From assembly GCA_965205675.1 (NCBI GenBank), contig OZ242186.1, positions 1,728,001 to 1,792,000 on the forward strand: a DNA stretch of 64,000 bases. Direction: 5' to 3'. The position numbers and the translations under genes were made by a program. Source of the DNA: Nitrosopumilus sp. Lineage in GTDB: Archaea > Thermoproteota > Nitrososphaeria > Nitrososphaerales > Nitrosopumilaceae. Within the stretch, counting starts at the first letter, position 1, and every line of letters starts with the position of its first letter. Of the stretch, positions 1 through 64,000 are shown piece after piece. Below the pieces are notes generated by a model that worked only from the letters and a program-made list of their open reading frames with translations, was not told where the DNA came from and did no database searches.

Positions 1-442
1 TAAACATTCACGTGATTCCATCAGAGCACTGGTAATTGGAGAACATGGAGAAAATATGCTACCATTACCAAGATTTTCATCAGTGTCAGGAATTCCTCTA
101 TCATCTTTTCTTCCAAAAGAAAAATTAGATGAACTTGTGATTAATACAAAACAAGTTGCAGCTAAAGTAATTGAATTAAAAGGCGCCACAGTTCATGCAC
201 CAGGAAACGCAATTTCTGCAATTGTGGAATCAGTTGTAAGGGATAGGAAACAAGTCATACCAGTTGCAACATATTTGGATGGAGAGTATGGACATTCGGA
301 TGTTACAATTGGAGTTCCAGCAATTATTGGAAAGAAAGGAGTAGAGAAGATTGTCGAATTGGATCTAAATGATGAGGAAAAACAAGTGTTTGATAAAGCA
401 GTTGAGAGTGTAAAAGGTGCCATTTCAGGTATTGAAATCTAA
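1..442 (+). CDS. mdh: Malate dehydrogenase (LDH-like), C-terminal part; 5' end outside window
   Basis: Frame open from nt 2: [21 protein letters not shown]... then YLDGEYG...[18 protein letters not shown], typical LDH/MDH C-domain. Confidence 0.9.
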
Positions 443-475
443 GCATTTTTTTAGAATAACAGAGAAAACTTTTCA

Positions 476-1258
476 ATGGAAATTCATGGGATTTTAGAGT
501 CATTAAAAGAAGGGAAGATTTCAGTGAATAATGCAAAAAAATTATTGTCACTTTATTCCATTGAAGAAGTAGAAGGATTTGCTAAGATTGATATCAATAG
601 AAGAAAAAGAAGAGGGATTCCAGAAGTAATTTTTGCTGAAACAAAAGAATTAGATGAAATTAAAAAAATTGCAAAAAAGATATTAGAAAAAACAAATTCA
701 GTAATTATATCAAGAATTAAAAAAGAAGATTATCCAAAAATTTTAACATTTTCAAAGAGATTAAAAGTAAAGATAAAGACAGGCAAAAACTCATCATCAT
801 TATTGTTATTTAAAAAACCAATTAAATTTCAAGGTGGGAAAATAGGAATTATAACAGCAGGCACATCAGATATTGGTGTTGCAGAAGAATCAAGATTGAT
901 GTGTGAAGCAATGAACTGTAAATGCATTACAAGTTATGACGTAGGAGTAGCAGGAATTCAAAGAATATTTCCAACATTAAAAAAAATAGTAGATGAGGAT
1001 GTAGATTGCATAATAGTTGCAGCAGGTATGGAGGGAGCTTTGGCCACACTAGTTTCAACATTAGTAGACATACCAATTATTGGAATTCCAACATCAGTAG
1101 GATATGGATATGGAGAAAAAGGAATTGCGGCTCTTGCATCTATGCTTCAAAGCTGTTCATTAGGATTATCAGTGGTGAACATAGACAATGGAATTGCGGC
1201 TGGCGGAATAGCTGCAAATATTGCAAATAGAATGATCAAGAAAACTAATTCAAAATAG
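476..1258 (+). CDS. larB: Nickel-pincer cofactor biosynthesis protein LarB (AIR-carboxylase-like)
   Basis: RRGIPEVIFAE, TAGTSD, DVGVAG, AGMEGAL, PTSVGYG, VVNIDNG motifs. Confidence 0.9.
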   Translation: MEIHGILESLKEGKISVNNAKKLLSLYSIEEVEGFAKIDINRRKRRGIPEVIFAETKELDEIKKIAKKILEKTNSVIISRIKKEDYPKILTFSKRLKVKIKTGKNSSSLLLFKKPIKFQGGKIGIITAGTSDIGVAEESRLMCEAMNCKCITSYDVGVAGIQRIFPTLKKIVDEDVDCIIVAAGMEGALATLVSTLVDIPIIGIPTSVGYGYGEKGIAALASMLQSCSLGLSVVNIDNGIAAGGIAANIANRMIKKTNSK

Positions 1259-1318
1259 TATTTCAGGACTAGTCATTCTCGTAAATGATATATAATATAT
1301 CTAAACGAGTTTGGATAG

Positions 1319-2899
1319 TTGACTGGTAAACGTGTTGTACTTACTGCTGATCGTAGTTTAATGACAAATTATAGAGGAAATTTTCTTTATGGATTTATTG
1401 CATGTGGTCCTTACGAAGTACTACCAGAATGGGTTTTTGACAAGGTATTCTGTCCATCTGTTGAAACAGATCATATTACAGGAGAAGTCAAAGTTGCCCA
1501 AGTGGGATTAAGAAGGATTGAAAGTTCTTTGATTCAAGGAGGATATAAAAAAGAAGATGTCTTTATGGCACATCCCGAAATGTTGCATAAATCAATTGGG
1601 CCAGACACTAAAGTTGTAGGGATTAATGTGATGGATCCACTGGGTATGGCTCCAGTTACAACTACAATGTCACCAGAAAAATTATCCTATGTTGCAATGA
1701 AATTTAAAAAAATGTGCGCAAACATAATTCAACTCAAAAAGAAATATGATTTCAAAGTTGTTGTTGGGGGAAATGGGGCATGGGAATTAGCTAAATCAGA
1801 TAGAATGAAAATTCATGGAATTGATACTGTTGTAGTAGGCGAAGCAGATGAGCTAGCCGTAGATTTATTTCAAGATTTAGAAAAAAATGATGCACCAGAA
1901 CTAATGCATTGCTTCGTAAGAAATCTTGAAAACATTCCAGTAATTGAAGGTCCTACCATTAATTCATTGATTGAAGCAATGCGGGGTTGTGGAAGAGGAT
2001 GTGACTTTTGTGATGTAAATAAAAGATCAAAGAAAGACTTGCCATTAGATAGATTACAAAAAGAAGCTAAAACAAATTTGGATTATGGATTTGATTCAAT
2101 ATGGTTACACTCTGATGAAATGTTACTTTATGGATGTGATAACAGGGACTTTGTTCCAAACAGAGACGCAATTGTTGATTTATGGAAAGGGTTGAAAGGA
2201 TTAGGTGCAAATTTTGTGGGAACAACACATATGACATTTTCTGCAGTCGCAGCAGACCCCACGCTAATGCAACAGATTTCTCACATTAATGAACAAGATA
2301 GAACGGGGAGATGGCTTGCAACTAATCTAGGTATTGAAACAGTAGCACCAGACATGGTAAAGAAACACTTGGGTGTAAAAACAAAACCATTTGCACCAGA
2401 AGAATGGGGCAGTGTTGTAAGAGAAGGCGCAAAAATACTAAATGAAAATCACTGGTTCCCAGCTGCAACCATCATTATTGGTTGGCCTGATGAAACACCT
2501 GATGATATTCAATATACAATAGACATGATGAGTGACTTTAGGGAAATGAATTTTAGAGGATTAGTTGCACCACTACTATACCAAGACTTTAGTGAAAAGA
2601 ACTCTATGCACTTTGGAAATCTCAATGAAGCACAATTCACATTATTTTGGAAGTGTTGGGAAAATAATTTGCGTGTAATTAACGATATCATTCCAATTAT
2701 TCTCAGAAACAAAACCTACGGTCCTCCAATGAAAGTATTCATGTATGGAATTCTTAAAGCAGGTACTTGGGCAATAATGAGGTATTTGAGAGGATTGTGT
2801 AAAGATTTGTTTAATGGCAGAACTCCAGACGAAATTATAGGCAAATATGCCAGAAGTAGATCAGTGTCTGCACCTAAAATTCAAACAAAGAAACTATAG
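1319..2899 (+). CDS. B12-binding-domain radical SAM protein (candidate GDGT ring synthase, Grs-like)
   Basis: CxxxCxxC (CGRGCDFC), N-terminal VVLTADRSLM, cobalamin-binding-like VVGGNGAW/VVGEAD, GIET motif; TTG start after TATATAA box. Confidence 0.8.
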   Translation: MTGKRVVLTADRSLMTNYRGNFLYGFIACGPYEVLPEWVFDKVFCPSVETDHITGEVKVAQVGLRRIESSLIQGGYKKEDVFMAHPEMLHKSIGPDTKVVGINVMDPLGMAPVTTTMSPEKLSYVAMKFKKMCANIIQLKKKYDFKVVVGGNGAWELAKSDRMKIHGIDTVVVGEADELAVDLFQDLEKNDAPELMHCFVRNLENIPVIEGPTINSLIEAMRGCGRGCDFCDVNKRSKKDLPLDRLQKEAKTNLDYGFDSIWLHSDEMLLYGCDNRDFVPNRDAIVDLWKGLKGLGANFVGTTHMTFSAVAADPTLMQQISHINEQDRTGRWLATNLGIETVAPDMVKKHLGVKTKPFAPEEWGSVVREGAKILNENHWFPAATIIIGWPDETPDDIQYTIDMMSDFREMNFRGLVAPLLYQDFSEKNSMHFGNLNEAQFTLFWKCWENNLRVINDIIPIILRNKTYGPPMKVFMYGILKAGTWAIMRYLRGLCKDLFNGRTPDEIIGKYARSRSVSAPKIQTKKL

Positions 2900-3226
2900 A
2901 TTTTGGATAGCAACGTCTGCTATAGTATTTCTTTTTGGAGTTAAAGAGATAAAGTAAATTTTGTCTGCTCGTTCTATGCTTTCAACCTTTTTGAAAGATT
3001 TTGAGGTTATATCAAATTCATAGATTCCAGGTTCAAGGGAACCTTTTGCATAAAGCATAAGATAAGTTTCTCCAGTTGCAGGACTAAGAGGAATAAAAGA
3101 CATCACATATCCTTTGTAAGAATTAATCGGCATAGTATTTTTCATTGGAGGAGCAGCAGATGCCATATACATTAGAATGTCTTGGATTGATTCAAATTCT
3201 TCATATTCAACATGCATATGATTCAT
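2894..3226 (-). CDS. Conserved hypothetical protein
   Basis: 110-aa ORF with normal composition filling the gap between two genes. Confidence 0.7.
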   Translation of the reverse strand: MNHMHVEYEEFESIQDILMYMASAAPPMKNTMPINSYKGYVMSFIPLSPATGETYLMLYAKGSLEPGIYEFDITSKSFKKVESIERADKIYFISLTPKRNTIADVAIQNL

Positions 3227-3263
3227 AATGTGTTTCAGTATAATAACCTAGAGTAAAATAAGA

Positions 3264-4355
3264 TTATTTACGAGATTTAATAATTTGGCTAACTTTGAAT
3301 CCTACTAATGCAGGTGCTACAATATACATTCCCAAGTTCAAAATAATCACAGAAATGCCCAATCCCAAAACTTCTGCTTCTGAACCTTGATCAGCCAAAG
3401 ACATGATTGATAATGTTGAAAGCATTGGAGTGATGAGAGTCTTTACTGTTTCTTTAAACATTGGATTTTCTCTTTCCCAATCTGCAACTGTTGGTGCAAA
3501 CGAATAATATATTGTGTTAAAGCCTAACATGAATGATGTACCAGAAGTAGTACTAAATAGCGTATTATCTCTAATTTCTCTAAGTAATTGTACTTGTGGT
3601 GCTAACTCAGTACCATAAGCAGCTGTTGCAATAAGACAACCTCCGCCATCTTCAACACATACACCATCTTTGAATGAGAATCCATCAGGACACTCAGGTG
3701 TTGGAATAGGTACACAGAAACCCTGTGGACCAAGTTCAGTTCCAGGACCACACTTTATTGGTTCTGGAGCAACAGGTTCTACTGGTGCAACAGGTTCTAC
3801 TGGTGGTTCAGGCGTAGTTGGTTCTACTGGTGGTGGTTCAGGCGTAGTTGGTTCTACTGGTGGTGCAACAGTGTTGCCACCTCCAGTTATAGCATCACCA
3901 GTACCTCCAGTAAATTCAAACAAAACACTAGATTTCAAATTAGGACCATAATTTGCACTTATAGTATAATCACCTGCAGTTTTCCATTGACCACCATCAG
4001 CAATCATTTCGACGTTAAATGAGCCATCAGACGCAGGAGTCAATTGAGCTACTTGAACTATAGTTTTAGTTGGGGAAAAAATTATCATAGTTACAGCACC
4101 ATCATCTGAAGAAAGATCTTCATAATTATCTATCTTACCAGAAATTTTAATCAGATTGCCTTGACTATAAAGATCAAGATCGGTGGTTATACCAAGATCA
4201 TTTTTAACGAGTTCATCAAAAGCACTAACACATTGACCATTGACTATAACTTCATCTGAACCACAGGAAATTTGAGCAAAGGCAGTACCAGATATTCCGT
4301 TAGATAATATAATTAACATAAGTACACTTAGTGTAATTACCCCAGATAATTTCAT
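3264..4355 (-). CDS. Cell-surface protein with Pro/Glu/Thr linker and CFI-box-CTERM domain
   Basis: Signal peptide, Ig-like domain, PVEPTTPEPP repeats, GGGCLIATAAYGTELAPQVQLLREIRDN motif, C-terminal TM helix. Confidence 0.88.
   Translation of the reverse strand: MKLSGVITLSVLMLIILSNGISGTAFAQISCGSDEVIVNGQCVSAFDELVKNDLGITTDLDLYSQGNLIKISGKIDNYEDLSSDDGAVTMIIFSPTKTIVQVAQLTPASDGSFNVEMIADGGQWKTAGDYTISANYGPNLKSSVLFEFTGGTGDAITGGGNTVAPPVEPTTPEPPPVEPTTPEPPVEPVAPVEPVAPEPIKCGPGTELGPQGFCVPIPTPECPDGFSFKDGVCVEDGGGCLIATAAYGTELAPQVQLLREIRDNTLFSTTSGTSFMLGFNTIYYSFAPTVADWERENPMFKETVKTLITPMLSTLSIMSLADQGSEAEVLGLGISVIILNLGMYIVAPALVGFKVSQIIKSRK
3770..3870. repeat. Coding tandem repeats encoding the Pro-rich linker
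   Basis: Repeated GGTTCTACTGGTG and TCAGGCGTAGTTGGTTCTAC units. Confidence 0.8.
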
Positions 4356-4416
4356 ACTTAAAAATAATCAATTATTTAGAGTATTTATGTTTTCAATGAA
4401 AGAAAAATTGACCTGA

Positions 4417-7400
4417 TTATATTCTTATGATACTTTTTTTGACCAAGTATTGAATCGATTTTGTAAAGTCTTCATCAGAGATTTGATCATTTGCCCACCA
4501 CTTTGCATTATTTTTAATCCAATCAGGTATTTCTTTATCAGAAATAGAGATAGTATCGGGGGAAATTGCTATCAACCCTTCCTCAATCATATATTCAATT
4601 GTATCAATGAATTCATCATCAGATACAATATCTGCAGACCACCACTTTGCATTATTTTTAATCCAATCAGGTAAAATTGGATTAGATACTACAAATGAAA
4701 CTGTCTTAACATAGGAATTGTTGTGAGATAGATAAATTTCATATATCCCAGATAATGAATTTTCATCAATTGAAATTATAGTTCTATAATTGCCAGTATT
4801 AGACAAGGTTGCAGCAAAATTTCTGGTACTGCCATCAGGAAATGTGATAGCTACTGATAAAGGAATATCTCGTCTAGAATTATCTATTTTTCCAGAAAGA
4901 ACAATCTCTTCTACATTTCCAGAAGGGGGTTTTGTAACCTCATATACACTAAGCTGAGGAGAATTAAGATACAAAGTAGATTTATTGTTTAGTAAACTGA
5001 AAATATTTGAATTGCCAAGATTATCTCTATAATCAAAATATTTTGCATCAAGACTTCCACCAGCTGAAGAAATTAATCCAGTTCCCGATTTGTTGCATAT
5101 TTTTGAAGGCATTTTAAAGGAACCTTCAAAAACTCCGGTAGCAGGTCCGGTTTCTCTTAGAGTGAAGCCACTAGCACTCAGACCGCCATATTCAACACCA
5201 TCAACAGTACAGCGCTTGTAACGAATATCTTTAATCAAAACTTCAAACAAAGTTATTCCATCTCTTCCAACAGTGTCCACATTTGAAGAGGTCGGATCAT
5301 TGATTACAGAATAAATATCAATTAGATCATTTTTTAAATTAAGATCAGGATCATGTAATGTCAAGGTAACAGATTGACCAAATCTATAAGATTGTGAATT
5401 AGAAGTCAATACGCCAGAAATTGTACCGACATCAGACTTTGTAGATGTTGGTGTAAAAATTCCAGTAACATCAAGATCAGAATATGAAATAGAGATACCC
5501 TCATCATCAATTAATCTATCAGTAACAATGAATTGGATTTGATCATCTATGGGTTGAATTGTTTGAATAAATGCAGGATCCAAAATATTTAATTGATTTG
5601 CAACAGAATATTCTAAAGTTCCATTAAATGTAGAAGAATTATCAGAAGTTTCTTCTAATTCAAAACGATATATCGCATTATTTACATCGTTAGAATTTAC
5701 AAGTCCAAATGAAAAGAGATCAAATATAATTGGTTGCGAATTAACTTCATTCAAGATGGTGCCAACACTTGTACTATCATTTGAAGAATCAAAATTGATT
5801 ACAAGATAAGCAGAGCCGCTTTTATTAAAAATTGATTGTACATCAGAATCATCTAATTGAATAAAACCTTGAGGTGAAGACAAATCTCCAGACTCGACAA
5901 GGGTTACAGATGAAGATCCTATAGTATCAAAAGATAATTCAATAGTGGTATCAGAGAAATCAGATATTTCAAAATCATTTGTAAAAGATCTCAAATCATA
6001 GTTAATCCAATTAGTACCATAATGATTTGAAAGAGAGGTATCAATTAATCTAGACTGCAAGTCAGAGGCTGAAAATCCGAGATTTAGAGAAATTTTCTCA
6101 AAATCATCATTAATAAGAATAGAGGTATCAATGACTAGTCGTGCTGAATTTTTATCAGGGACCGAGGAATTGGCAGGGATGCTATTAGTCAGTGAATCAG
6201 TAGACAGTGTGAAGAAATTAATATCATAAGCATTCTGAAGCGTGACTGGCTTTCCAATTCTTAGGGTGGGAATAACAGTAAAATCATTGAAAACATCCAA
6301 ATCATCCTGCGAATCTGAATTAATATTTTGATCAAAGTCAACTAAAACAACAGGGATTTTGGTTCCAGGTTTTAATGATTGAGTGCCATCACCCATAGTA
6401 AGAGTAGGATCATTCAAAGATACCGTAGCTGATGAAGAACCAGTAAGAACAGAAATCGATTTGTCATTATACGTAATTAAACCAGATAGATCTCTAGGGG
6501 CATCATCTAAAATTCCCAAAGTAGATTGATCTTTAAAATCACCATTATCAAAAATACCAGAATTTGGACCATCTTCAACTAACGTAGTAATTTCAGAATA
6601 GGTGATAGTCCCATCAAAAACACTAGTATCAGGTTGTTCACCATTTGATTGTAATTCAAGGATAGAACCAAGATTTACAAAAAGTTTACCATTGTCTTCA
6701 AATCCAATATCTGAAAGATGTGAGAGTAAATCTACCAACCCTGCACCATTATTTGCAGAGTCAAAGCCATCATCATCATATGCTTGATAAAAAGTAGAAG
6801 GAGAAGATCCTACATCAAAAGTCCAAGAGTCTTCATCTGTTGGATCTTGATTTAGTTGTAAATCACTTACAGTTAGAAAAACTTCGGCATTCTTTGGATA
6901 TAGATCTCTATCAAGACTCAAAGAAATATTTGGAATTTCATCATATTTCAATGAAACCTGTTGAGACGAACCGCCAGAATTGTATTGAATTACTACATCA
7001 CCAAATGAAAAAAGTTGAATCAATGGCCAAGCATTAGAATCCAATCCAATTTGTCCAGTTGGAATATTAGAATTTGTGTTAATTGACTTTGCATTTCGTA
7101 CTACATTATTCCAATTTGTACCAGATGGAGAACTAGTACACGAAGTAAATGAAGAAGTCCCATCAGTAGAACCAGTTGTAGAACGAGGTACTGCGAATCC
7201 ATCAGTTTCAGAAAGAGAAATTCCCATAACAGATGTCAACGTATCTTGACTACAAAATACTCCAAAATCTAATCCAGTACCAGATAAACCAACAGTAGAA
7301 TCGGCTTCCTTGGCTTTTTCAACATTTGCAAAATAAGCATACCAGTTACCATTAGTTACCTGAACCATTCGTAATGACTTTCCATTAATCGTAACATCGG

Positions 7401-7602
7401 GTTCACCTTTTTTACTATCAGTATCACGTAGATTTGGGTCAATAACTATCACTTCAATCACCATAGAGCCAGCGAAATGATTCTCAAATTGAGAATTTTC
7501 AGCAGATACAAACAAATTAGAATTACTTGACGCCTCAATATCAGCAGGGACTAACAACAGTAGCAAAGAGGTCAAAGGTAAAATGAAATATCTTTTATTC
7601 AA
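4417..7602 (-). CDS. S-layer protein (SlaA) paralogue with two C-terminal IPDWIKNNAKWW repeats
   Basis: Signal peptide then NLFVSAENSQFENHFAGSMVIEV...GEPDVTINGKSLRMVQ...GNWYAYFA, resembling the thaumarchaeal S-layer N-terminus; repeated L(E/R)ETG...G.F.G motifs. Confidence 0.8.
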   Translation of the reverse strand: MNKRYFILPLTSLLLLLVPADIEASSNSNLFVSAENSQFENHFAGSMVIEVIVIDPNLRDTDSKKGEPDVTINGKSLRMVQVTNGNWYAYFANVEKAKEADSTVGLSGTGLDFGVFCSQDTLTSVMGISLSETDGFAVPRSTTGSTDGTSSFTSCTSSPSGTNWNNVVRNAKSINTNSNIPTGQIGLDSNAWPLIQLFSFGDVVIQYNSGGSSQQVSLKYDEIPNISLSLDRDLYPKNAEVFLTVSDLQLNQDPTDEDSWTFDVGSSPSTFYQAYDDDGFDSANNGAGLVDLLSHLSDIGFEDNGKLFVNLGSILELQSNGEQPDTSVFDGTITYSEITTLVEDGPNSGIFDNGDFKDQSTLGILDDAPRDLSGLITYNDKSISVLTGSSSATVSLNDPTLTMGDGTQSLKPGTKIPVVLVDFDQNINSDSQDDLDVFNDFTVIPTLRIGKPVTLQNAYDINFFTLSTDSLTNSIPANSSVPDKNSARLVIDTSILINDDFEKISLNLGFSASDLQSRLIDTSLSNHYGTNWINYDLRSFTNDFEISDFSDTTIELSFDTIGSSSVTLVESGDLSSPQGFIQLDDSDVQSIFNKSGSAYLVINFDSSNDSTSVGTILNEVNSQPIIFDLFSFGLVNSNDVNNAIYRFELEETSDNSSTFNGTLEYSVANQLNILDPAFIQTIQPIDDQIQFIVTDRLIDDEGISISYSDLDVTGIFTPTSTKSDVGTISGVLTSNSQSYRFGQSVTLTLHDPDLNLKNDLIDIYSVINDPTSSNVDTVGRDGITLFEVLIKDIRYKRCTVDGVEYGGLSASGFTLRETGPATGVFEGSFKMPSKICNKSGTGLISSAGGSLDAKYFDYRDNLGNSNIFSLLNNKSTLYLNSPQLSVYEVTKPPSGNVEEIVLSGKIDNSRRDIPLSVAITFPDGSTRNFAATLSNTGNYRTIISIDENSLSGIYEIYLSHNNSYVKTVSFVVSNPILPDWIKNNAKWWSADIVSDDEFIDTIEYMIEEGLIAISPDTISISDKEIPDWIKNNAKWWANDQISDEDFTKSIQYLVKKSIIRI

Positions 7603-7769
7603 TATTTCTAAAATCCTATTCTATCACAAATAACGTTGTCGCATCATTGTTCCTTTATCTATATTCTCAAATTAGTTCACCCCGTCATTTCCAGACTAAG
7701 ATTAGGATACATTTGGAAAAGAGGAAAGAATTACAGAATCATGCAAAAGATAGTAGATCCAACCCAAAT

Positions 7770-8136
7770 ATCATGGATAATCAAATCAAAAGAGATGGAG
7801 ATAAGAATGCCGATGTTGCCTCACAGTTTGAGATGGAACTGATATAATTGGAGATAAAACATATCCTTGCAAGAGCGAACCATTCACAGACAAATGGAAA
7901 ACTGGAGCAATTTCACGGTAAGATCCAAAGAAAGCAAAAATGGTTTGATGGAATCGATGAGTTGGTTCACTGATAATCACATAAAGCCACACATGTCACT
8001 TGGCTGGGACAATCGGGAGACGCCTACAAAAGCATATGTGAGAAAGATGCCAGAGAAAGAAACAAGAATTATTGATAAGTAGACAGGAGAAGAATATGAT
8101 GTGGGATAAGGGACGAACTAATTTTTGGATATAACA
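7770..8136 (+). mobile_element. IS481-family transposase 3' remnant (stops and frameshift)
   Basis: IKHILARANHSQTNGKLEQFHG...NHIKPHMSL...ETP integrase-core motif; ends in ...GATATAACA. Confidence 0.75.
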
Positions 8137-8306
8137 GTTGGTGTTTACGTTTGAAAATGCCTAAATATGGCCCAATCCGGTTGAAATTGAACAATAATTG
8201 CTTAATTCATTACATATTTTATTCTACAAATCAACGAAAACTTCTAACTTGTACATACAAGTAAGCAAGAAAAAATAGGAGTACAAATTAAGGTTCGGCA
8301 ATAATT

Positions 8307-8537
8307 ATGGCAGATGAAATTTCCACATTGATGAATAACAGTAAAGATAAAGTTGTATTACTTAGATTAAGAAATGTCAAAACCATACAAGGAATCCTCA
8401 AAGATTTTGATATTCATATGAATCTTACATTAGATGATGCTGAAGATATTTCTGAAGAAAAACATGAAAAACTTGGAAAAATATTGCTTCGTGGAGATAA
8501 TATTTTGGCCGTTTCTTTACCTGAAGAAGAATCTTAG
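8307..8537 (+). CDS. Sm-like (LSm/SmAP) RNA-binding protein
   Basis: Sm1 GILKDFDIHMNLTLDDA and Sm2 LGKILLRGDNI motifs. Confidence 0.93.
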   Translation: MADEISTLMNNSKDKVVLLRLRNVKTIQGILKDFDIHMNLTLDDAEDISEEKHEKLGKILLRGDNILAVSLPEEES

Positions 8538-8583
8538 AAATTTCTCATCAAACGTTAAATTCATTCAGTCTTTGTTTTAGTAT

Positions 8584-9762
8584 ATGCTGTTTCTTTTTTT
8601 CCTTCCTTTGATTTTATCTCCTGTGTTTGCACAGTCTGAACCTGACTATGATAATCCATATTCTCCAATTTTTACTGATAAATCAGTTTATTCTTGGACT
8701 GATAAAATGAAAGTAACCATTATAGCTCCTAGTTGGAATACGGATAAACACTTAGTTGATTCAATTGGTGGCACTGATGAACATCCCATTAAAATCTCAA
8801 CATCTGAAAATACTCTAGAACCATACCGATTTACTGAAACTGATGTGAACTCTGGAATTTTTACAGCTGAGGTAATTTTGACTGGTTTTACACACGACGT
8901 TGACGGTGATGGGGATTTTGATACAAATCCTAGAACTTTCGGTAATGGTCCTACTAGTGGATTTTTAGAAGTAGATAGGAATTCCTCAATAACTATTTCT
9001 TTTAGATTTGCAGATGGTGTTATATTAGTTGAATCTGTTCCTATAAGTTGGAATATTGGCACCATTAATTTTGTCAGTGATATTTTCTATTTAGAAAATT
9101 CTGTAATGGTACGTGTAATTGATGCTGATATGAATTTGAATCCTGAAATACTAGATAATGTATCTATACAACTTTTTTCTGATTCTGATGTTGCAGGCAT
9201 TGATGTCAATGCTATAGAAACGTCTAAAAATTCAGGCTCTTTTGTTGCACATATTTCATTATCTCAAGATTCACCATCTAGTGGAAATAGACTTTATTCT
9301 CTTTCTGGTGATGAAATTTTTGCTAAATACGATGACTATACATTGCCAAAACCTTTTTCAAAATCAGATAATCTTACTCTTGAAACTTCAGCAGTAGTTG
9401 ATTCATCAATTCCCACAATTGAACGAATTGAAAACTATCCAATTGTTTTCTCTGATGTATCTGGAAATCCTTTACAGTATATCTCAGAAAATTTACAGAT
9501 ACAAATTGTTGGAGAGATCTCAAATAAACAAAATTTTAAACAAAATTTTGTTTATGTGTTTCAAATCAAAGATGACAAAAATATGATTGAATATCTTTCT
9601 TGGGTTCAAGGTGAAATTTCTCCAAATAGGAATTTGGATTTTTCAAAATCTTGGACTCCGAAAAAAAATGGGACTTATACAATAGAGACTTTTGTTTGGA
9701 ATTCTCTAAATGATGCAGTCATTTTGTCACCAATAATGTCTACTTTGATCAATGTTCAATGA
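8584..9762 (+). CDS. Secreted S-layer-related protein (SlaA C-terminal-like domains)
   Basis: Signal peptide; ETDVNSGIFT and ETSKNSGSF motifs; C-terminal SWTP..GTYTIETFVW.S....LSP domain. Confidence 0.75.
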   Translation: MLFLFFLPLILSPVFAQSEPDYDNPYSPIFTDKSVYSWTDKMKVTIIAPSWNTDKHLVDSIGGTDEHPIKISTSENTLEPYRFTETDVNSGIFTAEVILTGFTHDVDGDGDFDTNPRTFGNGPTSGFLEVDRNSSITISFRFADGVILVESVPISWNIGTINFVSDIFYLENSVMVRVIDADMNLNPEILDNVSIQLFSDSDVAGIDVNAIETSKNSGSFVAHISLSQDSPSSGNRLYSLSGDEIFAKYDDYTLPKPFSKSDNLTLETSAVVDSSIPTIERIENYPIVFSDVSGNPLQYISENLQIQIVGEISNKQNFKQNFVYVFQIKDDKNMIEYLSWVQGEISPNRNLDFSKSWTPKKNGTYTIETFVWNSLNDAVILSPIMSTLINVQ

Positions 9763-10648
9763 AAAGAATAATCTCCACATGATGATTAAAGAGAAATTTA
9801 CGTTTTCATTTTTGTGTTAGGATATGTATTAAGATTTACCTTAGTGTTAGTCGTATTATCTTCTGTGACTTTCACAGATGTTTTTACCAATTCTTTTGAT
9901 GTTCATTTTGACAAGCAATTTTACGATCTAGGTAATTCGTTTACTATTTCAGGTAAAATTCTTGATGTTGTAATGCCTTTAATCGCTATGAATATGTATG
10001 ATCCAGATAGAAAAATTTTATCCGTAAACAATTTGGAAATTTCTGCCGAAAATACCTTTGATAAGATTATTTTCTTTAATTCTTCTTATCAAAAAACTGA
10101 TTAATATTCAATCAGACTAGATTATGGCTTTCTTTCTGGAACTTGTTATTTTATTATATAAGATGCATTTGAGTCTGAAATTCTAATTGATGAATATCTT
10201 TGAATCCTAAAATTATTTCATTGGGTATGGAAAAAACAACACGTTGAACAAAGATACTGTAAAAATTCTTTGCACTGTGTAATTTGTTAATTCTCTTACC
10301 GTATTTATTGAAATTTATGAATCCTTTTGGAATGCCTACGGAATTTTATTTTGGTCATGTTGATTCTAATTTAGAATTTAAAACAAAAATTGTTGTAAAA
10401 TCTGATATGAGTTTTAAAGTTGATGGGACATGTCCTATAAAAGCACATTATACTAATAGCAAAATAATCTTTTTTTGATTATTAGAAAATACCACCAATA
10501 ACAATTGAAGATTCTTCAGAAGGAAAAAATTCAAGAACCAACTAATAATGAACAAATAATCCATTTGAGGATAAAATTACTTCAAGCAATAATGATAAAG
10601 CCACGTCTGATAAACAATCTAATTTACAATCAAAATCTTCAGATGATG

Positions 10649-10784
10649 TATGACAAGAAACATAAATTCGTGAGTTGTTTCTCAGATGTTTCAGTTTGTT
10701 TATTCGTATTTACCTATATGTAAGATCAACTGATTTCTAGTTTTTTGAAATTATTTAGTTCACGAATTTTGTCTTTTCGCCATA
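10649..10784. mobile_element. MITE-A copy 1 (136 bp, most diverged)
   Basis: Aligns end to end with copies at 11144, 17209 and 59924; degenerate TIRs. Confidence 0.85.
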
Positions 10785-11143
10785 CTAGCAAACACTTCAA
10801 ATGAATTACATATCAAAAAAAATAAATGATTCAAAAAATAAAGAAACAGAAATTATTCCGACATCAAATAAGATAAAAAAGAGAATAATCTTACCGTGGA
10901 TGATTTATTGAATTAAGGAGATTTATTGAACCAAATCAAATTAGAATGTGATTCTAACGTGCATGTTCATACTATTTCATGTTATGATAGAATGGACCCT
11001 ACATTGTATAGACTATAAGTTTGATAATGCATTGAAATTTTTTTAATGACTCCCTAATTCATAATCCTAATGATTTAGAAATTCTTGTAAACAAAGGTTC
11101 TGCTTTGTCAAAATTAGAATATTTTTCTGAGGCTATAGTATAT

Positions 11144-11279
11144 TATAGCAAAAAGATAAAGTTCATGAACTAAATAATTTCAAAAAACTAGAAATCAGTT
11201 GATCTTACATATAGGTAAATACGAATAAACAAATTGAAACGCCTAAAAAATAACTCACGAACTTATGCTTCTCGCTATA
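11144..11279. mobile_element. MITE-A copy 2 (inverted relative to copy 1), TA target duplication
   Basis: TA|TAGCAAAAAGATAAAGTTC...GAACTTATGCTTCTCGCTA|TA; excision restores the TPR frame. Confidence 0.92.
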
Positions 11280-11706
11280 TGATTATGTAATTAGAATTGA
11301 TTCAAATTCTCTTTCTGTTAAAAATAATAAAGTGAATGCACTTACTAATATGACATATTTCAAAGATGTAATCTTATTATGTCATGAGACTTTAAAATAA
11401 AATCCAAACTATTAATCTACAAAACAAAATCTTGAGGTTGCATCATCTGCAAATCTTGATGTTTCTATTGATTTATCTAAAATGAATGTTAAAGATTTAC
11501 ATTTAGAAAAATCTATCATCTCTGGACAAATCGTTTCAATAAATCTCGAAAAACAAAAACCTAGTAATTTTTTTGACAAGATATGTATTGCATTTTTCAC
11601 TCTGGATTATTTACTAGGATTTCTAAACTAGTTTTATGATATCTCATGCTTAACTTTTCAATAGACCTATAAAGCCCTGTCAAGACGATCGTCATAAGGA
11701 AAACAC

Positions 11707-12030
11707 ATGAGTAAGATACTTGAAAAATCATTACGAGATGCACGAAAAGAAGATAAACTAACAATGGGTGCTAAACAAGTTTTAAACTCAATAAAAAACT
11801 CCAAGCTAATTGTATTGTCTCAATCAATTAAGAAAGAAACATTTGAGCAAATTAAATCTGATGCAAAAAAAGAAAAAATACCTTTAGTAAACTTTCAAGG
11901 AACATCAGTCGCATTAGGTAGACTATGTGGCTTACAATTTAGAATTTCAACAATTTCATTTACAACCATCGATGATGCTAACATCAAATCAATTTTGAAA
12001 GATACACAAGCTGAGGAAAAAAATGATTAG
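11707..12030 (+). CDS. rpl30e: 50S ribosomal protein L30e
   Basis: L7Ae/L30e fold (MGAKQVL, GTSVALGRLCG); precedes nusA-rps12-rps7. Confidence 0.88.
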   Translation: MSKILEKSLRDARKEDKLTMGAKQVLNSIKNSKLIVLSQSIKKETFEQIKSDAKKEKIPLVNFQGTSVALGRLCGLQFRISTISFTTIDDANIKSILKDTQAEEKND

Positions 12031-12094
12031 CTGTTATTCCTTTAATGAAAGTTTAAATGAGACATTTTTTGTTCGAAGATAAAAAGGAATTCTA

Positions 12095-12559
12095 ATGACA
12101 CAATCAATTAAACTTACAACTGATCAAATGAGAATGATGTCTCTTTTCCAAAATGTTACGGGTGCAACCGCACGTGATTGCGTGGAAGATGAAAAACAAG
12201 ATAGAGTTATTTTCGTAGTTAATACAGGTAAGATGGGACTTGCAATAGGTAAGGGTGGAATTCATATAAAATCTCTTCAAAATATTGTTAAGAGAAATGT
12301 CGAATTGGTAGAATTTGATGAGGATCCTGCAAAATTTTTGTCTAATCTACTTAATTCAAAATTGATTTCTGAAGTAAAAATAAATAAACGAACTGATGGG
12401 ACAAAACAGGCAATCGTAATGGTAGACCCAAGAAAGAAAGGAATTGTGGTTGGAAGAGAAGGTAGAAATGCGGAAAAGGCAAGAATGCTTGCAAAACGAT
12501 ATTTTGATATTAACAGTGTATTGATAAACAGCCCTGAACGAGCAACTTTGGAGATGTAA
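12095..12559 (+). CDS. nusA: Archaeal NusA transcription factor
   Basis: Two KH motifs, AIGKGG and VVGREG; operon context. Confidence 0.93.
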   Translation: MTQSIKLTTDQMRMMSLFQNVTGATARDCVEDEKQDRVIFVVNTGKMGLAIGKGGIHIKSLQNIVKRNVELVEFDEDPAKFLSNLLNSKLISEVKINKRTDGTKQAIVMVDPRKKGIVVGREGRNAEKARMLAKRYFDINSVLINSPERATLEM

Positions 12560-12562
12560 GAT

Positions 12563-13000
12563 TTGAGAAAATCACCACTTGGACTATTTGCCGGCAGAGT
12601 ACTTACAAGTAAAAAGAAAAAACAAAGATGGGCAATTTCTACTTACAAACGAAGAGAATTAGGCATTGATAAAAAAGCAGATCCTCTTGGCGGTGCACCA
12701 CAAGCACGGGGTATTGTTTTAGAAAAAGTAGGTATTGCAGCAAAACAACCCAACTCTGCTATCCGAAAATGTGTTAGGGTTCAATTAATTAAAAATGGTA
12801 AAACTGTAACTGCATTCTTACCAAGAGATGGTGCAATGAATTTCATTGATGAACATGATGAGGTTCACATTCAAGGTATGGGTGCAACACAAGGTGGTGC
12901 AATGGGCGATATTCCTGGAGTTAGATTCAAAGTTTTCAAAGTTAACGGTACTGCATTACATGAATTAGTAATTGGTAAAAAGGAGAAACCAAGGAGATAG
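12563..13000 (+). CDS. rps12: 30S ribosomal protein S12 (uS12)
   Basis: [30 protein letters not shown]. Confidence 0.97.
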
Positions 13001-13002
13001 AT

Positions 13003-13602
13003 ATGGCACAAACTAAGAATTTGTTATTATTTAGAAAATGGGATTTATCTGATATTGAAATAAAAGATCCTGGATTAAAAACTGCTATTTCACTGCGAAA
13101 ACAGATCTTACCTTATACTTATGGACGTTCTGCACTCAAGAGATTCAATAAAGCAGATGTTAACATTGTTGAAAGATTAATCAATAAAACAATGCACTTT
13201 GGAAAAAAATATGCAAAGAACACAGGCAGGATGACAGGTAAGAAAACTAAACTTCTCAATACTGTAAAGACTTCTTTTGATATAATTGCACTAAAAACTG
13301 GTCAAAATCCAGTTGAAGTTTTGATAAGGGCTGTAGAATTTTCTGCACCTAATGAAGATACAACGAGAATCGTATATGGTGGTACTGTTTACCATGTATC
13401 TGTTGATGTTGCACCAATTCGACGAGTTGATTTGGCTCTGAAATTTATTGCAGATGCAATTAAAGAAGCAACTTTTTCAAATCCAAAACCTATTGAAGAA
13501 CACATGGCTGAACAGTTAATGTTAGCAGCTTCTAATGATCCTAATGCTCCTTCTGTTAAGAAAAAGAATGAACTAGAACGTATAGCGCAAGCCTCTAGAT
13601 AG
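13003..13602 (+). CDS. rps7: 30S ribosomal protein S7 (uS7)
   Basis: IVERLINK, NPVEVL, VDVAPIRRVDLA, KKKNELERIA. Confidence 0.97.
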   Translation: MAQTKNLLLFRKWDLSDIEIKDPGLKTAISLRKQILPYTYGRSALKRFNKADVNIVERLINKTMHFGKKYAKNTGRMTGKKTKLLNTVKTSFDIIALKTGQNPVEVLIRAVEFSAPNEDTTRIVYGGTVYHVSVDVAPIRRVDLALKFIADAIKEATFSNPKPIEEHMAEQLMLAASNDPNAPSVKKKNELERIAQASR

Positions 13603-13629
13603 TCTTTTATCCTTTTAGAAATTCATCAG

Positions 13630-13717
13630 TAGCCCGAGGCAGATTCGAACTGCCGTCTCCGCCTATCCACTCTTGAGATCCAGAGGGCAGAATCCTTGAC
13701 CACTAGACTATCGGGCT
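13630..13717 (-). tRNA. tRNA-Gln(CTG) with 15-nt intron at position 37/38
   Basis: AGCCCGA acceptor, TAGTCTAGTGGTCAAGGA D arm, CTGCC-CT-CTG-G|intron|A-GGCGG, GTTCGAATC T loop. Confidence 0.92.
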
Positions 13718-13762
13718 ACTTGAAGAAATTTTAATGTTTTAGAATATATTTATTTGTTGTAA

Positions 13763-14083
13763 TTATTTTAATCTGACTTCATGAATTGCAGTTGCATAAT
13801 CACATGTTGCTCTCAATCGCATATATGGAATTAATTTGTAGTGAATAGAATAGACGTTTTCTTCTTTCTTGATAATACCTTTTTGCATTAGTGAAACTAA
13901 TCCTCTTGATGGAACATTGATTGTAATATTTTTTTCTTTACATATTTGATCACGTTTGTCTTGGAACTGTTTTAATGAAAATGCAACATCATTAATTTCT
14001 AAAATTAAAGGCCAAATAATTTCTATCCAAACAAATCTCCTGTTTTCGGTTGCTGAGGCATATTTTCCTTTTTCACTCAACAT
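13763..14083 (-). CDS. Conserved hypothetical protein (possible winged helix)
   Basis: 106-aa ORF; SRGLVSLMQKGIIKKEENVYSI is wHTH-like. Confidence 0.72.
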   Translation of the reverse strand: MLSEKGKYASATENRRFVWIEIIWPLILEINDVAFSLKQFQDKRDQICKEKNITINVPSRGLVSLMQKGIIKKEENVYSIHYKLIPYMRLRATCDYATAIHEVRLK

Positions 14084-14115
14084 TAATAATATCTGTAAAA
14101 GATGTTATAACTTGA

Positions 14116-14820
14116 TTGTCTCAGAAAGAAATCCAAGAGTCTCTTGACTTGCTAGAAAAGGATTGGGATATTGATCCAATTCTTAGAAAATTTATGTTAG
14201 GTCAAATCACAAATATTTCTGATTCTCCAATAAAAGTTAAGGATGTTGTTTTTCATGTTCCATATTTGAATTCTGAAAAAAAATATATTTTGTGGAAATG
14301 TTATTGGCCTGATTGTCATAATTGCTGTGATAGACAAGGTAGACTCCCACTAACTTCTGATGATCTGATTACAATTGGTAAGGGATTGAAATACAAAAAA
14401 CCTTCAGATTTTGTAAAAAATGAAACATTAACAGCAACTTATCAAGAACCTGGCCCTTCTGGACAAATGACTACCATGACTACAATTAATCTAAAAAGAA
14501 AAACTGATGAAACAGAAGATGATGATGGCACACACATTTCTTGTAGATTTTTAGATGATAAGGGAGGTTGCAGTATGCATCCTGATAGACCTGGAGTATG
14601 TTATCTGTATCCTTTTTCAAGCTGGTTAGAAAATGAACAGGGGAAAGCTCGTGTTCATGCAACCTATCAATTTACTGGGGATTGTCCAGGGTTTTATCTT
14701 GCAGATAGTTTAGAACCAATGAAAGATGAATTCAAAGATTACTCTAAAACAATTTATGATTACAACATGGCCTCAAATAGAACAAATCGAGAAGGATTTA
14801 GTTCGGTTAGTTTTGGTTAG
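14116..14820 (+). CDS. YkgJ/CxxCxxCC cysteine-cluster protein
   Basis: CYWPDCHNCC, CRFL...CSMHPDRPGVCYLYPF, CPG. Confidence 0.88.
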   Translation: MSQKEIQESLDLLEKDWDIDPILRKFMLGQITNISDSPIKVKDVVFHVPYLNSEKKYILWKCYWPDCHNCCDRQGRLPLTSDDLITIGKGLKYKKPSDFVKNETLTATYQEPGPSGQMTTMTTINLKRKTDETEDDDGTHISCRFLDDKGGCSMHPDRPGVCYLYPFSSWLENEQGKARVHATYQFTGDCPGFYLADSLEPMKDEFKDYSKTIYDYNMASNRTNREGFSSVSFG

Positions 14821-15195
14821 GTTTTCTCTTTAGACTCTGTCCTACTGCCGAAATCCATTCTTTTTCTATTTTGATCAGTATATGACCATCCTCTCTTTCA
14901 AATCTTTTACAATATTTTCTAAATTCGCTATAAAATTTGTAAAGTTTATCATCTGAGATTCCTGTATCTAATTGTAATCAAGTAATTATACGATACCCTT
15001 CTTTGAATTTTTTTTATGTGCTTTGATCAATTCCTGACCACACAATTTTCTTTTTTTCCTCTATTTGCTTTCTTTTTCCCATCTTCGTATACTTTCTAGT
15101 ATGGCAAAAATTATTGTAACTACAAGTCCAATAATACCTATTGCTATACTAACTGATCAATTTCTGAAATTTCTAATGAAAAACTTGCAATCATG
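14818..15195 (-). pseudogene. Degraded small membrane-anchored protein gene
   Basis: Fragments AIGIIGLVVTIIFAILES and LYKFYSEFRKYCKRFE separated by stops and frameshifts. Confidence 0.4.
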
Positions 15196-15229
15196 ACAGA
15201 TGTGAAACTAAGATAAGCATATGAATTTA

Positions 15230-16243
15230 CTATGCTCTAGCTACCTTCATCAAGTCTGCCATTTTGATATTCATGCCAAATCTGTCTTCGTGCTTTTTCA
15301 TGTAACGAAATATTGCAATAAAATCTGGTAGTGCTTTCAAGAAATTGAAATCTTTGTGAATTTTTGCTCTAACAAAATTAAATACTTTGGCATATACTTT
15401 GTAATGCTTTTCTACTGCTTTTTCATATGCTTTAAAATCATGCATATTTTCTAGGAAAATCTCTACACATTGCATTGATGGAATAATTCCTTCTCCTAGT
15501 AATGCGTAGACTGTCCCAATCGATTCGCCCACACCAACAACTTTTCCTGAATAGTATGGTTTGCATCTATCTGGGGTTGCTAATCTGATTGGACGACCTT
15601 TAGTTTTGAGAACTTTGCCACCATGTTTTTTTAGAAAATCATCAGTTACTTTGATATGTTGTTTGTTATAATCTCCTGCTCCAATATGTGCCCATTTCTC
15701 ACCTAATGGAAAATACCAAAAGTATCCTGACATCCCCGGAAATGGTTCGATGTAAAAGTCATCATATGGAACCTTGTCTTCGTATTCTACTTTATATTCA
15801 TATGTTGGCAAAAAGAAATCTTCTTTTAATTTTGGCAGAAATACTCTGTGAAATCCGGTACAGTCTACTATCATATCATATTCTTTTTCTAATTCTTCTA
15901 ATGATGGTGGAGCACCGTAAATAATTTTAGAATCTTTAATGAAATCTTTGATTAGTGCTAGTTTGTCATATGTGCATAATCCTTTCAATCCGATATCAAA
16001 TTTTATATCGTTGTTCATTTTGACATGCATATTTTTACCATCATGAATCAAAAAATCATCAAAATTCCTACCTGTTTTTTTACAAAAATCTGTTAGAGCC
16101 GATTTGATAGTTCCCCATGCACAAATAGAGTCATGTCTTTCTTCTACCATTCTCTCATATCCGACAACTTGATGTTCTGAACCCTTTAATCTAGCCATAA
16201 GATATGACCCTGCTACACCCATACCCATTACTGCTATCTTCAA
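15230..16243 (-). CDS. Geranylgeranyl-reductase-like FAD-dependent oxidoreductase
   Basis: KIAVMGMGVAGS Rossmann motif, GYFWYFP, GESIGTVYALLGEGI; TTG start ~25 nt after a TTTATTA box chosen over the longer ORF. Confidence 0.85.
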   Translation of the reverse strand: MKIAVMGMGVAGSYLMARLKGSEHQVVGYERMVEERHDSICAWGTIKSALTDFCKKTGRNFDDFLIHDGKNMHVKMNNDIKFDIGLKGLCTYDKLALIKDFIKDSKIIYGAPPSLEELEKEYDMIVDCTGFHRVFLPKLKEDFFLPTYEYKVEYEDKVPYDDFYIEPFPGMSGYFWYFPLGEKWAHIGAGDYNKQHIKVTDDFLKKHGGKVLKTKGRPIRLATPDRCKPYYSGKVVGVGESIGTVYALLGEGIIPSMQCVEIFLENMHDFKAYEKAVEKHYKVYAKVFNFVRAKIHKDFNFLKALPDFIAIFRYMKKHEDRFGMNIKMADLMKVARA

Positions 16244-16545
16244 GACACTCTCCGAATCATTCATGCCTAATAAATACACTATCTGAAAAATAATTCGTAT
16301 CCTTTCATGATTTATTTTCAATAGTATGAAATAGTACAAATTAAACATCAAAACTGAATAGTCTGTTTGAAAAGATAGACTGTAGTTTGATTGTAAAAAA
16401 TTTCAAACCTTAAGACATCACTGTCATCAGATAATTTTGAATTACTCATCTTAAGCAATTAGCTGTTATCTACTGTTTTGGAGTTGAACTTAGGCTCATG
16501 TGCCTTTTCTTATTACATTAAATTTGGTCATATTTTACTATAATC

Positions 16546-17148
16546 ATGGATACATTTGATGCAATAAAAACAAGACGTGCAATTAAAAAATTTGATAGTA
16601 CATACAAGATGACTACAGAACAAGTTAAATCATTAATGGGACTTGCAATTCTTTCTCCAACTAGCTATAATCAACAGAATTGGAGATTTATCACAGTTAC
16701 AGATCAAACCATCAAAGAACAAATTTCAAAAGCTGCTCGAGATCAAGCTCAACCAAAAGATGGTTCGTTGGTGATTGTTTTGTGTGGAAACATGAATGCT
16801 TGGAAAGAAAATCCTCTGAGATATTGGAAAGATCATCCAATAGAAAAACAAGAATTAATCAAAAATTCATTATCAAAAAAATATGCAGACAGCCCTCAAA
16901 ATAGACGAGATGAGGCAATTCGCTCTTGTGGATTTGCAGGACAAACAATTATGCTAGCTGCAAAACAGATGGGTCTTGATTCTTGTCCGATGGTTGGATT
17001 TGAATATGATGAATTGGCAAAAATTATCAAACTTCCTGAGGATCATCTGATTGTTTTGATGATTGTTATTGGAAAAGCAACAGAACCTGCAAATCCTCGT
17101 GGCGGACAGCTTCCTGTATCTGAAGTTGTCTTTGAGAATAATTTCTAA
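16546..17148 (+). CDS. Nitroreductase family protein
   Basis: IKTRRAIKKF, SPTSYNQQNWRF, MLAAKQMGLDSCPMVGF. Confidence 0.92.
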   Translation: MDTFDAIKTRRAIKKFDSTYKMTTEQVKSLMGLAILSPTSYNQQNWRFITVTDQTIKEQISKAARDQAQPKDGSLVIVLCGNMNAWKENPLRYWKDHPIEKQELIKNSLSKKYADSPQNRRDEAIRSCGFAGQTIMLAAKQMGLDSCPMVGFEYDELAKIIKLPEDHLIVLMIVIGKATEPANPRGGQLPVSEVVFENNF

Positions 17149-17188
17149 TTGTGTAATATTTCAAAAAGAATAGGGAAATCAGGTATCT

Positions 17189-17361
17189 GAGATTTAGGCA
17201 TAATGATTTATAGCGAGAAGCATAAGTTCGTGAGTTATTTTTTAGGTGTTTCAATTTGTTTATTCGTATTTACCTATAGGTAAGATCAACTGATTTCTAG
17301 TTTTTTGAAATTTGGTTCACGAACTTTATCTTTTCGCTATAAATCATTATGCCTAAATCTC
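17189..17361. mobile_element. MITE-A copy 3 (17209-17341) flanked by perfectly inverted 20-bp ends of a second IS family
   Basis: GAGATTTAGGCATAATGATT-[TA MITE TA]-AATCATTATGCCTAAATCTC; outer arms match the IS end at 47821-47844. Confidence 0.9.
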
Positions 17362-17372
17362 ACCTAATCACC

Positions 17373-20240
17373 TTATTCTATTAAAATTGCAGGCTTGAAT
17401 GGTCTTGCATGTCTTGTTTTTCCTTTAGGATCATAAACGTCATCATCGGATTCTGAATATACTGAAATCTCTACTCCAAATTCCTTTTTACCTATACTGG
17501 ATAATTCCTTTGAGAGGAATTCTTTTTCATTAAATGAATCTGATTCAAGCTTCATCTGTTTAATTTCTTCTGATTCTGAATGCAAATCTTTGATTATTTT
17601 TTGAATATAGTCTGGCATTTTTTTAGCCTCAATAGTTTCAGGATCTGCAATGAGTTCTTTCATTACAACCCCCATGTTGTTTTGACCACCAACCATGATT
17701 TTTAGTATTTTGCGATATAATTTAGATTTTACATAATCTGAATTTACATAGATTACAATTTTTTGCGGTGTAATTTTTGTAACTTTGAGAATATTTGCAA
17801 TGTCACCCATAGTTGATTTGAGTAATTCCTCTGATTGAATTGATGTGGCATCTAGTTTCTCTTTAGAGAATTCAGGCCAGGGGGATTTTGATACTAGAAC
17901 AGAATTTCCTAATTTTTCCCACATTTCTTCAGTAATATGTGGTGCGAATGGAGATAACATTGCAACACGAATAGAATTGATGTGATGTAATATTCCTGAT
18001 ACATCGGTTCTTTCTTTAGCTTGTACCCTTTTATGATACCAACTCAAATCAGATTCAAATGTAAATAAAATATGATGTAATGCTTCACGTAATCTCATTT
18101 TTTCAACAGCTTCTGTAACCTGTATTATCATACTCTGAGTTTTCGATAAAATCCATCTATCTTCTGCTTGTATCTCTCCAATGACTCTCTTTTTGAGCCT
18201 AGAGCACTCTTCTAATAATGATTCTAGTTTATTTTGAATGCCATACACTGATTCCATATTAAAATCAGCATCTTGGAGTAATTCTGCAGATGATATTATT
18301 GCCAATCTGATTGGATCTGCTCCATGATCCCTAATTGCAGTTCTTAATGGGATGATATTTCCCATACTCTTACTCATTTTAGCACCATCCATCATTACAC
18401 TACCATTAACTACAATTTCCTGTGGCCATAATTTCTCATCAAAGATTGCAACATGGTTTAAAACAAAAAATGATAAGTGATTTTGTACCAGATCTCGTCC
18501 TGAATGTCTTGAATCAACTGGGTAGAAATATTTGAATTCTTTTTTTAATGTTTCAATGGTATTCTCAGTAAGCTTGGAAGTGCCAACAGCTAATGCAATA
18601 TCTCCTTTATCAAGTAAAATATAATCAAAGAGTTCTCTAGTTAGGTTATCAGGAGTCAGGGTTCCATCATTTACAAATCGTGAAATAGTATAGTATGCCA
18701 TGTAAATTACACTATCAGATAATGATTCTACAACCCAATCGTTATCCCATGGTAATTTTGTTCCTAATCCTTGTTGTCTTGCACAAGCTCGTTCATGTAA
18801 CCAGTCAACTACTTCATTGAACTCTGTTTGAATATTACTTGGTAAGATATTCATTTTGTCAAAACAATTACAAGCTAATTTCTTCCATTCTTCATCCCCA
18901 TAATTCAAAAACCATTGATTGTTCAATACCTTAACAACACATTCTGCCCCGCATCTACAATGCACTGGTGCGTTTTCAAGTATTGGGAATTTTTCTAGAT
19001 AGTTATTTTCTTGGAGCCATGTCCTTACTTTATCTCGACCAAACTGTACTTTTTCATTATTGAACTCTTCACATTTTTCATTTAGTTTTCCATCTGTGAA
19101 TTCTTTGAGATACAACTCCTTTGTGGCCTCTTCTAATTTTTGATCTGTTTGGTCCGAAATTCCTAATTTTTCACAAATCTGTTTTGCGGGAATAGTGTCA
19201 TATCCTTCAGTCACAATAATCGGAATAGGCTCGATTTTAAGTGCTAATTCATGATTTTTGATCTTTAAATCCATCAATGCACGGTAATCTTTTGGAGCAT
19301 GAGCTGGTACTGACATTACAAGTCCGGTTCCCATTCCAGGCTCTACAAATTCTGCCGGTAGTATTGGGATTTCTTGTCCATTTTGATTCATGACATTCTT
19401 TCCAATGATTTCACTACCAGAAATATCTCCAATGATTTTAACTTGTTTTTCAAAAAACTCTATTTTTTTTGCACATTGCTCTGAAACTATCCATGTCTCA
19501 TTGTCTACTGTAACTTTTTTGTATATTATATTTGGATTCATCCACAAATTTGTTACTCCAAAAATTGTTTCAGGTCGTAGTGTTGTAACTGGAAAAATAA
19601 ATTCACCAAATGAAAATTTAACTAGAAAATTTTTATCGTCAATCTTTGGTTCAACGTCACCCATTGTATCATGCTGTGATACGGGATTTTGATCAACAGG
19701 ACACCAGCCAACCGGATGACTACCTTGAATTATTCTTCCACTTTCTTTAAGAGTAGTAATTTGCCATTCAATAAATTTTTGATAGCCTGGCACTATGGTA
19801 GTAAACTCTCGCCTCCAATCAATGGAATAACCCATCTCAATCATTCCAGATTTTATCTCTTCATGAAAATAATCTGCAATCTTTATTGGCTCAACAAATG
19901 TTTTAATATTCTCTTCTGGAACATGATACACATTTCTTAATCCATCCAGGATTTCTTTTTCTCCAGCTTGAATTCTTTTAGCCATTCCAAGTATGGGTGT
20001 ACCCGTATAATGGAACCCCATTGGGAATAATACGTTATATCCTTGCATTCGATAAAACCTTGCATGAACATCAGCTAATGTGTATGTTCTTCCATGTCCA
20101 ATGTGTTGTGGAGAATTTGGATATGGATATGCAACTGTAATGAATTTTTTTGGTTTTTCATTTGGATTTGTCTCAAAATCTTTTGACTCCATCCATTTGT
20201 TTTGCCATTTTGTTTCTATTTCGTTCCAGTTAATTGTCAT
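17373..20240 (-). CDS. leuS: Leucine--tRNA ligase
   Basis: PYPN...HIGH, KMSKS, TTLRPET and GTGLVMSVPAHAP editing motifs. Confidence 0.97.
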   Translation of the reverse strand: MTINWNEIETKWQNKWMESKDFETNPNEKPKKFITVAYPYPNSPQHIGHGRTYTLADVHARFYRMQGYNVLFPMGFHYTGTPILGMAKRIQAGEKEILDGLRNVYHVPEENIKTFVEPIKIADYFHEEIKSGMIEMGYSIDWRREFTTIVPGYQKFIEWQITTLKESGRIIQGSHPVGWCPVDQNPVSQHDTMGDVEPKIDDKNFLVKFSFGEFIFPVTTLRPETIFGVTNLWMNPNIIYKKVTVDNETWIVSEQCAKKIEFFEKQVKIIGDISGSEIIGKNVMNQNGQEIPILPAEFVEPGMGTGLVMSVPAHAPKDYRALMDLKIKNHELALKIEPIPIIVTEGYDTIPAKQICEKLGISDQTDQKLEEATKELYLKEFTDGKLNEKCEEFNNEKVQFGRDKVRTWLQENNYLEKFPILENAPVHCRCGAECVVKVLNNQWFLNYGDEEWKKLACNCFDKMNILPSNIQTEFNEVVDWLHERACARQQGLGTKLPWDNDWVVESLSDSVIYMAYYTISRFVNDGTLTPDNLTRELFDYILLDKGDIALAVGTSKLTENTIETLKKEFKYFYPVDSRHSGRDLVQNHLSFFVLNHVAIFDEKLWPQEIVVNGSVMMDGAKMSKSMGNIIPLRTAIRDHGADPIRLAIISSAELLQDADFNMESVYGIQNKLESLLEECSRLKKRVIGEIQAEDRWILSKTQSMIIQVTEAVEKMRLREALHHILFTFESDLSWYHKRVQAKERTDVSGILHHINSIRVAMLSPFAPHITEEMWEKLGNSVLVSKSPWPEFSKEKLDATSIQSEELLKSTMGDIANILKVTKITPQKIVIYVNSDYVKSKLYRKILKIMVGGQNNMGVVMKELIADPETIEAKKMPDYIQKIIKDLHSESEEIKQMKLESDSFNEKEFLSKELSSIGKKEFGVEISVYSESDDDVYDPKGKTRHARPFKPAILIE

Positions 20241-20244
20241 AATG

Positions 20245-22914
20245 TTATCCTAAAACCATTGATTTTGCTTTGGCTATTGCCTTGTCTTTTTTAGATGTGT
20301 CTTTTCCTCCACCTTGGGCAAATTTAGCATCACCACCACCAGAACCTCCTAGAATTGAGGCTATTTCTTTGACAATCTCACCTGAATTTATACCTGATTG
20401 CTCTCCTGCAAATATTAATATACAAATTGTAGATCCTGCTTCAAAAATTCCACAAAATGCAGCTGTACCATCTTTTGCAACTAGTTTCTTGCCAAAGTTT
20501 TGATGGAAATAATTATCATATGCCTCATCGGATGTAAAACAAATTTTGTTATTTACTGTAATACCGTCTATCTCCCCTGATTCTTCTGTCAGAATTTTTT
20601 CTAACAGTATGGGAATTTTCTCTCTTGTTTTTTCTTTATTTTCTTCACGTTGTTTCTCCAATGCTTGTTTTGCGATAGTTTCTTGTTCTTGTTTTTTTGA
20701 TTCTTCTTCTTTATCTTTTACGTATTGAAATGCTGTAGGACCTGAAACAAATTCTATACGAACTACTCCGTCTTGAATTCTTTTAGTTTTTGTAATTTTG
20801 ATTAACTCAATATCTCCCGTCTTTTTTACATGGGTTCCACCACATGCTTCAATGTCTTTATCCTCAATTGATACAATTCTAACTAACTTTACTGGAACTA
20901 CTCCCCCCTGATAAATTCTAAATCCATACTTTTGTTCTGCAGTTCCTCTATCATAGTAATCAATGTTTACTGGATAATTTTCTTTTATCATCTGATTAGC
21001 TGCGTCTTCAATCTGGTTTACTTGCTGTTCAGTTAATGATGAATGATGTGTTATATCCAATCTTGCATGATCATCATCTTTGAATGCAGAATGCTGCCAG
21101 ATCCAAGAACCCAAAATCTTTCGTGATGATGCGTTGATAATATGGGTACTAGTGTGGTTTTTTGTAATGTTGAAACGACGAGTTTCATCAACCTTACATT
21201 GTATTGTTTCTCCCTCTTTTGGCACTCCACCTTCTAACTGATGAACAATAATGTCTGCATGTTTATCTACGTTAATTACCTTGAATCCTGCAATATTTCC
21301 CAAATCTGGTTCTTGACCTCCGCCTCTTGCATAAAATGAAGTTCTATCTAATACCACTTGATCATCAAAAACCTTGATTACTTTAGCCTCAAACTCCATT
21401 GGATCATCTTTGTAAAAGAGAGTCTCAGTTTCAGGTAGTTCTTCTAGTGGAAGTTCTGCAATTGTCTTTTTCTTTTCAGATTGATGCAAATCAGATAATT
21501 TTGAATAAAATGATGATGGAATTTCACTGATTGCCTCTACTTCTTTGAGATATTCTGGTGTAATTCCATCTGATTCATACAGTGTGATGAGTTCGTCTAC
21601 TGACGGCATGTCTTTTTCACGTATTTTCTCTGCCTTCTTCTTCATGTGGATTTTGGATTCTTCATATCGCGTAGATTCTATCTTGAGAATTTTTTTCACG
21701 TCTTCTCTTTTCTCATCTAGTTCAGGATAGGTGTCTTTGAGATAATCAATATGAGCATCAATTAACTCATCAATGTCTAATTTTAGATTCAATCGGTTAA
21801 TTGTCCCATTGATTCTCCGCAACATCATTCTGAGGTTATATCCTCCACCAACATTGCTTGGCAAAGCTCCATCTGTTATTGCAAAGATTAGAGTTCTCAA
21901 ATGATCTGCAATTAGATAGATTCCCTCAAGTGGTGTAATCATTTTTTCTAGCTGGGAATCTGTAATTTTCGCATTCTTTATTGCAAGACATCTGACGTGA
22001 TTTAGATCATCAAAATGATCAATTTCTTTTGCGATTTCAGTAAAATATTTCTTCAAAACTTTAGAATCGGGATCAATCCCAATTGTCTCAAATAATTTTC
22101 CATTTACTGGACCAAAACAGCAATCATATGCTGTAGGTGTGCCCATAGTAATCCATGCAAATCTCTCAAGGCCTGCACCCATGTCTATTACTCGTTGATC
22201 AAGTGTTGTATGTTGTCCTAATTCTCCTTGGAATTCAGTAAACACTGCATTTCCTAATTCCAATCCCCGTACAAAATATTCTAAAGAAGGTCCAAAAGAA
22301 CCTCCTCCTGCCCACACGTCTTCAACAAACACTACTTCTTCTTCTTTAATTCCAAATTGATTTGTTAATAATCTAAAATCTAAATCAATACATTCATCTT
22401 TCCAATAACCTCCCAAATCAGGAATGCTATGTTGTCCAATCATACAGAAACTTGAAAAGTGTCGTCCTGTAACTCCTACATTTTCTAAATCTTTGAAACG
22501 TAAACATGTTTGTGGAACTATTAACGGATTGGCTGGAAATTCAAAAACAACTTTGGAGCCCATTACTCTTTGAAAGTCCACAACTGATGCAATTGTAAAA
22601 AATAAATCGTCTCGCCATCTACAAACAACTGGATATCTGTTAACGGAGGTGTGGTTATTTTTTACAAAAAATTCTTCTATTTGTTTCCATGCTTGTGTAT
22701 AATCAAATCTTTTGTTAGTTGGTGGCTCACCAATGAATGAGTATGTATCTATTCCATCATCTGGACATAAGTTTCTATCTGCATTTAGAGTCCAAAAAAA
22801 TCTACCACATTTGGCACATGATTTTCTTACAAATCCGTGTTCTTGGAATAATTTAACATTATAGTATTTTTCCGAATTTGATGAAAATTCTTTTAGAATA
22901 TCTTTTTTATCCAA
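20245..22914 (-). CDS. alaS: Alanine--tRNA ligase
   Basis: DMGAGLER, ADHLRTL, HTSTH and CGGTH editing site, GGSGGG...AQGGG C-terminus. Confidence 0.97.
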   Translation of the reverse strand: MDKKDILKEFSSNSEKYYNVKLFQEHGFVRKSCAKCGRFFWTLNADRNLCPDDGIDTYSFIGEPPTNKRFDYTQAWKQIEEFFVKNNHTSVNRYPVVCRWRDDLFFTIASVVDFQRVMGSKVVFEFPANPLIVPQTCLRFKDLENVGVTGRHFSSFCMIGQHSIPDLGGYWKDECIDLDFRLLTNQFGIKEEEVVFVEDVWAGGGSFGPSLEYFVRGLELGNAVFTEFQGELGQHTTLDQRVIDMGAGLERFAWITMGTPTAYDCCFGPVNGKLFETIGIDPDSKVLKKYFTEIAKEIDHFDDLNHVRCLAIKNAKITDSQLEKMITPLEGIYLIADHLRTLIFAITDGALPSNVGGGYNLRMMLRRINGTINRLNLKLDIDELIDAHIDYLKDTYPELDEKREDVKKILKIESTRYEESKIHMKKKAEKIREKDMPSVDELITLYESDGITPEYLKEVEAISEIPSSFYSKLSDLHQSEKKKTIAELPLEELPETETLFYKDDPMEFEAKVIKVFDDQVVLDRTSFYARGGGQEPDLGNIAGFKVINVDKHADIIVHQLEGGVPKEGETIQCKVDETRRFNITKNHTSTHIINASSRKILGSWIWQHSAFKDDDHARLDITHHSSLTEQQVNQIEDAANQMIKENYPVNIDYYDRGTAEQKYGFRIYQGGVVPVKLVRIVSIEDKDIEACGGTHVKKTGDIELIKITKTKRIQDGVVRIEFVSGPTAFQYVKDKEEESKKQEQETIAKQALEKQREENKEKTREKIPILLEKILTEESGEIDGITVNNKICFTSDEAYDNYFHQNFGKKLVAKDGTAAFCGIFEAGSTICILIFAGEQSGINSGEIVKEIASILGGSGGGDAKFAQGGGKDTSKKDKAIAKAKSMVLG

Positions 22915-22949
22915 CGATGAGCCTGTTCCAATCCAATATTAAGAATTAC

Positions 22950-23272
22950 CGCTGACTAATTGAAGATAGAACGTTAGACATACCTGCTTGCAAGGTGACA
23001 TGAACAACAACAAGATGAAGCGACTAAGCAAAGAATTTTGTGACAGAGAAAAAGTTGTGAGAAGAATCAAAAAAGAAGACACTAATAATTGACAGTTATC
23101 AAATTTATCACAATTACGTCAGATCTCATATGGGGTTAGATTACAAGACATCTGCTGATGTATGCGGTATCGGTATAAAAGGTGAAAACAAATGGAAAAC
23201 CATGACAGGGAACACAAGTATGGAATAAAGGAAGGAGTCAAGCTTGGCATAAAGTGTACTTGATTGACAGTA
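22950..23272 (+). mobile_element. IS6-like transposase 3' remnant
   Basis: NNNKMKRL.KEF.DREKVV..IKKED / YQIYHNYVR.HMGLD.KT.A..CGI.IKGENKWKT, with frameshift. Confidence 0.7.
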
Positions 23273-23303
23273 GATTTTCTAGTTTAAGTTATTGACAACA
23301 CAT

Positions 23304-24610
23304 CAGTAGATGGGAAAGTAACTCAATTTAGATCAAAAACTATCAATTATTCAATCAATCTATTCAGATAGAAAAAGCTTGATGGAAGTATGTCACTCCA
23401 TCAAATATGCATTGTACTTCATTTGATACCATGACACACCAAGGCGTGATACTATCTAAAGCATTTGAGATTATCACTAAAATAATGTACAGTATCTTGT
23501 TGTTTCCATGCTCTAGTAAAAATAACTCACGGTTCCACAATGCTGATGCACACAATTCTGTCATGTCATTGTGTTTGGGAAATTCATATTCTGAATCTGG
23601 ATTAAAGAGACTGGCAATGGAATCAGATAATGCTTCTCCAACTGGTTCATAGTTGAGAAAAATCATATCAAAAATATCACAAAAAACAATGCAAATTCAA
23701 TTACATCAGTCACTAGATAGTACAGTATCAAAATTACAAGAATTGGGAGTATTGGAACAACCAGTTACTGTAGCAATTGACAAACATCTAATCCCAAGAT
23801 ATGACAAATTGCCAAACCATTCTTTAATAAAATCAAAATCAAAAAACAGTACTACTCATTTTGAGAGTTACTGCACCATGCAATGTGTAGAAAAAAGAAT
23901 CAGGGCTCAATTAGGTTGTTATCCTTTGTATGACAACAAATCAAATGCCGATTTTGTGCGTAAATTACTCTCTGATGGCATCAATAATGGAATCAAGATT
24001 AAACTATTGCTAGTGGATAGGGAGTTTTTCACAGCTGGAACAATTTCAGAAATAAAACAAAAGAATCTGAAATTTCTAATGCCTGCAAAAAAGAATTCTC
24101 GAATCAAAGATGCAATTGTACAATACGTTAATGGAGATAGAAAGTCAATCTCGCCATACACAATAAAATCATCATCAGTACATGTAGAATCATTTAATCT
24201 AGTTATTCTGCCAAACAAAAATGCAAGAAAAAAATCAGATATTATTGATCAGTATGTTGTGTTTGCAACAAACGTTTCACCAAAAGAAATATCATATAAC
24301 ATACAAAACATTCCAACTGATTACAAGAAACGTTGGGGAATTGAAACAGGATATGCATGTGTGGGAAGGTTCAGACCAAAGACTACTAGTGGGAATCAAT
24401 CCATAAGATTGTTGTATTTTTACTATTCATTGATTTTGTACATTGCTAATTTGATTATCTCAGAAGAAACTAATGTAAAAAATTACAAACCAATAATATC
24501 AATTGAAATTCTCAAATATTTCTTTGTAAAGATAATTATTCATTATTTTAGAAATAACAAAAATAATTATTTTCTAGAATGTGTAACTTGAGTTACTTTC
24601 CCATCTACTG
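23304..24610 (+). mobile_element. ISH3-family element, near full length, with perfect 23-bp TIRs and 6-bp TSD ACACAT
   Basis: CAGTAGATGGGAAAGTAACTCAA ... TTGAGTTACTTTCCCATCTACTG, both flanked by ACACAT. Confidence 0.92.
23407..24591 (+). pseudogene. ISH3 transposase with one in-frame TAG (23650-23652)
   Basis: ORFs 23407..23652 and 23653..24591 share a frame; VAIDKH, LLVDREFF, YKKRWGIETGY DDE motifs. Confidence 0.88.
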
Positions 24611-24708
24611 ACACATCCTAAAACCCTCCAATACATCATGATTTCATTAACTGTCAGTCTGTCGTTGCTTCTTGGATGTCTTGTTTTAGAGGGTTTTGAA
24701 ATGCATTG
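24611..24708. mobile_element. IS5-derived MITE (~100 bp) whose left TIR (from 23296) was split by the ISH3 insertion
   Basis: CAACACATCCTAAAACCCTCCAATACATC resembles the IS5 end at 61048; inverted GAGGGTTTTGAAATGCATTG at the right. Confidence 0.6.
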
Positions 24709-24714
24709 TTTTAT

Positions 24715-25049
24715 CAGTACTTGGGAAAGTAATCCAATTTAGACCACAAACTAACCATTATTTCATCAGTTAAACAACAAATTTGGATAGAAAAAGATTG
24801 ATGGAGGTATGCTGCTCCATCAAATATGAATCATAATCTTGATTTTGCACACCTTAGAAATTCAACAACTCAAGCATTTGCAAATATTGCTAAAATAATG
24901 TGCACAACATTGTTGTTTTCTTGCTCACAAAAAAAGTAATGCCATATACGATTCAGAGGATAATTGAAAACCTGTGTTATGTTGTTAGCGCTTTAGAAAA
25001 CAATGAGCCATGTTTTGTCTTTTCGCTATAGTTACTTTCCCAAGTACTG
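24715..25049 (+). mobile_element. Internally deleted ISH3-type element (335 bp) with 5-bp TSD TTTAT; MITE-A-like end inside
   Basis: CAGTACTTGGGAAAGTAA ... TTACTTTCCCAAGTACTG; GTCTTTTCGCTATA abuts the right TIR. Confidence 0.85.
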
Positions 25050-25054
25050 TTTAT

Positions 25055-25110
25055 TGTAATGCTTTGTTGTTGAGTGATTTTATTTTTGTGAAGCAATATG
25101 CCCAAGTCTT
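25055..25110 (+). mobile_element. Right end of the IS982/IS5-like element (solo remnant)
   Basis: ATGCTTTGTTGTTGA...TATGCCCAAGTCT matches 47787-47844. Confidence 0.7.
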
Positions 25111-25150
25111 AACTAATTAAATAATTTATAAAATAGATAGTACATTTTAT

Positions 25151-26611
25151 TTATTGGATTATTTTTTTGATTTGTTTTTCCAAATCTATGATAGAAGAAC
25201 TAATTTTATTTTCACGTTCTGATATAATCATTCTATATTTATCGATCTTTTGAGTTCTATCAGAAATCATTCTTTTTTGCTCATCATAACCTGAAGAACC
25301 AAGAGATTTCCTATCTTTAAGAGATGAAACAACAGTTGTGGAGGATATAATTTTAGATACAATTTTAGAGTCAACTTTGGTATCAGATACAGATTTTTTG
25401 ATTTCAGAAGGAGTTAATTTTGAAATGGGTTTTTTTGAATTGTGAGCCAATTGAACCAAAGCTCCTGAAATTTTATGAGTCACTCTAAATGAAATTCCTT
25501 CTTGGACTAATTTTTCAGCAATATCTAATGCAATAAGATTACTTGATTCAGTTACTTTTTTCATTTGTTTTTCGTTTACTTTCAAAGTCAAAAGAATTGA
25601 TTTTAAAATTAATAAAGCACTGATAGAAATTTTTGATGTAGACCAGATTGATGATTTAATTTGTTGCAAATCTCGTCCATATCCAGACGCTAATCCTTTA
25701 ACAGTTGTTAAAATTGCAGTCAAATTTCCAATTATTTCAGATGTTTTTCCTCGTGTTAATTCTAAGATATCAGGATTCTTTTTTTGTGGCATTACACTAG
25801 ATGGAGATGTAAATTCATCTGAAAGTTCAATAAATGAAAATTCAGAAGTAGACCAAATTACAAAGTCTTCTGAAATTTTACTAAGATTAGTCATCAAAAT
25901 AGAAATCATTGCAACATATTCTGCTACAAAATCTCGTGTGCTTGTAGCATCAATAGAATTTTCAACAAGACCATCAAAACCTAACATCTTTGCTGTACTG
26001 TATCGGTCAATTGGTATACTTGTTCCACCTACAGGTCCTGCTCCAAGAGGACTTTGGTTAATGCGTTTAAATGTGTCAAATAATCTTTCAAAATCTCTTG
26101 TTAAAGCATCTGCTTGAGCTAAAAGATAATGTGAAAAAAGACCAGCTTGTGCTTGTTGTAGATGAGTATAAAGAGGCATGATAGTTTTTTGATGATTTTT
26201 AGCTACAGATACAAAGGACTCGATAGTATCCAATAAGCAATTACAAATAATATTGATATCATCTCGAATTTTCATTCGAATATCTAATACAACTTGATCA
26301 TTTCGAGATCTTGCAGTATGCATTTTCCCTCCACTTGCCATACCTGCTTTCTTTATTACCAACATTTCAATTAGTTCATGAATATCTTCTGCATCAGATG
26401 AAGTATCAAACTTCTTATTTTTTAAATTCTCTAAAGTAGATAAAATTTTTTTTGTGTCATTTTTTGTAATAATATCATTTTCAAACAACATCAAGACATG
26501 AGCTTGACTTCCAAGAATATCATAAAGAGCGATTTCAGAATCATCATTAATTGATGAAACATAATCTAGAGTGACATTACTCAAATCAGTACCAAGACGA
26601 GAACGATACAT
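25151..26611 (-). CDS. argH: Argininosuccinate lyase
   Basis: EDIHE, HTARSRNDQV, YTHLQQAQ, SSVMPQKKNPD. Confidence 0.96.
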   Translation of the reverse strand: MYRSRLGTDLSNVTLDYVSSINDDSEIALYDILGSQAHVLMLFENDIITKNDTKKILSTLENLKNKKFDTSSDAEDIHELIEMLVIKKAGMASGGKMHTARSRNDQVVLDIRMKIRDDINIICNCLLDTIESFVSVAKNHQKTIMPLYTHLQQAQAGLFSHYLLAQADALTRDFERLFDTFKRINQSPLGAGPVGGTSIPIDRYSTAKMLGFDGLVENSIDATSTRDFVAEYVAMISILMTNLSKISEDFVIWSTSEFSFIELSDEFTSPSSVMPQKKNPDILELTRGKTSEIIGNLTAILTTVKGLASGYGRDLQQIKSSIWSTSKISISALLILKSILLTLKVNEKQMKKVTESSNLIALDIAEKLVQEGISFRVTHKISGALVQLAHNSKKPISKLTPSEIKKSVSDTKVDSKIVSKIISSTTVVSSLKDRKSLGSSGYDEQKRMISDRTQKIDKYRMIISERENKISSSIIDLEKQIKKIIQ

Positions 26612-26660
26612 TACCTAAGGTTCTAGAATGGTTATATATAGCATCGATGGTTTTCTCCAC

Positions 26661-26984
26661 ATGAGCCAAGATATCAAACAGATGCGAGTGAAAATATTTG
26701 ATGAGCTATCAAAGATTGTAGATCCAGAAATTAACACATCAATTGTAGAACTGGAATTAATTGATGAAGTAGATATCAACGACAGTAATGTCAAAGTGGA
26801 TTTACATCTAACAAGCCCATTCTGTCCAGCAGTATTTGGTTTTAAGATTTGTCAAGATGTTCATGATAATCTTTTGAAAGTAGATGGAGTAGATGACGTT
26901 AAAGTTAATGTCTCAAATCACTTTATGGCTGAACAGATCAACAATCAAGTTAACAATAGTCCAAATCCAAAAAAATTAGATTAA
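26661..26984 (+). CDS. Metal-sulfur cluster assembly factor (DUF59/PaaD-SufT family)
   Basis: IVDPEINTSIVELELI, LTSPFCPA motif. Confidence 0.88.
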   Translation: MSQDIKQMRVKIFDELSKIVDPEINTSIVELELIDEVDINDSNVKVDLHLTSPFCPAVFGFKICQDVHDNLLKVDGVDDVKVNVSNHFMAEQINNQVNNSPNPKKLD

Positions 26985-27736
26985 CTTCTAAAACCTAACA
27001 TGTATCCTCGGAGTAGTTGGATTCCCATTGCAGGATCAACACCTTTTGGACATACTTGACTACAAGAACCAGCAAAATGACATCTCCAAATACCGTGAGA
27101 ATCATCAATTATTTTTAATCTAGAATCTTTACCTTTATCTCTGCTATCAGCAACATATCGATATGCTTGAGCCAATGCCTGAGGACCAACAAAAGATGAA
27201 TCAGTAGCCATTGTTGGACACGCAGAATTACATAAACCACATTTGATACAATTTGCAAATTGAATGTATTGTTCCACCTCTTCAGGAGATTGTAGAAATT
27301 CTTTTTCATCAGAGTTTAATTCGGTATCATCTCTAATTAGATATGGTTTGATTTTTTGATGAGTGTCAAATAATTTTTCAAATCTTACTGCCAAATCACG
27401 AATTACAGGGAAATTATTCATTGGTTCAACTGTAACAACATTAGAATCTAATTCACTGATTTTTGTAAAACACGCTAATCGAGGTTTTCCATTAATAATC
27501 ATTCCACATGAACCACATGTAGCTTGTCTACAAGAATAACGAACTGCAACAGAATGATCAAGATGTTTTTTCACATCAAGAATAGCTTCTAGAACAGTTG
27601 TCCATTTTTCATATTTGACATTAAATTCCATGAATTGACTCGAGTCATCATGTTCTGGATTATATCTTGAAATTTTAAGAAGGGCTGATTTTGCCGTTGG
27701 GGATTGTTCGTTTAAGATACCAGAAACTTGTGCCAT
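26981..27736 (-). CDS. sdhB: Succinate dehydrogenase iron-sulfur subunit
   Basis: SCRQATCGSC, CIKCGLCNSACP, CHFAGSCSQVCP. Confidence 0.95.
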   Translation of the reverse strand: MAQVSGILNEQSPTAKSALLKISRYNPEHDDSSQFMEFNVKYEKWTTVLEAILDVKKHLDHSVAVRYSCRQATCGSCGMIINGKPRLACFTKISELDSNVVTVEPMNNFPVIRDLAVRFEKLFDTHQKIKPYLIRDDTELNSDEKEFLQSPEEVEQYIQFANCIKCGLCNSACPTMATDSSFVGPQALAQAYRYVADSRDKGKDSRLKIIDDSHGIWRCHFAGSCSQVCPKGVDPAMGIQLLRGYMLGFRS

Positions 27737-27738
27737 TT

Positions 27739-28083
27739 CTATGCCATTCCCATGTTAGTCATAATAATTGTTCTTGAGCCGTAGGCTATTAACCCAATCA
27801 TTGCTGCAAGACAACCATACGAAACAGCTTTTTCATACATTCTTCCTTGTTTTAATTCAAGTAAGATTACTCGAAGTCCATTAAATCCATGAACAGATAA
27901 TAAAATGAGAATTATTTCTAACATTATAGCATATGGAATGAATTTGTAGTTTGCCAAAACATTCTCATAATTCAGAGATTCTGCATATCCCATTGTTAAA
28001 CGCATTAAAATGTGAACTGCGACTAATGCCACAGCTGCTAAAGCAGTTCCATAGTGAATTTTCATTATTGTACTTTCTCGCAT
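27739..28083 (-). CDS. sdhD: Succinate dehydrogenase membrane anchor subunit D
   Basis: Three TM helices, HGFNGLRVIL; operon position. Confidence 0.85.
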   Translation of the reverse strand: MRESTIMKIHYGTALAAVALVAVHILMRLTMGYAESLNYENVLANYKFIPYAIMLEIILILLSVHGFNGLRVILLELKQGRMYEKAVSYGCLAAMIGLIAYGSRTIIMTNMGMA

Positions 28084-28084
28084 T

Positions 28085-28516
28085 TTATTCACCAAACATT
28101 ACCGCTAAACCATACATCATTGCAACTGCAGCAAGAACTATTGCAGAATAAATTCCTATTTTGTGTCTGTAATTTTGTGATGCTGGATCATATGGATAAT
28201 CAGGTCTTGCAGGTTTTCCTACACCAACTCCTCCATGTCCCAACATTACTCTAACTCCATTTACAGTGTGAAATACACACATAGCAATTACAATAGACAG
28301 AATGATATGTCCTTCAGTACCAGATATGATTTCCATGAAATCATCCCAACCGACTTGACCACGTAGAATATTACTCGTCTCATAAATATGACCAACAAAA
28401 TATGCCAATAATCCCAATCCACTTAATCGCATTAACAAATATGCTATGCGCTCAATTCCATATCGACGAGGATTAATCATTCCTCCAATACCTTCTTTGT
28501 GTTCATCACGGGGCAT
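28085..28516 (-). CDS. sdhC: Succinate dehydrogenase cytochrome b subunit C
   Basis: RLSGLGL, FHTVNGVR heme-ligand motif. Confidence 0.87.
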   Translation of the reverse strand: MPRDEHKEGIGGMINPRRYGIERIAYLLMRLSGLGLLAYFVGHIYETSNILRGQVGWDDFMEIISGTEGHIILSIVIAMCVFHTVNGVRVMLGHGGVGVGKPARPDYPYDPASQNYRHKIGIYSAIVLAAVAMMYGLAVMFGE

Positions 28517-30229
28517 CTAGTATTTCCTCTCCACTGGCTGATACTTGGTAATTGTGACGGGGTGTGTTTTCATAATCGGTTCATTTGGATCATAGTAAGC
28601 AAGAGTATGATGTAAAAAGTTAGCATCATCACGTTTTGGATAATCAATCCTTGCATGTGCACCACGAGATTCTTTTCTGTTAATTGCACCAAGTAAGATA
28701 ATTTCTGCTATTCTGAACATAGAATCAAGTTCCATAACATTGGCAAAATTGGTGTTGTATTCTTTTGCTTTATCATCGACATGTTTCCAAGTTTGCGTTT
28801 TTAGATTTCTGATTATTTTAAGACCTTCAATCAAATTAGTTTCATTTTTGTAAACATATGCTTTATCATTCATTGTATCAGTAAGCTGTTGCCTAATTTC
28901 ATATGGATTAACATCTCCATTTCCTCTAAAAATCCCATCATAGATTCTTTTTTCTTCAGCTGCCACTAAATGATGTGGCCAAGGATTATCTTGTAAATTA
29001 TTTTGGATATAATCAATTGCCAATTCCCCAGTAATTTTACCCCAAACAATACATTCAGAGGTAGAATTTGCACCTAGGCGATTAGAGCCATGAACGCTGT
29101 TACATGCAGCCTCACCTGCAGCCCAAACTCCTTGAATTTCAGTTGCACCGTCAATATCAGTATGAAGTCCACCCATCATATAATGACAGACAGGTCTGAT
29201 GTCCAGTAAATCCTTAGCAGGATCTTGACCTGAAAATTTAATGGATATCTCTCTAATACCACCTAATTTTTCTTTGATTTTTTCATCACCAAGATGTCGT
29301 AAATCGAGTTTCATACAATCTACACCAGTTTCATGTTTGAAACCACGACCTTCTTGAATTTCTGTCATAATTGATCTGGATACAATATCTCGTGGTGCTA
29401 ATTCCATTTTACCAGCTGCATATGTTTTCATAAATCGTTCACCTTTATTGTTAAGAAGATAACCACCTTCTCCTCTTGCACCTTCTGTGATTAGGATTCC
29501 AGAAGGTAAAATTCCAGTTGGATGAAATTGAACAAATTCCATATCTTTAAGAGCCATACCAGCACGTAATCCCATATCCAAACCATCAGGAGTTGAAGAA
29601 AGAGCATATGTTGAAAAGCTGTATAATCTTCCAGCTCCACCAGTTGCAATGATGAGAGCTTTTCCTTTAATTGTGTAAAATGTGCCAGAACCTAATTCAA
29701 TTGCAGTAACTCCCATGAATCGTTTTCCATCATGTATAATTGATGTTACAAACCATTCGTTAAGATATTCAATATTTTCAAATTTTTGACATGTATCATA
29801 CAATGTTTGCATTTCAAAGAAACCAACTTTGTCTGATGCATATGTTGCTCTAGGAAAACTGTAACCTCCAAAGTTGCGTTGATCAATTCTACCATCATTT
29901 CGTCTTGACCAGGGCATTCCCCAATGATCTAATTGATAAATTTCTTGTGGCATTTCAACACAGAGTCTTTCAGCAACATCTTGATCTGCAAGAAAATCAC
30001 TACCTTTGACAGTATCATAAACATGGGATTCAATGGTATCACCTTCATCTTCAAAAAGAACAGCAGCAGTTCCACCTTCTGCAGAAACAGAATGAGAACG
30101 CATCACTTGTACTTTGGAGACAATTCCAATTTTAAGATGAGGTCCTTTTTTGGCAGCAGCAATTGCAGCTCGCAATCCTGCTAACCCAGAACCACAAATA
30201 ATCAAGTCAAATTCTATGGAATCTACCAT
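28517..30229 (-). CDS. sdhA: Succinate dehydrogenase flavoprotein subunit
   Basis: GSGLAG, RSHSVSAEGG, QFHPTG, HYMMGG, HGSNRLGANS. Confidence 0.97.
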   Translation of the reverse strand: MVDSIEFDLIICGSGLAGLRAAIAAAKKGPHLKIGIVSKVQVMRSHSVSAEGGTAAVLFEDEGDTIESHVYDTVKGSDFLADQDVAERLCVEMPQEIYQLDHWGMPWSRRNDGRIDQRNFGGYSFPRATYASDKVGFFEMQTLYDTCQKFENIEYLNEWFVTSIIHDGKRFMGVTAIELGSGTFYTIKGKALIIATGGAGRLYSFSTYALSSTPDGLDMGLRAGMALKDMEFVQFHPTGILPSGILITEGARGEGGYLLNNKGERFMKTYAAGKMELAPRDIVSRSIMTEIQEGRGFKHETGVDCMKLDLRHLGDEKIKEKLGGIREISIKFSGQDPAKDLLDIRPVCHYMMGGLHTDIDGATEIQGVWAAGEAACNSVHGSNRLGANSTSECIVWGKITGELAIDYIQNNLQDNPWPHHLVAAEEKRIYDGIFRGNGDVNPYEIRQQLTDTMNDKAYVYKNETNLIEGLKIIRNLKTQTWKHVDDKAKEYNTNFANVMELDSMFRIAEIILLGAINRKESRGAHARIDYPKRDDANFLHHTLAYYDPNEPIMKTHPVTITKYQPVERKY

Positions 30230-30300
30230 TTTCAGTCAAACTTGCTTTGGGCGAGATAAATATGTAGTAATTGTAGGCGTGATCCAAAATATTAAAATAT

Positions 30301-30324
30301 ATCACTAGTGATATCACTAGTGAT
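30301..30324. promoter_or_regulatory. Tandem palindromic operator (ATCACTAGTGAT)x2 at the padR start, divergent from sdhA
   Basis: Perfect 24-bp palindrome between a TATA-like ATTAAAATAT and the padR ATG. Confidence 0.65.
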
Positions 30325-30832
30325 GATTTCTGAATGGTTTCAGAGAGTAGGAAGTTCAATTCCTAGAGGATTTTCAAGATATTTTATTTTGGAATTATTG
30401 AAGAAAACTCCGCACACAGGAAAAGAGATCATAGACTATGCAGTAGAGCAAAGTAATGGGATTTGGAGACCATCACCGGGATTAATTTATCCGTTACTAG
30501 GTAGACTATTGGATGAGGGACTAATTGAGGAGACTAAAGATGGAAAGTATCAATTAACAAAGAAAGGAAAAAACACCGCAGAGGATGTAGATAAAGTAAA
30601 TGATATTGTCAAAAAACAACTAGAAGTTTTGTTCAGATTAGGTAATGTGGGAAGATTTGTTGCAACAGATCTATTAGAGAAGATTTCTTCGATGGGATCT
30701 ATTCTTAGTTCTAATTTTACCAATATGACTGAAGAAGAAACCAGCAAGTATAAGCAATTCCTAGAATCAGAATTGAAAAAAATTGAAGAGAAAGAAGTAA
30801 AGAAAAAAGGTAAATCGATTAAGATCGATTAA
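30323..30832 (+). CDS. PadR-family transcriptional regulator
   Basis: ILELL...GKEII...WRPSPGLIYPLLGRLLDEGLI...YQLTKKG. Confidence 0.9.
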   Translation: MISEWFQRVGSSIPRGFSRYFILELLKKTPHTGKEIIDYAVEQSNGIWRPSPGLIYPLLGRLLDEGLIEETKDGKYQLTKKGKNTAEDVDKVNDIVKKQLEVLFRLGNVGRFVATDLLEKISSMGSILSSNFTNMTEEETSKYKQFLESELKKIEEKEVKKKGKSIKID

Positions 30833-30905
30833 CCATAGATGTTCATTAAAAAATTCAGTATCATATAATTAAAATCATAAATAATTCAGGAAAGAAAACA
30901 TCGTT

Positions 30906-31769
30906 ATGAAGAATTTGAAAAGTATGTTAAAATCAAAAAAACCACTTGTTATACCAGGTGTTTATGATGCATTAGGTGCAAAAATTGCTCAAAAAGTAGG
31001 ATTTGATGCGATGTTTCAAACAGGATATGGGACATCTGCGACATTATTTGGAATGCCAGATTATGGATTCATAGGTGCTACTGAAACTGTAGATAATGCC
31101 AGAAGAATTTGTAGAGCAGTATCAATGCCAGTTATTGTTGATGCAGATACAGGATATGGGAATGCATTAAGCGTATGGAAATTGGTAAAGGAGTTAGAAT
31201 CAGCAGGTGCATCAGGTATATTCTTAGAGGATCAAAAATGGCCTAAGCGATGTGGACATATGCAAGGAAAAGACGTAATTTCACAAGAAGAATATACTGA
31301 AAAATTATCAGCAGCAGTGGACGCAAGAGAAAATAAAGATTTCATTATTGTTGCAAGAACAGATGCAAGAGCAACAAAAGGGTTAGATGAGGCAATTCAA
31401 CGTGGAAAACAAAACAAGAAAACAGGTGCAGATGCAGTTTTTGTCGAAGCTCCAAGATCAATAAATGAAATGAAAAAAATAGGAAAAGAGATCAATTCAC
31501 CACTAGTTGCAAATATGATTGAGGGTGGGAAAACTCCACCAAGTTCTGCTGAAACGTTAAGTAAAATGGGATTTAACATAATTCTGTATCCATTATCAGT
31601 TTTGTATGCAAATACATTTGCAACAATGAAGATACTTACGGAATTAAAAGAAAAATGCAATACTGCAAAGTATAAACAAATAGTAAACTTTGATCAATTC
31701 AATGACTTGGTTGAGCTACCAAAATTTAGAAAAATGGAAAAAAGATACGAAAAATTAAAAAGAAAATAA
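30906..31769 (+). CDS. prpB: Methylisocitrate lyase / ICL-PEP mutase family
   Basis: DADTGYG, IFLEDQ, KRCGH, ARTDAR. Confidence 0.8.
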   Translation: MKNLKSMLKSKKPLVIPGVYDALGAKIAQKVGFDAMFQTGYGTSATLFGMPDYGFIGATETVDNARRICRAVSMPVIVDADTGYGNALSVWKLVKELESAGASGIFLEDQKWPKRCGHMQGKDVISQEEYTEKLSAAVDARENKDFIIVARTDARATKGLDEAIQRGKQNKKTGADAVFVEAPRSINEMKKIGKEINSPLVANMIEGGKTPPSSAETLSKMGFNIILYPLSVLYANTFATMKILTELKEKCNTAKYKQIVNFDQFNDLVELPKFRKMEKRYEKLKRK

Positions 31770-31794
31770 ATAAAAAATTTCAAGTAAAGTACAG

Positions 31795-32082
31795 TTAATT
31801 TGTATTTCTCTTTACTTCAATTTCTATTGTTGAAACGTTTCTAGTTCTACCGTCTTGTGACTCTAGTGATTCTGAGCCAATTTTAATTTCTCCGATAGAG
31901 TAGCCTGCATTTTCTGTCTTTCTTGCAATAATTTGAGCTACATCTACAGCACGACCTATGCTGAGTCCTCTAGCTTTGATGTTGACGGATGGTAAGTTTG
32001 CCAATTGAATTAGCGTTGATGTTACATATGCCATCAATGGTTTCTTACCAATGAATACGGTGTCTCGAGTTTCAGTTGACAT
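31795..32082 (-). CDS. albA: Chromatin protein Alba
   Basis: IGKKPLMAYV, IKARGLSIGRAVDVA, NVSTIEI. Confidence 0.93.
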   Translation of the reverse strand: MSTETRDTVFIGKKPLMAYVTSTLIQLANLPSVNIKARGLSIGRAVDVAQIIARKTENAGYSIGEIKIGSESLESQDGRTRNVSTIEIEVKRNTN

Positions 32083-32197
32083 ATAAAATTCAGTATTTAA
32101 GGATAATTTAAAGCTAAAAGGGTATTTTCGAATTAAATGAAAAAAAATTGAAACAAATTAATCAATATTAACTAGAAAAAAGGAATATAGTCAGAAC

Positions 32198-32734
32198 TTG
32201 GAAAATATTTCAAAAGTTTTAGAATTGGGGAATAGTGAAGAAAAAATCAAAATTTTGAAAGGTTTGAATGATATAGACGATCTACAAATATTAGAAAAAG
32301 TAATTTCAAAATTAGATGACGATGATCTTAGAGTAAGAGGAGAAGCATTTAGTTTGCTTTTACTAAACAAAAATAAAATTTCAGATTTTTTAATCAACAA
32401 CTTGAATGCTACAAGTAAAAACATTAGAGGTTTTGTTTCACTTGTATTAGCAAATAGAAATGATACCTCAGCTATTCCAGAAATAATCAAACTTGCAAAA
32501 GATAAACACTCAATGGTTAGATCATGTGCACTTGGAGCATTAGGTCACCTAAAGGCCATAGAAGCTAAAGAAGTTTTTCTTGCAGGATTATTAGATTCCA
32601 ACATAGAAGTCAAGAAAAGTGCATTACAAGCAGTGATTGATCTGAAAATTACAATATCAAAAGAAAAAATTAATGACATTTTTAAAGAAAAAGATTCTGA
32701 AATAAAAAAAATGATTTTGTTAATCAGTAGATAG
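32198..32734 (+). CDS. HEAT/PBS-repeat protein
   Basis: Repeated LDD....VRGEA, MVRSCALGALG, LDSNIEVKKSALQA units; last codons derive from an ISH3 TIR. Confidence 0.85.
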   Translation: MENISKVLELGNSEEKIKILKGLNDIDDLQILEKVISKLDDDDLRVRGEAFSLLLLNKNKISDFLINNLNATSKNIRGFVSLVLANRNDTSAIPEIIKLAKDKHSMVRSCALGALGHLKAIEAKEVFLAGLLDSNIEVKKSALQAVIDLKITISKEKINDIFKEKDSEIKKMILLISR

Positions 32735-33430
32735 GAAAGTGCTCAATTTAGATCAAAAAATAACGATCATTTCCTCAAATTATTCAGATAGAAAAAGCTT
32801 GCTGAAAGTGTGCAGTTCCATCAAATATGAATCAGCATACTATTACTAGCACTGCACACCGATACGATATCTCACAGCAGACATTTGAAAAGTTACATCA
32901 AACATTCTACTACACTGTTTTGTCATTTGGATTCTCTACCATATACAATTCAAAGTATGGATTACCAAATATGATAAATGCACTAATTGCCATTTGCATT
33001 GGAAATTCGTATGCAGAATCCACGATTAAAAAGACTGGAAATAGAGTCGCATCTCAAAAAGGCACCATCAAATTCTTAGTTGATTGACTCAATTAAGAAA
33101 ATCCCAGAACAAAACATGATGGTGATTCAGATAATGGATGCAATATATAGATGGCACAATACAAGACCTCAAAAAGATCGGAATGTTTGCAGAACCCGTC
33201 ACTGTTGCAATTGACAAGCATCTCAGTCCAAGATATGACAAGAGTTCAGATGAGTTTGCAGATAAAATTGATGGCGAAAAAGTATAACGCATTTTGAGAG
33301 ATACTGTACGATGAGTAATGTAACAGAATCCTGCAGAGCCTGTCTTGGTGCATTACATGCTCACACCACACGAGTCAAACTCTATTTTTGTACGTGAATT
33401 GATTAGCAATTGCATCAAAAATGATACGTA
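32725..33430 (+). mobile_element. ISH3-family 5' remnant with frameshifted transposase
   Basis: CAGTAGATAGGAAAGT...CAATTTAGATCAAAA left end; CIGNSYAES and EPVTVAIDKHL homologous to the 23304 element. Confidence 0.85.
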
Positions 33431-33850
33431 CGTTACCTGTCCTACTCTAGAGAAGTCTAGACCGTTGTGATAGAATCTGTAAATGCTCCTTGCTCAAGTC
33501 AGGACATGCTCAAATTTGCAGAAATAGTGTGGTACAAAGCTGCTGCGATTGCAATGTTTGAAGTCAAAAAAGAGTGAATGAAATTATGATTAGAAAAATC
33601 CTTCGAGCCAACACTTGAGAGGGTGCTGATCCAATAGTAGAAGCAATTGGTAAGAAAATTATCTTTACTGTTCAAAATCAGAATAAAAACTATGCAACAA
33701 GTTGTCTTCAATACTAACTAAAGTAACAAATTAGGTTTTTTAAAATTAGTTTTCTTTTTTATTTTTAGATTATAACTTGAATACTTATAGTGTTGACTTT
33801 TATTTACCGTACATGATAACTGATGATTTGATTACATTCATAGGATTCCA

Positions 33851-35335
33851 ATGCTTGAAATCAATCCACAATTATCAGGATTTGAAGATATGAATAAAAA
33901 ATACATCGTATTGATTCCATTGTTACTTGCATGTGTAATTCATCTCATAAATCCAGTTGGATTTCCAGATGTTTTTTTTGATGAGGGAATATACATGAGA
34001 AGAGCAATGAATACAATAGATACCGGTAATCCTCAAGAAAGTTATCTGTATGATCACCCATATTTTGGTCAGATAATTCTTGCAGGTGTTTTACAGATTA
34101 CAAATTATCCACATAATGAAACTACAACTGATCCTACATCATTACAGAATCTATATCTTATTCCAAGATTATTCATGGGAATGATTGCAATATTGAGTAC
34201 TTTTCTTGTGTATCAAATTGCAAAAGAAAAATTTAGCAACAATGTTGCCTTGCTTTCATCTACATTGTTTGCAGTAATGCCATACACGTGGATTTTAGAT
34301 AGAATATTACTAGATTCTATACTTTTACCATTTCTCCTCACATCTATTTTGTTTGCAATTCATTTTGCAAAACCTCAAAGCAAAATGTACCTTGCTCCAC
34401 TTTCTGGGATAATGTTGGGATTGGCAATATTTACAAAGATTCCAATATTTGTTTTCATCCCTCTTGGATTTTGGCTAATTTTTCAAAAGAGAGAAAAATA
34501 TCAAGATATTCTGATTTGGATAATACCTGTATTGTTAATTCCAATGCTATGGCCTATAAACAGCATAATCCTAGATCAATTTGATTTATGGATTAAAGAT
34601 GTATTATGGCAGTCTGAAAGAAGTAGCAGTATTTTAGAAATCATAGGTTATTTCCTAGTAATTGATCCAATGTTATTTGTAATTGGGATGATAGGTATAG
34701 CATATGCTGCAATTACACGAAACAAGTTTGTCTTATTTTGGTTTGTCCCATTTATGGCATTCATATCATTGATTGGATTTAAGCAATATTTTCATTGGAT
34801 ACCAATAATACCGATTTTATGTATAGGAGCAAGTGTTTGGTTATTAGACATACCTAAAAAAATCAAATACGTTCAATCAAAAGCAATTCATAGAATAATC
34901 ATTGTATCCATTCTAACATTTGGATTTTCAAGTACAATGCTCATTATAACTAATGACATATCATACAACCAATTTGAAGCATTGTCATATGTGATTGAAA
35001 ATAAGAAAGAACAAAATACGATATTGGCAAGTCCAATATATTCTTGGATCCTTTATGACATATACAATATAGAAAACGTTCCATTAGACTATTCAGCAGT
35101 GTTATTTTACCCGATTGAAACTGAAAATATTACAGTTATTGCAGATTCGCATTTCATATTGGATCAAAACAGAGGTCTAGAAATTGTCAAAGCATACAAT
35201 GATACTGAATCCATAAAATATTTTGAAGGCCGAATAAATGAATTTAACACTGAAATATATCCATATACAAATATGAAGGTAACCCAAGAAGGATTCTCCA
35301 TAGATATCAGAGAAGGAAAATGGGATAAACCATAA
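33851..35335 (+). CDS. Glycosyltransferase family 39 (PMT/ArnT-like) membrane protein
   Basis: FFDEGIY, YDHPYFG, GLAIFTK motifs; many TM helices. Confidence 0.85.
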   Translation: MLEINPQLSGFEDMNKKYIVLIPLLLACVIHLINPVGFPDVFFDEGIYMRRAMNTIDTGNPQESYLYDHPYFGQIILAGVLQITNYPHNETTTDPTSLQNLYLIPRLFMGMIAILSTFLVYQIAKEKFSNNVALLSSTLFAVMPYTWILDRILLDSILLPFLLTSILFAIHFAKPQSKMYLAPLSGIMLGLAIFTKIPIFVFIPLGFWLIFQKREKYQDILIWIIPVLLIPMLWPINSIILDQFDLWIKDVLWQSERSSSILEIIGYFLVIDPMLFVIGMIGIAYAAITRNKFVLFWFVPFMAFISLIGFKQYFHWIPIIPILCIGASVWLLDIPKKIKYVQSKAIHRIIIVSILTFGFSSTMLIITNDISYNQFEALSYVIENKKEQNTILASPIYSWILYDIYNIENVPLDYSAVLFYPIETENITVIADSHFILDQNRGLEIVKAYNDTESIKYFEGRINEFNTEIYPYTNMKVTQEGFSIDIREGKWDKP

Positions 35336-35395
35336 AAATAAAAAACATATTACATGTTTTCATATAAATTCAAGAAATAATTATAAAAAATAAAT

Positions 35396-35745
35396 AAAAT
35401 TTAGGCATAATGCTTTACAAAAATAAAATCATTCATCAACAAAGCATTCTCTTTACAACCCTTGAATTCTTTATTTTTGTTATGCAGTTGTAATACATTG
35501 TCAGCTCGTATATCATTACACAACTCAATACAAATGATCTTACATTCTACAATCCTTTTACTGGAACTGTTCTAATTCCAAATTAGTCTTTGAATATTTT
35601 AAATGGAAGATCAATTGAGATTTTTCTATCAGAGTATACTTCTTGGCCTATTGTAGAATTGTAAAACTCTACAAACATGATTCTGTTTGGAGGAGTATGC
35701 GAGTATTGTTTTATTGAAGTAATCCATTTTAGATGTTTCTTGTTG
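35396..35745 (-). mobile_element. 3' remnant of the IS982/IS5-like element
   Basis: Minus strand ITSIKQYSHTPPNRI...RKISI...IRTVPVKG...YYNCIT, homologous to ORF 47343; TIR ATTTAGGCATAATG. Confidence 0.82.
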
Positions 35746-35747
35746 CA

Positions 35748-35867
35748 AACCAACTGTGACAATATACCTATTCAAATTATACATTGAGAAAATAATTGTT
35801 GATTGGTTTTGAGATAGAAAAAAATATCATTTGAAATACAAGAGATGAGTTACTTTCTCATTTACTA
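35748..35867 (+). mobile_element. ISH3 right-end remnant
   Basis: TGAGTTACTTTCTCATTTACT resembles the TIR at 24589; transposase C-terminal residues precede it. Confidence 0.6.
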
Positions 35868-36048
35868 CTTATAGAGTCAGATCAGAAAAGTTTGAACATA
35901 ACAAACTATTTTCATATAATAAATTTCAAATTTTAATGTCTTATCATCCATCAAAACAAAATACCCAAACAGATAGAACTAACTTGTAGCCAATGGTCTA
36001 TAGTGTGTGCAAAAACAAAAAAATAATAAAATAGAAGACAGAAGTTTT

Positions 36049-36144
36049 CTACGGGTTATCCTTTACAATGCCATGCAGTAGGCTCTGACATGTAACACGA
36101 CAATAGGATATTATGTCTGAATATCCCTCTTGTTCTGTCTTCAT
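36049..36144 (-). CDS. Small protein, 31 aa (MKTEQEGYSDIISYCRVTCQSLLHGIVKDNP)
   Basis: GC-richer ORF in AT-rich DNA; TTTATTA box ~25 nt upstream, oligo-T tract downstream. Confidence 0.5.
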   Translation of the reverse strand: MKTEQEGYSDIISYCRVTCQSLLHGIVKDNP

Positions 36145-36598
36145 TACATATAGAGCGTAATGAATAATAAAGCAGATCTAAGAAATAGTATAAATTTATA
36201 TATTTTTAATTTAATTTTTAAATAAATTTTAAGATTTTATCTGGAATTCTTTAAATTTCTTTTTCTCATATAGTATGACTGATGGGGTCTATCATACCTG
36301 TTGAGATTCAAAAAGAATGGACTTTGAGGAAAATAAACAGATAGAAAAAGGAAGACGTGGAAGGATAGAAGTATATCTAAGATTCATCTAGTTTTTCATG
36401 ATATCTCGTTTCCTATTTCGTCACGAATTAGATTTTGTTTATAATAAACATACATGATTCACCAGTAGGATCTATATACCAAGTTTACATAATCATATTA
36501 AATTGGAATTCTCACCAAGTAACTAATCGTTGTTGGTCTTAAGTTCCAATTTTTTATAATCAATAACCTTAATTGTAAAATAATGATCAACAAAAATA

Positions 36599-38182
36599 TT
36601 GAAAGAAACTATGTTTAGTGTTATAGTATTTTTATTAATTCCAGTAGCGTTTGCAGAAGAATATCCCGAACTGGGAGTACAGATTGAAACTGTAGCAGAT
36701 AATTTAACCATACCATGGAGTATTGATTGGTTACCAGATGGGACTGTTCTATTTACTGAAAGAAATGGAAATCTGAGGGTCATACAAGATGGAGAATTGT
36801 TAGAAGATCCTTTACTATCATTAGTAGTTGGAGGTGTAGAAGGAGGACTGTTAGGGATAGCAGTTGATCCTAATTATTCAGAAAATAATTACATCTATCT
36901 GTACTATACTTACAATGAATTTATTTCAACAACAAATAAGTTGGTTCGCTATCAACTAACAGATGGAATACTAACTGAGAATAAAATATTGATAGATGGA
37001 ATTCCTGGTGGACCATTTCATGATGGGGGACGAATTCAGTTTGGTCCAGATAGAAAACTCTACATCACAACAGGCGAAGCTGGCAATCCAAATTTATCGC
37101 AGGATCTAAACTCATTGGGAGGAAAAATTCTAAGAATTAATTCTGATGGAACAATACCTGATGATAATCCATGGAAAGATTCTGCAATATACACAATAGG
37201 GCACAGAAATCCACAGGGAATTGACTGGGATGAGGCAGGTAATCTTGTTGCAACAGAGCACGGACCATCTGGACTTAGAGGTTCTGCACATGATGAGATT
37301 AATGTAATAGTTTCAAGTATGAATTATGGCTGGCCTGACATTATTGGTAGTGAATCTCAAGAAAACCTGCAACCTCCAATCTTGCATACGGGAGATGACA
37401 CATGGGCACCATCAGGTGCAGAGTTTTACAATGCAGATAAAATCCCACAATGGACTGGAAAATATTTTGTTGCAACATTGAGAGGAAATCATTTGCATAT
37501 GATGGATTTTGATTTAGAAAACAACAAAGTAAATTCACATGAAAAATTATTTCAAAACGAATTTGGAAGACTGCGAGATGTACAAACAGGGCCTGATGGA
37601 TATCTATACCTCCTAACTAGTAATCAAGATGGAAGAGGTAATCCACAAATCAATGATGATAGAATTCTCAGAATACTACCAATGAATACAGTAATGAATA
37701 GTTTTGAGGATTGCGTAGCAGCTGGCAATCCAATAATGGAATCATATCTAAGACAATGCAATACTATAGATGGATTGCATTTTATAGAAAAAATAGAATT
37801 GTGTGTTAATGTTTCAAAGGAGAATCCAATACACATCAAAGTAGAAACTGAAGATACAAAAAATAGTACCGGAGTCAAAGTGGAAGGCTGTGTATCAGAA
37901 ATTGCACATTTTAAAGAAATAAACATCAAAGTGCTTGATCCCAACGGAGAATTTGTTACAGGTGGCACAGTGGTTCCAGAATCAGATGGTACTTTTGTAA
38001 GAATTTTTGAGCAAGAATTTTTAGTAGATGGAATATATTCTGTAATTGCTGATGCAAACAATGAATCTTTTGTAACAGAAACTTTTTCTGTTGCACCTGA
38101 ATTTGGAGGAATTGTAATAGTTATTTTGGCAACCAGTATTATTATGATAGTTATTGTATCAATAACAAGACTACAAATTTGA
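36599..38182 (+). CDS. PQQ-dependent glucose/sorbosone dehydrogenase family surface protein with PEFG-CTERM
   Basis: PWSIDWLPDG, GGLLGIAVDP, HDGGRIQFGPD, GHRNPQG, GRLRDV; C-terminal APEFG plus TM helix. Confidence 0.9.
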   Translation: MKETMFSVIVFLLIPVAFAEEYPELGVQIETVADNLTIPWSIDWLPDGTVLFTERNGNLRVIQDGELLEDPLLSLVVGGVEGGLLGIAVDPNYSENNYIYLYYTYNEFISTTNKLVRYQLTDGILTENKILIDGIPGGPFHDGGRIQFGPDRKLYITTGEAGNPNLSQDLNSLGGKILRINSDGTIPDDNPWKDSAIYTIGHRNPQGIDWDEAGNLVATEHGPSGLRGSAHDEINVIVSSMNYGWPDIIGSESQENLQPPILHTGDDTWAPSGAEFYNADKIPQWTGKYFVATLRGNHLHMMDFDLENNKVNSHEKLFQNEFGRLRDVQTGPDGYLYLLTSNQDGRGNPQINDDRILRILPMNTVMNSFEDCVAAGNPIMESYLRQCNTIDGLHFIEKIELCVNVSKENPIHIKVETEDTKNSTGVKVEGCVSEIAHFKEINIKVLDPNGEFVTGGTVVPESDGTFVRIFEQEFLVDGIYSVIADANNESFVTETFSVAPEFGGIVIVILATSIIMIVIVSITRLQI

Positions 38183-38192
38183 GGCACATATA

Positions 38193-38984
38193 ATGGAATT
38201 AAAAATAGGCTGTACTGGATGGAGCTATCAAGGATGGTCCGGTACATTTTATCCCAAAAATCTAAAAAGTTCAGAATGGCTAAAATACTATTCTCATCTT
38301 TTTGATATTACTGAGATAAACTCTACATTTTACAAAATTCCAGCACAAGAGATTGTAAGAAGATGGAATGCAGAGACTCCCAGACATTTCAAGTTTACAG
38401 CAAAATTCCCATCAGTCATTACGCATGAAAAAAAACTAGATAGAGTAAATTCAGAAGTCTTTTCATTTTTATCATCATTGGCTCCAATTCATGAAAAGAT
38501 TTCAGCGCTTGTACTACAACTGCCACCATCATTATCATTTGAGGAGATAAAACCGAGGCTAGGAGAACTCTTTGATTTACTACCCAAGGATTTTGTATAT
38601 CCAATAGAAGGACGACATAAATCTTGGTTCTCAAATAATGCAATAACATATCTGAGACAAAATAAACACTGTCTTGTATGGAATGCAGTTTCAGGAATAA
38701 ACAATCCAATGCCAATTACCTCAAACTATCTTTATGTTAGATTGATTGGAGACAGAACTATCCCATATTCAAAATTTGGTAAGGTTACACAAAACAAAGA
38801 AAAAGAAATAGCTAGTTGGGCAAAAAAACTCAAAGAAATAAAAGATATTCCATATGCGATGATAATGACAAACAATCACTTTGAAGGGTTTGGTCCTGCA
38901 ACTGCAAATTCATTGAGAATGCAGCTTGGAATGCGTGAATTGATTTGGGAAGAAAAGAAACAGAAAACACTAGGTAGTTTTTAG
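38193..38984 (+). CDS. DUF72 family protein
   Basis: IGCTGWSY, EINSTFY, LQLPPS, IEGRHKSW, YVRLIG, NNHFEG. Confidence 0.92.
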   Translation: MELKIGCTGWSYQGWSGTFYPKNLKSSEWLKYYSHLFDITEINSTFYKIPAQEIVRRWNAETPRHFKFTAKFPSVITHEKKLDRVNSEVFSFLSSLAPIHEKISALVLQLPPSLSFEEIKPRLGELFDLLPKDFVYPIEGRHKSWFSNNAITYLRQNKHCLVWNAVSGINNPMPITSNYLYVRLIGDRTIPYSKFGKVTQNKEKEIASWAKKLKEIKDIPYAMIMTNNHFEGFGPATANSLRMQLGMRELIWEEKKQKTLGSF

Positions 38985-38989
38985 AAACT

Positions 38990-39200
38990 AAACTAAACTC
39001 TGGAAAAAATGATAATTGGCAACTATCAACTAATTGCATTAAATTCTACTGCAAGCTACAGAATAACAAAACATGGCAGCTTCAAGACAACTCTGTTTGG
39101 AGGAGAATCTATAGTTATGGAAATTGGAAGTCATGGTGTACTGTATATATTCAAATCAAAAATGTCATGGAATTTGTACGTTCTATAATTCCATTCTTGT
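38990..39200 (+). pseudogene. 3' fragment of an AIM24/TIGR00266-family gene
   Basis: YRITKHGSFKTTLFGGESIVMEIGSHGVLYI resembles the AIM24 C-terminus; no 5' part present. Confidence 0.55.
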
Positions 39201-39216
39201 CTAAAAGAAACTAGTA

Positions 39217-39942
39217 TCAAATAGAAATATCTCTATCAGAACCATATGATCTCTTTTCTGGAACGTCATGAACATCAAGGGACGCCAAATATCTCAGCTG
39301 TTCTGAGTGTAATTTGTCACTACCAAATGATATCAAGATTCTATCATTGTGATTAATCTCATAAGATAAAATATCAGACATCGTTTTTCCATTTACCATG
39401 AAAACAAGGGAGTTTTTCTCATCAGCACAAAATGCTTCATCAGATATTGCATCATTTGTACCCAATACAATACAATTCTGACTAACCTCTATCTCAAATG
39501 ATGAAAACAACATATCTAGGGGTACGCCAGTCGCATGCTTGTGAATCTGGTATGGGTTGTGGTTCTCAAAATGAATATACTTGCTTTGTAATTGAAACTG
39601 TGGTAATCCAAAGTTTATCTTATCTCCTTCCACAAAAACTGCAATTGCAGCATGTGCATGATTACTACCAAGTTGACCAACATTATACTTTATAGCCATT
39701 TTTTGTTCTGCAGTCTTAAATGATGTATTATCCATAATTTGAGAATTAATCTCATTTTGGTTTACAAAGTAATATGAAAACACGCCAGCTGATACCAAAA
39801 TAAAAGCAACTACTGCCAACATCAGGATTCTACTTTTGGGTTTTGTCTCCACTGGTGAAACAAAATATGCAGCATCACTCTCATCTGCTCTCCCTGGAAG
39901 AGAATAATCCGAGTTCTCATTAGGCAATGCACTATCAGACAA
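39217..39942 (-). CDS. Membrane-anchored His-rich hypothetical protein
   Basis: One TM helix; HAHAA, YIHFE, IHKHATGV, DRILISFG. Confidence 0.75.
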   Translation of the reverse strand: MSDSALPNENSDYSLPGRADESDAAYFVSPVETKPKSRILMLAVVAFILVSAGVFSYYFVNQNEINSQIMDNTSFKTAEQKMAIKYNVGQLGSNHAHAAIAVFVEGDKINFGLPQFQLQSKYIHFENHNPYQIHKHATGVPLDMLFSSFEIEVSQNCIVLGTNDAISDEAFCADEKNSLVFMVNGKTMSDILSYEINHNDRILISFGSDKLHSEQLRYLASLDVHDVPEKRSYGSDRDISI

Positions 39943-40064
39943 ACATTATTCATAATTCATTCTAGCTATAAATTTCCATAATGTAAAATTTAGATACAAT
40001 AACCTAGCTCTAACATGACTAGATTTGAAAATCATTTCATTAAAGCATCACTATACTATACCAT

Positions 40065-40262
40065 CTAGACACCAAATGACTTGAATTTTTCACATTTTGG
40101 ACAATTCGTTCCTCTAGTTTCTGTGCCACATTTTTTACAGTACACATCAATTCCTACTATTTCACGTGAACCTGTTTTTGATATTTTGACAATCAAAATA
40201 ATCACTAGTAAAACACCTAAGACAATTCCAATATATGCAAGTACCATACATTCTATATGCAT
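40065..40262 (-). CDS. Small membrane protein with Zn ribbon
   Basis: TM helix plus CKKCG...CPKC. Confidence 0.65.
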   Translation of the reverse strand: MHIECMVLAYIGIVLGVLLVIILIVKISKTGSREIVGIDVYCKKCGTETRGTNCPKCEKFKSFGV

Positions 40263-40282
40263 TCACATCTTAAAAATCAATT

Positions 40283-40492
40283 CTATACATTCAAAACATA
40301 TTGGTTTGCTAAAATTCTCTTAATATCATCAATGTATTGTCGTCTTGTACTACCAACAAATCCCCAACGTAACTCCATAGCCTCTTCTGACACTTGATAT
40401 ACCAAATCAATTTCTTCTTTTGCATCTAGTTCTTTTTCTGCAATAACTAACAGTTCTTGCAGGCAAGTTTTTCTCTTCATGTGTGGGTACAA
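40283..40492 (-). CDS. Small hypothetical protein
   Basis: 69-aa ORF; start uncertain, possibly 5'-frameshifted. Confidence 0.55.
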   Translation of the reverse strand: MYPHMKRKTCLQELLVIAEKELDAKEEIDLVYQVSEEAMELRWGFVGSTRRQYIDDIKRILANQYVLNV

Positions 40493-40673
40493 CTGCCCAT
40501 AGATTACACAATTCCATCATGATCTAAAAATATCACTATACACTTATCATTTATCTATATTCTGAATCACAAATCACATCAAAAAGATCCTTTATAATGA
40601 TATACAATTTTTTTGGAATATAGTTTATTTGGCTAATATTGAAGAAAGCATTGTAGATGTGTAGAATATTATT

Positions 40674-41234
40674 TTGAATATAGTAAAAAGTGCTGAATTA
40701 TTTGCAAAAAACAAACATGCAGGACAATTCAGAATAGACGGAATTATTCCATACTCTAAACACTTAGAAGATGTTGTAAATAGACTCAAAAGTTTGGGCG
40801 TAATTGATGAGCAAATATTTTGTGCAGGATGGCTACACGATGTAATTGAAAGTACAGAAACAACTTTTGATGATTTGTATGAGCAATTTGAAAGTGAAAT
40901 TGCAGTGTTGGTATCCTCCATATCAAAAGACATGTCATTATCTAGGAAAAAAAGAAATCAAGCATATACAATTCAACTCAAAGAATCATCGTTTGGTGCA
41001 AAACTAATCAAACTGTGTGATATTTCTGCAAACTTGAGTGAGTTGAAAACCTATCAAGCATCAAAATCAAAGAAGATACGACTAGTAAAGCAACAAAGAT
41101 ACTATCTTAGTATTATCAAAAATGATCTCATTGGGAATCCAAACTATCCATATGTCCAATCTTTAATAGATAGTGCCAATGTAATTTTTAGAAAATTTAA
41201 CCAGAGACCAATATCATTTCGAGTAAAATCCTAA
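40674..41234 (+). CDS. HD-domain hydrolase, RelA/SpoT-HD (Mesh1-like)
   Basis: FAKNKHAGQFR..GIIPYSKH, AGWLHDVIE, IKLCD. Confidence 0.85.
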   Translation: MNIVKSAELFAKNKHAGQFRIDGIIPYSKHLEDVVNRLKSLGVIDEQIFCAGWLHDVIESTETTFDDLYEQFESEIAVLVSSISKDMSLSRKKRNQAYTIQLKESSFGAKLIKLCDISANLSELKTYQASKSKKIRLVKQQRYYLSIIKNDLIGNPNYPYVQSLIDSANVIFRKFNQRPISFRVKS

Positions 41235-41290
41235 AACCAGTCTCAAAATTTACTCTATAATCTTAAATCTACAAATTTTATAGATAACAC

Positions 41291-41698
41291 ATGACTGAAA
41301 ATAAAAATTCTGATGATTATAGCGTATTTGAAGAGATAAGCAAAAAATATTTCTTAGAAGTTGAACATACAGTTCCACACATTCAGCAAACACTATTTGA
41401 TTTACAAAACGAATACTACAAGTCAGTAAAGCATGCAGTTGATGCAAACATCAAACTATGTCAAGAATTCCTATCTGACTCTGGATTCAAACTACCACAG
41501 GCAGCAAAAGATATCATAACAAACATGGGCGAAGAATCTACAAAGTGTCGCTCAATGTACAACAAACTCGCAATACAAAATGTAGAATATATCAAAAATA
41601 ATGTAAAGGCCTGGAATGATAATGCAGATGCAATAGTAGAGATGAATCATAGAATCCTACGCTATTGGTTCTCTGTATTTTCTAAAAATACAAAATAA
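41291..41698 (+). CDS. Hypothetical helical protein
   Basis: 135-aa ORF with TATA-like box upstream. Confidence 0.7.
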   Translation: MTENKNSDDYSVFEEISKKYFLEVEHTVPHIQQTLFDLQNEYYKSVKHAVDANIKLCQEFLSDSGFKLPQAAKDIITNMGEESTKCRSMYNKLAIQNVEYIKNNVKAWNDNADAIVEMNHRILRYWFSVFSKNTK

Positions 41699-41762
41699 CT
41701 CATATTTTGATAAGAACTCTCACAGAAATATCTAAATCACAATCATTTGGAAACTAGTTATC

Positions 41763-43046
41763 TTGGAACTACCACGTGGGATGAAAGACTTTGAAGGTGC
41801 AGAAAACGCAAACATTGAACATATCAGGTCACATTTTAAGAAACTATCGACTTTGTATGGATTCTCCTTTATGGACCCATCCCCTATAGAATTACTATCA
41901 ACTTTGGAGACAAAATCTGGTCCTGGAATAAGAGATGAGATTTACTATTTCAAAGACAAAGGAGACAGAGAAGTAGCATTACGTTTTGATTTTACAATGG
42001 GGCTGACAAGATATGCGTCTGCTCAAAAATCAATGAAACTGCCTGCAAAAATCTCAGCCTTTGGTGGGGTGTTCAGATACGATGAACCACAAAAAGGAAG
42101 ATATCGATATTTTCACCAATGGGATATCGAAGTTTATGGTAAAGCCCGCCTTGAATCAGAAGCTGAAATTATAGAAATTACCTCAAGACTATTTGATTCT
42201 TTATTGCTCAAAGATATCACAATTGATATTAATCACAGAAATCTTGTAGAGTCTTACATCAACAAAGTGTTTGATTCCAAAGAACCACAGCTAGTTGCAG
42301 ATATTTTACGAGCAATAGACAAAATTACAAAAAAATCAAAACAACAGATCCTAGAAGAATTTGAAAATAAAGGATATGCAACTGAAAAACTAGAAAAAAT
42401 ATTACAATTCTCACAAATCAAAGGAACTATACAAAAAATAGAAGACACATTTGATGTCTCCCAACTAGAATCCTGGGATAAACTAAAAGCACTAGTTGAG
42501 TCATTAAATAATAGAGGCGTATCAAATGTTAGAATTAATTTCGGTATAGTACGAGGACTGGATTATTATTCGGGAATCGTCTTTGAAGTATTTGATAAAA
42601 ATTCCACTCTGGGTGCATTAGCTGGTGGTGGACGATACGATACTCTAACTAAAGCATTTGGTAGAGAAGACATTGGTGCAACAGGTGTTGCAGGTGGAGT
42701 GGAGAGAATAATGCTAACCATGCAAGAGCAAAAAATAATTCCTCAGACAAACCAAAACAGAGTTGCAGTACTATACATCAATGAAGAGATGCAAAAGGTA
42801 GCTCATTCTATCACATCACTACTAAGACTAAATAATATCCCAACTGACATTGATTTGGCAGGGCGTAACATGAAAAAACAGATGGATATTGCAACTCATG
42901 CAAAGTTTGCAATTATAGTAGGACCTCAAGAACTAGAAAATGGAAATGTAATACTCAAAGATATGGTAAATAGTACTGAAGGAACTATATCCCTAGAGAA
43001 ACTAACTGAAGACCCAAAATCTATTCTTAATTTAGAAACGCTCTAG
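41763..43046 (+). CDS. hisS: Histidine--tRNA ligase
   Basis: PRGMKDF, LRFDFT, FRYDEPQKGRYR, RGLDYYSG, GGGRYD. Confidence 0.97.
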   Translation: MELPRGMKDFEGAENANIEHIRSHFKKLSTLYGFSFMDPSPIELLSTLETKSGPGIRDEIYYFKDKGDREVALRFDFTMGLTRYASAQKSMKLPAKISAFGGVFRYDEPQKGRYRYFHQWDIEVYGKARLESEAEIIEITSRLFDSLLLKDITIDINHRNLVESYINKVFDSKEPQLVADILRAIDKITKKSKQQILEEFENKGYATEKLEKILQFSQIKGTIQKIEDTFDVSQLESWDKLKALVESLNNRGVSNVRINFGIVRGLDYYSGIVFEVFDKNSTLGALAGGGRYDTLTKAFGREDIGATGVAGGVERIMLTMQEQKIIPQTNQNRVAVLYINEEMQKVAHSITSLLRLNNIPTDIDLAGRNMKKQMDIATHAKFAIIVGPQELENGNVILKDMVNSTEGTISLEKLTEDPKSILNLETL

Positions 43047-43692
43047 TTAACATCATAATTTCAGGACCACTAGTCAGAGAACCAACTATTACGCAGTGAT
43101 TATTTACCAAAATTCCTGATGACACATATGGAATACCGTTGTTAATTGAACTCTGCTCAATATTTACGCCTAGTACATTGGCTATAGTTTTCATGTCTTC
43201 CTCATCTGCTTCTGGATGAATTGCAGCACCACTACCGTTTGCAACTAGTACTACTCCTGTTTGATTAAACCCAGCAATTTTTTTCTGAATTACCTCAACT
43301 CCCAAAACATCTGAAATGATTTGACAGTCTTGTTTTGATAACCAAGGAGATACCACTGCACCTTTGTCATTGGCACAAATTACATTTCCTAGTGCATTAA
43401 ATTTTGTATCTAGCACTCCAACTTCTAAATCAGTTTCAACTTTGAGATAATCGTATTCATTTTGATAAGCAGTATTTGGTAATAAAACTCCTTTATTGTT
43501 CATCACTGATAATGCACCAATTAATCGAGTATTTGCAATTGCAGTATGATGAATTTCTATATCTAGATATTTTGCAAGCTTGTCAGATTTGGTTTGAGCA
43601 AATCCCATTGGAACCAGTCCTATACTATCATTTATTGCAATGTATACTCCTAGATTTGGTCCTCTATACACATCATACTTGATAATATCCAT
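43027..43692 (-). CDS. eif6: Translation initiation factor 6 (aIF6)
   Basis: NLGVY, IANTRLIGAL, ALGNVICANDKG, SINNG, GSLTSGPE. Confidence 0.93.
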   Translation of the reverse strand: MDIIKYDVYRGPNLGVYIAINDSIGLVPMGFAQTKSDKLAKYLDIEIHHTAIANTRLIGALSVMNNKGVLLPNTAYQNEYDYLKVETDLEVGVLDTKFNALGNVICANDKGAVVSPWLSKQDCQIISDVLGVEVIQKKIAGFNQTGVVLVANGSGAAIHPEADEEDMKTIANVLGVNIEQSSINNGIPYVSSGILVNNHCVIVGSLTSGPEIMMLTRAFLN

Positions 43693-43802
43693 ATCCAGAG
43701 AATTGCTACTTGATCGTTATGAACGTAAGGAAATTTTCCTACCTAACATGATCTATAGTCTAGTGTATATTCGTAAAACAACTCTCTAGCTTTAAATAAT
43801 AA

Positions 43803-44330
<528 letters not shown>

Positions 44331-44436
44331 GTTTTAGAGATCTAATCCTAGAAATTTTTAATTTTTCTATTCCTTTTTGAATTTAGTCTCAACTAATTTT
44401 GTTTAGATTTAAATAATATTTAGAAATAACGAATTC

Positions 44437-44985
44437 ATGGCAGATTTACAAATACCAGAAGATTTTTGTCACAATGATGTTAAGCCAAAAGGCCAAACAA
44501 ATCATGCAGATGGTGAAAATTTTCACTATATCTGGGGTGACGGAAGATCAGACGGTGCCGCATTCTCAAACGACGATGTAAAAGCAGCTTATGAAGCAAA
44601 AGGAGAAACGCAAGTTCCTCTAGGAATTCATGGTACTACTGTTGCAGTCGATTGGGATTCATGTGTTGCAGCTGGTTCATGCATGAGTGTATGTCCAGTT
44701 CAAACATTCCAATGGTACAGAACTGAAAAAGATATTCCTGCAGACAAAGCTATGGGAGAAACTTTTGAAGGAACTGGCCTTACAGAACAAGACGAAAGAT
44801 TAGATTATACAGACAAATCACAACCAATCAGAGAACACGATTGTACAGTTTGTATGGCCTGTCAAGAAATTTGTCCTGAAGGAGCTATTCGTATAGAATC
44901 AGCTAACCAAGAATGGCACGAGAAAGCAGCCGGAACATATGTAATTATGAAATCTGGTTCTGAAAACCCACACGCACACGATTAA
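44437..44985 (+). CDS. Dicluster ferredoxin (Zfx-like), paralogue 2
   Basis: CVAAGSCMSVCP and CTVCMACQEICP. Confidence 0.92.
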   Translation: MADLQIPEDFCHNDVKPKGQTNHADGENFHYIWGDGRSDGAAFSNDDVKAAYEAKGETQVPLGIHGTTVAVDWDSCVAAGSCMSVCPVQTFQWYRTEKDIPADKAMGETFEGTGLTEQDERLDYTDKSQPIREHDCTVCMACQEICPEGAIRIESANQEWHEKAAGTYVIMKSGSENPHAHD

Positions 44986-44989
44986 AGAA

Positions 44990-45018
44990 ATTTTTTCTTT
45001 TTTCTTATTTTTCTATTT
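44990..45018 (+). terminator. Oligo-T terminator tract
   Basis: Long T-rich run immediately after the ferredoxin stop codon. Confidence 0.55.
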
Positions 45019-45058
45019 CACCTCAACAGATTTTAATCGCTACTATCCAATATTTTTT

Positions 45059-45142
45059 GCAGAGGTCGCCTAGCTCGGTAGGGCGCGGGCCTTGAGAGCC
45101 TGTGTGCGCAAGCATACGGGGGTTCAAATCCCTCTCTCTGCG
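45059..45142 (+). tRNA. tRNA-Ser(TGA)
   Basis: GCAGAGG acceptor, CGGGC-CT-TGA-GA-GCCTG arm, long variable arm, G discriminator. Confidence 0.93.
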
Positions 45143-45299
45143 TTTTCAATTTCCATTTTATTGAAATCTATTCTGAGAATTGCAGCTTAGAATTATTATT
45201 CGATAGGACTTGAAATAATAGAAAAATTCAATTCTGGTTATGAATAGATGATCATACCAGTTATTGCCATAGTTGTAATTATCCATGTGAATTGTTTTT

Positions 45300-45483
45300 A
45301 TACATTTCCTCTCTTTCTATACATCAGGGCATGGCTTTCGCTAGAGAATGGTTTCAATCAAAAGATGGCAGACATGTATCCATACGAGACTATTCTCTCA
45401 ATGCTATCTTCATCCTAGTTAGGATTGTTCGCAGTTATTAGACGAGGCCTTGTCCCTCAATAATTACAACGCGACTTGCAGTC
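45300..45483 (-). ncRNA. Candidate bridge/seek RNA of the IS110 element
   Basis: Stem-loop-stem fold whose loop GTTGTAATTAT is identical to flank 45272-45282; further matches to both element ends. Confidence 0.6.
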
Positions 45484-46477
45484 CTAACTATAATTTTGTA
45501 CAAATTCTCTCCTCTCCTTTAACATCCAATAAATCACCCTCAGGATCTTTGATGCACCAGCTACTGCAGCTTTGGATGATCCTCTTTTCTTTTTAATGCG
45601 ATTGTAAAATTTTGTAATGTCACTATCCTTGGCATGAATTGCATGAGTGTGTATGCATTCTGTTAGAACCCATCTCAATGTCATGCTTCCCCTTTTTGTT
45701 ATTCTGCCATGGTGTATTGTATCTGCAGAGTTTCTAACTGATGGTACAACTCCTGCATATGCACACAGTTTGTGAGAATCATTGAATCTCTCAATATCTG
45801 CAATCTCTGATGCAATGACAAGCGAAGAATAATGCCCAATTCCCGGAATCGAGTTTATCAAAATTGCATCAGGATTAACTTTTACAGCAGCATACACTTT
45901 GGAATTAATCTCTGCAATCTGTAAATTAAGGTGGCTGATTTGTTGCAAGAATCCGTCTATTCTGTAATCTCCTAGTGCCTTGAGTCTTCTGTTGTATGTT
46001 TCAGTGAATGTAACTCCTGGAATCCTGATTCCTTCCTGTAACAATATTCCATGAACTGAATTCTTGACAGATGTTCTCCATTGGATTAGTTTTTTCCTAT
46101 ATCTTACAAGCTGTCTTTGTTGTACAATCTTTTTGTCTGGAACATAACATGTGGCAATGTATCCTCCTCGTAAAAGATCTGCCAATATCTTGGCATCAAT
46201 CTTGTCTGTTTTCTTTTTTGATGTAGCAATTGCCTTTGTCAAATATGGGTTTGAGAGTGTGACGTTTTTGTATCCCAAAGTATCTGTGAGAAATCGATAC
46301 GTGTCATACCAGACTGATGAGGATTCCATTACAATATTTGCAGAAATTGGTATTTTTGCAAAATGCTTCCTGATAGATTCATGAGTGTTATCCACTTTGT
46401 CATTTTGTAATACTTTGCCTGCATCATCCATTTATTACTTGAAGAAACTTCTTGTGCAGGTCAATGCCCACAAACAT
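45484..46477 (-). pseudogene. IS110 transposase with frameshift after codon ~15
   Basis: MFVGIDLHKKFLQVI is out of frame with MDDAGK...VMES...KTDKIDA...SIPGIG...YAGVVPSVRNS. Confidence 0.85.
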
Positions 46478-46633
46478 GCCTTTCTTTGGTTTCTTCCTAA
46501 TCTGTTTGTTTGTAATCTTTTTTGGAGCCGAGTATTTACGAACCTTGGAACTAGATTCATTTTTTATGCTATCTGATTTCCTTGCTTTCTTATTCACATA
46601 TAGTTATTAGAATTATTAGTATATCATTTATTT

Positions 46634-47844
46634 GAGACTTGGGCATAATTAATTCTGATTTTTGAGTTATCTCTCAAATTATTCAAATGGAAAAAGCTAA
46701 AGATCAGCACATCGTGATATCATTGAAATGATAAAAGATGTACAAATCCCTAGGCAACATAAGGTATCAATCATTTCTTATTGGCGTGTTACATTTGGTT
46801 CATCATGCAGTCTGATATTTGTAGCGGCGATAGGTATCAATCATTTCTTATTGGCGTGTTACATTTGGTAGGGACATTATCTTTGTATGAAGATGTACTC
46901 AGAGTCGGTAGACCATACGTGTACTCCACCATTCAGATGATGCAATTGTGCATCGCAGGTCTTGGATGAGAATATCCAGCAACAATACACTATACTATTT
47001 TCTTTTGATTAAATCAACCAATCACAAATTACTCAAGGTTTGTAAATTACAGTAAATCCCAAACCGTAGAACAATTGACAGGCGATTTGAATTTCTACCA
47101 ATTAGTGACATGATTAGTACAATGGGCAACAAATTCATCTCAGATGGATTGGTGGAAAATATTTTAGTACTAGTTGATAGTTCCATGCTAAAAGCTGCTG
47201 AGTCCAGTATAGCAAAAATCAGACATTACACAAAATCGTTTGCCAATTGCAGGAATTGATACTGGTGCCAAAATAGGGTTTCTCCAAATACAAGGGTTGG
47301 ATATTTGGATACAAACTACACATAAGTTGTTCGGCTGGTAAATTGATTGTTCCTTTATCTGCTGATGTCTCAACTGCAAATGTTCATGACAATAAGATGT
47401 ATTGTGAAATAATCAAATCACTTGCAGGGCTGATAAGTAATGTCTTGTGTGATCCAGCATATGATGATGGTTCACTGTACCAGTTTAGCAGCAAGAAAAA
47501 TCTGAGATTGATTACTTCAGTTAAGATATACCCATCAACTCCTCCAGAGAGAATCAAACTTGCAGATTTTTATCATTCTGTGATTGGTCAAGAGTTGTAT
47601 TTGCAAAGAAAAATTTCAATTGAGCCCCTATTTCAAATATTCAAAGATGCATTTGATATCAGAACAGTCCCTGTGAAAGGATCAAATAACGTAGAATCAT
47701 TTGTGCTGATCTGCGTGCTTGTTTATCAGTTGGCAGTGTATTACAATTGTATTACTGGAGTAGAGAATCCAAGAATTGTCAAAAGAATGCTTTGTTGTTG
47801 AAATAATTTAAAACTATTTTTGTAAATCACTATGCCCAAATCTC
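46634..47844 (+). mobile_element. IS982/IS5-like DDE element (1211 bp) with TIR GAGA(C/T)TTGGGCATA, 8-bp TSD and pseudogenised transposase
   Basis: TSD ATTTATTT/ATTTATCT; GRPYVYS, GWIFGYKLH, CDPAYD, RKISIEPLF motifs across broken frames. Confidence 0.88.
46762..46869. repeat. 38-bp perfect direct repeat flanking a 32-bp unique insert
   Basis: AGGTATCAATCATTTCTTATTGGCGTGTTACATTTGGT at 46762-46799 and 46832-46869. Confidence 0.95.
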
Positions 47845-47852
47845 ATTTATCT

Positions 47853-48035
47853 CTCTAGAACCTGTTAAAACAAAAAATAATGAACTACTAATAATTTCAA
47901 TTAATGCATAACCTGGTTATGCATATGTTTTTGTTGCACAAGAACTGGGATTTTTTGAAGATAATGGAGTTAATGTAGAATTAATTTTAAGACAAGATTA
48001 TTATGAATCTCAAGAACTTTATTTGAATAGTAATA
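47853..48035 (+). pseudogene. NMT1/THI5-like ABC substrate-binding protein fragment, interrupted by the IS
   Basis: IN.*PGYAYVFVAQELGFFEDNGVNVEL; frame joins 46590-46633 once the IS and one TSD are removed. Confidence 0.7.
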
Positions 48036-48080
48036 AAGAATTCATTGGGAAATATTATTAAAGTGTTCTACTTGGTATAA

Positions 48081-49028
48081 TTATTTCGTATTTCCTAGTT
48101 CTGCTAACATTGCAGATAATTGAATTTCAGAATTTGCTCCAACTAATACTCTATAATCATACTTTGCAATTATCTCTAAGATATCTGCTAATTTATCATG
48201 TTTTGATTCGAATACTGCAGAGTTTAAATATTTTAGAAAATCTGATTCAGACATTCCATAAACCTTGATTAATTCAATCATCTTTTCTCTGGCTTTTGCA
48301 ACTTTACCTGACAGTGCAATTTTTAAAACTTCATCAACATCACTAGTTTTTGTCAGCCCTGCTGATGATTTTACATTCTCTTCTGTAATTTCACCAATAC
48401 TTGCAGTTGCCTGCATTAGATTAATTGCATGTCTCAAGTCTCCTTCAGAATAATCATAAATTGCTTTGAGACCTTTTTTATCAGTTTTGACTTTTTCTTT
48501 TTTGGCAATAACTTCTAATCTACTAATAACATCTTCTTCAGAGACTGTGGTAAACTTGAAAGTGGCACATCTACTCTGAATTGGATCTATAATTTTTGAA
48601 ATATTATTAGCTATGAAAATAAATCTACAAATTTTTGCAGTATCTTCTATAATTCGTCTTAGTGCCGTTTGTGCATCTCCTGTCATCTCATCGGCTTCAT
48701 CTAAAATGATAATTTTGAATGGAACATCGGTCATTCCTGCAAATCTTGAGAATTTTTTTACCTTTTCTCTGACCATCCCAATCCCTCTTTCATCAGATGC
48801 GTTGAGCTCTAATGTGTAGTCTTTGGAATAATCTCCTAAAATTTGTCTTGCAATACATAGTGCAGTAGTTGTCTTCCCCACTCCTGCAGAACCTGAGAAC
48901 ATCAAATGTGGCATATCTGTTGGATCTTTGATTAGAGCCTCTAAACTTCCAATAATTTCAGTTTGGTTTACAACTTCAGAAAGCTTGACTGGTCGATACT
49001 TTTCTACCCACATACCAGTTTCAGCCAT
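48081..49028 (-). CDS. rfcS: Replication factor C small subunit
   Basis: WVEKYRP, GSAGVGKTT, ELNASDERG, LDEAD, SRC. Confidence 0.96.
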   Translation of the reverse strand: MAETGMWVEKYRPVKLSEVVNQTEIIGSLEALIKDPTDMPHLMFSGSAGVGKTTTALCIARQILGDYSKDYTLELNASDERGIGMVREKVKKFSRFAGMTDVPFKIIILDEADEMTGDAQTALRRIIEDTAKICRFIFIANNISKIIDPIQSRCATFKFTTVSEEDVISRLEVIAKKEKVKTDKKGLKAIYDYSEGDLRHAINLMQATASIGEITEENVKSSAGLTKTSDVDEVLKIALSGKVAKAREKMIELIKVYGMSESDFLKYLNSAVFESKHDKLADILEIIAKYDYRVLVGANSEIQLSAMLAELGNTK

Positions 49029-49118
49029 GTGTATTAAATGCAAAACCCCACTAATAAATCCGAATTGGTTATTGTCATATACCATATCTTAAAATCAAAA
49101 TTTGTCATAATCACTTGC

Positions 49119-49215
49119 GATCAGCCTGAAATTAATTAGGATCAATTGATCTCACTAAATTGTTAACAGAATTGATCGATCCGATACTTGAGGATCTAAA
49201 TCAGAAAAAGTGATC
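49119..49215. promoter_or_regulatory. GATC cluster (7 sites in 97 bp) upstream of gins-mcm
   Basis: GATC at 49119, 49140, 49148, 49174, 49178, 49193, 49212. Confidence 0.6.
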
Positions 49216-49219
49216 TCAG

Positions 49220-49750
49220 ATGGAAATAGATAAAATAGAAAAAGTGCATTCAATTGGATACCGCCTAAAAGATGCTAAGGTTACTGTAAACAAGGATTTC
49301 AAGTATAATGTGGCTGGAATGAAAATTGAAGGCACGCAAGGTGATACTAATAACATGCCTCAATGGGTAGGAAAGATTCTCTCTGATAATGAAATAGGAA
49401 CCCTTGATTCTCCAGATATGATAACTCAATTAAAACAAGCATTATCAAAAGAAAAAATGGTTGGTGAATATCAAATATCTACACTTGATCCTCATTTTTA
49501 CATCAAGCTAAAAGAATCTATGAAGGATCTAAACAATAATGATTTTGATAAGGTGGAGAGTATGATGTTGGAATTATTTAGAATGCGAAGAGGCAAGCTA
49601 GTGAAGATTGCAGATTCCATCAAACTAAATTCCGAACTTTACAACAAACTAACTGTTGAGGAAAATGTTTTCTATAAAACAATTTATGATAACAGTAAAG
49701 AATTTGAAAAACAGATAAGAGGAGATCAAAATAAGCACAGCTCAAGCTAG
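49220..49750 (+). CDS. GINS complex subunit (Gins23-like)
   Basis: NMPQWVG B domain, LDPHFY, RRGKLVKIA...LTVEE; directly upstream of mcm. Confidence 0.85.
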   Translation: MEIDKIEKVHSIGYRLKDAKVTVNKDFKYNVAGMKIEGTQGDTNNMPQWVGKILSDNEIGTLDSPDMITQLKQALSKEKMVGEYQISTLDPHFYIKLKESMKDLNNNDFDKVESMMLELFRMRRGKLVKIADSIKLNSELYNKLTVEENVFYKTIYDNSKEFEKQIRGDQNKHSSS

Positions 49751-51818
49751 CACATTTACTGATTCTGCTTTATCTGATAAAGTAAAAGAATTCTTAATTC
49801 AATTCAAAGACAGAGATGGCAATTACAATTATGTAGATGCAATCGATGAGATGATGCCAAAGAATGCAAAATATATCATAGTTGATTATAATGATTTGGT
49901 TATAGAACCCCAAATTGAAGCAATGTTTTCAGAAAATCCTGATAGAATTTTTGATGCATTTGCAAGAGCAATCAAAGAAGCATTACAAACAAGATTTCCT
50001 GATTATGCAGAAAAAATTAAAGATGAAATTCGTGTAAGACTAATCAATTTTCCATTAGAGCGCAGTCTAAGACAAATTAATGCTGAAACAATTGGAAAAA
50101 TTACCAGTGTCTCTGGAATGGTGGTAAGAGCATCTGAAGTAAAGCCTCTTGCAAAAGAACTAGTTTTTGTGTGCCCTGATGAACATCCAACCAAAGTAAT
50201 TCAACTAAAAGGAATGGATGTAAAAATCCCTATAGTTTGTGATAATCCTAGTTGTAAACATAGAGATTTTGAATTAAAACCCGAAGCAAGCAAGTTTATT
50301 GATTTTCAGATACTAAGACTGCAAGAACTTCCAGAGGACTTACCTCCTGGACAATTACCTCACTATATCGATGTTACCACTAGACAGGATTTAGTAGATA
50401 ATTCAAGGCCAGGGGACAGAATCATACTCACAGGTATGGTCAGAGTAGAACAAGAATCAGTTGCAGGAATCCAAAGAGGCCACAGTGGATTATACCGATT
50501 AAGAATTGAAGGAAATAATATTGAATTTCTTAGTGGACGTGGTTCTAAGACTGATAGAAAAATTGGTAGAGAAGAAATTTCTCCTGAAGAAGAAAAACTA
50601 ATCAGATCACTTGGTCAAAGTTCTGATGTGTATCAAAGATTGATAGATTCTTTTGCACCTCACATTCAAGGTCAAGTATTAATCAAAGAAGCTATTTTAT
50701 TACTAATTGTTGGTTCTAATCAAAAATTACTTGGTGATGGAAGTAAGATTAGGGGAGACATCAACATATTTCTTGTAGGAGATCCTGGTACTGCAAAATC
50801 TGAGATGCTAAAGTTTTGTGCAAGAATTGCACCCAGAGGTTTGTATACTTCTGGTAGAGGTTCTACTGCTGCCGGTCTTACAGCTGCTGTAGTTAGAGAC
50901 AAGACCGGGATTATGATGTTAGAAGCTGGTGCAGTTGTGTTAGGTGATCAAGGTTTGGTAAGTATAGACGAATTCGATAAGATGAAACCCGAGGACCGAA
51001 GTGCATTGCACGAAGTTATGGAACAACAATCTGCAAGTATTGCAAAAGGTGGTATTGTAGCTACGCTAAATGCACGAACTTCAATTCTAGCTGCTGCAAA
51101 TCCAATGTATGGAAAATATGATCCTTTCAAAAATATTACAGAAAATGTCAATTTGCCAATTCCATTGCTTACAAGATTTGACTTGATATTTGTTGTAAGA
51201 GATATTCCAACCAAAGAAAGAGATACACAAATTGCAAAACATATCATTCAAAGAAATACTTCAGTAGGTACTGATAAAAAATCTGTAATTGAAGTTGATT
51301 TACTGACAAAATACCTATCCTATGCAAAACGTGGGGAACCTGAACTAACACAAGAGGCTGAGGCCAAAATTCTTGATTATTATCTCCAAATGAGAAATGT
51401 TGAATCAGAAGAAATGATTACAGTTACACCTAGACAACTTGAAGGTATAATCCGACTTTCAACTGCTAGGGCAAGATTACTTATGAAAGATAAGGTAGAA
51501 GAGGAAGATGCTGAGCGTGCAATCTTCCTAATTCAGAGCATGCTACAAGACGCTGGAGTGGATGTCAATACTGGTAAAGTAGATCTGGGTGTGTTACAAG
51601 GCAAGCCAAGAAGTGAAGTTTCAAAGATGCAATTATTCATGGATATACTCAAAGGTATTGAAGGTGATAACAAGATCCCAGCAGAAGAAAAGGCCTTTGT
51701 CAGAGAATTAGAAAAGAGTGAGAAATTCACCGAGGAGGAGGCAAGAAATTACATTAGAAGAATGCTTAGAGAAGCATCTATTTATGAATCAAAACCCGGT
51801 CATTATAACCGCGTATGA
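49731..51818 (+). CDS. mcm: MCM replicative helicase (apparent ATA start; first ATG at 49851)
   Basis: GDPGTAKS, IDEFDKM, AAANP, TRFDL, TPRQLE; frame open from the ATA following GGAG. Confidence 0.95.
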   Translation: MSTAQASTFTDSALSDKVKEFLIQFKDRDGNYNYVDAIDEMMPKNAKYIIVDYNDLVIEPQIEAMFSENPDRIFDAFARAIKEALQTRFPDYAEKIKDEIRVRLINFPLERSLRQINAETIGKITSVSGMVVRASEVKPLAKELVFVCPDEHPTKVIQLKGMDVKIPIVCDNPSCKHRDFELKPEASKFIDFQILRLQELPEDLPPGQLPHYIDVTTRQDLVDNSRPGDRIILTGMVRVEQESVAGIQRGHSGLYRLRIEGNNIEFLSGRGSKTDRKIGREEISPEEEKLIRSLGQSSDVYQRLIDSFAPHIQGQVLIKEAILLLIVGSNQKLLGDGSKIRGDINIFLVGDPGTAKSEMLKFCARIAPRGLYTSGRGSTAAGLTAAVVRDKTGIMMLEAGAVVLGDQGLVSIDEFDKMKPEDRSALHEVMEQQSASIAKGGIVATLNARTSILAAANPMYGKYDPFKNITENVNLPIPLLTRFDLIFVVRDIPTKERDTQIAKHIIQRNTSVGTDKKSVIEVDLLTKYLSYAKRGEPELTQEAEAKILDYYLQMRNVESEEMITVTPRQLEGIIRLSTARARLLMKDKVEEEDAERAIFLIQSMLQDAGVDVNTGKVDLGVLQGKPRSEVSKMQLFMDILKGIEGDNKIPAEEKAFVRELEKSEKFTEEEARNYIRRMLREASIYESKPGHYNRV

Positions 51819-53941
51819 AAATAGAGAAATTAAAACTTCCAGCATCTGCAATTGATTTTCTAAAATCTCAAGGTTTTGAAAAATTATATCCCCCACAAGC
51901 TGATAGTGTAAAGTCGGGTTTACTGGATGGAAAAAGTATTCTAGTGTCTGCCCCTACTGCTAGTGGAAAAACTTTGATTGCAATGCTTGCAATGATGAGT
52001 TTTATATCAAAGAATAAAGGCAAGGTGGTTTACCTTAGTCCATTAAGAGCATTAGCTGCTGAAAAATTTACAGAATTTAAAAAATTAGAAAAAGTTGCTT
52101 TAGGAAATAAAGTAAAGGTTGCAATATCTACTGGTGATTTTGAAAATATTGAAAAAAACCTAGAGAAAAACAATGTGTTAATTTTAACAAATGAAAAAAT
52201 GGATTCCATGATTAGACATGGTGCTGAATGGGTTGATGAAATTGGATTGGTAATCTCTGATGAAGTGCATTTGATTGGAGATGAAAGTAGGGGTCCAACA
52301 CTTGAAATGATTTTAACTCAACTCAAACTTTTGGAAACAAAACCTCAGATTGTAGGTCTTAGTGCAACAATTACAAATTCTGATGAGATTGCAGATTGGC
52401 TTGAATGTAAATTGATAAAAAATGACTGGAGACCTGTTCCATTATCTGAAGGTGTATGTGATGAAGGTCAAGTTACAATGAGTGATGGTAAAACTTTTGA
52501 AGTTAAACGTAGTTTGATGGATACACCAATTGATTTAGGCGTACAATCTGTAAACCAAGGAGGTCAATCCCTAGTGTTTGCAGAGACTAGAACTCGCTCA
52601 AAATCCCTTGCAACAAAAGCATCAGATGCAATATTTAAAAAATTAGAAAAAAAAGAAATCGCTGAACTAGAAAAAATATCAAAAAAATTATTATCAGAAA
52701 ATGAACACACTGAACTAGTCAAGACACTAGCATTGTTGGTAAAAAAAGGAGTCGCATTTCATCATGCAGGACTAAATCAAAAATGTCGAGAGACGATAGA
52801 GAAAGAATTTCGTAAGGGTACAATCAAACTATTATCTTCTACCCCAACTTTGGCTGCGGGTGTTAATCTTCCAGCAAGACGAGTTGTAATATCTAATGTT
52901 AATAGGTATAATGCTAAAGTTGGTGCAAACAGACCAATTAGTATTTTAGAATACAAACAGCTTTGTGGAAGAGCAGGAAGACCACAGTACGATGATTATG
53001 GAGAATCAATTATTGTTGGAAATGGCAATACTGAAGATTTAACAGAATACTACATCAACGGCGAACCTGAGGTAATCGAATCCAAAATTACTGATGACAA
53101 GTCTTTGCGAACTCATATTCTAAGTGTTATAGTTACTCATCCTGGAATTAAAAAAGAAGAAATTTTAGAATTCTTTTTACAAACATTAGGTGGATTACAA
53201 TCACGAAAACCCACGATAAAATTTGCAATTGATATATCATTACGTTTTCTTTCAAGTAAATTCTTAATAATTAAAAAAGGTGAAAGATATGCCGCCACAG
53301 AATTTGGCAAGAAAACATCAATGCTGTATATTGATCCATTAACTGCAACATACTTTAGAGATTCAATTGAAAATGTGTCCCAAGAAAGAAAACACACTTT
53401 TGGATTCTTGCATTTAATCACAAATTGTGAAGAATTTTTTCCGAAATTCTCACTGCGACAAAAAGACTATGAAACTGCAAGTTTGATGATAGAGAACAAT
53501 TCATCACAACTTTTGGAATCTATCTCCGAGTATGACTGCTCAAGAAGTCTTTTAGCTCTACAATCTTGGATTACAGAATCTACTGAATTATCTCTCTCTG
53601 ATAGCCTTAAAATTGAATCTGGAGACATGCACAGAATGACTGAGAATGCCAATTGGTTATCATACTGTCTCAGAGAGATATCAAAACATGTAGAGAGGGC
53701 AGACTTGCTTGAAGAATTGAGTGATTTGAGAACTAGAATAGTTTATGGAATCAGAGAAGAACTCTTAGATTTAATTCACGTCAAAGGTATTGGAAGGGTT
53801 AGAGCACGGATTCTCTTCAAACACGGAATCAAGAATCTAGATGATTTGAGGAAGATCCCAGTGTATAAATTAGCAGAAATTGATAAAATTGGCTCAACCA
53901 TTGCAGATAACATAAAGACAGAGTTACGAAGAGTTAGTTAA
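51815..53941 (+). CDS. hel308: Ski2-like DNA helicase Hel308/Hjm
   Basis: PTASGKT, DEVH, LSAT, FHHAGL, TLAAGVNLPA, GRAGRP, C-terminal HhH. Confidence 0.93.
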   Translation: MKIEKLKLPASAIDFLKSQGFEKLYPPQADSVKSGLLDGKSILVSAPTASGKTLIAMLAMMSFISKNKGKVVYLSPLRALAAEKFTEFKKLEKVALGNKVKVAISTGDFENIEKNLEKNNVLILTNEKMDSMIRHGAEWVDEIGLVISDEVHLIGDESRGPTLEMILTQLKLLETKPQIVGLSATITNSDEIADWLECKLIKNDWRPVPLSEGVCDEGQVTMSDGKTFEVKRSLMDTPIDLGVQSVNQGGQSLVFAETRTRSKSLATKASDAIFKKLEKKEIAELEKISKKLLSENEHTELVKTLALLVKKGVAFHHAGLNQKCRETIEKEFRKGTIKLLSSTPTLAAGVNLPARRVVISNVNRYNAKVGANRPISILEYKQLCGRAGRPQYDDYGESIIVGNGNTEDLTEYYINGEPEVIESKITDDKSLRTHILSVIVTHPGIKKEEILEFFLQTLGGLQSRKPTIKFAIDISLRFLSSKFLIIKKGERYAATEFGKKTSMLYIDPLTATYFRDSIENVSQERKHTFGFLHLITNCEEFFPKFSLRQKDYETASLMIENNSSQLLESISEYDCSRSLLALQSWITESTELSLSDSLKIESGDMHRMTENANWLSYCLREISKHVERADLLEELSDLRTRIVYGIREELLDLIHVKGIGRVRARILFKHGIKNLDDLRKIPVYKLAEIDKIGSTIADNIKTELRRVS

Positions 53942-54940
53942 TTGATTGATTTACTGATTCCAGCAATAATTTCTTGCATTGTTGCATTTGTAGTTGTTTT
54001 TGCAATGATTCCTCCACTAATTAAAATTTTAGAAAAAAGAAATCTTGCAGTAAAAGATGTGAATAAAAAAGGGAATGTTATGGTGGTGAGACCTGGAGGC
54101 CCTGCAATTGTTGCAGGAATTATTGCATCTGAAATTGTTCTTTATGCATTTTTACAAATGAATGAGATTCTTGCAATACTAATTACTACTTCTGCAGCAT
54201 TTGTAATTGGATATATTGATGATAGAAAAGTAATGGGTGGATGGTTTAAACCTGTTGCCCTTGCAATAGCTGCAATTCCAATTATTGCATTTGGGGCATA
54301 TGATTCAGATCTTACTTTTCCATTGTTTGGCTCAGTACAAATTCCAATTCTCTATTTCATATTAATTATATTCATGATACCAATTACTGGAAACACCATT
54401 AACTCTATTGATGTTTTAAACGGAATTGCAAGTGGATTTATGATAATTGCTAGTTTCTCATTATCTATCTGTTTATTCATAATACAAAATTATGAGATTG
54501 CAATTGTCAGTTTACCTCTTGGTTTTGTTTCACTAGCATTTTACAAGTATCATAAAATCCCAAGTAAGATTTTTCCTGGCGATTCTGGTGCTTTAACATT
54601 AGGTGCAATGTATGGTGCTATTGCAATTGTAGGTAATGTAGAAATTATTGCAGCAATAGCTCTTTTACCTGCAGTAATTAACTCTTTTTTGTTCCTATCA
54701 AGCGTAAAACGAGTCGTAGAACACAGACAAATCAAGAGAAAGCCCGTAGAGCATACTGCTGATTTTAAATTAAAGGCAACTAGTGATAAAAAAGCTCCAG
54801 TTACTTTGATGAGATTAATTCTTGCTGCAGGTCCAATGTCAGAAAAACAAATAGGATTTGCAATTTTCAAGTTAGCAATATTTTCAGGAGTTTTAGCAAT
54901 AATTACTGCATTTATGATGGAGACTCGCTTTGAAATCTAA
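53942..54940 (+). CDS. UDP-GlcNAc:dolichol-phosphate GlcNAc-1-P transferase (GT4/MraY family, AglH-like)
   Basis: GYIDD, NTINSIDVLNG, IFPGDSG. Confidence 0.87.
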   Translation: MIDLLIPAIISCIVAFVVVFAMIPPLIKILEKRNLAVKDVNKKGNVMVVRPGGPAIVAGIIASEIVLYAFLQMNEILAILITTSAAFVIGYIDDRKVMGGWFKPVALAIAAIPIIAFGAYDSDLTFPLFGSVQIPILYFILIIFMIPITGNTINSIDVLNGIASGFMIIASFSLSICLFIIQNYEIAIVSLPLGFVSLAFYKYHKIPSKIFPGDSGALTLGAMYGAIAIVGNVEIIAAIALLPAVINSFLFLSSVKRVVEHRQIKRKPVEHTADFKLKATSDKKAPVTLMRLILAAGPMSEKQIGFAIFKLAIFSGVLAIITAFMMETRFEI

Positions 54941-55160
54941 TCTTTTTGGATTTTTGTTTGCAATGTGGATTATGATAATTGTTGGAGGTGGAATCATAGT
55001 TATTTTTCTGGGTCCGATTTCTATTTCAGGGTTTGGTGAATTTGATCGGTTTATCGCATCAGTAATTAAAGCAATCATTGCATTAGTTTTAGTTGTAATT
55101 TGGATTTTAATTCTATCAAAATTAAAGAATTGGATTTTTAGAAAAGAAGTTAATTTCTAA
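54930..55160 (+). CDS. Small two-TM membrane protein
   Basis: Two hydrophobic helices; overlaps the upstream stop codon. Confidence 0.7.
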   Translation: MKSNLFGFLFAMWIMIIVGGGIIVIFLGPISISGFGEFDRFIASVIKAIIALVLVVIWILILSKLKNWIFRKEVNF

Positions 55161-55161
55161 G

Positions 55162-55728
55162 TTAAACTTTTCCTATTATTTTACCTACTATTGCCTTGTC
55201 TGCTCTAACGTGGGAATTGGGTGGGATGTTCTTTGTGATCAAACAACCCATATCAATTAAAGAATTCTCTCCAATTTTTACTCCTGGAATTAATCCCACA
55301 TTCTCTCCAATCCTTACACCATTTTCAACAGACGGTGGATATCGAGTGTCATCTGTAGTGTTTGGATAACCAAATTTACCTGCACTTATCTTTGGAGTAT
55401 TTGCAGTATAAAAAAATGGTGCAATAAACACATTGTTTCCTATTTCCATTCCCCATGTAACATGACATTGAGAATGAATTGTTGTCCATGAACCAATCTT
55501 AACATTTCCTTCAGTTGTAGATAATGTTCCAAATATTGTATGATCTCCTATTTTTGTATTTGATTTTAAAACTGCTGATGTACCAATTACACAATCTTCT
55601 CCAATTTCACAATTATCATAAACTATTACACCCGGTTCTAGTTTTGTATTTTTTCCAATTCTTATTTTTGTACTATCATCAAAATATCCTTCATTAAATT
55701 TGCTAGTTTTTTTTAAAATATGTAACAT
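55162..55728 (-). CDS. Hexapeptide-repeat acyltransferase (WbpD-like)
   Basis: IGKNTK, IGEDCV, IGDHTI, IGNNVFIAP repeats. Confidence 0.85.
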   Translation of the reverse strand: MLHILKKTSKFNEGYFDDSTKIRIGKNTKLEPGVIVYDNCEIGEDCVIGTSAVLKSNTKIGDHTIFGTLSTTEGNVKIGSWTTIHSQCHVTWGMEIGNNVFIAPFFYTANTPKISAGKFGYPNTTDDTRYPPSVENGVRIGENVGLIPGVKIGENSLIDMGCLITKNIPPNSHVRADKAIVGKIIGKV

Positions 55729-55813
55729 GTTATAACGATATATTTTTGAAATTTCATTAATACTTTGTTGATAAATAATTAGTCAGTTTTTAATCAAATC
55801 TTACAATGGTTAA

Positions 55814-56083
55814 TCAAATATGCCATGGGTTCGCTTTTGTAATAATTTTTTCAGGTAATTGATTTTTATAGTTTTTTAGAAATTCCATTTCTTGTTTCTT
55901 GTTTCGTAGTTCGTCAGGTAACATGATTGGAATTTCTTCGATAATTGGATAGAATCTAGAGCATTTTGGGCAAAAAATTGCACCTTCTGAGACAATATTG
56001 TTCTTTTCCTGTATCTCAAATAATTCTAAAGGGTAATTTTTGTCAATTGGGCATGCCAAAATATCCATCATTGTTTTATTCAT
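55814..56083 (-). CDS. trm112: Trm112 family methyltransferase activator
   Basis: DILACPIDK...CPKCSRFYPIIEEIPIML. Confidence 0.9.
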   Translation of the reverse strand: MNKTMMDILACPIDKNYPLELFEIQEKNNIVSEGAIFCPKCSRFYPIIEEIPIMLPDELRNKKQEMEFLKNYKNQLPEKIITKANPWHI

Positions 56084-57015
56084 TTTAGATCTAGATAGAT
56101 AGGAATTCCTTTTTGACTAGATAAAAGTGCAGCTTCGGCGATTTTTGTCACATTTACTGCTTCTTGAGATTTTACAACTTGTTGATTTTTACCTTCAATT
56201 GCTCCAAGAAAGCTTTGAATCTCTAATAGTAATGGCTCTTGTTTTTTATCTTGAATTTTTTCTGGTACTTCATCTTTTTCTACAATAATTTCCTGACTGA
56301 TAAAATCAGATGAAATGACTGCATCTGTACATATTGCATTGAATTTTCTCACTTTTTTTGGTGTTATCCAATTTGATAAAATAATTGCAACTTTGTCATC
56401 CTTGTATCCTAATATTATACTTGCAAAATCTTCATGTTCGTGTCTTATTTTCCCTGCTCTGGCAAATACTACATGTGGCATTTCATCAAATAACCAATTA
56501 GCAGTATCAATATCATGTACTGATGTATCATAAATAATCCCTACATCTTTGATGTGGATCGGCATTCTATTTTCCCTGTGAAATTCCAAAGTAACTAATT
56601 TACCATATTTTCTCTCTTTAACCATTTTCTTTACTATGCCAACTGCAGGGTTGAATCTTTCAATATATCCACATGTTAAAATCACTTTATTTTTTTCCGC
56701 TAACTTTGCTAGAGTTTCTCCATCTTCTGATTGGTATGTCATTGGTTTTTCTACAAACACATGTTTTTTTGCCTTTAGTAATTTTTTTGCAATTTCAGTA
56801 TGAGTTGATGTAGGAGTTATTACAAATGCTCCATCAAATTCTTCTATAGATAATAATTCATCTAATGACTCATAGTGATTAACAGAATATTTTTTTCCAT
56901 ATTCCTTGCATTTTTTAAAATCAGAGTCGCATACAGCTACTAAAACTCCTAGTTGTGATAAAATCCTTGCATGGTTCTTACCCCATCCACCAATTCCGAT
57001 TTGAACAATTTTCAT
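56080..57015 (-). CDS. Gfo/Idh/MocA oxidoreductase
   Basis: GIGGWG, VFVEKP, ERFNP, DTSVHDID. Confidence 0.9.
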   Translation of the reverse strand: MKIVQIGIGGWGKNHARILSQLGVLVAVCDSDFKKCKEYGKKYSVNHYESLDELLSIEEFDGAFVITPTSTHTEIAKKLLKAKKHVFVEKPMTYQSEDGETLAKLAEKNKVILTCGYIERFNPAVGIVKKMVKERKYGKLVTLEFHRENRMPIHIKDVGIIYDTSVHDIDTANWLFDEMPHVVFARAGKIRHEHEDFASIILGYKDDKVAIILSNWITPKKVRKFNAICTDAVISSDFISQEIIVEKDEVPEKIQDKKQEPLLLEIQSFLGAIEGKNQQVVKSQEAVNVTKIAEAALLSSQKGIPIYLDLK

Positions 57016-57933
57016 CTAATAAACCTCAGTTAACCAATGAGAGTAATCATCATTTTTGTTCATTACTATTTCTGTATATTCTTGCATCATCTTTTTAGTA
57101 ATGTCTCCTGGTTTTCCGTTTCCTATTTGTTTTGAATCCATCTTTATGATTGGAGTAATTTCAGCTGCTGTACCTGTAAGGAAAATTTCATCAGATATGA
57201 TTAGCTCACTCCTAGTTATTCCTCGTTCAACTACATCTACATCCAAATCTTTTGCAATCTTGATTATGGCATCACGAGTAATTCCTTCTAGTGCCGATGA
57301 TAGAAACGATGGTGTTACTATTTGACCATTTCTTACAATGAAAATATTCTCCCCTGAGGCTTCACTTACATTTCCGTTATGATCAAGTAAAATTGCCTCA
57401 TCAACCCCATTTCGTTTTGCTTCTTGTGTAGCTATGATAGAGTTTAGATAATTTCCACCCATTTTTGCTTGTGGTGGTGTAGACATGTCTGAGAACTTTC
57501 TCCATGATACAACTCCTGCGGTAATTCCATTTTTGTTAAATAAATCTCCAAATGGAAATGTAAAGATTGCAACACTAGTTGGTGCTTTTTCTGTTACATG
57601 TAGATTAATTCCATAATCGCCAACAAAATAAAATGGTCTAATGTAGCATGATTTCTTTATTTTATTTTTTTTACAAATCCCAACGATTGCCTCAGCAATT
57701 TGTTCATCTGAAAAATTCAATGAAATATTATAAAATTGTCCTGATCTTCTAAATCGTTTTATATGTTCATCTAGTCTAAATACATGAAGATTTTCCCCAT
57801 TCCAGTACGCTCTAATCCCCTCAAAGATTGATGTACCATAATGAATTGCATGTGTTGTGATTGGTACTTGTGCCTTTTCTGTAAAAACATATTTTCCATT
57901 AAACCAAACATATTTTGATAATGGAGGCTTCAT
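57016..57933 (-). CDS. ilvE: Branched-chain amino acid aminotransferase
   Basis: HYGTSIFEGIRAY, YIRP, AKMGGNY, SEASGENIF, LEGITR, TGTAAEITP. Confidence 0.95.
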   Translation of the reverse strand: MKPPLSKYVWFNGKYVFTEKAQVPITTHAIHYGTSIFEGIRAYWNGENLHVFRLDEHIKRFRRSGQFYNISLNFSDEQIAEAIVGICKKNKIKKSCYIRPFYFVGDYGINLHVTEKAPTSVAIFTFPFGDLFNKNGITAGVVSWRKFSDMSTPPQAKMGGNYLNSIIATQEAKRNGVDEAILLDHNGNVSEASGENIFIVRNGQIVTPSFLSSALEGITRDAIIKIAKDLDVDVVERGITRSELIISDEIFLTGTAAEITPIIKMDSKQIGNGKPGDITKKMMQEYTEIVMNKNDDYSHWLTEVY

Positions 57934-57967
57934 AGAAAACTTTTATCCAATGTGTATTAATCTTTAT

Positions 57968-58570
57968 TTATTTTGAATATCCTTCTTTTGGAAATTTCAT
58001 TCCTACAACTCTTGTAGTTTGATCTTCTTCATTTGCAAATTCCTTAATCGTTTCCCATTCATCTTCTATAATTTTGATTATATTTTCTGGTACATCTTCT
58101 TTCCATGAAGATTTTTTCCCATGAACTGAATCATACAATTTCTCTTTGACTGATGTTGCAGAAAGTGATTTTCTCTCACCTATTTTTGGTTTTAATCTGT
58201 ACATCTTTAGCATGTACCCTTCAGCTTTATCTCCTGTATATGAAAAATAATCTCCCTTTACTCCGTCAAGAATTTGTTTTCTCAATCTCCATGACTTTCT
58301 TCTAATTAGTGGTGGCAAGTATTTTTTAAATGGAGCATGAAATGCATAATCATCTGTAATTTGAATCGAATCACCAAAAATTGATTCTAACATTTTCTTT
58401 CTTACTTTAAAATTAAATGGAAAACTTTTACTGTTGATCTCTCTATCTTCATCTTTGAAGACTACAGGCATCACTTTAACAATATCTGCTTGTTTTTTTA
58501 ATTCTGTAATGATCTCTATATGAGCATTCGTTACAGGATTTAGGTGTGCAAGATAAAGCGCTGTAATCAA
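57968..58570 (-). CDS. HxGH-type nucleotidyltransferase (NMNAT-like)
   Basis: HLNPVTNAH, FPF...R, LSATSVK...WKEDVP. Confidence 0.75.
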   Translation of the reverse strand: MITALYLAHLNPVTNAHIEIITELKKQADIVKVMPVVFKDEDREINSKSFPFNFKVRKKMLESIFGDSIQITDDYAFHAPFKKYLPPLIRRKSWRLRKQILDGVKGDYFSYTGDKAEGYMLKMYRLKPKIGERKSLSATSVKEKLYDSVHGKKSSWKEDVPENIIKIIEDEWETIKEFANEEDQTTRVVGMKFPKEGYSK

Positions 58571-58619
58571 TTACATCACGTTAATAATTCTCATATTTCA
58601 ATGATTGATTTTTTTAATT

Positions 58620-59465
58620 CTATCCATATGATTCGTATTTGACTTCGTAACTTCCATCTTCACGTTTATCATGTTCAGTGATGAAACCTTTAGGATTTAA
58701 AAAATCCATTACACCATCTATGGTTCCTTGCCAGCCACAAACATAGAATATTGTATTTTTTTTAGTTATCTTATCCCCAATTAATTCCTCTAGTGGCGAA
58801 AGTCCGTTATCTCTTGGTCTTAGAAATGTCTCAACTCTTCCAACTTGACCTGCCCATGATCTGTTAAACCATTCTTGTGGTCTACTGATTGCAGCTCGAT
58901 ATTTAAAATTCCATTCCTCCTTGCCTTTTGCCACGCTTTCATCTTCAAGACCTGTTAGCAAATCCTTGTAACTTAACTCATCAACATAACTTGCTCCATG
59001 CAAAACTACAATTTCACGTTTATCTTCAGTATCATGAAGGTGTTGTGCAAAGCTCACAAATGGTGCAAGTCCTGTACCTCCACCAATGCAAACAATTCGT
59101 CGGTTATCTTTCTCACCATTAGGTAATTCGTCATTAATTAGCAAAGCCCGACCTGTAGGTTTTAGCCAAAGAATTTCATCCCCTTCTTTTATATTAAATA
59201 ACTGAGTGGTTAATCTACCTGGAAGTGGTTTTCTAACCCATCTGATAACTAGTTCAATGTAATCTCTATTTTCTGGGTGAGATGCAATTGAATATGCACG
59301 TCTAACAATTTTTCCATTTTCTACTGGATTTGGTAACCCTAATGTAATGAATTGTCCTGCTTTGTATTCTGGAACTGGTCCATCTTTTGGAACTAGTCTA
59401 ATAATTACAAGATCTTCTTTTAGTAATTGAACATAAGTGACCGTTGCTTTGTTATCTACGACCAT
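58620..59465 (-). CDS. fpr: Ferredoxin--NADP+ reductase
   Basis: RRAYSIAS, GRLT, GGTGLAP, YVCG, terminal ESYG. Confidence 0.88.
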   Translation of the reverse strand: MVVDNKATVTYVQLLKEDLVIIRLVPKDGPVPEYKAGQFITLGLPNPVENGKIVRRAYSIASHPENRDYIELVIRWVRKPLPGRLTTQLFNIKEGDEILWLKPTGRALLINDELPNGEKDNRRIVCIGGGTGLAPFVSFAQHLHDTEDKREIVVLHGASYVDELSYKDLLTGLEDESVAKGKEEWNFKYRAAISRPQEWFNRSWAGQVGRVETFLRPRDNGLSPLEELIGDKITKKNTIFYVCGWQGTIDGVMDFLNPKGFITEHDKREDGSYEVKYESYG

Positions 59466-59590
59466 AACGATTCAATCAACATTTGCAAGGTTAAATATAT
59501 TGTGTTAATATCATAACCTGATTTTTCTATTGACCGCTAAACGTTAATAACCAATTTGGAAAACATATTTCGATCAGAATTCTGATTATT

Positions 59591-59664
59591 GGGCCGGTCG
59601 TCTAGTCCGGTAGGATAGGTGCATGGCATGCATCGGATCGAGGGTTCAAATCCCTTCCGGTCCA
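59591..59664 (+). tRNA. tRNA-Ala(GGC)
   Basis: GGGCCGG/CCGGTCC acceptor with G3:U70; GGTGC-AT-GGC-AT-GCATC arm. Confidence 0.93.
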
Positions 59665-59687
59665 CTTATTTTTTTTATAAATATTAA

Positions 59688-59923
59688 CAGTAGATATGAA
59701 AGTGCTACCCAACATATTCTAGAAAACAATCTTGTTTTTCATTTCTGATCATTTGTATGACAAAGAATCTAAAAAAACATTTGAGTATCTCAATTGATAT
59801 GATTTGTTTGCCATCCATAACTGTTTGATTCGTCTTGTATGATACAGTTTGTAACAATCCATGTGTTGTAAAATATCAGTGGAAAATAAAACATCAGTAA
59901 TCTTACAGAATGATTCGGACTTG
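59688..59923 (-). mobile_element. ISH3 3' remnant truncated by MITE-A
   Basis: TIR CAGTAGATATGAAAGT; minus strand TSPNHSVRLLMFYFPLIFYNTW homologous to the ISH3 transposase C-terminus. Confidence 0.8.
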
Positions 59924-60059
59924 TATAGCGACGATCAAAAGTTCGTGAACTAAATAATTTCAAAAAACTAGAAATCAGTTGATCTTGCCTATAGGTAAAT
60001 ACGAATAAACAAATTGAAACACCTAAAAAATAACTCACGAACTTATGCTTCTCGCTATA
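59924..60059. mobile_element. MITE-A copy 4
   Basis: TA|TAGCGA...TTCTCGCTA|TA; near-identical to copy 2. Confidence 0.92.
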
Positions 60060-60312
60060 GATCCCAAATACGCTGCAATTGACAGTATTTCAATGCAATA
60101 GATACAGCAAAGCATAGTAATAAAAGAATTGAAAAAATTATAAAAATATATTTTCAAGAAAAAATAATAAATAGTGTTAATTGGTTAGATTGGAAATATA
60201 TAGAATACCATTCGTTCTAATTTTGGATGATTAAAACGGTTTGACATCCAAAATGGATTGCTGATGCCAATTAACAATACAGTTCTTTAAGGATATTCTC
60301 AGGAAAATATTC

Positions 60313-60573
60313 ATGGGTAAAACCATATTCATAAAAGAAATCATCACCATACTCAAAGAACCCAAATTATGTCCCACATGCCAAAAAGAAGACAGACTTG
60401 AAAAAGATGTTATCCGAGAAGAAAGATCCAATGGAAAGACAATACTATGTTTCAGATGTGAAGCATTGATAGTAATTACAAATCATAACCTCAAACAAGT
60501 TGATCTATCTCCAATTAAGGATGACACAATCATGCTAAAAGAACCGCATTTGATCAGAAAAGTAGGTTATTGA
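60313..60573 (+). CDS. Small Zn-ribbon hypothetical protein
   Basis: CPTC...CFRC. Confidence 0.72.
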   Translation: MGKTIFIKEIITILKEPKLCPTCQKEDRLEKDVIREERSNGKTILCFRCEALIVITNHNLKQVDLSPIKDDTIMLKEPHLIRKVGY

Positions 60574-60818
60574 TTATCAGGTTTATCAAGTAATTCTTTA
60601 ATCACATAACCTCTAACATTTGCAAATTCCCATTCTCTTAGATTTGCATCCCTACATTCTTCTTTGATTATTAGCCCTGCCAAGCCATTACTCCAGATAT
60701 GACGTTTGATATCATATACTTCAATAATTTTTCCATGTTTAGTGATTTTGATTGCGCCATGACATCTACGAAGTATTTGTAATGCAACTCTCCGATAGAT
60801 TTTTTCAAAATTGGCCAT
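60567..60818 (-). CDS. Conserved hypothetical protein
   Basis: 83-aa ORF, ATG start, convergent with the previous gene. Confidence 0.68.
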   Translation of the reverse strand: MANFEKIYRRVALQILRRCHGAIKITKHGKIIEVYDIKRHIWSNGLAGLIIKEECRDANLREWEFANVRGYVIKELLDKPDNQ

Positions 60819-61046
60819 ATGAGAATTATATCATATCATATCAAAAAGGTTCTGATTTCATATACGAAATAACAATATAGCCTAGAAAATAAAAGAAAAA
60901 CGCTAATGATTAACCAACAAACTAAGCTATGACTGATAGATGATGAGTTTGCCGAATTATGAAGCTGGAAATCATAAATTAAAATAGAAATTTAATCTAG
61001 ATTATAAGAAAAGAATTTTCTGGAAATTTTCCAGAATTTGCAATAA

Positions 61047-61919
61047 TCAACTCATCTCAAAACCCTACAATACATCAAAAATGATGCAATGTTAACTAAC
61101 CCAAGATAATTTTCTGCTACTCTTTCATATCTGATTGTCGTTCTTCTAAATCCATTTTTGAGCCAAGCAAAGAATCATTCCACGACATAACGAACCTTGT
61201 TATATTTTTTGTATGATTTATTTTTTGTTGCTCCATCATTATTTTTTCTAAATGGAATACATGGATTGATGTTTCAGTCTCTCAAATAATTTCTAATTGA
61301 TTTTGCATCATAACCTTTGTCTGCATAAACTGAAATAATTTCCCTCACCATCTACAAAATCAGAGATGTTTTCTATTACATCAGCTAATTTTGTGGAATC
61401 ATGGATATTTGCAGAACCCATTGTAATAGATATCGGTAAACCGTTTTGTTCTACTGCAACATGAATTTTTGTGCCTGTAATCTTTTTGAAACCATCTCTT
61501 CTTATATCGTTACCCATTTTTTTGCAGCAGCACTTGAGGAATCAACTGGTACTTTTTTCAGACTAATCTTGTTTGCTTTGTGTGCAGATACAATTACATA
61601 TTTGAGAATCTTTTTCCATATTCCCTTTTGCTGGAAATCCTGAAATCTCCTATGTGCAGATGATTTGGAACCATATTTGACATGTATGTTAATCCACCTG
61701 CAACCTGTAATTAACACAAACATTATTGGATTGATTGTGGTCCTGTCATCGGCTCTAGGTCTGGCTAGTTTTAGCTGGTTTTGACAAATGTAATTGCAAC
61801 ATATTTCATTGCTTGTTAGTTAGTTCTGTAAATTGCATAGAATTGTTCTAAATGACATTGTTCGTAGATCTAAATGATCATCAAAATTTGTCTAAATGGT
61901 TGGTTTTGGGATCAGTTGA
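61047..61919 (-). mobile_element. IS5-family element (IS427/IS1031-like), degraded
   Basis: TIRs TCAACT(C/G)ATC(T/C)CAAAACC; VLITGCRW...SAHRRF, GTKIHVAVEQNGLP, YADKGYD, RYVVE motifs. Confidence 0.85.
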
Positions 61920-62100
61920 GAGTAATCTGGAACATCTGACATGTGTATCGCATCTGATTTTACCTTACTTGAGTTTGTCTGAATGGTAATCCAAAATACA
62001 TTCGGGCATAACTTGTTGTCAGCTTTGGATCTTGTTGTGTGTAAATGTTGAAAATATGATCAAATTTTAGTTAATTACGCAACAACAGGTCTATTATAGT
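61920..62100 (-). mobile_element. Fragment of a second IS5-family (IS903-like) transposase
   Basis: YARMYFGLPFRQTQ and VPDYS motifs in broken frames. Confidence 0.5.
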
Positions 62101-62260
62101 AAATTCTCATGTGTGATTCTTTAAGAGAGATTTTGCAAGATGCCACCAACAAACCCATCTCTATCTGTAAATAGATCTTCATAAAATAAAATAAGATTGG
62201 GACTATTTTGTCATTGTTTATTTCTATTGATTTTTAAAAAGCCTTATTTCCATACTGTTC

Positions 62261-63319
62261 ATGGATAATATTACAATTGATTCATCACTTAGAACTGTAG
62301 AATGGAAAAACAACAAAGTGATAATGATTGAACAGACCAAATTGCCAAATAAGCTGGTATTTGTAGAATATGATGATTTTAACCAAGTTGCAAATGCAAT
62401 CAAAACTCTGATTGTTAGAGGCGCACCTGCAATTGGAGTCTCTGGAGCGTTTGGATTGGCTTTAGCTGCCTTACAAAGTAAAGCAACATCAAAAGAAGAA
62501 TTATTTTCTGATTTAGAAGATGCAAAAAAAATTCTTTTTGCAACAAGACCAACAGCAATAAACTTGGGATGGGGATTAGAAAAAATCATGAATGTTGCAA
62601 AGACTGGAAACACAGTTGAACAAATTAGAGAACTAATAATTTCTACTGCAAAAAAGATGGCAGATGAAGATATTGAAATAAACAAAGCTATAGGAAAGAA
62701 TGGTTCTATTCTTTTTGATGATAATGACACTATAATGACTCATTGTAATGCTGGTGCGTTAGCTACAGTTGCATATGGAACAGCACTTGGTGTAATAAGA
62801 GCAACAAGAGAGAGTGGAAAAAATATTAAAGTTATAGCAACAGAAACTAGACCAATTCAACAAGGTTCCAGATTGACAGCATTTGAACTAAAACATGATG
62901 GTTTTGATGTTAGTCTAATTCCGGACACTGCTGTAGGATATTCTATGGCAAACGGATTAGTGAATAAGATAGTGGTTGGGGCAGATAGAATTGTGAAAAC
63001 TGGTCATGTGTTTAATAAAATTGGAACATATCAAGTAGCTATGATGGCCAAACAACATGGAATTCCATTTTATGTTGCAGCACCATTATCCACAATTGAT
63101 ATAAAAACAAAAGCTGAAGATGTGGTTATTGAGATGCGTAAAGGATCTGAAGTTACAGGTATTGGAGAGAGAAAGACGGCTCCTGATGATATTGATGTGA
63201 TTAACCCTGCCTTTGATATGACTCCTCCAGAGCTAATTTCTGGGATTATAACTGAAAAAGGTGTTACTATAGCACCTTATGAAGAATCAATTCTAAAATT
63301 ATTTGAAGCTAATAATTAG
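62261..63319 (+). CDS. mtnA: S-methyl-5-thioribose-1-phosphate isomerase
   Basis: VRGAPAIG, TRPTAINL, THCNAGALAT, ETRP.QQGSRLT, NPAFD. Confidence 0.95.
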   Translation: MDNITIDSSLRTVEWKNNKVIMIEQTKLPNKLVFVEYDDFNQVANAIKTLIVRGAPAIGVSGAFGLALAALQSKATSKEELFSDLEDAKKILFATRPTAINLGWGLEKIMNVAKTGNTVEQIRELIISTAKKMADEDIEINKAIGKNGSILFDDNDTIMTHCNAGALATVAYGTALGVIRATRESGKNIKVIATETRPIQQGSRLTAFELKHDGFDVSLIPDTAVGYSMANGLVNKIVVGADRIVKTGHVFNKIGTYQVAMMAKQHGIPFYVAAPLSTIDIKTKAEDVVIEMRKGSEVTGIGERKTAPDDIDVINPAFDMTPPELISGIITEKGVTIAPYEESILKLFEANN

Positions 63320-63355
63320 AAAGTTTTTATTGTTTTTCAAACTGTCATTTACAAT

Positions 63356-63994
63356 ATGAGTACTGTTTCTGCACAAGCAATTGAAGAATCTCTTAAACAA
63401 TGCATGGATCCTGAAGTTCCACTAAATATTGTAGAAATGGGGTTAATTTATGGAATTAATGTTACTGAAAATAATGATGTTAATATCAAAATGACCATGA
63501 CTACACAAGGTTGTCCATTACATGAAACTCTAGTTGAGGATGCAACAAGATTTGCTAAAAAAGTTCCTGGAGTAAATAATGTGAAAATAGATATTGTATG
63601 GGAACCTGTGTGGTCCATGGATAAGATGACTGAAGAGGGTAAATTAAAAATCAAGAATATGGGTGCTACTATGAATACGCCTGCACCAGTTAATTATGAA
63701 ACCACACTACCTCAAGGCGTTGGAAAACTAGTACAACAAGAAGATGGTTCAATGGTACTTGCAAATGAACATGAACAAGGATTTATGGTTAATCAAGCAA
63801 TTGTTGATTTCTGGAAATCGTGTAATGGTCAACGTAAAATTACAGATCTAGTTGAAGTGTTTGCCCAACAAACGGGATTACAAAGAAAACAAATTGAAAA
63901 AGAAGTAATGCAACTATTACAACAATTACGTGATGCTGGATTAATTGCAATTGCAGGTCAATCTGATACCCCAAATGTAGAATTTAAAAAATAA
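63356..63994 (+). CDS. DUF59 Fe-S assembly domain fused to a PqqD-like domain
   Basis: DPEVPLNIVEMGL, TTQGCP, VWEPVWS; C-terminal VNQAIVDFWKSCNGQRKI...LLQQLRDAGLI. Confidence 0.82.
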   Translation: MSTVSAQAIEESLKQCMDPEVPLNIVEMGLIYGINVTENNDVNIKMTMTTQGCPLHETLVEDATRFAKKVPGVNNVKIDIVWEPVWSMDKMTEEGKLKIKNMGATMNTPAPVNYETTLPQGVGKLVQQEDGSMVLANEHEQGFMVNQAIVDFWKSCNGQRKITDLVEVFAQQTGLQRKQIEKEVMQLLQQLRDAGLIAIAGQSDTPNVEFKK

Positions 63995-64000
63995 TTTTAA

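Follow-up and report, generated by a model that had tools for sequence, protein, structure and literature searches.

A predicted two-domain guide RNA in the right end of a probable IS1111-type insertion sequence from an ammonia-oxidising archaeon

The window analysed here is a 64,000-nucleotide stretch of a Nitrosopumilus contig (OZ242186.1) that carries, on its minus strand, an IS110-family transposase gene followed by a non-coding region; the question raised by this locus is whether the non-coding region specifies an RNA that would direct the recombinase to its insertion site. A preliminary description of the window had proposed that the element is an archaeal member of the IS110 family, guided to its target by a non-coding RNA from its 3′ region, and in its testable parts (host, protein, target and guide covariation) this prediction agrees with what is read from the sequence. 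The element, named ISA, is very probably an IS1111-type member of the IS110 family with a right end encoding a predicted two-domain guide RNA (seekRNA or bridge RNA). The mechanism is already known from bacteria; ISA is considered a well-supported further member rather than a new kind. The host genome is archaeal, with an SSU rRNA match of 1467 bits and an archaeal amoA match of 386 bits (amoA being found in 0 of 14 control genomes), and has a G+C content of 33.7%. The features of the window copy are collected in Table 1.

Table 1. Features of the ISA copy in the window, by position and strand.
Feature	Position	Strand	Description or basis
Insertion sequence body, ISA	45282..46605	-	1324 nt + one T; copy and junction comparison
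Left target flank CTAA, window copy	46607..46610	-	Junction comparison; identical to 5′ part of 3′ target-loop strand
Crossover T, left copy	46606	-	Sole base shared by the two junctions across the family
Left subterminal inverted repeat ATGTGAAT	46592..46599	-	Inverted copy of 45292-45285; 6 nt from crossover T
Left-end internal motif AGATAGCAT (+32 to +40)	46566..46574	-	Same sense as 5′ donor-loop strand; covaries with loop in relatives
Transposase first 17 codons MFVGIDLHKKFLQVING, then stop	46424..46477	-	Cut off by frameshift near 46433
Transposase remainder, 315 codons, other frame	45484..46431	-	DEDD_Tnp_IS110 and Transposase_20 domains
Target-binding domain, predicted seekRNA/bridge RNA	45420..45486	-	Helix UAGGA/UCCUA from stop codon; outer stem UCGCG/UGCGA; hairpin UGAGG/CCUCG
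Target loop 5′ strand UUGUAAUUAU + U45459	45460..45469	-	Complement of crossover T + right target AATTACAA
Target loop 3′ strand UCUAAUAAC	45434..45442	-	Same sense as left target + T + left end's first bases (handshake-like)
Donor-binding domain	45370..45415	-	Stem GGAUG/UGUCU around loop AAGAUAGCAU, hairpin UGAGA/UCUCG, loop UAUGGAUACA
Donor loop 3′ strand, AUGGAUA	45375..45384	-	Same sense as right-end tip ATGGA + T + A
CUUUU run, conserved	45360..45364	-	Directly after donor domain; alignments
TATAAAAA, TATA-box-like, GAAA in front	45295..45302	-	13 nt before crossover; points outwards
Right subterminal inverted repeat ATTCACAT	45285..45292	-	3 nt from crossover T
Crossover T (45281) + right target flank AATTACA	45274..45281	-	In all 10 copies (AATTATA in 2) and uninterrupted sites

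ISA is present in ten copies in the host genome, which are 98.6-100% identical and lie in differing contexts. Comparison of the ten copies' junctions with one another and with uninterrupted paralogous sites places the left end at 46605/46606, which is 25 nt further out than the end first claimed (46580). The non-coding ends measure 128 nt on the left (46605-46478) and 202 nt on the right (45483-45282); the subterminal inverted repeats of 8 bp are kept across relatives and lie within the 7-17 bp expected of IS1111 elements. Three uninterrupted paralogous sites (e1994, e1159 and e1629) read CCAAT/AATTACA, the slash marking the insertion point, and all ten copies are found at AATTA(C/T)A. A first junction model with the target AATAACT-AT-AATTACA had 0 exact sites in the genome, and was replaced by the one read from the uninterrupted sites. 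Insertion is site-specific and lacks a long target duplication, the ambiguity between empty and occupied sites being limited to the 4-nt ATAA. The proposed AT core would be compatible with this ATAA, found at each junction as well as in the empty site; family-wide the junctions (left, x-T-AAC(C/T)ATATGTG; right, CACAT(G/A)GA-T-flank) have just one T in common. In contigs from four DNA runs, the match ends at 45274 in X1 and X2 (two of the four), departs at 45279 in X3 and has no listed loose end in X4; the letters of X1 and X2 past 45274 are read as flanks of other ISA copies, and these contigs contain no joints, so neither an empty site nor a circle junction is found among them.

The 315-aa ORF of the window copy matches PF01548 (DEDD_Tnp_IS110, N-terminal; 2.5e-19) and PF02371 (Transposase_20, C-terminal; 3.5e-21). 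The intact protein, whose 331-aa frame is uninterrupted in copies c1109 and c617, scores 229 bits against NF033542, 'IS110 family RNA-guided transposase' (cut-off 140). Among relatives of solved structure the recombinase matches ISCro4 (5.5e-12) and IS621 (2.7e-9), aligning with the latter over residues 2-322; a look-up in the ESM Atlas returned generic IS110 clusters only. By alignment to IS621, residues D6, E52, D92, D95 and S251 of the intact copies fall within the motifs GIDxxK, xEAT/ESS, KTDxxDA and S-G/S-A, and we take them to be the catalytic D-E-D-D residues and C-terminal serine. The C-terminal motif reads G-V-V-P-SVRN-S-A; compared with the IS1111 motif GL-P----S(T)G, the G, P and S are kept and an A stands instead of the G. 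In the window copy the frameshift after codon 16 removes D6 from the main frame, and this copy is therefore without a full recombinase; both of its ends and its RNA region are kept, and it would be mobilised in trans by the two intact copies.

The same frameshift is carried by eight of the ten copies, the other two being intact, which invites the reading that the ISA family is a decaying relic, with the window copy and most others dead and no present movement. Consistent with decay, the frameshift common to these eight removes the first presumed catalytic Asp, there are many truncated remnants, and five ISA copies are interrupted by another element 6 nt inside the left end; furthermore, perfect AATAATTACA 10-mers number 57 in the genome, of which 10 are the guide DNA of ISA itself and 47 are unoccupied, so that either the 10-mer alone is insufficient or activity is low. 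The copies are, however, at most 1.4% divergent in their differing contexts, two of them retain the intact frame with its motif residues, and the frameshifted variant occupies eight loci; the variant therefore spread after the frameshift arose. A relic is considered improbable on this balance, and the point bears on the present activity of ISA, not on its identity.

The right end is predicted to form a target-binding and a donor-binding domain, and it is the comparison of relatives that indicates this structure. A covariance model of the 3′ region, comprising five helices, finds 30 copies in the host genome and has matches in 18 of 151 genomes of the host's archaeal family, compared to 0 of 131 genomes when 33 further families of the phylum were sampled. 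In a MAFFT alignment of eight tails from the host genome the proportion of cells that pair is 93.5%, falling to 28-53% when the partners are slid, and six pairs are changed on both sides. Across 37 sequences from 18 genomes the values are 96.6% against 34-47%, with compensatory changes in 17 of 25 pairs; these sequences are fitted to the covariance model, alignments A3 and A4, fitted in this way, lean towards it, and the related elements are non-independent. In helix 1 (UAGGA/UCCUA) all five pairs have changes on both sides. The outer stem UCGCG/UGCGA (45474-45470 with 45433-45429) and inner stem GAGG/CCUC (45458-45455 with 45447-45444) of the preliminary description are present in the sequence, and both show compensatory changes in relatives. 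Two other pairings have to be redrawn: the stem AGAGAAU/AUUCUCU, given as the second domain, is not retained in relatives, and its 5′ half belongs to the hairpin UGAGA/UCUCG, which shows compensatory changes; the short hairpin UCCUA..UAGGA is unconserved, its UCCUA pairing with the UAGGA at the stop codon to form helix 1. Folded by itself, the tail reaches a minimum free energy no better than that of shuffles (z = 0.69), therefore the structural evidence is comparative, not thermodynamic. An Rfam search of 44500-47500 at permissive thresholds has only tRNA above the gathering score, and nothing overlaps 45283-45486.

The conserved secondary structure places the guides in internal loops. Target loops are hypervariable (column entropy 1.5-1.9 bits), with 32 distinct sequences in 37 copies, each with its own flanks; donor loops are conserved (about 0.7 bits). 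The CUUUU run following the donor domain is possibly an archaeal terminator or the 3′ end of the RNA. The columns of TATAAAAA are 90-99% A/T across 46 distinct right ends, and this box is a candidate junction or outward promoter.

In the first internal loop, UUGUAAUUAUU on the 5′ side complements the target sequence that spans the insertion point, and CUAAUAACU on the 3′ side is a repeat of the left flank and the element's first bases. As previously described, GTTGTAATTAT at 45470-45460 (minus) is identical at 11 of 11 positions to the plus strand at 45272-45282; with the flanks rejoined as in uninterrupted sites the complementary run is 12 nt, a length that only 1 of 3000 shuffled versions of the 204-nt tail (dinucleotide shuffling) attains. 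For the right loop only four of six flank bases had been thought to match; instead, UCUAAUAACU agrees with the left junction TCTAAT/AACT (46611-46602; slash as above) at every base of a 10-nt run, a length reached in 20 of 3000 shuffles. On a chance reading, the matches would be fortuitous similarities among A/T-rich sequences and the 3′ region a mere untranslated tail; in its favour are the G+C content of 33.7%, shuffled tails that still average 6-nt runs against the flanks, and the free energy of the tail, which is, as noted, unremarkable. Chance is nevertheless extremely improbable in view of the 12-nt and 10-nt runs being reached jointly in 0 of 3000 shuffles, the five helices that still pair via compensatory changes, and the joint variation of loops and flanks, both in further elements and in further genomes.

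This covariation of loop and flank, for which the preliminary description had suggested a test, is seen across 29 distinct elements and in two other genomes, the target loops tracking their own flanks. For the 5′ target-loop strand the mean longest complementary run is 5.38 against its own right flank and 3.44 against the flanks of other elements (0 of 20000 permutations); a run of at least 7 nt is present for 10 of 29 own pairs, against 4 of 812 other pairs. The own-flank run is shorter than 7 nt in 19 of the 29 distinct elements, some having only 2-4 nt, which decayed copies, shifted registers or misplaced ends could explain; in the G080 family the loop-flank match is shifted 3 nt outward. 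For the 3′ target-loop strand, anchored on the T, the mean against its own left flank is 3.70 versus 1.36 (0 of 20000; n = 20), and the base before the T agrees with the left flank in 19 of 20. The pattern recurs in independent families of several copies: in G044, 13 entries have the reverse-complemented loop ATGCA(T/C)AAGA or a near variant (ATGCATAAAA, ATGCATACGA, ATGTACAAGA and one containing N) beside flanks T-AT(G/A)CA(T/C)A, and in G019, TATACTGCGC adjoins T-ATACTGCGG in three of four entries, with L089 one base short.

In 28 of 33 distinct pairs the variable bases of the donor-loop 3′ strand agree with the right end of the same element, and the TATCCAT/ATGGATA match first reported is found in the window at 45383-45377 and 45286-45280. 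The companion match of AGATAGCAT is likewise present at 45409-45401 and 46574-46566, but the second of these positions is not a junction as had been supposed, lying 32-40 nt inside the left end. Complementarity between the 5′ donor-loop strand and the left-end tip extends over only 4-6 nt, and a search within ISA, ISB (a sibling element discussed below) and ISC for a reverse-complement partner of this strand gave none that was consistent. The atypical donor-loop geometry proposed earlier is right in spirit and wrong in its stated reason: the right-end guide adjoins the crossover as expected, and it is the other strand that copies the internal left-end site. On another reading, these same-sense copies of the right-end tip and of the left-end internal motif would be protein sites present in repeat, the 3′ region acting as DNA, in the form of recombinase sites or a folded single strand, while the protein picks the target and the matches reflect similarity between ends and targets. 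Compensatory base-pair changes, which indicate a folded single strand, and hypervariable loop strands matching opposite strands of a target that lies outside the element argue against it; close homologues of the same layout were shown in PMC11187229 to depend on an RNA that is purified along with the transposase. The DNA reading is considered highly unlikely, and a guide RNA remains the preferred interpretation.

A sibling element in the host genome, ISB, lies 6 nt inside the left end of ISA or ISC copies in nine of nine complete cases. The target loops of ISB spell its own insertion site, AACTA-T-ATGTGAA, and ISB is therefore another IS1111-type element aimed at the end of a mobile element; its targets are the ends of its own close relatives, which gives tandem IS-IS composites. 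It is conceivable, though doubtful, that the 5′ donor-loop strand, rather than reading crossover-adjacent bases, guides the bottom strand 32-40 bp inside the left end, as a distant form of donor recognition, and that ISB is programmed into the left ends of its siblings with the composites spreading as units. If true, donor recognition at a distance would be a geometry not described for IS621 or ISEc11, and together with ISB targeting of siblings would amount to RNA-guided competition or hitch-hiking between insertion sequences.

From these features a mechanism may be proposed. Once transcribed and processed, the RNA would pair through its target-loop 5′ strand with top-strand target bases that begin at the crossover T and extend into the right flank (T-AATTACAA), and through the 3′ strand, which has the sense of the left flank and T, with the bottom strand; the 3′ strand continues as AAC(U), the bases with which the left end opens, resembling the handshake guides of IS621. 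The donor-loop 3′ strand carries the sense of the right-end tip (AUGGA-U-A). ISA would be excised as a circle joining right end, T and left end, with the expected junction ...CACATGGA-T-AACTATATG..., and the recombinase-RNA complex would recombine this junction with the target N-AAT/AATTACA.

According to Siddiquee et al. 2024 (PMC11187229), IS1111-type seekRNAs are encoded in a non-coding region downstream of the gene in elements with subterminal inverted repeats, the top-strand match lies 5′ of the bottom-strand match and overlaps it, and the IS1111 group is defined by a transposase of 330-350 aa with a GL-P----S(T)G motif. With ISEc11, ISPa11 and ISKpn4 of that study, ISA shares the DEDD transposase (331 aa versus ~330-350), the longer non-coding region downstream of the gene, the subterminal inverted repeats, the overlapping matches of the predicted RNA with the top-strand complement 5′ of the bottom-strand complement, and natural re-programming among relatives, where stems are conserved and loops changed. 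ISA differs from these elements by its ammonia-oxidising archaeal host, an RNA predicted from sequence, covariance model matches confined to the host's family, and the motif G-V-V-P-x4-S-A rather than GL-P-x4-S(T)G. The IS621 bridge RNA (Durrant et al. 2024, PMC11208160; Hiraizumi et al. 2026, PMC13626964; PDB 8wt6) similarly has two domains; one internal loop binds the target and another the donor, each reading opposite strands either side of the crossover, and additional bases (the handshake guides) match the partner DNA after strand exchange. Unlike IS621, the ISA RNA is in the right end rather than the left and the order of strand matches is reversed; the family junctions have only one T in common instead of a CT dinucleotide, and the left-end side of the donor loop has no clear complement of the crossover-adjacent bases, being the same-sense copy of the internal site. 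In the literature searched no paper links bridge RNAs or IS1111 to the archaeal group of the host, although the supplementary tables of PMC11208160 and PMC11187229 may list such elements. The best match to the protein among 72,556 plasmid records is a haloarchaeal IS110-family transposase, encoded on the megaplasmid NZ_CP034941.1 of Halorubrum ezzemoulense and 37% identical across 98% of the protein, whose 3′ non-coding stretch of at most ~140 nt is different from and shorter than that of ISA; as a carrier of the RNA this relative was rejected, model R1 finding nothing real (best E = 0.78, inside a neighbouring gene).

RNA-guided IS110/IS1111 recombinases are under development as programmable DNA-insertion tools, and to our knowledge nearly all of those tested are bacterial. 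ISA offers a compact system, of 331 aa and a predicted RNA of ~130 nt, from a mesophilic ammonia-oxidising archaeon; its natural series of re-programmed guides with their flanks is the kind of data from which targeting rules can be learned. The finding also accounts for some of the repeat pattern in these genomes, where copies lie at one short motif and one element is always inside the end of another.

ISA, the IS110/IS1111-type insertion sequence of the window, is a real, well-delimited IS1111-type RNA-guided element in an archaeon, of a kind already known; the preliminary description is supported in its reading of an RNA-guided archaeal element of the IS110 type, while its left boundary and second RNA domain are replaced here. 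The host genome is a single 2.01 Mb contig with an archaeal SSU rRNA (1467 bits) and an archaeal amoA (386 bits; 0/14 control genomes matched in the same search), and the host is therefore an ammonia-oxidising archaeon, as had been assumed. Ten full ISA copies with 98.6-100% identity are present in this genome, besides many fragments and diverged relatives. The right end of all ten reads ...TTCACATGGAT-AATTA(C/T)A; on the left side, five are preceded by ...AATAACT and the other five directly abut a related element at its right end. Several copies lie within repeats, which made it possible to identify paralogous sites without an insertion: e1994 reads ...TTTTTTCCAAT|AATTACATAAAATTAG..., and e1159 and e1629 read ...AAATCCAAT|AATTACAATTGA..., so the occupied form is CCAAT-AACTATATGTGAAT...TTCACATGGA-T-AATTACA. 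Four bases, ATAA, are common to both junctions and the empty site, and the crossover therefore cannot be placed from ISA alone; across relatives a single T is the only base at both junctions (left, x-T-AAC(C/T)ATATGTG; right, CACAT(G/A)GA-T-flank). The right boundary proposed earlier is correct, and the left end lies 25 nt further out than the proposed 46580. Among contig sets from other DNA runs, the X1 and X2 matches end at 45274 with different letters beyond, which are read here as flanks of other ISA copies; X3 diverges at 45279, and X4 has no loose end listed there. Perfect AATAATTACA sites still unoccupied in the host genome number 47.

Features of ISA and its surroundings (window positions)
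Feature	Position	Strand	Basis or remark
ISA body	46605 to 45282	minus	junction comparison; T at 46606 and 45281
Left subterminal inverted repeat, 8 bp, ATGTGAAT	46599-46592	minus	
Right subterminal inverted repeat, 8 bp, ATTCACAT	45292-45285	minus	
Transposase start, 17 codons, MFVGIDLHKKFLQVING	46477-46424	minus	ORF reading
Transposase remainder, 315-codon ORF	46431-45484	minus	Pfam DEDD_Tnp_IS110 and Transposase_20
Left-end box CAAACAAACAGATTA	46491-46512	minus	~20-45 nt upstream of start codon
Right-end box GAAA..TTTA(A/T)AAA	45295-45310	minus	ends ~13 nt before crossover
Direct repeat, ~38 nt, two copies 60 nt apart, CCAAATGTAACACGCCAATAAGAAATGATTGATACCT	46771-46868	minus	left of ISA
tRNA-Ser (anticodon UGA)	45058-45143	plus	131 nt beyond ISA right end
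Two paralogous adjacent ORFs, 169 and 182 aa	43821-44330, 44437-44985	plus	upstream of tRNA-Ser

The IS110-family gene of the window copy is broken in two by a frameshift; the frame is lost after codon 16 through a 2-nt difference common to eight of the ten ISA copies. The copies c1109 and c617 encode an intact 331-aa protein, P0001, in which D6, E52, D92, D95 and S251 are located in conserved motifs. As the frameshifted variant occupies eight loci, its spread postdates the frameshift, and these copies presumably moved in trans; experiments on ISA need no frameshift repair.

By free energy the 204-nt tail does not outperform its shuffles (z = 0.69), and no Rfam family matches it; the comparative evidence for a predicted RNA structure is strong. 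Aligned together with the tails of the sibling elements ISB and ISC, diverged tails of the host genome (identities from 95% to 66%) show conserved stems and changing loops. Five helices were derived by RNAalifold and our own reading: UAGGA with UCCUA, the former beginning at the stop codon; UCGCG with UGCGA; the hairpin UGAGG/CCUCG; GGAUG with UGUCU; and the hairpin UGAGA/UCUCG. In a MAFFT alignment of eight tails 93.5% of cells pair, compared to 28-53% with the 3' partners slid by 1-3 columns. R1, the covariance model built from this alignment, matches 30 copies in the host genome and 18/151 genomes (8/27 genera) of a same-family sample; in a phylum-wide sample it matches 3/19 genomes of its own family and 0/131 across 33 other families. 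Among 37 matches fitted to R1, an alignment that leans towards the model, 96.6% of cells pair (34-47% when slid) and 17/25 pairs show both-sided changes. Of the features proposed earlier, neither the AGAGAAU/AUUCUCU stem of the second domain nor the short hairpin is conserved among relatives. Across the ten ISA copies the RNA region is nearly invariant; the tail has four variable columns, one differing in three copies and the remaining three in a single copy each, all downstream of the modelled helices. Each of the two similar modules of the predicted RNA combines a small hairpin with an outer stem and an internal loop.

The first module is predicted to bind the target. Its 5' loop strand, UUGUAAUUAUU, is perfectly complementary to AAT-AATTACAA, a stretch that begins with the final left-target bases and continues through the T into the right target; in the window copy this run is 12 nt, a length reached in 1/3000 shuffles. 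The 3' loop strand UCUAAUAACU reads in the same sense as TCTAAT of the left flank and then AACT, with which the element begins; the preliminary description gave this match as 4/6, which is too low, as the run is 10 nt (equalled in 20/3000 shuffles). Both runs jointly occurred in 0/3000. Covariation of loop and insertion flank, proposed earlier as a check on homologues, was found in a set of 29 elements whose loops are distinct: at its longest, the run of complementarity between 5' strand and right flank averages 5.38 for the element's own flank and 3.44 for those of others (0/20000 permutations), and runs of at least 7 occur in 10/29 own pairs and 4/812 other pairs. Own-flank runs fall below 7 in 19/29 elements, some only 2-4, and these misses are real. 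The 3' strand anchored at T matches its own left flank over a mean of 3.70 nt versus 1.36 (0/20000, n = 20); the base preceding T agrees in 19/20. Two further genomes provide independent multi-copy replicates. In G044, 13 rows carry the reverse-complemented loop ATGCA(T/C)AAGA or a near variant beside flanks T-AT(G/A)CA(T/C)A; in G019, loop AAGTCTAACC adjoins T-A(A/C)GGTCTAAT and variants, and TATACTGCGC adjoins T-ATACTGCGG in 3/4 rows, with locus L089 one base short. Column entropy is 1.5-1.9 bits in the first-module loop, 0.0-1.2 bits in the U-A-A(C) that follows, and about 0.7 bits in the second-module loops, as would be expected of a first module that reads variable targets and a second that reads conserved element ends.

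The 3' strand of the second, predicted donor-binding module, AAU(G/A)G(A/G)UA, corresponds in sense to CAT(G/A)G(A/G)-T-A, the tip of the right end; in 28/33 distinct pairs the strand's variable bases equal the element's own right end. By symmetry, complementarity to the left-end tip was expected of the 5' strand (AAGAUAGCAU), but the match extends over 4-6 nt only (AUAG/CTAT in ISA, AUGGU/ACCAT elsewhere). This strand is a same-sense copy of a left-end motif at positions +32 to +40, AGATAGCAT in ISA and AGATGGTAC, ATGGTGC, AGATGGTTG, ATGGCAA, AAGGTTG or AGATGATTG in other elements. It covaries with this motif (own 6.94, others 5.76; 0/10000 permutations), and where tip and motif conflict the loop tracks the motif; no consistent reverse-complement partner was found inside the elements. 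The leading idea is that the strand would guide the RNA to the internal site by reading its bottom strand. Of the "atypical donor-loop geometry" proposed earlier, this copying of the left-end site is what remains.

The right-end box is conserved across 46 distinct right ends and is directed outward; it looks like an archaeal BRE/TATA promoter, and such a putative promoter would drive transcription over the circle junction towards the left end, or else into flanking DNA or a tandem element located downstream. A second conserved box, CAAACAAACAGATTA, is exact in 10/16 left ends of relatives, with near variants in 5 more and absence in locus L061; it could be a promoter or an operator.

ISB is a ~1.34 kb element with 76% identity to ISA over part of the gene and the same RNA architecture. 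It adjoins ISA copy c997 (L010:162-1500 and L010:1501-2828), and the arrangement recurs at G000:C1 about 441792, 928664, 1502500 and 1666191. All nine complete ISB copies lie 6 nt inside a left end, that of an ISA copy or remnant in eight and of ISC in one; the left flank is invariably TAAC(T/C)AT, and this site, AACTA-T-ATGTGAA, can be read in the target loops of ISB (reverse complement AATGTGAAAA; AAACUAU-AAC). ISA copies c441, c928, c1666, c1502 and c997 bear ISB; the window copy, c202, c815, c1109 and c617 are solo. The five ISB-bearing copies have six common base differences (element positions 106, 109, 112, 227, 232 and 233) absent from the solo copies; either ISB and ISA travel together as a composite, or ISB struck one sub-lineage only. 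Upstream of c441, the ISB copy is itself split by a further element of ~990 nt (G000:C1:442702-443691; at least 8 copies, 99.4-99.9% identity).

A high-copy repeat ending ...ATTACGCAAGAGGTCTAAT lies in the left flank of c1109 (G000:C1:1109375-1109524) and 72 other places; of the 73 matches listed, 13 other than the query locus itself share 97-100% identity across ~122-133 nt. The related ATGCATAAGGTCTAAT is targeted in G019 and G044 by two different RNA-guided-family elements at two different positions. The ISA insertion is not within the tRNA-Ser gene, and the paralogous ORFs beside that gene carry Cys-rich ferredoxin-like motifs.

Siddiquee et al. 2024 (PMC11187229) describe IS1111-type elements as having a transposase of 330-350 aa, a non-coding region downstream of it and inverted repeats in subterminal position. 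The seekRNA of these elements is 70-100 nt (long form 145-170 nt), its top-strand match lies 5' of, and overlaps, the bottom-strand match, and natural re-direction occurs between relatives; ISA shares all of these layout features. For 93% of the IS1111 elements in ISfinder, Durrant et al. 2024 (PMC11208160) predicted a bridge RNA located in the right end, and for many of these they noted donor-binding nucleotides within multi-loops. The AAC(U) following the left-target guide of ISA resembles the handshake guides defined by Hiraizumi et al. 2026 (PMC13626964). Archaeal IS110 recombinases are counted at 662 in a preprint (10.1101/2024.06.21.599552). No paper was found for "bridge RNA" with Thaumarchaeota or IS1111 with Nitrososphaer*, though supplementary tables may list such elements; an archaeal IS survey among the IS110 and Nitrosopumilus literature leaves bridge RNA unmentioned in the portion available. 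The closest plasmid-borne relative is haloarchaeal (37% identity), and its 3' end differs from that of ISA. The left-end internal motif and the targeting of one insertion sequence by another, as seen for ISB, are worth pursuing.

Follow-up and report, generated by a model that had tools for sequence, protein, structure and literature searches.

The window analysed here is a stretch of 64,000 nucleotides (G000:C1:1728001-1792000) from a Nitrosopumilus genome, G000, that is assembled as one contig of 2,011,361 bp (33.7% G+C, 99.88% complete). At window positions 46622-47855, on the plus strand, lies a decayed insertion sequence (IS) of the IS4/IS5 type (DDE_Tnp_1), recognized by a profile match and by comparison with an intact paralog. 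Only a C-terminal open reading frame (ORF) of 152 amino acids is still open in this element (47343-47801; DDE_Tnp_1, E value of 8.2e-11). An IS110-family transposase gene on the minus strand (45484-46597; Transposase_20, E value of 3.5e-21; DEDD_Tnp_IS110, E value of 2.5e-19) directly adjoins its left end. Near the start of the decayed IS, at approximately codons 7 to 19 of the former 328-amino-acid transposase, a repeat-insert-repeat unit occupies positions 46762-46869. Two target copies in direct orientation (46762-46799 and 46832-46869) enclose an insert of 32 nucleotides (nt) at 46800-46831, all read on the plus strand.

A repeat search recovered the two 38-nt copies that the sequence-only reading of this DNA had described. 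They are 100% identical, their spacing is 70 nt, and 38 nt is the full extent of the exact repeat. Within the window there are two instances of the 38-mer, whereas none of 100 shuffled sequences contained two or more matches to it; the 32-mer occurs once, and any match was absent from all 100 shuffles. The genome carries many copies of this IS, with 71 to 81% identity, and every alignment of these copies to the window skips the insert together with one copy of the repeat. In a multiple alignment with 10 paralogous IS segments of the genome, the 38-mer region was single and the insert absent in all 10, and IS copies from related genomes showed the same broken alignment pattern against the unit. 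Since the paralogous copies hold the 38-mer once, the unit is an insertion with target duplication. The sequence-only reading was therefore right that something had recently been inserted and had duplicated its target over an unusual length, and the insert, whose occurrence in other IS copies it had named as an objection, is missing from them.

The same reading held that removal of the insert plus one repeat restores the transposase frame. This is true of the junction, which the frame crosses once the 70 nt are removed, but the gene is still broken elsewhere: to match the intact 328-amino-acid paralog, this IS copy would have to change frame at least twice more, whether or not the unit is removed. 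Either the transposase gene was already dead when it was hit, or it decayed afterwards. Among contigs from two public sequencing runs (Logan), none bridges the unit. A 280-nt contig found in two runs begins within the second target copy and continues without differences; this starting point can be explained by the 31-mer graph, which is expected to break at the duplication.

The insert had been taken for foreign DNA, but its 32-mer is 100% identical to five sites of a tandem accessory gene in the same genome, at positions 1337331, 1339178, 1341088, 1342956, and 1344866, located 430 to 437 kb from the unit. The match to the source extends over 34 nt, adding an AG (46832-46833) that also opens the repeat, and no base is shared at the left junction. 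Because the source match runs for 34 nt, the event can be read as 32 + 38, 33 + 37, or 34 + 36 nt of insert and duplication; if the AG arrived with the insert, the latter measures 34 nt and the first target copy is reduced to 36 nt (46764-46799).

All five source sites fall inside a 330-amino-acid ORF without a Pfam family, which belongs to a 1.9-kb unit repeated five times. The whole region (1336.7 to 1345.5 kb in the genome; L023 6605-15231) is a five-fold head-to-tail amplification of two genes, the 330-amino-acid ORF and a coiled-coil-like ORF of 155 to 176 amino acids. Four of the five tandem copies of the longer ORF are 100% identical. This gene is rare in the genus, being present in 3 of 60 other sampled congeners, and its neighbours include an rve integrase fragment, a ParM/actin-like ATPase, and an SNase-like nuclease. 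We read the source of the insert as accessory DNA that is probably mobile.

The host cas1 and cas2 genes that the sequence-only reading had proposed to look for are present in the genome. There is a single Cas1 in the genome (E value of 1.3e-93), Cas4, Cas1, and Cas2 were all recognized by Pfam, and the cas4-cas1-cas2 operon adjoins cas3, cas5, cas7, an ORF of 562 amino acids without a Pfam match, and cas6. This gene content suggests a type I-B-like system; the cas locus is complete, and its cas4-cas1-cas2 set looks functional. An IS630-type transposase gene (DDE_3, E value of 8.8e-18) is located between cas2 and cas3 (L022 11265-12263; genome positions 701265-702263). In the array next to the cas locus, a 30-nt repeat occurs 12 times and is separated by 11 spacers of 34 to 37 nt. 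Its orientation was fixed by comparison with the arrays and leaders of four other genomes (G303, G009, G017, and G180), a comparison that also supplied a set of 364 spacers. Far from the cas locus, at genome positions 9808-9905, the native 30-nt repeat recurs in two degenerate forms (two and four substitutions) that lie 68 nt apart; they are either what is left of a small array or an ectopic unit of some age at a site that closely resembled the repeat.

The resident ruler thus measures 30 bp, versus the 36 to 38 bp duplicated in the IS, and the idea that the duplication would equal the host repeat in length did not hold. The insert, at 32 to 34 nt, is within the spacer range but in its lower tail. 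Spacers of 34 nt or less account for 7 of 364 in the I-B family, in which the mode is 36 nt, and for 4 of 357 in a second system of the genus, which has a 36-nt repeat.

We scanned the whole of G000 for exact repeats located 40 to 120 nt apart and then repeated the scan with mismatches tolerated; G017, a relative, was scanned as well. Isolated pairs with an insert of at least 24 nt and a period of 40 to 140 nt numbered 23, of which 17 had a period between 64 and 76 nt. Candidates at 30670 (period of 62) and 1900635 (period of 57) were excluded, as G017 has both structures in conserved form, and four rows were left out as ambiguous (1247936, 422826, 1796704, and the degenerate mini-array at 9808). 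About 12 units similar to that of the window, each with its own insert, are found elsewhere in the genome, as the sequence-only reading had thought worth looking for. Four units (98275, 199961, 439378, and 1478538) have periods of 64 to 67 nt and approximately 30 nt duplicated. Nine (541166, 732792, 1474824, 1479353, 1480044, 1505435, 1599699, 1704607, and 1774762) have duplications of 36 to 39 nt and periods of 70 to 75 nt; the last of these is the unit of the window. In this larger class, seven of the nine duplications are perfect, one has a single mismatch, and one has three, and the inserts are all different. A full-length second match in the genome was found for 1 of 14 candidate inserts, that of the window unit, while the others gave only chance matches of 15 to 17 nt. 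The idea that these inserts are hairpin elements was rejected, since folding reached a p value below 0.05 in only 1 of 14 inserts, those of G017 included.

The target sites of the two classes differ in their relationship to known repeats. When aligned in register with the native repeat, the four 30-nt sites reach 70 summed matches against a null mean of 51.0, and 0 of 20,000 resamples attained that value. The location of these units at repeat-like sites indicates that off-target Cas1-Cas2 integration does occur in this genome, and we take the four to be natural off-target integrations by the resident enzyme. In the 36- to 39-nt class, likeness of the nine targets to a repeat, which had been suggested as a check, was not significant for either repeat known in the genus: the sum was 119 against a null of 121.7 for the 30-nt repeat (p = 0.76) and 124 against a null of 125.3 for the 36-nt repeat (p = 0.64). 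Pooling the end positions of 28 half-sites yielded no robust motif, only a weak preference for C at -1/-2 and for A at +7. A "GT...AAT" start seen by eye was set aside, having been chosen after the data were viewed. No leader-like sequence was found near the units, and GC skew was uninformative for placing them relative to the replication origin.

Pre-insertion alleles could be recognized for five units, namely that of the window, 1474824, 1478538, 1479353, and 1505435. The unit at 1474824 lies in a sequence with an IS66 twin at 994 kb, which holds the 38-mer once and, over two stretches of 262 and 361 bases, differs at only two positions, both in the longer stretch. For 1478538 and 1479353, G343 and other relatives have the orthologous segment uninterrupted, and seven relatives have the undisturbed allele of 1505435. 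Seven of the nine in the 36- to 39-nt class are located between 1.47 and 1.78 Mb, and the 5.3 kb from 1474824 to 1480119 (L024 6824-12156) contain four units, three of the 36- to 38-nt class and one of the 30-nt class, among IS66, ParB, Fic, and IS630 genes and decayed DNA. Another unit, of 37 + 35 nt, lies inside a tRNA-Phe(GAA) gene (541166-541274). According to aragorn, the acceptor stem of this tRNA forms five of seven pairs as it stands and seven of seven with 72 nt removed, and four other tRNA-Phe genes are called in the genome.

A second adaptation module exists in the genus. It consists of a fused Cas4-Cas1 protein of 555 amino acids (E values of 5.6e-90 and 8.7e-20), Cas2, and long arrays of a 36-nt repeat. 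This repeat is nearly invariant and was present in 11 of 120 sampled congeners; G009, G014, and G346 are among the carriers of the module. Its 357 spacers have a modal length of 36 to 37 nt, giving a modal period of 72 to 73 nt. Both the repeat length and this period fit the nine units of the 36- to 39-nt class, whose periods are 70 to 75 nt. G000 itself contains no copy of the 36-nt repeat within nine substitutions and no half-repeat above the chance level, and a search of G000 for the proteins of the module gave no match beyond the I-B Cas1.

G017, which now has only an I-B-type Cas1, was fetched whole as a control and proved to contain four or five units of the 36- to 38-nt class (344307, 1680226, 1904174, 782372, and perhaps 193510). 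However, G017 also has a solitary 36-nt repeat (G017:C1:1535367-1535402) and a 55-amino-acid N-terminal fragment of the Cas4-Cas1 fusion (1419015-1419176), which indicate that it once had the 36-nt module. As an "I-B only" control it failed, and it separates neither of the two possible integrases from the other. In another genome, G356, a perfect 38-nt duplication with a 34-nt insert (72 nt in all) lies inside a cas1 gene of a third type (G356:C1; L057 1908-2017), which it splits into ORFs of 151 and 134/167 amino acids. Neither the 30-nt nor the 36-nt type of repeat was found in G356. A second, truncated Cas1 of G303 is only 25% identical to the fused type.

Searches for protospacers were mostly negative. 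The native spacers and the ectopic inserts had no protospacer in their own genome; the native array, compared with 300 genomes of the family, matched only other arrays, apart from weak matches (no conclusion relies on the unpublished genome G243 listed there); and three arrays found no protospacer in the INPHARED phage collection. Two sets of spacers from relatives (364 and 374) searched against G000 and G017 gave nothing usable beyond one match of 36/40, which falls in an Mrp-like housekeeping gene. Viral contigs were also scanned four times for exact matches to core segments of the window insert and of three others, and no match was found.

Taken as a whole, the 70-nt unit is likely the scar of an ectopic, off-array integration of a CRISPR-type spacer, and we infer that the 36- to 38-nt class to which it belongs is also the product of a CRISPR integrase. 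An integrase of the Cas1-Cas2 family, loaded with a 32- to 34-nt fragment from the cell's own accessory island, would have attacked both strands of a dead IS copy at positions 36 to 38 bp apart, and gap repair would then have duplicated the stretch between the two strand attacks. The proposal of an off-target CRISPR acquisition in an IS is thus probably right in kind, with three corrections: the spacer is self-derived, the ruler differs from the resident one, and the event is one of about 13 in this genome. Because its "repeats" are not expected to be Cas6 substrates, the unit is probably inert, which would explain the tolerance of a self-matching spacer. Several observations count against the CRISPR reading: the duplication of 36 to 38 nt is unequal to the resident repeat of 30 nt; in the closest biochemical model, the Pyrococcus furiosus enzyme, off-target spacing follows the length of the repeat (PMC6698737); the 36-nt module, with its Cas proteins and its repeat, is absent from a one-contig assembly; the targets of the 36- to 39-nt class resemble neither repeat and yield no robust end motif; a 34-nt spacer is short for both systems of the genus; and, beyond the single 36/40 match, native, relative, and ectopic spacers all lacked a protospacer in the searches made.

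Which CRISPR integrase would have been responsible is a separate question. We tentatively favor the 36-nt module, which may quite possibly have made the unit and has since been lost or acted from an unassembled or transient element. Since G000 lacks the module and the unit at 1474824 is younger than the IS66 duplication, whose copies differ at only 2 of 623 nt, the module would have to have disappeared very recently. According to passages of one report, thaumarchaeal mobile elements carry CRISPR-Cas loci (PMC6563490). Because such loci ride mobile elements, gain, loss, or action in trans of a module is plausible. The other candidate is the resident type I-B Cas4/Cas1/Cas2 set, an attribution that is nested within the CRISPR-integrase reading rather than added to it and that we consider rather unlikely. 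It would require that, where internal anchor motifs are lacking, the second strand attack falls 6 to 8 bp past the normal 30 bp. The resident set includes the sole Cas1 of the assembly; perfect and recent units of both size classes occur together in the 5.3 kb from 1474824 to 1480119, where the 38-nt unit 1474824 postdates a 99.4 to 100% identical IS66 twin; and, judged by eye, the opening bases of the window unit in its 36-nt reading (GTATCAATC) agree with each end of the native repeat at seven of nine positions. Yet the lengths form a tight cluster of 36 to 39 nt with no spread, the targets of this class have no significant likeness to the 30-nt repeat, and the other genome in which such units were found, G017, retains traces of the 36-nt module. 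Moreover, off-target integrations by the homologous Pyrococcus furiosus enzyme have a spacing of 30 to 31 bp in the experiments described in parts of PMC6698737.

Explanations that dispense with a CRISPR integrase fare less well. An undescribed process could add approximately 72 nt by pasting in a short DNA snippet with a compensating duplication of the target; the lack of a target motif tying the 36- to 39-nt class to a repeat, the copying of the window insert from the genome's own DNA, and the 38 + 34 unit inside cas1 of G356, a genome with neither repeat type, would agree with such a process. We regard it as improbable for the unit, since the inserts are unique and form no hairpins (1 of 14 folding with p < 0.05), eight of the nine have no template in the genome, their lengths and periods are ones that also occur among the spacers and arrays of a genuine CRISPR system found in the genus, and the 30-nt sister class is clearly Cas-made. 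We also know of no enzyme besides a CRISPR integrase that leaves such a footprint. That the whole class was made by no CRISPR integrase, but by a widespread process in which each event pastes in roughly 35 nt and duplicates some 37 bp, for a constant total near 72 nt, seems slightly less probable still; were a CRISPR-independent origin true, the likeness to a unit of a 36-nt-repeat CRISPR would be either a coincidence or a hint at the origin of arrays. A template switch of the FoSTeS/MMBIR type, in which the strand left the IS, copied 32 to 34 nt at a distance of 437 kb, and returned 36 to 38 nt upstream, is very doubtful. It would account for an insert templated by the same chromosome, for a template available in five identical copies, and for the AG shared at the right junction. 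However, microhomology is expected at both junctions and here amounts to 0 nt on the left and 2 nt on the right, the template is 430 to 437 kb away instead of local, the inserts of equally sized sister units lack a genomic template, and sharp size classes of 30 and 36 to 39 nt are unexpected from slippage.

An assembly artefact or chimera can be almost dismissed. Although contigs of the public runs do not span the unit, the repeat-insert-repeat structure is exact, 12 further loci and two further genomes show the same geometry, and the 280-nt contig of two runs continues without differences from the second copy. Two further candidates were rejected. A casposon or casposase would leave a duplication of 13 to 15 bp, not 36 to 38 bp, and G000 has no Cas1 homolog outside its cas operon. 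As for an insertion sequence or MITE, the other copies of the insert lie within a coding tandem repeat, and it has neither a hairpin nor inverted ends.

Ectopic spacer integration is a kind of event already described in the laboratory, and G000 is a rich natural example of it. Off-array integration is known mainly from over-expression in Escherichia coli and from test-tube work, and natural cases are few. Here, a single small archaeal genome holds about 13 scars that can be dated and that fall into two well-defined lengths, five of them with undisturbed alleles. If the CRISPR-integrase reading is true, these scars document when adaptation modules were active, and even that a genome once had modules it has since lost. 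They would also show a cost of adaptation in the form of broken genes and self-derived spacers, and new arrays could naturally start from them. That scars of 36 to 38 bp occur beside a resident system of 30 bp poses a concrete question.

The closest laboratory counterpart is the off-target Cas1-Cas2 spacer integration that Nivala, Shipman and Church reportedly described in 2018 (Nat Microbiol) as "neo-CRISPR" units. This work is cited in passages of PMC7054753 and PMC11788318. Like those units, the scars of G000 consist of a spacer-sized insert between two copies of the target outside an array, they recur within one genome, and the 30-nt sister units are located at repeat-like sites. In contrast to them, the G000 case is natural rather than a product of over-expression, the spacer in the window is self-derived, and its duplication (36 to 38 nt) is not of the resident repeat length (30 nt). 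Template switching of the FoSTeS/MMBIR type also produces templated insertions with duplication, the template usually being nearby. The window unit resembles such events in having an insert copied from elsewhere in the genome and a duplicated flank; it departs from them in its junction without microhomology, its distant template, and the sister units that have no genomic template.

Other Cas1-family enzymes offer comparisons on the scale of the ruler. The family 1 casposase of "Ca. Nitrosopumilus koreensis" gives a 13-bp target duplication and needs a specific target, according to parts of PMC8464041. It is likewise a Cas1-family integrase of a similar archaeon, and the same passages describe it inserting short oligonucleotides and using a ruler (PMC8464041). 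Unlike the situation reported there, G000 has no casposase gene, and the duplication is 36 to 38 bp rather than 13 bp. For Cas1-Cas2 of P. furiosus, sections of PMC6698737 describe full-site integration at non-CRISPR sites in vitro, with an off-target spacing of 30 to 31 bp for a 30-bp repeat and sites that share the repeat bases G1, T2, A6, and others. The repeat of G000 is of the same family, with 30 nt and an end in ATTGAAA-, both cases involve paired opposite-strand attacks on non-array DNA, and the four 30-nt units resemble the P. furiosus sites; the window unit differs from them, with 36 to 38 bp and no significant likeness to the repeat. Compared with the Cas4-Cas1/36-nt module of G009, G014, and G346, the targets show no likeness to its repeat and the 34-nt spacer is shorter than 353 of its 357 spacers, yet the units share with this module the 36-nt length and a period of 70 to 75 nt that brackets its 72 to 73 nt.
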